Part shown: positions 1-11,925 of the stretch, one piece after another | Layout of the letters: every line of letters starts with the position of its first letter | Position numbering within the stretch: the first letter of the stretch is position 1 | IMG/VR virus record: IMGVR_UViG_3300045988_126893 | Span: 1-11,925 of that record | Source: a virus | Reading direction: 5' to 3' (one strand) | Length of the DNA stretch: 11,925 nucleotides | Notes under the pieces: model-generated | Told to the model about the DNA's origin: nothing | What the model saw: only the letters and a program-made list of their open reading frames with translations | Database searches by the model: none | Program-made: the position numbers and the translations under genes

Positions 1-147
1 CACCTATGAGATTTAACAACTTGTTCACATTTTCCCCAAACGATTTAATATGCTAAAGTGCTAAATCAATAAAGTGGGACCAAACATAATTAGTTAAACA
101 ACAAAACAAAGACATAAAAATATTACACAAACAATACAAAATGTTTA

Positions 148-176
148 TTGCAAAAACCCATTGACAGATGTATAAT
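148..176 (+). promoter_or_regulatory. SigA/sigma70-type promoter inside ITR-L, firing inward
   Basis: -35 TTGCAA (148-153), a 17-nt spacer and -10 TATAAT (171-176), lying 52 nt upstream of the first ATG. Confidence 0.7.
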
Positions 177-181
177 ATTAT

Positions 182-200
182 TGTAATCATTAAGATTACA
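182..200 (+). promoter_or_regulatory. 7-bp inverted repeat at the predicted transcription start. Either an operator or a 5' mRNA stem-loop.
   Basis: TGTAATC (182-188), a 5-nt spacer and GATTACA (194-200), immediately downstream of the -10 hexamer. It is duplicated in ITR-R. Confidence 0.45.
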
Positions 201-228
201 CAACAGATATTTAAGGAGTTGTTACAAT

Positions 229-534
229 ATGAAAATTAACGGCAAGAACATCAAAGGAATAAAAAGAACTGTAGGTAGATACAACAAGATACCAGTTGAC
301 AAACGAACATCATTTAATATCTGGTATGACTGGGTAACTAGCACTGTTATGTTGATTAGAAATGATATTTTTGACCAAAGCAATATGGGAGATGAACTAA
401 TTTGCGTAAACGGGTTTATGTACAGACGTTACGACGATGTTAGCGACTGTATCAACTGTGAATACCCATATCTGGGCGCTGCAAATATATCAATGTCAAT
501 GCTACGCAGTGTTTTATCACAATACCTAGTTTAA
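229..534 (+). CDS. ITR-encoded 101-aa protein, copy L. Function unknown; basic N-terminus and one CxxC pair.
   Basis: AAGGAG at 213-218 lies 10 nt before the ATG at 229. The ORF is intact and a paralogue sits at 11392-11697 with 88 of 101 residues identical. I recognised no family motif. Confidence 0.8.
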   Translation: MKINGKNIKGIKRTVGRYNKIPVDKRTSFNIWYDWVTSTVMLIRNDIFDQSNMGDELICVNGFMYRRYDDVSDCINCEYPYLGAANISMSMLRSVLSQYLV

Positions 535-590
535 ACGTGAAATAGAATAAAAACAATATTAATTTCAGTAATCCTAAGGAGTTGATTAAA

Positions 591-773
591 ATGTACAAGT
601 ACATACTACTATTTAACGGGCGTTCAGCAGAGTTTACCGATTTACAAATCGCACTACACGTTGCGTATTTGTTGGCCGAAGTATTTGACGTGGATATAGT
701 TGAATACACTAACGACGGTACAAACGAGTACGACGAGATAAGCGGCATAACAAGTATGAAATCGAGGAGTTGA
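591..773 (+). CDS. Small acidic early protein (60 aa), function unknown
   Basis: AAGGAG at 576-581 lies 9 nt before the ATG at 591. The track start, TTG at 582, abuts the SD and is unlikely. Asp/Glu clearly outnumber Lys/Arg. The stop is TGA at 771-773. Confidence 0.65.
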   Translation: MYKYILLFNGRSAEFTDLQIALHVAYLLAEVFDVDIVEYTNDGTNEYDEISGITSMKSRS

Positions 774-781
774 GTTCGGGA

Positions 782-1360
782 ATGCCTAAACCAATAATAC
801 CTGAGAAATTTGTGCAAGGTCTATCAGACAAGGCACTAAACGCGCAAATTAAACGTTATTCAAAACGTGCTAATAGCCGCATAGAGCGACTAAAACGTGA
901 GGGACTGTGGAATAATTCCGCAAGCATTCAACGCAACTGGGAGGCAGTAACACACACTGCACCCATCGGCACCAATTCAGGACGTTTCAGTCGTTCAGTA
1001 TCAGGGACCAGAGAAACCCGAGAGGTGCAGTTAAAGCAGTTAATTCGTTTCCTGAACGCAAAAACCACTGTCAAGGACGTTAAAAACGAGATTACAACAT
1101 TCAAAACAAAGATAACCGCCTATACTGGTAACACCCCCAGTGTCGACATCGTCGGCGCAATTAATCGACTAATAGGTCGGTATATGGGCGAATTTAAACG
1201 GTTCGGAATGTCATCAGAACAAGCATACCATATCATCACAGAACTGGGATACGGCAAAGGCGAACAGGATGCCGAAGATAGCATACTGCACGCTATACAA
1301 ACTGCCCAATCGAATGATGATTTTTTCCAAAAGGTTACCGAGAACTATACATATTACTAG
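782..1360 (+). CDS. Candidate terminal (priming) protein, 192 aa
   Basis: It lies immediately upstream of the protein-primed polymerase, as phi29 gene 3 lies next to gene 2. GAGGAG at 764-769 precedes the ATG at 782; the track TTG at 770 has no spacing to the SD. The N-terminal helix KRYSKRANSRIERLKREG is Lys/Arg-rich. The C-terminal part is acidic and ends in YTYY. The call rests on position and composition only. Confidence 0.45.
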   Translation: MPKPIIPEKFVQGLSDKALNAQIKRYSKRANSRIERLKREGLWNNSASIQRNWEAVTHTAPIGTNSGRFSRSVSGTRETREVQLKQLIRFLNAKTTVKDVKNEITTFKTKITAYTGNTPSVDIVGAINRLIGRYMGEFKRFGMSSEQAYHIITELGYGKGEQDAEDSILHAIQTAQSNDDFFQKVTENYTYY

Positions 1361-1378
1361 CAGGCAACGAGGAGAGTT

Positions 1379-3547
1379 ATGGAGTACGTTACAACGTTTG
1401 ATATAAATACATTACCTAACATTGAAACAGTGCGCAAACACAATACCAGCAAATGTGCATATATCAATGCACCATTTGCGTTTGATATTGAAACAACGTC
1501 ATACATAGATAATGACGGCAATAAACGTGCGTTTATGTATGAATTTTCAATGTCGCTGAATGGGGTTCCCGTGTATGGTCGTTACTGGTATGAATTCATG
1601 GGGGTTCTGCGAAAACTGAAACAACGCTATAAATTATCGCGTAAAAAACGCCTAGTAATATATGTTCATAACCTAGCATACGAATTTCAGTTTTTGCAGG
1701 GTCGTTTTCCAGTGTCGGACGTGTTCGCCCGGGTAAATCGTCACCCTATGAAATGTGTGATTGATGACTGTTTTGAATTTAGATGTTCGTATGTTTTGTC
1801 AGGGTTATCCCTAGCAAAAACAGCAGACCAAATAACAATCCACGATATAACAAAATTGACTGGTGACCTAGACTATAAAATAATCAGAACACGCAAAACC
1901 CCCCTAACCGAACAAGAACTAGCATATTGTGAAAATGACGTACAGATTATATACTGGTTCATAAAACAGGAAATGTTACAAAATGGTAACAGTATAGCTA
2001 ATATCCCGTTGACAAAAACGGGGTATGTGCGTAGATACTGTTATGAATACATTTCAACACATACCAATTTTGAACAATACCGAACATTTATCAAACACTG
2101 CGCCCCTACAGAACCAGAATTGTTCATATTAATGCACAAATGTTTTGCAGGTGGATTTACACATGCTAACGTCCTGCACGTTGGCGAAACGTGTGAAAAC
2201 GTGGGTGCTATAGATTTTACTAGCAGTTACCCTGCGCAAATGGTTCGTCACAAATATCCTATGACAAAATTTTACAAAGTGCCCGTAAATAACCGGAAAC
2301 AGTTTGAAACACTGGTGAACGCGAAGGCGTGTTTGATTGAAATCTGTTTAAAAGGGGTTAATGCTAAAACCCCTAACCATATAATTAGTAGTTCAAAATG
2401 CCAGTACGTTGAAAACGGAATATATGACAACGGGCGTATAGTATCAGCAGATAAGGTGTACACCTATATCACAGATGTTGACTATAACGATATTTGTGAA
2501 TTTTATGAAATTGACAAAATTCACGTTGTTCAAATGTGGGTTGCTAATTATGGATATCTGCCTGATGAATTTCTGCAATGCGTTTTGACATTGTTTTCAG
2601 ATAAAACAACATTAAAAGGTGTAAAATGTAAAGAACAGGAATATTTGCTAAAAAAAGGAATGTTAAACAGTGCATACGGAATGAGCGTTACAAACCCCGT
2701 AAACAATGAATGCGAATTTGTGGAAAACGATGATGATATAGGCGGATTTTGGCAAGATGTTGAACAGGATATAAACGGCGCGTTGTTGGATAGCTACATA
2801 GGGAACAATAAACAATTTCTATTATATCAGTGGGGTGTATGGGTGACTGCGTGGGCTAGGCATGAACTGTTCAGGGGTGTTTTGAAAATGGGGATTGACG
2901 TTGTATACTGCGATACTGATAGCATAAAATACCTACACCCCGAAAAATACAAAACGTGGATTGACGATTATAACGAACGTGTATTCAATGATATGTTGAA
3001 ACGCTGTGACGAAATAGGTGTTAGCCGTGATATGGTAAACCCCGTTACAATCAGGGGTGAACATACCCCCCTAGGGGTATTTGACTATGAGAAGACCTAC
3101 AAATATTTCAAAACACTAGGCGCGAAACGTTACGCATTTTCATACAATGGTGATGATTTTAGTATAACTGTTTCAGGATTGAACAAAAAAACGGCAGTGC
3201 CGTATATAATGGAATACTGTGAAAATCATAAAATCAGCCCGTTTGATTTTTTTGATGATAATATGTATATCCCTGCAGTCTATACAGATAGTAACGGCAA
3301 TGTTAAATATCCCACGGGCAAATCAACACTGTCATATAGTAACATAGGTGATGATTTTTCTGACAAAATCACCGACTACCTAGGCGAAACTGATGTTGTT
3401 GACGAAAACAGTTATATTCACATGACAGAACAGGACTATAGTCTCAGCCTAACGGTCGCGTTTTTGGAATATATTTCTAATTCACAATACGTTGACGGGG
3501 CTATGGAATGCCCTAAACCTGATTATCTGAAAATTTTAAAAATATGA
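1379..3547 (+). CDS. Protein-primed family-B DNA polymerase (phi29 gp2-like), 722 aa
   Basis: Exonuclease motifs are FDIET (ExoI), HNLAYEF (ExoII) and YCENDV (ExoIII). Polymerase motifs are IDFTSSYPAQM (A), KKGMLNSAYG (B), YCDTDS (C, nt 2906-2923) and LGAKRY (KxY). Motifs A and C nearly match remembered phi29 DVNSLYPAQM and YCDTDS. GAGGAG lies at 1369-1374. Confidence 0.95.
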   Translation: MEYVTTFDINTLPNIETVRKHNTSKCAYINAPFAFDIETTSYIDNDGNKRAFMYEFSMSLNGVPVYGRYWYEFMGVLRKLKQRYKLSRKKRLVIYVHNLAYEFQFLQGRFPVSDVFARVNRHPMKCVIDDCFEFRCSYVLSGLSLAKTADQITIHDITKLTGDLDYKIIRTRKTPLTEQELAYCENDVQIIYWFIKQEMLQNGNSIANIPLTKTGYVRRYCYEYISTHTNFEQYRTFIKHCAPTEPELFILMHKCFAGGFTHANVLHVGETCENVGAIDFTSSYPAQMVRHKYPMTKFYKVPVNNRKQFETLVNAKACLIEICLKGVNAKTPNHIISSSKCQYVENGIYDNGRIVSADKVYTYITDVDYNDICEFYEIDKIHVVQMWVANYGYLPDEFLQCVLTLFSDKTTLKGVKCKEQEYLLKKGMLNSAYGMSVTNPVNNECEFVENDDDIGGFWQDVEQDINGALLDSYIGNNKQFLLYQWGVWVTAWARHELFRGVLKMGIDVVYCDTDSIKYLHPEKYKTWIDDYNERVFNDMLKRCDEIGVSRDMVNPVTIRGEHTPLGVFDYEKTYKYFKTLGAKRYAFSYNGDDFSITVSGLNKKTAVPYIMEYCENHKISPFDFFDDNMYIPAVYTDSNGNVKYPTGKSTLSYSNIGDDFSDKITDYLGETDVVDENSYIHMTEQDYSLSLTVAFLEYISNSQYVDGAMECPKPDYLKILKI

Positions 3548-3561
3548 AAGGAGTGGTAAAC

Positions 3562-3894
3562 ATGGGTTGTACTGGCAATTACCTAAACGCTAGTGAAATA
3601 TGTGATTACAACACGGCTATGAAACAGTTAGCCGGGGCTGTCATTATACGATTAATCAATGATATGCAACAGAAAAACTATTGCATAAATTATTCCACGG
3701 ATGTAAACTATCGTAAACGTAAATTGTTCTATAGTGCCGTGGAATATCCCCTGCGTTATCCTGAATGGCTGAATTTTTGGCTAGCTACTGCAGATATGGA
3801 TACATATGCAGATGATATAATTGCAATGGCACGTGACAAATTTAAACAGGGGTATATTGAACCCCTGCGGAAAAAAGGAGTAAAGAATGAATAA
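3562..3894 (+). CDS. Hypothetical 110-aa protein between the polymerase and the ATPase
   Basis: AAAGGAG at 3547-3553 lies 8 nt before the ATG at 3562. An alternative ATG at 3544 overlaps the polymerase stop as ATGA. I recognised no catalytic motif. Confidence 0.65.
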   Translation: MGCTGNYLNASEICDYNTAMKQLAGAVIIRLINDMQQKNYCINYSTDVNYRKRKLFYSAVEYPLRYPEWLNFWLATADMDTYADDIIAMARDKFKQGYIEPLRKKGVKNE

Positions 3895-5005
3895 AATAAT
3901 TAACAAAATAATGGGAGCCCCAGTTGATGAGTATTACAGTTTAAAACGAATACTGAAAACTAATGCTACCTATAACATTATTTTCGGTAAACGTTCAAAC
4001 GGCAAAACATTCAGCGTTGTAGAACGGGCGTTAGAACACGGGTGGAAACTAGCATACATCAGGCGGTTCGACGAGGAAATAACTAGAAAAAATCTAAATA
4101 ATTTAGTATGTGCTGACCATGATATTGCGAAACATACCCACGGCCAATGGAATAGCTATTGTTTTCAGTCCAACTGTTTCTATTTTACACTGGTTGAAAA
4201 CGGCAAAGTTATAAAAAAATCGACTGAACCATTTATACATTGTTTCGCGTTGAACACTATGGAAACCACAAAGGGTGCAGATAATGGATATTTTCCTATT
4301 ATTTTGTTTGACGAATTCATAACTAGACGTTTTTATCTGCCTAACGAATTTGTATTATTCCAAAATATCCTATCATCTATCATACGTGACAGGGACGGTA
4401 GTGAAATATATATGTTAGCAAATACAGTCAATCAGTCATGCCCGTATTTTGCTGAAATGGGATTGACAAGAATTGACAAAATGAAACAGGGTGAAATACA
4501 AATAGTTGATTATGGCGACAGCGGTTTGCGCGTTGCCGTTGAATACTGCAACGACACCACAAACACGATGAAAACTGCTAAATATTTTGCGTTCGATAAC
4601 CCACAATTAAAAATGATAACTAACGGAAAATGGGAAATTAAGGGTTACCCACATTGTCCCATTTCTGTTAACCGTGACAACATAGCGTTTGTATTTTTTG
4701 TAATTTTCGAAGAACACATAATCAGGGGAAATATAGTCAATGACAACGGACACGTTTTTGTTATGTTTAATCCACACACCAACACCAACAGAACACCAGC
4801 AGAAAACGATGTAACATATAGTTTGGACGTTTCCCCGTATCCTATGTGGTGTCAATCTATCAACGAAACACCCACGGACGCACATAAAATCATCAGGGAC
4901 CTAATAAACCGCAATAAAATGTATTTTTCTGACAATACCACGGGCGAAATAATACGAAACTGGATAAAACAACAGGCACAAATAAAACAAACGTTTCTAT
5001 CATAA
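3887..5005 (+). CDS. DNA encapsidation (packaging) ATPase, phi29 gp16-like, 372 aa
   Basis: Walker A is GKRSNGKT (nt 3986-4009) and Walker B is IILFDEF. The block ILFDEFITRRFYLPNEFVLFQNILSSIIRDRDGSEIYMLANTVNQSCPYF parallels remembered gp16 IVFDEFIREKDNSNYIPNEVSALLNLMDTVFRNRERVRCICLSNAVSVVNPYF. AAGGAG lies at 3875-3880. Confidence 0.85.
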   Translation: MNKIINKIMGAPVDEYYSLKRILKTNATYNIIFGKRSNGKTFSVVERALEHGWKLAYIRRFDEEITRKNLNNLVCADHDIAKHTHGQWNSYCFQSNCFYFTLVENGKVIKKSTEPFIHCFALNTMETTKGADNGYFPIILFDEFITRRFYLPNEFVLFQNILSSIIRDRDGSEIYMLANTVNQSCPYFAEMGLTRIDKMKQGEIQIVDYGDSGLRVAVEYCNDTTNTMKTAKYFAFDNPQLKMITNGKWEIKGYPHCPISVNRDNIAFVFFVIFEEHIIRGNIVNDNGHVFVMFNPHTNTNRTPAENDVTYSLDVSPYPMWCQSINETPTDAHKIIRDLINRNKMYFSDNTTGEIIRNWIKQQAQIKQTFLS

Positions 5006-5009
5006 TAGT

Positions 5010-5040
5010 AAACCCCTATACCAATACAGTATAGGAGTTT
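5010..5040. terminator. Hairpin in the convergent intergenic gap. Probable bidirectional terminator.
   Basis: The stem is AAAC-c-CCTATAC (5010-5021) paired with GTATAGG-a-GTTT (5029-5040), with a 7-nt loop. It lies 5 nt after the ATPase stop. The flanks are A/T-rich but there is no long T run. Confidence 0.5.
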
Positions 5041-5050
5041 ATAATATTCC

Positions 5051-5084
5051 CGTCACTGGTACACGAATTAATCAGTGCGTGACG
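5051..5084 (-). terminator. Second, weaker hairpin after the stop of the tail gene
   Basis: CGTCAC (5051-5056) pairs with GTGACG (5079-5084); an alternative pairing is CACTG with CAGTG. The loop is long and there is no U tract. Confidence 0.25.
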
Positions 5085-5094
5085 TTGATTCCCA

Positions 5095-7182
5095 TTATAC
5101 AAATACACCGCTAGTCAATAACTGTGACAGCATGGTTTTTTCTGTGTCAGTGCATTTAAACGATATTTCAGGGTTGCTAACTACAGTGAACCCCGTAAAA
5201 TCGGACAGTTTTCCAGTTTGTTCGCACGCATAACCTACCGTTCGCCCATAATTGCTAGGTACGTTTAAAACAGGTCTGTCAATAATGAAATAACAGTGTT
5301 GCGGTTGCCACGTTGCAACAGACGGGGAACTTGAACCTGATTCTTGGTAATTAGTACCAGTTGCAAAACCACTATACAATTTTTCAGCACTGCTAACCAT
5401 ACCGCCAATATTTCCACTAGCAATTGACGTTACACCACCAACAGCACCGCTAACTACATTGCCGATAATTGTACTAGCGTAATTTGCACTGTCTGTTCCC
5501 GTCATTGGAATTGATACACCTACTACACCATTTCTGTAAATAAATGGTATATCGTCTTTAAACACGATTGCCGTTCCTGCACCCGTGGTATAGTCGACTA
5601 TCATTTTTACTGAAATTCTATGCCCCATAAATTCGGCTGTGGAAACAGGCACAACGCCTATATATGGGATATATAACTGTGCTGTTGTGTATGGTTCATA
5701 ATCCAGGAAATTTTTGAATTTAGTAAAAAATGTACATTCACCCAGGTCAATTAAACTGTTTACATTTTCCGTTAATTTAATACCGTTTACCCCCGTGTTT
5801 GTTCTGCCGATTACAATTGATTCAGCATTCGTTGCAGAATTTTTTAACGCTACATTAAACGGAAATAAACGCAAATCAATAATACCGTTCATAGGATTTT
5901 CACCCATTAACGCTAACCCTTTTACAATTTCTTGAAATTTTGTTTCGTCAGCGTTCCATAAGAAATCGGCTAATTGACGAACACTGTTTGATGTTACTGC
6001 GAAACTGCGGTTAAACACGTTAACGTTTGACAGTGTGGGTTTGTTTAGGTCTATTCTATCGGTGTAGTTGTTAGGGTCTGTATTACCTATTCCATTAAAT
6101 GGGTTATTCTGCCAATCGGTGGGGTTATCCCATGTTGTTTGAATTTGTTTTGCATTTTCTGCACCCTCTGAATATTTTCCAGTGATTTTTCCATCATCTG
6201 AAATAATACCACAATATATACCATTTTGGTTTAGATTTTCCTGCTTTGCTAAATTTGTCGAAAATGTGTAATAAGTTCCCATTCTGCTATATAGTTTATG
6301 AATGTTTTCGATACTATAATCAAAAACTGGTAAATATCCCGTATACTCTTTGCTACCAATAGCAAAATATGTTTTATCCCACAAATCTGCATAGCCTAAA
6401 TTTGCATAATAATATGTTTCGGTATTAAAATAACTAGCGTATAGTTCATCACATCCATAAATAAACGTATTTAAAACAGCGTGTGACTGGTCATAATCGC
6501 CAAAATATAACGCACCATAAATATCATAATTATCCACCATAGAATTTTTTGAATATGTGCAAAACGGTATTATATTAAAACCCTGACAGCGTTGTCTGTC
6601 ACCAATCGCCGTTCTAGAATAATATGGTACCGCATATATACCTACAACATTGTATGTATCTTTGTACTGTTTTTCAAACGTATCTACGTCAACATCTAAT
6701 TTATCACCAAATGACGATACGTCGCCCATACCAGAATATTCAAATCTATACGCTACCACTCGAATCAAAAAAAGAAAATCTTTTAACTTATACTCGGTGC
6801 CGAAATAATAGCCTAACCCATCATTCGTATCACTATCATATGCCAGTCTATGAAATGTAGTCTTAGCTGGGGTAGCATATACGGGGCGATTTTGTAATGT
6901 ATCATTAGTTTTTAATCTGCCAAACATAGCACATACACCACTAGGTGTGTTAGTACCGTTTACGAATTCAGATTGATGCGGTTTCCTATACCCACTGCGG
7001 ACAAAATAATCATCAGGGGGATTAAAATCGACGGCATAAAAAATTGATTCGTCAATAGGATTATTTAACTGTAATTTACCATTATCAATTAATTCCTGCA
7101 TCGACTGCGTGGTTTTTATTCCTTTTAGATAGTCTAATGATATAGTTCTATCACTGGAATAAATTTCCTTATTTAATTTCAT
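5095..7182 (-). CDS. Tail knob / distal tube protein, C-terminal portion (phi29 gp9-like core), fused to a lineage-specific N-terminal module of about 380 aa. 695 aa in total.
   Basis: GGAGGG lies 7 nt before the ATG at 7182. Three C-terminal blocks resemble remembered gp9. EPYTTAQLYIPYIG matches MMYPYCVTEITD. The Gly-rich hydrophobic loop IIGNVVSGAVGGVTSIASGNIGGMVSS (about nt 5353-5472) matches IMGMIGGGISAGASAAGGSALGMASS. The tail TDTEKTMLSQLLTSGV matches NNNDLQEIRTIFDNGI. Residues 1-380 have no match I recognise. Confidence 0.6.
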   Translation of the reverse strand: MKLNKEIYSSDRTISLDYLKGIKTTQSMQELIDNGKLQLNNPIDESIFYAVDFNPPDDYFVRSGYRKPHQSEFVNGTNTPSGVCAMFGRLKTNDTLQNRPVYATPAKTTFHRLAYDSDTNDGLGYYFGTEYKLKDFLFLIRVVAYRFEYSGMGDVSSFGDKLDVDVDTFEKQYKDTYNVVGIYAVPYYSRTAIGDRQRCQGFNIIPFCTYSKNSMVDNYDIYGALYFGDYDQSHAVLNTFIYGCDELYASYFNTETYYYANLGYADLWDKTYFAIGSKEYTGYLPVFDYSIENIHKLYSRMGTYYTFSTNLAKQENLNQNGIYCGIISDDGKITGKYSEGAENAKQIQTTWDNPTDWQNNPFNGIGNTDPNNYTDRIDLNKPTLSNVNVFNRSFAVTSNSVRQLADFLWNADETKFQEIVKGLALMGENPMNGIIDLRLFPFNVALKNSATNAESIVIGRTNTGVNGIKLTENVNSLIDLGECTFFTKFKNFLDYEPYTTAQLYIPYIGVVPVSTAEFMGHRISVKMIVDYTTGAGTAIVFKDDIPFIYRNGVVGVSIPMTGTDSANYASTIIGNVVSGAVGGVTSIASGNIGGMVSSAEKLYSGFATGTNYQESGSSSPSVATWQPQHCYFIIDRPVLNVPSNYGRTVGYACEQTGKLSDFTGFTVVSNPEISFKCTDTEKTMLSQLLTSGVFV

Positions 7183-7684
7183 GTGTTAGCCCTCCGTTCT
7201 CTGCTGTTCCTTGATTACTTCCACCTCCTGCCACATTTAGCACAAAGTTGTAACTATTTGCTGTGGCGGTATCTAAATTAAAATCACCTCCGGTAAACTC
7301 AATTACTTTAATTTCCTTATTACCTTTTAATGGTAACATTGTATCGGGAATGTATGTACTGCCTATGTTTTCGTTTCTAGTCACTAGAAACGTGCTGGAT
7401 AGTAGCACGTTTCGGTATGTGTGCAGAACGTCCAGTCTGCAGTGTATCAATATCGTGTTTGCGGTTTCGACTGTTTGACCCGTTACAAAATAGTACCTAT
7501 CAAAAAATGATATGTAGCAGTAGTTAGCGTTGAATGTTTCAGATGTACACCTAACACGTAACGTAGGTGTTACCATTTCAGCACTATCTAACAACTGGCA
7601 CGTGTAATCTATCTGATTAGTCAATGTTTTTGTAATCGTTCGTGGGTCATCTGCCGTGTGATATGTGTTTAGTATAAATGCCAT
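7169..7684 (-). CDS. Tail knob / distal tube protein, N-terminal domain encoded as a separate 171-aa gene
   Basis: AGGGGTGA lies 4 nt before the ATG at 7684. The track start at 7702 has no SD. PTLRVRCTSETFNANYCYISFFDRYYFVTGQTVETANTILIHCRLDVLHTYRNVLLSSTFLVTRNE aligns with remembered gp9 [72 protein letters not shown]. Confidence 0.6.
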   Translation of the reverse strand: MAFILNTYHTADDPRTITKTLTNQIDYTCQLLDSAEMVTPTLRVRCTSETFNANYCYISFFDRYYFVTGQTVETANTILIHCRLDVLHTYRNVLLSSTFLVTRNENIGSTYIPDTMLPLKGNKEIKVIEFTGGDFNLDTATANSYNFVLNVAGGGSNQGTAENGGLTHEIK

Positions 7685-7706
7685 ATTTTCACCCCTATTC
7701 AAATAT

Positions 7707-7734
7707 TAGCAGGGATATTATTATACCCCTGCTA
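7707..7734 (-). terminator. Hairpin directly after the capsid gene. Probable leaky terminator or attenuator.
   Basis: On the minus strand the sequence reads TAGCAGGG, a 12-nt loop, CCCTGCTA (an 8-bp stem), then AUAUUUG. It lies 12 nt after the MCP stop. Confidence 0.45.
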
Positions 7735-7745
7735 TATTATAGATT

Positions 7746-8900
7746 TTATGCCGCGTCATCGATAACAAACACAATGCAGTTTTCTGCCGTATCGTTCATG
7801 TACATAGCATCCCATTTATAATAGAATTTGGTTGTTTCATTGCTAGGGTTATAGAATGATGTTACCCTATAGTTTTCGCAACAAACCATTGCCGCGTCCC
7901 TATCAAACAGAACACCTACAACACCATTCTGGGTTACTGCCGTTTCAGAACCCTCGATAGTGACGTCAATTTTACTAGCCTCAGCAAACGCAACGTTTTC
8001 ATCTGTGCCGGAACCCTGCCACCATGGAACCGTGTCATATGTGCCAACTTTTACCAAATCATCATGAAAAGTGTCCGCCTGCATATTGGTTATCATTGCC
8101 TTGTCAAATTGTGACAACAGTGTTAGGTGCTGATATTCGTACGGGGTAAATGTTACATATGATGTATCATTATACAACATTGACATTTCTGTGATATAAT
8201 CACGATATAGCTGTATCTGTGTAGCCGCATATCTTAGGAAATTTTTATCAGTCAGTGCCTTTTCAGCCGTCAGCGTTGCTTTATATGCTGTGTTGTATTC
8301 TGTCAGCAGATTTACAACGTTATTTTTGCTGTGAATTTTCTGCGCAATCAGGTTATTTACTGTACGTTTTGCCAGTGACGTATTATAGAACGCCATTGCA
8401 GAACGTATACGATTTTCAATGTTTGCAAAAAATGCGTTCATAGTGGCAGGACCTGCAAAACTTGATTTGACCTGCTCATAACCATATGATACCTTGGTTT
8501 CATATGTTATCCTCTTATTCCAGTATTTGGTTGAAACATTTGGCGGTGTAAAAACTGCGAAATCGTCATATTTGGTGCCTGCCACCAGTTTCCATGTATC
8601 GTTCTCTGTAGCCTTTGGCAAATCAACCCTGATTTTTTCCAAAACTGAACCATATTCCCAGTTATCACGGATAATGTCAGGTGCACCGCCCGTGTATTTG
8701 CGGTCAACGTTAATCACCCTGCCGACCTTATCCATAATTTTTTTGACGTAGTTGTCAACGCCCCCGTCAGTGGTCAGAACATTAGTGAACGATCTGCCGA
8801 TATCGACTATGTTTGACAGGTCTTCGTTGACCACAGCACCCTCGCCTATCATTTCCTTGGAAATTTCATTCAGAATGGTTGCTATCTGTGTTACTTTCAT
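7746..8900 (-). CDS. Major capsid protein, phi29 gp8-like HK97 fold without the C-terminal Ig-like domain, 384 aa
   Basis: AGGAG lies 9 nt before the ATG at 8900. The C-terminal block LFDRDAAMVCCENYRVTSFYNPSNETTKFYYKWDAMYMNDTAENCIVFV parallels remembered gp8 [49 protein letters not shown]. The central block also corresponds: MNAFFANIENRIRSA against FESFVSSIINAIYNSA. Confidence 0.8.
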   Translation of the reverse strand: MKVTQIATILNEISKEMIGEGAVVNEDLSNIVDIGRSFTNVLTTDGGVDNYVKKIMDKVGRVINVDRKYTGGAPDIIRDNWEYGSVLEKIRVDLPKATENDTWKLVAGTKYDDFAVFTPPNVSTKYWNKRITYETKVSYGYEQVKSSFAGPATMNAFFANIENRIRSAMAFYNTSLAKRTVNNLIAQKIHSKNNVVNLLTEYNTAYKATLTAEKALTDKNFLRYAATQIQLYRDYITEMSMLYNDTSYVTFTPYEYQHLTLLSQFDKAMITNMQADTFHDDLVKVGTYDTVPWWQGSGTDENVAFAEASKIDVTIEGSETAVTQNGVVGVLFDRDAAMVCCENYRVTSFYNPSNETTKFYYKWDAMYMNDTAENCIVFVIDDAA

Positions 8901-8922
8901 ACTACATTACTCCTTTTTTTGT

Positions 8923-9618
8923 TTAATATATTGACAAACAAATTAGATTTGCTATATCATTTACAAATTGTGATAGGGCTGAAAAATCAGCTATTTCACG
9001 TTCAGATTGTATCATCTGCTGTGACGTGGTTACACCGATGTTGCCACTGCGTTTAAATTCATGTGTGGTTTTTTCAGTTCCCGTTGTGGTTGTTTTACCC
9101 GTTGACGAATTTTCTGTGCTGGTTGTGGTAGTGGTATCTGCAGTACCCTTATTTTGGTTGATAAAATCTGCGGTGTTATCATAGGTTGTTACTGCAGATG
9201 TATTTGTGCTACTGTCTGTGGCGTTTCCGCTAGATGTTCCACTAGCAGTTGTATTTGAAACTAAATCAGGGGTTCGCACGTCCGTTCCGTTTTCGGTCAT
9301 GGAATAGTTTTCTATGGGGTTATATTCCAGTTTTTCCGTAGCTAACAGTTTATTGTATTTGGTCTGATAGGTACGGGCGAATATAATGCAATAGTTAGTC
9401 AGCTGTGCTATTGCGTTAGTAGTTTCCTGCATGGTTGTGGGGTATTTTTTAAACACCAATCGTTCAGCATTATACAGTTGAAATAAATCAAATATTTCTG
9501 CAGGGGTTTCGCTGAAATTAATGAACGTTTTTACACCGCTGAAAATATTTTTGAATGTTGATATATTTTCATTCCAGTAATCAACAGTCGCAAACCCGTA
9601 GTTATCTATTTCACACAT
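8923..9618 (-). CDS. Virion structural protein, candidate lower collar (head-tail tube connector), 231 aa with a Thr/Ser-rich central segment
   Basis: AAGGGGTGA lies 5 nt before the ATG at 9618. The track start at 9660 has no SD. The gene sits between the portal and MCP genes. The N-terminal part is helical-looking. The polar Thr/Ser-rich segment of about 75 aa (nt 9061-9291) is bracketed by YNPIENY and GNIGVTTSQQMI, which fits a long beta-hairpin tube. The assignment is inferential; a scaffold role is not excluded. Confidence 0.4.
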   Translation of the reverse strand: MCEIDNYGFATVDYWNENISTFKNIFSGVKTFINFSETPAEIFDLFQLYNAERLVFKKYPTTMQETTNAIAQLTNYCIIFARTYQTKYNKLLATEKLEYNPIENYSMTENGTDVRTPDLVSNTTASGTSSGNATDSSTNTSAVTTYDNTADFINQNKGTADTTTTTSTENSSTGKTTTTGTEKTTHEFKRSGNIGVTTSQQMIQSEREIADFSALSQFVNDIANLICLSIY

Positions 9619-9799
9619 TGCGGTCACCCCTTGCGGACTGTGTTCCAAAATAGAACGCAATGACTGTGGTATAGATGTTCAGCAGTTCATTCCCCGTTAT
9701 TCTGCCGTTCATTGTTATCACCATTACTGTTATCGTCAGCAGTAGCGTTACTATCGATTTCACTGTTATCAGTTTCACCAATTTGTCTTTGGTTGTCAT
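9611..9799 (-). CDS. 62-aa protein with two predicted TM segments (holin-like), overprinted on the portal 3' end
   Basis: AAAGGGGGG lies 7 nt before the ATG at 9799. Hydrophobic segments are IVTLLLTITVMVITM and LLNIYTTVIAFYFG, and the C-terminus is charged. It overlaps the portal by 113 nt in another frame and the next gene by 8 nt (ATGTGTGA). Confidence 0.4.
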   Translation of the reverse strand: MTTKDKLVKLITVKSIVTLLLTITVMVITMNGRITGNELLNIYTTVIAFYFGTQSARGDRNV

Positions 9800-10679
9800 T
9801 ATTTAGCCCCCCTTTCCATTCTTTTGAAAAATCAACCGATATATTTGTGTTGAACATTGTGTTGATTTTTTTAACTGATTCGCGCAGGTTGTTCAGCATA
9901 TCAATAACGTTGATTATCAAACATTCATCATTAACGGCTATTTCTTCGCCGCTGACGCGTTCGCGTTTCATGTTATAGTTTGCATTTACACCAATTGAAT
10001 GATAGAATTGTGCCAAAATATACTGGTTCAGTTCGACCAGTTCTTTAATGTACTGGGAACCGCCTGCAGTGCTTTCAATCATGGGGTTGATTTTTAACGC
10101 ATTGATTAAATCATTTAAAACAACCTCATAGGGGTCCCCATCATACATTCGTTGTATTGCGTTTTCGGCAGATATCTTCTGCGCCTGATTACCTGCAGTT
10201 ACTAGGGCGGTTATACGTGTATTGCGTTGCGCTATGTTTATTGATGAAATGTTATCAGCTAACAGTTGCGCAGTTGTGGATATTAACCCGAACAAACCGC
10301 CCGTTTCACCATTACTACATATTTTGTCAGTATCGGTTAGATACATTAAAACACCCGTTTTGTCTATATCTACTATTTTACTGCCTAGAATTGGATTTGC
10401 TATAATGAATTGTGACGGGTAGTAATAAACGTTAGGTTCGCCACCATAATTGCCGTTTAGTGCATACAGTTTCGAATTAAAATCAGTCCATATAACACGA
10501 CCCTGCGTAATTAGTGTTATTGCTAAAAAATTTTCGTCAACTGTTTCAGGTAGGTTCTCCCACGTGAACATATTTGTTACACGATTTAACAATGTTTTCA
10601 CATAGTAGTTATACATTGATTTTACCTTGTTGACCTTAACGCATTCAGGTAACCATTCCCGTGACTTGTCTTTGCTCAT
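9687..10679 (-). CDS. Portal / upper collar connector protein, phi29 gp10-like, 330 aa
   Basis: AAAGGGGTGA precedes the ATG at 10679. FTWENLPETVDENFLAITLITQG matches remembered gp10 [23 protein letters not shown]. Size is similar, and the N-terminus is basic. The C-terminal tail is Asn/Asp-rich and looks disordered. Confidence 0.85.
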   Translation of the reverse strand: MSKDKSREWLPECVKVNKVKSMYNYYVKTLLNRVTNMFTWENLPETVDENFLAITLITQGRVIWTDFNSKLYALNGNYGGEPNVYYYPSQFIIANPILGSKIVDIDKTGVLMYLTDTDKICSNGETGGLFGLISTTAQLLADNISSINIAQRNTRITALVTAGNQAQKISAENAIQRMYDGDPYEVVLNDLINALKINPMIESTAGGSQYIKELVELNQYILAQFYHSIGVNANYNMKRERVSGEEIAVNDECLIINVIDMLNNLRESVKKINTMFNTNISVDFSKEWKGGLNNDNQRQIGETDNSEIDSNATADDNSNGDNNERQNNGE

Positions 10680-10705
10680 TTTCTCACCCCTTTGTCTATC
10701 GACAG

Positions 10706-10732
10706 AACGTGGTAACTTTGTGTTACCACGTT
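10706..10732 (-). promoter_or_regulatory. Perfect 11-bp-stem hairpin or palindrome between the SSB and portal genes
   Basis: AACGTGGTAAC (10706-10716), a 5-nt loop and GTTACCACGTT (10722-10732). No U tract follows on either strand. Confidence 0.6.
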
Positions 10733-10746
10733 ACAGCCGATTGAAT

Positions 10747-11085
10747 TTACTGTATCTGTAGTGAATAGAATTCGCCGTTTTTAGATTTTCCTTTTACAAA
10801 TCTTACCTTTACTTCTTCGCCTGCGTTCAGACACTCGCTGAGAATATCTGCCAATTCGTCCATGTGGTCAATGCAAACCTTTGACGCGAACCCAAAAACG
10901 CCGACATCTGTTGCAATATATCCTATATCACATGGGGTCTGATTCCTATCCAAACCGCCATTTTCTACTACTGCGCATCCTGAAACAGTGTGCCACTCTG
11001 CCGCCTCTGCTGTTTTGATTGAAATACTACCGCTCTTTGCATTAAAAATATCCTTCTTGTTCATGTTGACATTAAAACCGTTCAT
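10747..11085 (-). CDS. Single-stranded DNA-binding protein, phi29 gp5-like, 112 aa
   Basis: AGAGGT lies 8 nt before the ATG at 11085. The C-terminus LADILSECLNAGEEVKVRFVKGKSKNGEFYSLQIQ matches remembered p5 LIDLVTRHKLETFKVKVVQGTSSKGNVFFSLQLSL. The N-terminal IFNAKSGS matches IFNAQTGG. Confidence 0.55.
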   Translation of the reverse strand: MNGFNVNMNKKDIFNAKSGSISIKTAEAAEWHTVSGCAVVENGGLDRNQTPCDIGYIATDVGVFGFASKVCIDHMDELADILSECLNAGEEVKVRFVKGKSKNGEFYSLQIQ

Positions 11086-11354
11086 TTTAATTTACCTCTT
11101 TCTGTTAAAATTTTGTAAATATTTGTCATACATTACAGGGTCAGTGCCAGCTCTTAATTTACTATAATAGGGGTCTGTCTATGCCTGCCTTGTATACACT
11201 CACTTAACCGCCATGTGTGTAAATTATCGTGCGTATGTAAAATCATACCTACAATTTTTCAATATTATATTATAATATTGGCGGTTTGGAATAGGGCTGA
11301 TTATTTATTCACGTCAACCCTGCGGACCGTGTGAAATCTATTAAATGTGGTTAC
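11086..11354 (-). ncRNA. Long non-coding leader, or a candidate structured RNA (pRNA-like), transcribed from the 11361-11389 promoter
   Basis: This is the largest non-coding stretch in the genome and has no SD-preceded ORF. It has a start-site hairpin (11342-11361) and a second hairpin at 11308-11335. An 8-bp long-range complement pairs 11206-11213 with 11279-11286. There is a 19-nt AT palindrome at 11261-11279. An AU-rich hairpin at 11114-11137 is followed by AAAAUUUU. RNA identity is hypothetical. Confidence 0.3.
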
Positions 11355-11361
11355 ACATTTA
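11342..11361 (-). promoter_or_regulatory. Inverted repeat at the predicted start site of the right-arm promoter
   Basis: AAATGTG (11343-11349) pairs with CACATTT (11354-11360) across a 4-nt loop, and one flanking T-A pair extends the stem. Confidence 0.4.
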
Positions 11362-11389
11362 GTATAACACATAAATAGTGAATTGTCAA
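11361..11389 (-). promoter_or_regulatory. Near-consensus SigA promoter with an extended -10, heading the right arm
   Basis: The minus strand reads TTGACA (11389-11384), a 17-nt spacer ending in TGt, then TATACT (11366-11361). It starts 2 nt after the stop of the ITR-R gene. Confidence 0.75.
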
Positions 11390-11391
11390 TG

Positions 11392-11697
11392 TTAAACTAT
11401 GTATTGTGATAAAACACTGCGTAGCATTGACATTGATATATTTGCATTGCCTAGATATGGGTATTCACAGTTGATACAGTCGCTAACATCATCGTAACGT
11501 CTGAACGTTATCCCGATATCGCAAAATATTTCATCTCCCATATTGCTTTGGGCAAACATATCATTTCTAATCAACATAACAGTGCTAGTTACGCAGTCAT
11601 ACCAAATATTAAATGATGTTCGTTTGTCAACTGGTATCTTGTTGTATCTACCTACAGTTTTTTTTATTCCTTTGATGTTCTTGCCGTTAATTTTCAT
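11392..11697 (-). CDS. ITR-encoded 101-aa protein, copy R (diverged paralogue of 229-534)
   Basis: It mirrors copy L exactly in position, with an identical SD and 5' region. It differs by 13 amino acids and 3 synonymous changes, and the ORF is intact. Confidence 0.8.
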   Translation of the reverse strand: MKINGKNIKGIKKTVGRYNKIPVDKRTSFNIWYDCVTSTVMLIRNDMFAQSNMGDEIFCDIGITFRRYDDVSDCINCEYPYLGNANISMSMLRSVLSQYIV

Positions 11698-11725
11698 ATT
11701 GTAACAACTCCTTAAATATCTGTTG

Positions 11726-11744
11726 TGTAATCTTAATGATTACA
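11726..11744 (-). promoter_or_regulatory. Mirror copy of the 7-bp inverted repeat at the ITR promoter start site
   Basis: Reverse complement of 182-200. Confidence 0.45.
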
Positions 11745-11749
11745 ATAAT

Positions 11750-11778
11750 ATTATACATCTGTCAATGGGTTTTTGCAA
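11750..11778 (-). promoter_or_regulatory. SigA-type promoter inside ITR-R, firing inward (mirror of 148-176)
   Basis: The sequence is identical to the left promoter because it lies in the perfect part of the ITR. Confidence 0.7.
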
Positions 11779-11925
11779 TAAACATTTTGTATTGTTTGTG
11801 TAATATTTTTATGTCTTTGTTTTGTTGTTTAACTAATTATGTTTGGTCCCACTTTATTGATTTAGCACTTTAGCATATTAAATCGTTTGGGGAAAATGTG
11901 AACAAGTTGTTAAATCTCATAGGTG

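Follow-up and report, generated by a model that had tools for sequence, protein, structure and literature searches.

Phage phi29 (Salasmaviridae) has a genome of 19,282 bp with inverted terminal repeats (ITRs) of 6 bp. Its replication genes occupy the minus strand at the left end, its late genes the plus strand, so that the two sets are read apart. Related phages of 11-14 kb have already been described (2024 review, PMC11476376). The Astrithrvirus group comprises Salmonella phages astrithr, Astrid and assan, Acinetobacter phage Phanie, Pectobacterium DU_PP_III, Shigella vB_SHGBLB0004, Vibrio K58 g2 and Enterobacter Entb_47, with genomes of 10.4-11.9 kb. Their genes lie on one strand in the colinear order terminal protein (TP)-PolB-ATPase-portal-major capsid protein (MCP)-tail-endolysin, and their ITRs of 18-171 bp are free of genes. 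Membership in a genus, here tested against Astrithrvirus astrithr, follows the ICTV criterion of about 70% or more genome nucleotide similarity. Uncultivated gut phages of 12-13.5 kb (L017, ENA ERZ917481 k127_24500; IMG/VR contigs L142-L163), termed the sister clade below, carry the structural genes first and then TP-PolB-ATPase, all on one strand, together with a CHAP lysin. One sister-clade MCP is named 'MAG TPA: major capsid protein [Caudoviricetes sp.]'.

The window, i.e. the whole stretch of 11,925 bp analyzed here (IMG/VR record IMGVR_UViG_3300045988_126893), very probably represents, almost in full, the linear dsDNA genome of an uncultivated tailed phage of lytic type from the human gut, within a lineage of 11-13.5 kb phi29-related phages. 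It shares with phi29 a protein-primed PolB, a gp16 ATPase, a gp10 portal, a gp8-type MCP and terminal inverted repeats, as well as the N-terminal tail-tube domain of gp9, a gp11-like collar motif and a probable gp5-like SSB. Its ITRs measure 534 bp, and no homologue of phi29 gp3, gp6, gp4, gp7, gp8.5, gp12, gp13 or gp15 was recognizable in the window. The Astrithrvirus group has a similar genome size and likewise shows ITRs, a TP-like gene directly upstream of PolB, a gp16-type ATPase, a gp10-type portal, a phi29-type MCP and a tail knob split into a small gene for the N-terminal and a large gene for the C-terminal part. In contrast to this group, the window has its structural block on the opposite strand, lacks a lysin and bears a gene in the ITR. 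MCP and PolB reach only 36-43% protein identity to the group (38.9% and 40.4%, respectively, to Astrithrvirus; MCP 40.7% to Phanie). A megablast nucleotide search of GenBank phages gave no match. Near-identity to a described phage genus, which an earlier note on this DNA named as removing the novelty, was not seen in this search. The genome falls outside the genus Astrithrvirus, having no nucleotide match, an oppositely oriented structural block and no endolysin, the latter located after the tail gene in Astrithrvirus.

The earlier note had read the window as a complete, ITR-bounded genome of a small phi29-like protein-primed podovirus. Domain matches, the ITR and recurrence in other assemblies support this, and the genome appears essentially complete. 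A human-gut contig in ENA (ERZ913277 k127_77971, L004; sequencing run ERR209823) is the same genome at 99.99% identity, and a JGI contig (UMHL01042805.1, L220) is a strain at about 98%. Both derive from other records, have a length of about 12 kb and reproduce the two diverged copies of the ITR gene. An identical MCP was found on seven contigs read, all in the 10-20 kb class. Assemblies running past the ends into host DNA, named in the earlier note as counter-evidence, were not encountered; relatives always formed separate contigs of 11-13.8 kb, and each of the 52 related contigs located in assemblies of bacteria or archaea was a stand-alone piece no longer than 13.8 kb. No tRNAs were found in the window, no direct terminal repeat was present among the repeat families listed for it, and Pfam and PHROGs yielded no terminase-like match, such as a small terminase, other than the gp16-type ATPase. 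The unassigned proteins had no match in NCBIfam.

Counting both ITR gene copies, 14 ORFs are present in 11,925 bp, in agreement with the roughly 14 genes proposed before; the size of about 19 kb given there for phi29 was also correct. Genes on the plus strand span positions 229-5005 and those on the minus strand 5095-11697. The two arms converge on a gap of 89 nt (5006..5094) with a hairpin at 5015-5035, which is probably a transcription stop for both arms. This two-arm layout, noted earlier as differing from phi29, is real, and the inversion is common to a small sub-clade. Five relatives (L005, L006, L008, L013 and L015) are convergent, while L017, L021 and Astrithrvirus are colinear.

The left ITR (1..534) consists of 228 non-coding outer nucleotides and an inner ORF of 101 amino acids; the right ITR (11392..11925) is its complement. 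The arms are 96% complementary, and the outer 265 nt match exactly. All 19 mismatches fall inside the 101-aa ORF carried by each arm, and the repeat stops at the stop codon of this ORF. Copy L (229..534, plus strand) and copy R (11392..11697, minus strand) differ in 13 non-synonymous and 3 synonymous codons. Two inward-facing sigma-70-like promoters were identified in the left ITR at 148-176 and 161-190. The encoded protein is a member of an ORFan family confined to this phage group. It had no match in Pfam, PHROGs or NCBIfam, and an exhaustive search yielded four clusters of small homologues of 94-106 aa. Two long repetitive proteins also matched, sharing a short Cys motif only, and were treated as spurious. 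Contig L005 (IMGVR_UViG_3300045988_152267) possesses a single copy of the gene and a shorter ITR of at least 243 nt. Sister-clade contigs have ITRs of 360-440 bp.

Both window edges had been described as exact ends of the repeat. The repeat itself stands, the exact physical ends probably do not. Relatives L005 and L006 extend beyond the equivalent of base 1 by 5 and 3 nt (ATAGG and AGG, respectively). The window begins with CACC and has no short terminal reiteration. Such a reiteration is needed for sliding-back initiation, as in phi29 and PRD1. Given this lack and the 3-5 nt by which two relatives run on, the window has probably lost a few terminal bases, and its true ends probably lie slightly further out. 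Equal truncation of both ends does not prove physical termini, because an assembler yields the same result when the ends share a path. The first bases of two sister-clade contigs read as what we take to be an Illumina adapter remnant (TCCGATCT), which implies a physical DNA end at the start of these contigs. The AAAGTA start matches the ITR of phi29.

The left arm encodes replication and packaging functions on the plus strand. A small early gene of 60 aa (591..773) is followed by a candidate terminal protein of 192 aa (782..1360), which is all-helical and always located directly upstream of PolB. Its family adjoins PolB in all clades and in Astrithrvirus; a profile of the family picks up Astrithrvirus gp02 as well as Phanie gp2. 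The AF2 model (pLDDT 87) matched only uncharacterized proteins of uncultured podoviruses and one tectivirus; sequence and profile searches of PDB gave nothing meaningful. We infer the function of this protein from position only; neither hhalign nor a fold search revealed similarity to phi29 gp3. The protein-primed PolB (1379..3547) matches DNA_pol_B_2 (PF03175, E 3.9e-9; 36.4 bits at a cut-off of 25.8) and phrog_1907 (E 1.3e-59), and the motifs Exo I/III and Pol A/B/C are readable in its translation. Downstream are located a 110-aa protein (3562..3894), whose sister-clade homologue is encoded just upstream of the MCP gene, and a gp16-type DNA packaging ATPase of 372 aa (3887..5005; Podovirus_Gp16, PF05894, E 1.9e-10; phrog_2150, E 6.8e-26). 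The calls for PolB, ATPase, MCP and portal are all above the Pfam gathering cut-offs and agree with PHROGs, bearing out four assignments made from the letters of the DNA.

The right arm on the minus strand carries the virion genes. The gp10-type portal or upper collar protein (9687..10679, 330 aa) was identified by Phage_connector (PF05352, E 2.2e-18) and phrog_2038 (E 3.5e-29), and the phi29-type MCP (7746..8900, 384 aa) by the full Phi29_MCP profile (PF25622, positions 1-323, E 3.9e-44). A lower-collar-like protein of 231 aa (8923..9618) aligned with phi29 gp11 at matching positions 74-107 (hhalign, E 0.0011). Its gene comes after the portal gene, as does gp11 in phi29. The gp9-like tail knob of the earlier note proved to be two genes instead of one. 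The tail-tube protein orf177 (7169..7684, 171 aa) is homologous to the N-terminal part of phi29 gp9 (profile against PDB 5fb4, E 5.8e-4; hhalign, E 2.7e-4; HMM against gp9, E 2.1e-10). The large tail protein orf695 (5095..7182, 695 aa) is related in its C-terminal part to Phanie gp10 (E 8e-6), and hhalign with phi29 gp9 gave a C-terminal match only, which was non-significant. Single-sequence and profile searches of PDB with orf695 and orf245 returned nothing meaningful. The N-terminal half of orf695 is a swappable cassette: strain L220 carries another one, and its tail protein is 58% identical overall.

A 62-aa membrane protein (9611..9799, minus strand) with two hydrophobic segments resembles a holin (phrog_13256, E 3.9e-19). 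Its gene overlaps the 3' end of the portal gene by 113 nt, and the family is kept across clades. No endolysin was found in the window with Pfam, PHROGs and NCBIfam, and searching it with CHAP and amidase proteins from relatives revealed no lysin remnant. L013, L015 and L017 possess a CHAP lysin, which the window, L005, L006 and L008 lack.

Orf112 (10747..11085, minus strand, 112 aa) had been taken for a gp5-like SSB. This guess is backed by an end-to-end hhalign alignment of 98 columns with phi29 gp5 (E 0.0097) and by an OB-like fold model. Rich in beta structure and containing two helices, the AF2 model had its best PDB matches, all weak, among OB folds of the SSB type (PrgE, E 0.18; Pf3 SSB; RPA). 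The atypical SSB group of phi29 and Bam35, characterized by an OB-like fold with a core of about 100 residues, corresponds to PF17427 (PMC8276246), to which orf112 had no match. In sister genomes, a canonical SSB (PF00436) fills the slot of orf112.

Upstream of the SSB gene, a conserved and covarying structured RNA leader was identified (11125..11337, minus strand). The best promoter match of the whole window (TTGACA-17-TATACT, 11389-11361) lies in front of it. The RNA of about 210 nt might be a packaging RNA analogue bridging the gp16-type ATPase to the gp10-type portal, in analogy to the pRNA of phi29, which is quite unlikely. If true, RNA-dependent DNA packaging would reach gut mini-phages beyond the Bacillus phages; pRNA is so far known from phi29 and its Bacillus relatives only. 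A scan of the window with Rfam gave no pRNA match and, up to E = 10, only four chance-level matches, all located outside the RNA. A translational or antitermination leader of the SSB-to-structural operon is the more ordinary alternative. With covariance model R1, the RNA was detected neither in the sister clade nor in Astrithrvirus. The sister clade has a conserved hairpin leader of its own, with too little variation for a covariation test. A first DNA pattern of the motif, applied to IMG/VR, was too loose and gave almost only chance matches; a stricter pattern retrieved one strain from JGI metagenomes.

The same gene families occur throughout the window and the sister clade, and long ITRs are common to both. 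Among these families are the early gene borne in the ITR, the membrane protein of 62 aa, the tail proteins and the gp5-like SSB. Tail cassette and SSB are 82-91% identical between the window and the sister clade. Between orf112 and sister-clade proteins the identity is 84-89%, against only about 55% for the MCPs, and the tail DNA is 82-88% identical. In L005, an 86% relative with the convergent layout of the window, tblastn with orf112 gave no match at E <= 0.01. The lineage is distinguished by three features: the convergent layout by inversion of TP-PolB-ATPase, the ITR extended to duplicate the early 101-aa gene, and the mosaic swaps of SSB and tail cassettes. Exchange of SSB and tail genes between the clades means that the clades must share hosts.

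The proposed scheme of replication starts with PolB, which would prime on the 192-aa terminal protein at both genome ends. The genome would be copied by strand displacement, with the SSB coating the displaced strand. An inward-facing promoter in each ITR may drive the 101-aa early gene, followed in the left arm by expression of TP, PolB and ATPase. In the right arm, the second strong promoter would yield the structured leader, the SSB gene and then the portal, collar, capsid and tail genes. Both arms would meet at the hairpin in the 89-nt gap. Relative to the colinear sister clade, the TP-PolB-ATPase block is inverted, the ITR has grown and thereby duplicated the early gene, and SSB and tail cassette have been exchanged with the sister clade.

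An inverted repeat may also arise as an assembly or amplification artefact, a chimeric fold-back, in which case the contig would not be a unit-length genome. Both ends halt at the same repeat position, as would be expected of a collapsed repeat, and the outermost few nucleotides appear to be absent. Yet two other assemblies reproduce the genome with both diverged ITR gene copies, the repeat stops exactly at a gene boundary, and ITRs also occur in the cultured relatives and in sister-clade contigs, which makes an artefact very improbable. Equally improbable is a linear plasmid, a phage-plasmid or an excised prophage in place of a lytic-type phage. Linear plasmids also carry a protein-primed PolB with ITRs. 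Phi29-like phage-plasmids have been mentioned (PMC11476376), but the window contains a full virion module, no relative was embedded in a larger or bacterial contig among the related contigs examined, and genes for integrase, repressor or partition were found in none of the libraries searched (Pfam, PHROGs, NCBIfam).

The same kind of genome could be non-autonomous, its particles depending on a co-infecting helper phage as in Phanie, maybe also for lysis. Phanie particles become infectious only once bound to the tail of a helper myophage, and the review that reports its helper dependence suggests that the same might hold for the whole group (PMC11476376). Judged by its MCP, Phanie is one of the nearest cultured relatives, and it has the same split tail knob; the exchangeable half of orf695 and the missing CHAP lysin point in the same direction. 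However, lysin loss is negative evidence only and the holin-like gene is kept, the Salmonella and Shigella relatives were deposited as ordinary host isolates with no helper marked in their records, and no helper sequence is linked to the contigs. Helper dependence is regarded as unlikely.

Miniature phi29-type phages are an established kind and abound in metagenomes, where more than 7,000 related capsid clusters were counted on contigs of 11-13.5 kb. The earlier placement near the lower size limit of tailed phages, and the novelty attached to it, were overstated, as cultured relatives of 10,390-11,885 bp exist; the window genome does not move this limit. It provides a reference with well-defined limits and reproducible assembly for one sub-clade of very abundant gut phages and documents changes in a minimal genome, namely whole-block inversion, ITR growth with gene duplication and cassette exchange. 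Lysis with a holin-like gene and no recognizable lysin, a possible Phanie-like need for a helper and the role of the RNA leader could be worth experiments. Host assignment from MAG bins was rejected, since the bins holding relatives belong to many unrelated phyla. Both the strong Shine-Dalgarno sites and the sigma-70-like promoters speak against a host among the Bacteroidota.

The window represents a new member, probably at genus level, of an already known phage group, because cultured relatives of 10,390-11,885 bp exist (Astrithrvirus group), phi29-related phages of 11-14 kb form a recognised group in a 2024 review (PMC11476376), and related clusters of the major capsid protein (MCP) exceed 7,000, many of them on 12-13 kb contigs. 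The Astrithrvirus group has the same gene set as the window and yielded the best protein matches (36-43%); one of its members, Acinetobacter phage Phanie, is reported to require the tail of a helper myophage (PMC11476376). A nucleotide search of 50,697 GenBank phage records gave no match. The earlier note had described a small, ITR-bounded phi29-like podovirus with about 14 genes. This description is correct (534-nt arms at the edges, 14 ORFs, core genes in Pfam and PHROGs), but was given too high a weight: the cultured relatives leave no new limit in the claimed closeness to the lower size limit.

Four core genes passed the Pfam curated cut-offs, with PHROGs assignments in agreement: a protein-primed PolB (PF03175), a packaging ATPase (Podovirus_Gp16, PF05894), the MCP (Phi29_MCP, PF25622, E 3.9e-44) and a gp10 portal at 9687-10679 (Phage_connector, PF05352). 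Exo I (DIETT), Exo III (YCENDV) and motifs A (DFTSSYP), B (KKGMLNSAYG) and C (YCDTDS) can be read in the PolB translation, and the Walker motifs A (GKRSNGKT) and B (ILFDEF) in that of the ATPase. Directly upstream of PolB, a 192-aa protein is encoded, whose family occupies this position in every clade, Astrithrvirus included. AF2 predicted a confident, all-helical fold (pLDDT 87), which matched only uncharacterised proteins from uncultured podoviruses and one tectivirus. When compared with phi29 gp3, the protein showed no similarity. By its position, the protein is a candidate terminal protein (TP).

The 14 ORFs cover about 93% of the window in two arms. Plus-strand genes occupy 229-5005, minus-strand genes 11697 down to 5095, and an 89-nt gap with a hairpin at 5015-5035 separates the two sets. 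This convergent order is common to the window, an 86% relative (L005) and four further relatives (L006, L008, L013, L015), whereas the Astrithrvirus group and an uncultivated sister clade of gut phages (MCP roughly 55% identical) are colinear. The two orders differ by inversion of the TP-PolB-ATPase block, which is so placed downstream of a terminal promoter.

The completeness claimed earlier holds in the main. The same genome was found in an ENA human-gut contig (99.99% identity over 11,839 nt, ending 86 nt short on one side), and a JGI contig represents a strain of about 98% identity carrying both ITR gene copies. All seven identical-MCP contigs examined fall into the 10-20 kb length class; contigs of relatives always stand alone at about 11-13.8 kb, in IMG/VR and mis-binned in MAGs of many phyla. 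However, the window probably lacks a few terminal bases: outside the equivalent of its base 1, L005 has 5 and L006 has 3 extra nucleotides. A collapsed repeat would give the same truncation at both ends. ITRs in sister-clade contigs measure 360-440 bp. Several of these contigs open with AAAGTACCCC (L142:1-24, L161:1-24, starts of L144 and L147), and the AAAGTA start on some of them is that of the phi29 terminal repeat. In two sister-clade contigs the ends are read as true physical DNA termini, because TCCGATCT, presumably an Illumina adapter remnant, directly adjoins them.

The ITR arms of the window (1-534 and 11392-11925, its exact edges) are 96% complementary. The outermost 265 nt are free of differences, and all 19 mismatches lie within a 101-aa ORF carried by both arms (229-534, plus strand; 11392-11697, minus strand), whose stop codon forms the inner ITR boundary. 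Sixteen codons differ between the copies (13 non-synonymous, 3 synonymous), and the stretch of codons 57-65 accounts for seven of these. The copy difference recurs in the ENA contig and, at codon 35, the position compared, in the JGI strain. This pattern suggests that the gene is under diversifying selection or that a tract has been recombined, and that only the termini are homogenised. The early gene family is an ORFan confined to this phage group. In L005 the gene is single-copy and the ITR stops at its start codon; the ITR has grown in the window to include a second copy.

Profiles made from sequences of relatives resolved the tail and collar proteins. For the 171-aa protein encoded at 7169-7684, the match in phi29 is to the tail knob and its N-terminal tube domain (PDB 5fb4, E 5.8e-4; hhalign, 2.7e-4; HMM, 2.1e-10), and the C-terminal part of a 695-aa protein resembles Phanie gp10; therefore, the knob is split into two genes. 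Such a split has been described in this phage group (PMC11476376). The gp9-like knob of the earlier note is thereby retained for the 171-aa part, while the match of the 695-aa protein to phi29 gp9 itself was not significant. At corresponding positions, the 231-aa protein after the portal aligned with gp11, the lower collar protein of phi29 (E 0.0011). Tail genes (window 5093-7549) share 82-88% DNA identity with the sister clade, compared with 65-77% or unalignable sequence in the remainder of the genome. Despite its close relationship, the JGI strain carries another N-terminal half of the 695-aa protein (L220:4636-6714; 58% identity overall), which looks like a receptor-binding cassette exchange.

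No recognisable endolysin was found in the window, unlike L013, L015, the sister-clade contig L017 and Astrithrvirus; the CHAP lysin gene of relatives sits between the portal and SSB genes. The sole lysis-type candidate noted is a conserved gene for a 62-aa holin-like membrane protein (9611-9799). It shares the final 113 nt of the portal ORF, read in a different frame; the portal C-terminal tail is of low complexity there and rich in N, D and E, which suggests overprinting.

The proposed gp5-like SSB, orf112 (112 aa, 10747-11085), is well supported, though PF17427 was not matched. It aligned with phi29 gp5 end to end over 98 columns (E 0.0097), and its beta-rich AF2 model (pLDDT 80) gave weak top PDB matches to OB-fold SSB-type proteins. 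Sister-clade proteins are 84-89% identical to orf112, while the nearest relatives harbor a canonical PF00436 SSB in its slot (L006:11343-11720, L008:10584-10961, L013:985-1353). The locus has undergone a non-orthologous swap between gp5-like and canonical SSB.

The 306-nt gap between orf112 and the right ITR opens with a promoter sequence (11389-11361) that matched more strongly than any other in the window, and contains a conserved, structured RNA leader (11125-11337, minus strand). The gap is conserved in five relatives, even in those with another SSB gene downstream, and compensatory base changes are many across six related genomes. A two-helix covariance model (R1) had 96% of cells paired and compensatory changes in 8 of 19 pairs, against 0-2 in slid controls. 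A hand-curated six-helix table reached 98% and 23 of 33 positions, respectively, but overstates certainty because it was fitted by eye on only five distinct sequences; single-sequence folds recover most of its helices. Rfam gave no match, and R1 did not find the leader in the sister clade. Most likely it is a regulatory leader; a pRNA analogue is an interesting but less likely possibility. A separate conserved leader of 170 nt, non-coding and including a long hairpin, precedes the gp5-like SSB gene in the sister clade (L145:2170-2340, L149:2178-2350 and equivalent sites). The motif GUGAGCA is common to both leaders.

Some contigs of relatives contain additional genes. Ahead of the phage part, a 16.2-kb sister-clade scaffold encodes an FtsH-like AAA/Peptidase_M41 protein together with a RepB-like regulator (L020:1-3700); this is probably a scaffolding join, because the same phage measures 12.5 kb in another assembly. 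The close relative L006 encodes an extra 222-aa protein upstream of the TP gene (L006:760-1428), absent from the window, with a PPC motif (IIAHPPCTRLCNSG) that we take to be typical of cytosine-5 DNA methyltransferases.

Follow-up and report, generated by a model that had tools for sequence, protein, structure and literature searches.

The inverted terminal repeats (ITRs) of Bacillus phages belonging to the phi29 group are 6–16 bp long and of the AAAGTA or AAATGTA type (PMC6266182, PMC9965433). In other phi29-like phages the repeats extend over 25–30 bp (Clostridium phages; PMC3362512), 61 bp (Idefix; PMC6356687) or 84–219 bp (Astrid, Phanie and DU_PP_III). The DNA analysed here is a stretch of 11,925 nt from IMG/VR record IMGVR_UViG_3300045988_126893, to which we refer in its entirety as the window, and it ends in ITRs of 534 bp. 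The original prediction, made from the sequence of the window, had contrasted these with ITRs of only a few bp in the phi29 group. This contrast holds for the Bacillus phages but not for the other phi29-like phages, where ITR lengths range from 25 to 577 bp.

Mycoplasma phage P1 (Delislevirus P1, NC_002515) resembles the window in being a protein-primed podophage of ~11.7 kb with a long (350 bp) ITR. Each arm of the P1 ITR contains an annotated inward promoter and ends at the start of the first gene, an arrangement which matches the state that we propose as ancestral for the window. By contrast, there is no coding sequence in the ITR of P1, whereas that of the window spans the whole gene of a 101-aa protein, and the genes of the two phages are not closely related. 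Annotated promoter elements are also present in the ITRs of the phi29-like phages asccphi28 of Lactococcus (EU438902; 577 bp and thus as long as the ITR of the window) and Cp-1 of Streptococcus (NC_001825; 236 bp). Yet neither record annotates a CDS inside the ITR, unlike the window, whose arms each comprise a full gene with copy-specific differences. Among the described isolates of the phi29-like group we found none with a whole CDS inside its ITR. Long ITRs with promoters are already known from P1, Cp-1 and asccphi28; the new element is the whole diploid gene within the ITR.

Outside this group, poxviruses, chloroviruses and Streptomyces linear replicons have diploid genes in their terminal inverted repeats, and in the fungal linear plasmids kalilo and maranhar the repeats include the beginnings of ORFs. 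Like the ITR of the window, these repeats span genes either in full or at their start, and recombination shifts the repeat boundaries; turnover of the Streptomyces repeats has been described (PMC7205883). However, the respective replicons are much larger than the window or unrelated to it and, with the exception of the fungal plasmids, have other end structures and replication modes. They serve as analogies only. Adenovirus and PRD1 share with the window a linear, protein-primed genome whose ends are kept alike by end-to-end copying, though their ITRs are ~100 bp long and non-coding. According to a passage in PMC11886824, which cites Savilahti & Bamford 1993 and Wang et al. 1991, restoration of ITR homology via a panhandle was proposed for both viruses, a process that would explain concerted evolution of the ends. 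Panhandles have never been observed directly (PMC11886824).

The phage and its terminal repeats

By its predicted gene content, the window represents a linear, protein-primed, phi29-like podophage of the human gut with a genome of ~11.9 kb. The left arm of the genome encodes a family B DNA polymerase of the protein-primed type (PolB, 1379–3547; Pfam PF03175 DNA_pol_B_2, E = 3.9e-9, above the gathering score). The phi29-type morphogenesis module is present in the form of a Gp16 packaging ATPase (3887–5005; PF05894), a phi29-type major capsid protein (MCP; 7746–8900, minus strand; PF25622) and a GP10 connector (9687–10679, minus strand; PF05352), all of which scored above the Pfam cut-off. Two convergent gene units meet at a terminator-like hairpin near 5015–5035. 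Located directly upstream of PolB, as is ORF002 in Astrid, the 196-aa ORF at 770–1360 is a terminal protein (TP) candidate by position only; no terminal protein was recognised in the window by sequence. Neither this ORF nor the 60-, 116-, 112-, 177-, 245- and 695-aa proteins of the window matched an entry of Pfam or PHROGs. The Rfam scan of the window was likewise negative, with no pRNA recognised. A candidate for the latter is the non-coding stretch 11086–11391, which is conserved and contains four covarying pairs.

In tblastn searches, PolB yielded 60 matches in phi29-like phages. Among isolates, the most similar polymerases are those of Salmonella phage Astrid and its relatives, of Acinetobacter phage Phanie and of Pectobacterium phage DU_PP_III (36–40% amino acid identity), and identity to the PolB of phage Goe1 is only ~24%. 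No nucleotide-level match emerged when the window in its entirety was compared with 50,697 phage records by megablast. The ICTV threshold for a genus is ~70% nucleotide identity. Measured by this threshold, the missing nucleotide-level match together with the PolB identity of 36–40% would place the window outside the genus Astrithrvirus, and an ITR of 534 bp as opposed to 6–16 bp would place it outside the phi29 group proper (Salasmaviridae of Bacillus). The Astrithrvirus-like phages (Astrid, Phanie, DU_PP_III) are similar to the window in genome size (~11.5–11.9 kb), in the left-arm order TP candidate–PolB–ATPase and in possessing ITRs. They differ by the gene-free nature of these ITRs (84–219 bp), by the absence of nucleotide-level similarity, and by having structural and replication genes on the same strand and not in two convergent units. 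Moreover, their hosts are Proteobacteria, whereas the sigma-70-type promoters, the strong Shine-Dalgarno sites and the gut origin of the window suggest a host among the Bacillota. Look-ups of exact proteins located the phage in human gut metagenomes, and a contig of ERZ913277 is 99.99% identical to the window.

The left arm of the ITR covers positions 1–534 (plus strand) and the right arm, its inverted copy, positions 11392–11925 (minus strand). The two arms are 96% complementary according to a repeat finder, and base-by-base comparison of the 534 nt revealed 19 mismatches (positions 266, 321, 333, 369, 374, 397, 400, 407, 408, 410, 415, 417, 419, 422, 435, 474, 478, 479 and 526 of the left arm). 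None of them lies in 1–265, and the probability that all 19 fall by chance into the inner 269 of 534 nt is 2e-6. Beyond position 534, the last base of a stop codon, left/right identity falls at once to ~33%.

Based on its match to the consensus at 10 of 12 positions, an early, inward-facing promoter of the sigma-70 type, TTGCAA-17-TATAAT, is predicted in each arm (148–176, plus strand; mirrored at 11778–11750, minus strand). The palindrome TGTAATC-ATTAA-GATTACA (182–200; mirrored at 11726–11744) is located just downstream of the -10 box and may serve as an operator or, alternatively, form a stem-loop at the start of the transcript. It is followed by a Shine-Dalgarno sequence, AAGGAG (213–218, plus strand; mirrored at 11708–11713), 10 nt upstream of the ATG of the early gene for the 101-aa protein (left copy 229–534, plus strand; right copy 11392–11697, minus strand). 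Direct comparison of the arms is thus in agreement with the original prediction regarding the length of the ITRs, the confinement of all 19 differences to 266–534, and the presence of a promoter, a palindrome, a Shine-Dalgarno sequence and a full 101-aa ORF per arm. The same applies to the diploid state of the gene: there is a complete ORF in each arm, both copies point inward, and transcription is predicted from both ends.

An assembly artefact, which the original prediction had named as the finding that would speak against a genuine duplication, was looked for in independent contigs. These contigs were found via a look-up of one ATPase variant and are complete or near-complete. Four of them (L119, L120, L121, L122), obtained from other samples with other assemblers, carry the 101-aa gene at both ends, and the same 16 left/right-specific differences at 333–526 are present in all genomes with both copies. 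Many further contigs of the phage break exactly at the repeat, and many contigs of 0.5–1.2 kb consist of the repeat alone, which is the behaviour of a real repeat in a de Bruijn graph. That assembly mirrored one end or fused two strains, with the gene really being located at one end only, appears extremely improbable to us. The unique flanks of the two copies are different (60-aa/TP side versus promoter/112-aa side), and the 16 fixed differences lie within k-mer reach of these flanks. At least five contigs, which stem from different studies and were built with different assemblers (window/L014, L119, L120, L121, L122), agree in arrangement and differences, and the exact left and right proteins occur in three and seven contigs, respectively.

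What does speak for an artefact is the perfect identity of the outer repeat along with the fact that both ends of the window stop at the same repeat position, a pattern to be expected from one de Bruijn-graph node used twice. The distance from the first left/right difference to the contig end does in fact equal k or k-1 nt in contigs of this phage, as seen with L120 and L123–125: L120 (k = 141) stops exactly 141 nt outside its first difference at both ends, and Logan contigs (k = 31) stop exactly 30 nt (k-1) outside the difference at 526. In addition, one IMG/VR 'ITR' of our survey (L088) begins with Illumina adapter sequence. Sequence located more than one k-mer outside the outermost difference is unassignable to one arm, and therefore the identity of ~1–139 may reflect one graph node used twice; both the identity of approximately the outermost 140 nt and the exactly symmetric ends of the window could be products of the assembler. 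The gradient of identity is real, however, because no difference is present in 140–265 of the phasable part, 140–534 (P = (269/395)^19, ~7e-4), and because in L120 139 identical nt (194–332) adjoin 16 differences in 202 nt.

Origin of the duplicated gene

Five close relatives of the phage (L113, L129, L017, L015, L135) contain the 101-aa gene at the right end only; in L017 it is frameshifted. The ATPases of these single-copy relatives are ~95% identical to that of the window at the amino acid level, and genome DNA is ~85% identical (whole contigs compared: L015, L017). Where ITR identity breaks in relatives, a check suggested along with the original prediction, was determined with the four genomes of which both ends were recovered (L113, L129, L017, L015). 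Their ends share promoter, palindrome, Shine-Dalgarno sequence and start codon and part within a few bases of the ATG (~235 in the window), from where the left end continues into a different small ORF. The position of the promoter is kept in relatives, with TATACT as the second hexamer. Similarly, the arms of the palindrome are kept at both ends in all relatives, with loops that differ in sequence and length (5–7 nt), and the Shine-Dalgarno stretch TAAGGAGTTGTTACAATATG is kept at both ends even when the downstream genes are different. In L008 a 12-nt tandem duplication directly follows the palindrome.

Since the ITR of the relatives stops near the start codon, the ITR of the window is probably a composite of an older origin-plus-promoter cassette of ~235 nt and a gene body that was duplicated later, the outer part having been homogenised since. 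The ancestral ITR would thus have consisted of the outer ~235 nt, comprising a terminal origin, one inward early promoter, the palindrome, the Shine-Dalgarno sequence and the start codon, and the same cassette would drive a different first gene at each end of the close relatives. By the presumed mechanism of duplication, the first gene of the right end (101 aa) would have been copied once to the left end in the lineage of the window and would have replaced the original left first gene there, an event by which the stop codon at 534 would have become the new, more internal limit of the ITR.

Over positions 333–534 the left and right copies are 91.6% identical, as compared to ≤83% identity with any other sampled copy, and they are therefore each other's closest relatives. 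Left copies of different strains are at least 99% identical and form one clade, and the same is true for right copies (at least 99.5%). Mutual closest relationship and strain-wide clades point to one duplication ahead of strain divergence, with the right-end position being ancestral and the left copy derived.

Alternatively, the left copy may stem from a related strain infecting the same cell, whose right-end gene was acquired by recombination; in that case the inner divergence would be older than the two-copy state. The gene family is hypervariable between strains (52–99% amino acid identity) when compared with the ATPase (at least 90% within one cluster of 222 sequences), and the hairpin sequence ELICVNGFMY of the left-type protein resembles ELICVNGLMF encoded by the single-copy right-end gene of L135. 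Moreover, L129 and L015 have right ends of 100% identity in the promoter-to-ATG comparison, indicating that whole ends are exchanged between genomes, too. We nevertheless regard such allele capture as unlikely: left and right DNA are 91.6% alike, whereas L135 or any other sampled copy reaches ≤83%, and a donor strain with a left-type gene at its right end was not found among the sampled copies. A single duplication within the lineage of the window remains our preferred reading.

In a survey of ~40 near-complete IMG/VR relatives, ITRs measured mostly 20–270 bp, and three exceeded 350 bp. Automatic comparison of the ITR end with the first Shine-Dalgarno-preceded ORF was unreliable in lineages without such sites. 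Like the window, L070 (IMGVR_UViG_3300045988_066757), a member of the same broad clade (38% ATPase identity), has a long ITR (617 bp) which encloses a complete ORF of 97 aa and ends 10 nt past its stop codon; its relative L094 has an ITR of 366 bp, which takes in only the first 48 nt of the homologous ORF. Unlike in the window, the arms of L070 are 100% identical, due to either a recent event or assembly collapse, the enclosed gene is unrelated, and the phage is uncultivated and undescribed. Judged from these predicted features, L070 is an independent case of ITR extension over the first gene, which brings the number of such extensions in the clade to at least two.

Exchange between the ends and probable location of the replication origin

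The original prediction held that only the outer part of the ITR is homogenised and that the boundary at 265/266 may define the functional replication origin. The outer part is indeed kept identical, but there is no fixed landmark at 265/266. L119 and L121 show their first left/right difference at 243, the window at 266 and L120 at 333, which leaves a variable boundary zone of homogenisation at 243–332 (mirrored at 11594–11683). Further inward lies the zone of the 16 fixed copy-specific differences (333–526; mirrored at 11400–11593), which includes a cluster at 397–422.

Two observations are characteristic of concerted evolution: a given arm resembles the opposite arm of its own genome more closely than its counterpart in other genomes, and private variants occur in both arms. 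In the promoter-to-ATG zone, left/right identity within a genome amounts to 88–100%, as opposed to 61–93% for most genome pairs. At 204–206 both arms of the window exhibit a private state from which every other strain differs at both ends, and L120 has a private C277 in both of its copies. The presence of strain-private variants in both arms indicates copying between the ends.

Purifying selection on origin and promoter could add to the conservation of the outer part, and promoter, palindrome arms and the Shine-Dalgarno/ATG stretch are conserved across relatives. If homogenisation did not take place at all, strong purifying selection would have to keep origin and promoter identical, and the inner differences would represent ordinary divergence after duplication. 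We consider this quite improbable because the outer zone varies between strains and relatives at 66, 71, 190–191, 204–206, 243 and 276–279. Despite this variation, and despite identities of 61–93% between most genomes, the arms of one genome match each other and share private variants; hence, copying between the ends is required.

In the presumed mechanism of homogenisation, recombination or gene conversion between the ends would keep the outer part identical. This might occur when two molecules undergo single crossovers, one with its left end and the other with its right; a crossover anywhere in the repeat would swap everything outside of it, and outer positions would thus be exchanged most. 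A second route might be repair inside a panhandle formed by the displaced strand. Both would be strongest near the terminus and fade inward. The inner ~200 nt have kept their 16 copy-specific differences, which mostly lead to amino acid changes in a variable β-hairpin of the 101-aa protein. The left copy of L022 has right-type bases at 478–479. Internal conversion therefore occurs as well, and inward spread from the terminus is an incomplete model.

The notion that the identical outer 265 bp represent the functional origin, being the sole part that needs to be or can be homogenised, would be in line with the location of all 19 differences inside 266–534 and with the terminal origins of protein-primed genomes (PMC4974454, PMC6266182). 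It seems to us very improbable. The boundary does not mark the origin because its position differs between strains (243, 266 or 333) and because the identical zone also holds the promoter, the palindrome, the ribosome-binding site and the first 12–35 codons. Furthermore, relatives replicate with ITRs of 84–219 bp, and 6–16 bp are sufficient in Bacillus phi29-like phages (PMC9965433). The only motif common to the window and distant relatives is located within ~45 nt of the end. In the window this is ACATTTTCCCCAAAC at 28–42 (mirrored at 11884–11898), and the similar motif AACATTTCCCAAC is found equally far from the ends in the distant clade members L070, L074, L094, L096 and L107. Based on this shared motif, the putative protein-primed origin is most likely contained in the terminal segment 1–45. 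The first bases of the window are CACC. Because two contig ends reach 5–6 nt further out (ATAGT / ATAGGT), namely the right end of L008, a contig of the same species, and the left end of L015, a relative, the window probably lacks ~5 nt or more of the true terminus.

The 101-aa protein and its two versions

The 101-aa protein has 101 metagenomic homologues, none of which is named. In this family both termini are conserved, the N-terminus being basic, and enclose a hypervariable middle part; pN/pS values of 0.13–0.34 indicate a real gene under constraint. An AlphaFold model predicts an α/β fold with a pLDDT of 95.8, in which the hypervariable segment corresponds to a β-hairpin (aa 57–66) with strands at 57–60 and 63–66. 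Searches for a function were uninformative: the protein had no match in Pfam or PHROGs or, by tblastn, in the phage records, and a profile search against PDB sequences returned nothing meaningful. Among 1.8 billion representative proteins, a profile search detected no more than seven matches, with no informative relative among them. Comparison of the model with PDB folds revealed no match (best E = 0.6), and comparison with BFVD only a weak one to an uncharacterised 'Tectiviridae sp.' protein (E = 5e-3). One homologue is encoded on a large contig (P0092, 28 kb) among unannotated small ORFs and beside a TnpB gene, a context which provides no functional clue. Given its similar size and very basic N-terminus, a p6-like end-binding protein was considered, but this idea was dropped as no test supports it.

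The differences between the two copies are concentrated in a particular part of the protein. The cluster at 397–422 encodes aa 57–65 and hence the variable β-hairpin, and of 15 nonsynonymous left/right differences (Nei-Gojobori) 10 affect aa 47–66, where they are accompanied by a single synonymous one; these are too few sites to prove selection. For the entire gene, dN/dS between left and right is ~0.9. The excess of amino acid changes in the hairpin region is therefore best described as suggestive. As part of the explanation that jointly accounts best for the data, we think it likely that each end of the phage genome gives rise to its own, slightly different version of this early protein.

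The variability of the gene between strains is far above that of the ATPase, and the gene is lost or broken in some relatives. It is tempting to speculate that it represents an accessory early gene which possibly engages the host. A further-reaching and tentative idea, which we deem possible but rather doubtful, is that the two copies are kept as two functional alleles of a fast-evolving immediate-early protein whose hairpin (aa 57–66) contacts a host target or host defence that is polymorphic. In that case the ITR would serve as a cassette with two slots that fires no matter which end enters the cell first, and it would be selection for the hairpin difference, and not distance from the terminus alone, that halts homogenisation at ~333.

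Our analysis does not reveal a system of a new kind but a variant of end structures already known from phages, and current understanding is not overturned by it. It provides a clear natural case of the ITR of a protein-primed phage growing inward over a whole gene, with the states before and after this event both sampled. It also adds population-level evidence for sequence exchange between genome ends, with a conversion boundary that depends on the strain, and thereby bears on the old, unproven panhandle/end-repair model for adenovirus, PRD1 and their relatives. A caution pertains to the outermost part of such ITRs, whose identity can be produced by short-read assembly alone. For this clade of gut phages, one shared early-expression cassette at both ends emerges, which is useful for the annotation of metagenomic genomes with ITRs and for the design of phi29-type orthogonal replicons. 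If the two copies are indeed maintained as distinct alleles, the moving boundary (243/266/333) would provide a natural measure of the reach of end-to-end conversion during protein-primed replication.

Terminal motif and variation of the end regions

The motif ACATTT(T)CCC(C)AA(A)C is present at both ends of the window, at 28-42 and 11884-11898. It also occurs at about 22-38, that is at a similar distance from the end, in five distant members of the clade (L070, IMGVR_UViG_3300045988_066757; its relative L094; L074, L096 and L107) whose ATPase is 38% identical. The motif is a candidate for the origin or for an end-binding site.

In the close relative L017 a frameshift disrupts the copy of the 101-aa gene at the right end (11561-11867), and thus the gene can be lost. 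The right arm of L008, which belongs to the same species as the window, carries a 12-nt tandem duplication (GATTACACAACA) immediately after the palindrome, near L008 position 215 (equivalent to about 200-205 in the window). The 220-bp 'ITR' of contig L088 (IMGVR_UViG_3300045988_040311) starts with Illumina adapter sequence (GTGACTGGAGTTCAGACGTGTGCTCTTCCG; 1-45) and is therefore an artefact, at least in its outer part.

A candidate RNA at the right end

The right copy of the 101-aa gene and the 112-aa gene flank a non-coding stretch of 306 nt (11086-11391, minus strand), which starts with the top promoter match at the right end of the window (TTGACA-17-TATACT with a preceding TG, 11389-11361). 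Among relatives this stretch is more conserved than the neighbouring gene. RNAalifold applied to seven sequences predicted 42 pairs, four of which showed compensatory changes, and the single-sequence fold gave a z value of -1.3; Rfam gave no match. A structured RNA may be encoded here, and it is perhaps the packaging pRNA of the phage.

Variation in gene content

A 60-aa gene (591-773) follows the left copy of the 101-aa gene in the window. It is absent from the four strains L119-L122, as seen by comparison of 535-773; there the gene for the TP candidate lies directly after the left 101-aa copy, and the strains are otherwise 96-98% identical to the window. L017 has a homologue of this 60-aa gene, coding for 61 aa. 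An SSB (PF00436) is encoded in six relatives (L017, L109, L111, L113, L129 and L135), and its position is occupied in the window by the unannotated 112-aa protein (10747-11085, minus strand). L109 and L111 additionally encode a CHAP lysin; no lysin gene was recognisable anywhere in the window. A terminator-like hairpin (5015-5035) separates two convergent gene blocks, bordered by the ends of the ATPase gene (5005) and the 695-aa gene (5095).

Homologues of the 101-aa protein in other genomes

A homologue with 60% identity to the 101-aa protein is encoded at 10001-10324 of L136 (ENA contig NODE_939, 28 kb), two genes 3' of a TnpB (OrfB_IS605) gene and surrounded by many small unannotated ORFs. 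Because this homologue lies inside a 28-kb contig, the family is not limited to the genome ends of small podophages. More distant homologues (31-34% amino acid identity) are found in L024-L028, metagenome-collection contigs of 12-13 kb, where they are located 10-430 nt from the contig ends. The position of the 101-aa family as first gene at the terminus seems to be kept in more distant phages.

Follow-up and report, generated by a model that had tools for sequence, protein, structure and literature searches.

In phage φ29, genes 17 and 16.7 occupy the right end of the genome and genes 56 and 1 the left; these terminal early genes lie unduplicated outside an inverted terminal repeat (ITR) of only 6 bp. 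The general context of φ29 has been described previously (PMC4974454), as have the Astrithrvirus-like podophages, φ29-related phages of 11-14 kb that include Salmonella phages astrithr, assan and Astrid, Acinetobacter phage Phanie, and Pectobacterium phage DU_PP_III (PMC11476376). In poxviruses, expansion and contraction of the ITRs with gene duplication has been reported, for example in MPXV 2022 and MVA CR19 (PMC10230479, PMC11680203). Restoration of homology between ITRs has been addressed by the panhandle repair model of adenovirus and for the ITRs of PRD1 (Savilahti & Bamford 1993 and Wang et al. 1991, both discussed in PMC11886824). The gene described here lies inside both ITRs of a φ29-like genome, and its two copies differ mainly in one short coding block.

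The window, that is, the whole stretch of 11,925 nt that was analysed, is a complete 11.9-kb genome of a φ29-like, protein-primed podophage from a human gut source. It is linear with ITRs, and encodes a protein-primed family B DNA polymerase (PolB) together with a gp16-type ATPase, a major capsid protein (MCP), and a connector. Its coding density is 91%, and every large ORF is dedicated to replication, packaging, or structure:

770-1360, plus strand: putative terminal protein (TP), a 196-aa ORF that directly precedes PolB and is named for this position; no family match in Pfam or PHROGs
1379-3547, plus strand: protein-primed PolB (PF03175, 3.9e-9; phrog_1907, 1.3e-59)
3887-5005, plus strand: φ29 gp16-type DNA encapsidation ATPase (PF05894; phrog_2150)
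5095-10679, minus strand: structural arm with a tail protein (695 aa), a 177-aa protein, the MCP, a 245-aa protein, and the connector
7746-8900, minus strand, within the structural arm: φ29-type MCP
9687-10679, minus strand, within the structural arm: connector

The structural arm was assigned from precomputed Pfam matches (PF25622 and PF05352) on identical proteins in two other genomes, L020 and L022. Among cultured phages, the best MCP matches were the Astrithrvirus-like phages, at a low 38-43% identity. CRISPR linkage indicated a Clostridia host, with the cultured Hominimerdicola aceti as the assigned species, and Hominimerdicola/Ruminococcus is probably the host of the phage. This linkage includes joins of CRISPR and phage sequence in ERZ1304282, with two putative leader-proximal spacers and a putative PAM. 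The clade of ~12-kb gut phages to which it belongs is very abundant (>5,000 ATPase clusters), and the family of the 101-aa protein considered below is confined to one sublineage within it. Beyond the gene for this protein, the genomes show rampant mosaicism, which affects the tail gene and a left-arm cassette. For a packaging RNA (pRNA), an Rfam search gave no match, and none appeared for any RNA overlapping the segment in which the two gene copies differ most; a conserved, promoter-driven non-coding region of 306 nt at 11086-11391 has weak structural support.

The features of the repeat and of the two gene copies are as follows:

1-534, plus strand: left ITR, with nt 1-265 matching the right end exactly and nt 266-534 matching it at 92.9% identity (19 differences)
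11392-11925, minus strand: right ITR, mirror of 1-534
148-190, plus strand: overlapping σ70-like promoter matches inside the ITR from a consensus scan, namely TTGCAA-17-TATAAT (148-176) and TTGACA-18-AATCAT with TG (161-190)
213-218, plus strand: ribosome-binding site (RBS) AAGGAG, read from the sequence
11736-11778 and 11708-11713, right ITR: mirrored promoters and mirrored RBS, respectively
229-534, plus strand: copy A of a 101-aa ORFan early gene, the derived left-end paralogue, hairpin type LIC-VNGFMY
11392-11697, minus strand: copy B of the same gene at its ancestral right-end position, hairpin type IFC-DIGITF
397-423, plus strand: patch in copy A, codons 57-65 (predicted β-strand 57-60, turn 61-62, β-strand 63-66)
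11503-11529, minus strand: counterpart of this patch in copy B; the hairpin is predicted here too
369-435, plus strand: core divergence block (mirror 11491-11557), 12 differences in 67 nt

When the ends of the window were compared with each other by BLAST, the inverted repeat measured 534 nt with 96.4% identity and no gaps. It lies at the exact ends of the window, the termini of other assemblies fall within ~5 nt of these, and identity collapses directly past the stop codon at 534. Since the promoter and RBS matches fall within the identical part of the ITR, both copies share identical expression signals. The gene is complete in both repeats, whereas in relatives the ITR is shorter and the gene single-copy. 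In four of them (L017, L023, L025, and L031, with ATPases ~94-95% identical), the gene occurs once, at the right end, and ITR homology stops ~9-12 nt or less from the ATG; right-end single copies were observed in L017, L025, L031, and also L038. The left ends of single-copy relatives carry instead a 53-aa gene followed by ORFs of 61 and 86 aa, which are absent from the A-carrying genomes; their first left-end ORF begins MLKF…, and sharing is limited to the promoter, the RBS, and the region of the start codon. This comparison shows that the gene was ancestrally single-copy at the right end, with an ITR that then ended at about the start codon, that the ITR grew inward exactly to the stop codon in the lineage of the window, creating the left-hand paralogue, and that this second copy displaced a cassette of small accessory ORFs. 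The many contigs of 500-1200 bp with homologues of the gene were also considered as possible collapsed identical ITRs, which would make ITR-embedded copies common; this was ruled out for the two examined, L037 and L039, which enter unique sequence of the right arm.

Both copies are intact, and the sequence differences described in the first-pass annotation were reproduced: 19 nucleotide differences affect 16 codons, 13 of them nonsynonymous and 3 synonymous; the upstream 228 bp and the first 12 codons are identical (nt 1-265 are the same at both ends); and seven of the nine codons 57-65 differ (LICVNGFMY in A, IFCDIGITF in B). The clustering of these differences also stood, as 9 of the 19 fall within 26 nt, which is beyond chance (permutation p = 2.8e-4 for the whole ORF, 7.2e-4 for 266-534) and remains significant if the patch is granted two to three times the rate of other family pairs (p = 0.0025 to 0.02). 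Eight of the nine patch differences are transversions. The core block comprises codons 47, 49, 57, 58, 60, 61, 63, 64, and 65 and the synonymous codon 69.

The predicted fold of the 101-aa protein is compact, confident, and α/β in nature, with pLDDT values of 96.0 (copy A) and 95.7 (copy B); the pI of its first 30 residues is ~11. On this fold, the core block falls on the end of helix α3 and on the β-hairpin of residues 57-66, and mapping the patch on both models placed it in the hairpin (strands 57-60 and 63-66; pLDDT 96). Across ~100 homologues the hairpin occurs as a few discrete types, A and B being of different type, and G62 stands at the turn in 98 of 101 sequences. The possibility raised at the outset that the patch is a poorly constrained linker with indels holds in so far as homologues show an indel at the patch and two of them (P0098 and P0099) are without the hairpin; the linker itself is ruled out by the β-hairpin with pLDDT >90, the turn glycine, and strong conservation within each type. 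Five of the seven hairpin replacements are hydrophobic for hydrophobic, including the I58F/F63I swap, which fits compensatory repacking as well as an altered binding surface. Residues 57, 60, 61, and 64 would be expected at the surface, and 58, 63, and 65 in the packed interior. Searches with the 101-aa protein gave no family match in Pfam, PHROGs, NCBIfam, or PADLOC, a best E of 0.069 in a PDB profile search, and a best E of 0.66 with Foldseek against PDB, and nothing informative was found for the gene in GenBank phages (tblastn) or GTDB genomes. A fold search of BFVD returned a single uncharacterised 87-aa metagenomic protein (E 5e-3), and when 1.84 billion representatives were searched exhaustively by HMM, just 4 credible clusters emerged.

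The two ends show signs of concerted evolution. The noncoding ITR has ~77% identity to that of L017 and 100% identity between the window's own ends. The identical part of the repeat spans nt 1-265 in the window and 1-332 in two other genomes, with the first A/B difference at 266 and 333, respectively, and the copies are not fully identical beyond these points. Variants 243, 276, and 277 are common to both copies on ERZ27259294, as is variant 390 to both copies on L042; residues 13, 35, 84, and 100 are shuffled between types (protein variants P0237-P0243), and the mosaic protein P0243 displays exchange between types. That conversion also enters the gene, in an irregular manner, follows from the strain-specific synonymous variants found in both copies of one genome and from the shuffling of flanking differences. 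Those flanking differences (266, 321, 474, and 478/479) vary from genome to genome, whereas all three genomes that allow a comparison of both copies have the 12 differences of the core block, and a 14-difference core likewise persists in 3/3 genomes.

The pairing of A at the left end with B at the right end recurs across samples. An independent MEGAHIT assembly (L022) carries copies identical to those of the window, and in two more contigs from other samples A lies left and B right, with patches identical in sequence to these. Five B-type and four A-type sequences from separate samples carry the identical patch of their type, some of them from strains whose tail gene has been swapped (58% identity); over the independent metagenomes sampled, each patch is 100% conserved, and the arrangement is A-left/B-right whenever both ends are seen. 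Copy A is the same or near-identical at the left end, beside TP/PolB, in L021, L022, L041, L042, and L060. A scan of JGI metagenomes yielded only one close relative. According to the cluster table, an 11,745-bp JGI contig (P0237/P0238) represents an apparent A/A genome with the A-type hairpin at both ends; most relatives hold a single copy, and in L023 the gene is frameshifted. With the A/A genome, the frameshifted relative, and the homologues without hairpin, the argument that the pair is needed becomes weaker.

The first-pass annotation had taken 13 replacements against 3 synonymous changes as evidence of selection, naming beforehand a dN/dS indistinguishable from 1 as a refutation. By the Nei-Gojobori method, there are 243.7 nonsynonymous and 59.3 synonymous sites, with Nd = 15 and Sd = 4, and dN/dS is 0.91 (Fisher p = 0.77). 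With these site counts (244 N : 59 S) the 13:3 ratio is the neutral expectation, and as a sign of selection it is ruled out. The patch alone (Nd/Sd 8/1, ω ~2) was not significant (p = 0.64), the block of codons 47-69 had an ω of 1.0, and dN/dS was not significantly above 1 for gene, block, or hairpin. The description "nonsynonymous-biased" does not hold by site counts and survives only relative to the family background, since pN/pS in the family is 0.17-0.23 outside the hairpin and the A/B ω of 0.9 exceeds this background of ~0.2 (binomial p ~0.003). Within one hairpin type (A vs P0005), hairpin pN is 0.09 and pS 0.86. Variation within types amounts to 7 S : 4 N, against about 12 N : 2 S among fixed A/B differences, and the resulting MK-like table [[12,2],[4,7]] gave p = 0.017 (p = 0.006 by codon counts) for 9 sequences from recombining paralogues. 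Protein-only variants bring extra nonsynonymous polymorphisms (K6T, R17S, S51C, and A84N/V) whose synonymous counterparts are uncounted in this test. Both the MK-like excess and the ω above background point to divergence of A and B by selection, and they are only suggestive because the sample is small and the paralogues recombine. Polarisation of the hairpin changes was ambiguous, since outgroups split between both hairpin types.

An explanation that accommodates these observations begins with an ORFan early gene placed first in from the terminus, right behind a promoter and RBS inside the ITR. Inward extension of the ITR to the stop codon produced a second copy at the left end; homogenisation between the ends, presumably by the panhandle or end-to-end gene conversion route suggested for replicons of this protein-primed kind, still keeps the terminal part of the repeat identical, and conversion also extends irregularly into the gene. 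The 67-nt core (codons 47-65) has escaped conversion and persists in two stable haplotypes, of which A occupies the left end and B the right. Both copies, with the same predicted fold and identical expression signals, are now under purifying selection, and their divergence is replacement-rich relative to the family background. The hairpin could then be a specificity-determining surface element of the early protein, with the lineage carrying two specificities, and by positional analogy with the φ29 terminal early genes this protein may act in host takeover, in anti-defence, or as an accessory of genome ends or replication. The contacts named in the first-pass annotation, a variable host target, a defence component, or a DNA site, would be candidates. 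Because no functional homologue was found, the role as a specificity element is purely our inference. As a whole, from ITR extension through a homogenised outer repeat to two hairpin haplotypes acting as two specificities, this explanation seems to us somewhat more probable than improbable.

A neutral account is possible, if less probable: after duplication, redundancy may have relaxed the constraint on one or both copies, and a first substitution in the tightly packed hairpin may have led to compensatory co-substitutions with no functional difference, while the local divergence of ~18% could block conversion through heteroduplex rejection and leave the flanks still homogenised. An ω of ~0.9-1.0 is its exact expectation, and it agrees with the homogenised state of the flanks but not the core, and with hairpin residues that co-vary as discrete types across the family. 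The I58F/F63I swap, Y65F, and L57I are conservative, core-type replacements; V60D, N61I (beside the turn glycine), and M64T, however, are radical changes at type-variable positions. The gene also seems dispensable or redundant in relatives, given the single copies, the frameshift in L023, and the hairpin deletion in P0098/P0099. Nevertheless, mostly synonymous within-type variation indicates strong present constraint on both copies, and the low pN relative to pS in the hairpin of A and P0005 argues against loose constraint.

Alternatively, recombination could have brought into one copy, in place of its hairpin block, a short tract of a co-circulating allele with a different hairpin type, so that the divergence would be old and between lineages. 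The A/B divergence in the patch (9/27) equals that of lineages differing by 12-15% elsewhere, and copy B has F58, I61, I63, and F65 in common with P0006 and P0008, from which its patch differs at 5/27 nt, compared with 9/27 from A. Mosaic P0243 proves short-tract exchange within the gene, and the mosaicism of the tail gene and left-arm cassette would be in keeping with such an import. However, the closest sampled donor is still those 5/27 nt away, and D60 and T64 are unique to B. An imported tract would have to be as short as ~26 nt and also interrupted, and the block holds only one unambiguous synonymous difference (435). The synonymous sites interleaved with or flanking the patch (codons 50-56, 59, 62, and 66-68) are the same in A and B and differ in P0005, P0006, and P0008, and GAA56, TGC59, GGG62, and AGA-CGT-TAC at 66-68 are among the codons shared by A and B and different in candidate donor lineages; this speaks against wholesale import of the patch, which we consider unlikely.

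It is highly improbable that the pair is an artefact in which two strains, each with identical ITR copies, were threaded into a chimeric contig. The data consist throughout of metagenome assemblies from short reads, and phasing is impossible for the outermost 265 nt of the repeat. The patch, however, lies ≤138 nt from the unique arm, and therefore a k-141 k-mer or one read ties the allele to the arm. In addition, A-left/B-right was obtained with various assemblers and k-mer sizes from independent samples (the JGI window, ERZ913277 at k127, ERZ27259294 at k141, and UMHL01042805), contigs with a single end agree (B right in L018 and L020; A left in L021 and L060), and strain-specific synonymous variants common to both copies of one contig are unexpected for a two-strain chimera. 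Reproducibility and the k-mers tying patch to arm largely refute the chimera. Targeted hypermutation by a diversity-generating retroelement or similar, which the tight clustering in a short coding segment and the transversions (8/9) might recall, has a negligible probability and is refuted by a patch that does not vary between strains of one type, the window having no detected reverse transcriptase gene or third, template-like copy of the block, and the substitutions being adenine-specific in neither direction.

The proposal that selection, rather than drift, maintains two distinct variants is consequently partly supported: stable and intact types, the MK-like p value, an ω above background, and a structured hairpin speak for it, and the dN/dS of ~1, the apparent A/A genome, mostly single-copy relatives, and the frameshifted copy speak against it. 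The pattern itself is genuine and gives a hint that the copies have diverged in function, but it does not prove positive selection. If the alleles are functionally distinct, the locus would be a compact natural case of duplication by ITR extension followed by divergence despite concerted evolution, and would offer a handle on an uncharacterised early protein family whose discrete hairpin types would form a testable specificity map; assignment to the cultured H. aceti makes experiments conceivable. A reading that we regard as doubtful goes further, with the ITR as a paralogue generator and selection keeping two co-expressed hairpin specificities apart against end-to-end conversion, as a two-allele early effector. 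Were it true, the copies might, for example, recognise a host factor or a defence protein that occurs as two variants among Hominimerdicola/Ruminococcus populations, and the hairpin types of the family would be the specificity repertoire of a new ORFan early-effector class within an abundant clade of gut phages. With neutral divergence, the locus would still show cleanly the depth to which homogenisation extends into a protein-primed ITR, along with a conversion-resistant island, and would be of specialist interest only.

Among the described systems, the Astrithrvirus-like phages resemble the window in genome size and in encoding PolB, a gp16 ATPase, a φ29-type MCP, and a connector, although they are without a homologue of the 101-aa gene and infect Gram-negative hosts, compared with the Clostridia host indicated here. 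As with the φ29 terminal early genes, the gene is a small early gene, first transcribed inward from the end and dispensable or variable among relatives, but its product is without sequence or fold similarity to any φ29 protein. The genome shares with adenovirus and PRD1 a linear, in its case presumably TP-capped, type of DNA with ITRs whose outermost repeat is identical within a genome and diverges between genomes. The ITRs of those viruses are ~100 bp long and non-coding, whereas homogenisation in the phage, to judge from sequence patterns, is graded and fails across a coding block. As in poxviruses, the inner boundary of the ITR has moved inward so that a one-end gene became diploid, and boundaries differ among relatives. 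Poxvirus ITR copies are normally identical, whereas the inner 269 nt of the phage repeat are 7% diverged with a fixed two-allele block; and unlike the hairpin-ended poxvirus genome, this is an 11.9-kb protein-primed phage in which duplication involved one 306-nt ORF, with the cut exactly at its stop codon.

The window is a complete-looking linear genome of 11,925 bp, bounded by a gap-free inverted repeat of 534 nt at its two ends and laid out in two gene arms, the genes of the right arm all lying on the minus strand.

Gene content of the window
229-534, plus strand: 101-aa ORF (copy A), left arm
591-773, plus strand: 60-aa ORF, left arm, paralogue of the 53-aa gene (MLKFKLLFG…) that comes first in single-copy relatives
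770-1360, plus strand: putative terminal protein (TP), left arm
Left arm, plus strand: protein-primed family B polymerase, PolB (PF03175; phrog_1907, 1.3e-59)
Left arm, plus strand: 116-aa ORF
Left arm, plus strand: φ29 gp16-type packaging ATPase (PF05894)
5095-7182, minus strand: tail protein, 695 aa, right arm
Right arm, minus strand: φ29-type MCP
Right arm, minus strand: connector
10747-11085, minus strand: 112-aa SSB-like protein, right arm
11392-11697, minus strand: second 101-aa ORF (copy B), right arm

The nearest cultured phages are Astrithrvirus-like podoviruses of 11-12 kb (MCP 38-43% identical), for which context is available in PMC11476376. The ATPase has 5,482 homologue clusters (E ≤ 1e-60), found on gut-metagenome contigs of 12-15 kb, which places the window in a very abundant clade of miniature φ29-like gut phages. 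Two related contigs, L037 and L017, reach ~5 nt past its first base, and the window may therefore be missing a few terminal nucleotides; L037 also carries, at 66-115 within its inverted terminal repeat (ITR), ~4 copies of a 12-nt tandem repeat, AAGATCTAGGTC, absent from the ITR of the window.

The 112-aa protein gave only a weak SSB match (phrog_14995, E 0.03), and close relatives encode at its position a PF00436 SSB of 125-130 aa, which suggests a divergent SSB or else a non-orthologous replacement. The tail protein is mosaic among genomes otherwise 97-100% identical, with a breakpoint near 6127; that of contig L018 is 58% identical overall to the window's, and from about window nt 6127 onward L018, L042, and L060 share a different version of the N-terminal half, in what looks like the swap of a receptor-binding or tail module. 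The IMG/VR contigs L002-L016 (12.4-13.2 kb) form a sister clade, ~50% identical in PolB and ATPase, with a different gene order in which the 101-aa homologue occupies one terminus; the ATPase, PolB, tail, MCP, connector, and SSB genes all lie on the opposite strand, convergent to it. The 112-aa protein of this clade is 85-89% identical to the window's and the tail protein up to 91%, pointing to a probable recent exchange of both modules between the two clades.

The first-pass annotation had reported a cluster of differences between the two 101-aa genes at codons 57-65 (397-423 in copy A, mirrored at 11503-11529 in copy B), and all its counts were reproduced. The copies differ at 19 nt; of the 16 codons affected, 13 are nonsynonymous changes and 3 synonymous, and they include seven of the nine patch codons (LICVNGFMY in copy A vs IFCDIGITF in copy B); nt 1-265 are the same at both ends, and homology stops immediately past the stop codon. 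With 9/19 differences within 26 nt (permutation p = 2.8e-4 to 7.2e-4), the clustering is genuine, and the patch is confirmed as lying beyond chance. The selection that had been deduced from the 13:3 ratio was an error, since 243.7 nonsynonymous and 59.3 synonymous sites in the ORF make this ratio the neutral expectation, with a dN/dS of 0.91 (Nei-Gojobori; Nd = 15, Sd = 4; Fisher p = 0.77) and, for the patch alone, an Nd/Sd of 8/1 (p = 0.64). The wider proposal of two maintained, probably functionally distinct variants is supported in part, by evidence better than this count.

AlphaFold2, run on both copies with the family alignment, predicted with very high confidence a compact α/β fold for copy A (pLDDT 96.0, pTM 0.86) and the same secondary structure for copy B (pLDDT 95.7, pTM 0.86), the patch mapping in each to a predicted β-hairpin (residues 57-60 and 63-66) whose turn holds G62, kept in 98/101 sequences. 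The most conserved surfaces are the N-terminal region, RYDDxSD, and the YPYLGxxNIS loop, the hairpin not being among them, and variability along the protein, across ~100 homologues, is highest in segment 51-66. The annotation had considered that the patch might be a poorly constrained linker; the 1-residue indel in this segment within the family, and its deletion in two distant members, agree with that reading, but the hairpin falls into a few discrete types, each conserved internally, within which only position 57 is truly hypervariable.

Hairpin types among the homologues of the 101-aa protein
Type 1: xFTD-ELGF[ST]Y, majority
Type 2: LIC-V[SN]GLMF, to which copy A belongs
Type 3: xFC-xIGI[MT]F, in copy B and the homologues P0006 and P0008
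Type 4: RYEDESGL…
Type 5: MFTDNIGN…

Because pN/pS is 0.17-0.23 outside the hairpin in all inter-lineage pairs, and pN is 0.09 against a pS of 0.86 inside it within one type (copy A vs homologue P0005), the gene, hairpin included, is normally under purifying selection. The 15 N : 4 S between copies A and B is an excess over this family background (binomial p = 0.003 at ω0 = 0.2), and the share of differences in the patch exceeds the family's usual 2-3x hot-spot ratio (p = 0.0025 to 0.02). Fixed A/B differences number ~12 N : 2 S vs 4 N : 7 S for polymorphism within types (Fisher p = 0.017; codon counts 0.006). All these tests are weak, being drawn from nine sequences of recombining paralogues, with further nonsynonymous variants known from protein only. 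Taken together, the values indicate that amino-acid replacements between the paralogues came in a burst, with both copies constrained afterwards. Such a burst is compatible with adaptive divergence, and also with transient relaxation after duplication accompanied by compensatory repacking of the hairpin.

Import of the patch as a cassette is possible, given that the B patch differs from P0006 and P0008 at 5/27 nt, fewer than the 9/27 that separate it from A, and that short-tract exchange occurs in this gene. It is rated less likely than change in place because A and B, unlike P0005, P0006, and P0008, agree at synonymous positions in or adjoining the patch (codons 50-56, 59, 62, 66-68), no close donor for the B patch was found among the sampled alleles, and D60 and T64 are found in B alone. 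Outgroup polarisation was ambiguous; it suggests that both copies changed, B more than A within codons 47-64.

An assembly artefact was ruled out, as the A/B pair was recovered in further contigs with the patch phased to the arms. L022, assembled from ERR209823 with MEGAHIT, matches the window at 99.99% identity and has identical copies A and B; in ERZ27259294 k141_94739 the left end (L041) carries copy A without any change and the right end (L019) a B-type copy, and UMHL01042805 (L042) contains partial copies of both, each with the patch. Among single-end contigs, B adjoins the structural arm in L018 and L020, and A adjoins TP/PolB in L021 and L060. The patch lies ≤138 nt from unique arm sequence and is therefore phased by k-141 k-mers and single reads.

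A variable-site table of four A-type and five B-type DNA sequences showed that the synonymous strain variants 243T, 276C, and 277C are common to L041_A and L019_B, the two copies of one genome, and that 390G is in both L042 copies. Copies A and B first diverge at nt 266 in the window but not until nt 333 in the other two genomes; whether they differ at 266, 321, 474, and 478/479 varies from genome to genome, and residues 13, 35, 84, and 100 are shuffled between types among protein variants in 90% clusters, where the homologue P0243 is a mosaic (W35 | M47, A49, B hairpin | A84 | I100). Constant in 3/3 comparable genomes are the differences at 333, 369, 374, nine patch sites, 435, and 526, and the patch is 100% identical within each type, including strains with a swapped tail gene (58% identity). 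The non-coding ITR is ~77% identical between the window and L017, and 100% between the window's own two ends. These patterns fit a graded homogenisation of the repeat between ends, and show a 67-nt island (369-435) that has escaped it.

The closest full-length relatives (L017, L023, L025, and L031; ATPase ~94-95% identical) each have a single copy, at the right end only, and their inter-end homology ends ~9-12 nt or less from the start codon; in more distant relatives (PolB ~50% identical) gene order differs and the single homologue is still the first gene from a terminus. Because the relatives have one copy and ITR homology stops by the start codon, the ancestral state is a ~240-nt core ITR that holds a promoter, an RBS, and the start codon, with one gene copy behind it at the right end. 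The repeat then grew inward in the lineage of the window, exactly to the stop codon, creating the left-hand paralogue. At the left ends of the four close relatives the 53-aa gene (MLKFKLLFG…) comes first; behind it lie a 61-aa membrane-like ORF and another of 86 aa. Most or all of these are missing from genomes carrying copy A. This accessory region (window 535-770; also L017, L023, L025, L031, L021, L041, L042, and L060) is a plastic cassette, of which the window keeps one ORF, the 60-aa (591-773); window nt 586-764 are wholly absent from L021, L041, L042, and L060.

Three observations argue against the A/B pair being necessary. Most relatives have one copy. Because the homologues P0237 and P0238, both with an A-type hairpin and differing only at residue 100, are recorded on one 11,745-bp JGI contig, the existence of an A/A genome is apparently implied. 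The single right-end copy of L023 (11564-11867, minus strand; 12,030-bp genome) has a 1-nt indel at ~codon 48 that splits it into two reading frames, compared with the intact P0010, either as a pseudogene or through an assembly error in a T-run.

Directly downstream of copy B, 306 nt (11086-11391, minus strand) are gene-free and start with the window's best promoter match (TTGACA-17-TATACT with TG), which 9 relatives share unchanged. This region is ~85-90% conserved even where the adjoining 101-aa protein is only 68% identical, and RNAalifold predicted three helices with 4 compensatory pairs (single-sequence z-score -1.9); it had no Rfam matches, and its counterpart in L038 contains an inserted 78-aa ORF. 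The region is a candidate for a structured RNA, which could be the packaging RNA that a φ29-like phage is expected to have.

A possible link to the host came from positions 1-7110 of L060 (ENA ERZ1304282 NODE_31, 170,214 bp; also L061 and L062). This contig starts with a leader fragment and the CRISPR repeat GTCACGCTCCACGTGAGCGTGTGAGTTGAAAT, enters the phage at ~nt 6 of the ITR, covers 6.9 kb of the left arm, and passes from within the tail gene to an inverted repeat, a leader, and cas2-cas1-cas4-cas7-csd1 (type I-C). Its Cas1 matches that of Hominimerdicola aceti strain Sanger_31 at 100% identity, and the array of this strain contains the CRISPR repeat 35 times. The contig has the look of an assembly path through two leader-proximal spacers, alternative to each other and derived from the phage, one from the extreme genome terminus; if so, the spacers having been taken from the phage, the host would be a Ruminococcus-like Clostridia species. 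Upstream of the tail-gene protospacer the phage has TTT/CTT, not the canonical TTC, and no spacers in reference arrays matched the phage.

The 101-aa product had no matches in Pfam, PHROGs, NCBIfam, PADLOC, GenBank phages, or GTDB genomes, and neither sequence nor fold neighbours in PDB; BFVD returned a single weak match to an uncharacterised metagenomic protein, and an HMM run exhaustively against 1.84 billion representatives found just four credible clusters. Its first 30 residues are very basic (pI ~11) and the remainder acidic (pI 4.1). Within the ITR lie σ70-like promoter matches and an AAGGAG RBS, and this gene comes first after them, so both copies share identical expression signals, and the gene is presumably early. 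By analogy of position with the terminal early genes of φ29, to which it has no homology, we favour an early accessory role. The protein could act in taking over the host, in countering its defences, or in handling the genome ends, and the hairpin would be the variable element for recognition.

The feature is of a known kind, an ITR boundary extension duplicating a terminal gene, followed here by incomplete concerted evolution around a divergence island in a β-hairpin of an ORFan early protein. For adenovirus and PRD1, conversion through a panhandle or from end to end has been put forward as a model (PMC11886824 and references therein), and by analogy such conversion may act in the window phage. 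In poxviruses, ITR expansion occurs by gene duplication (PMC10230479), which parallels the repeat extension in the lineage of the window.
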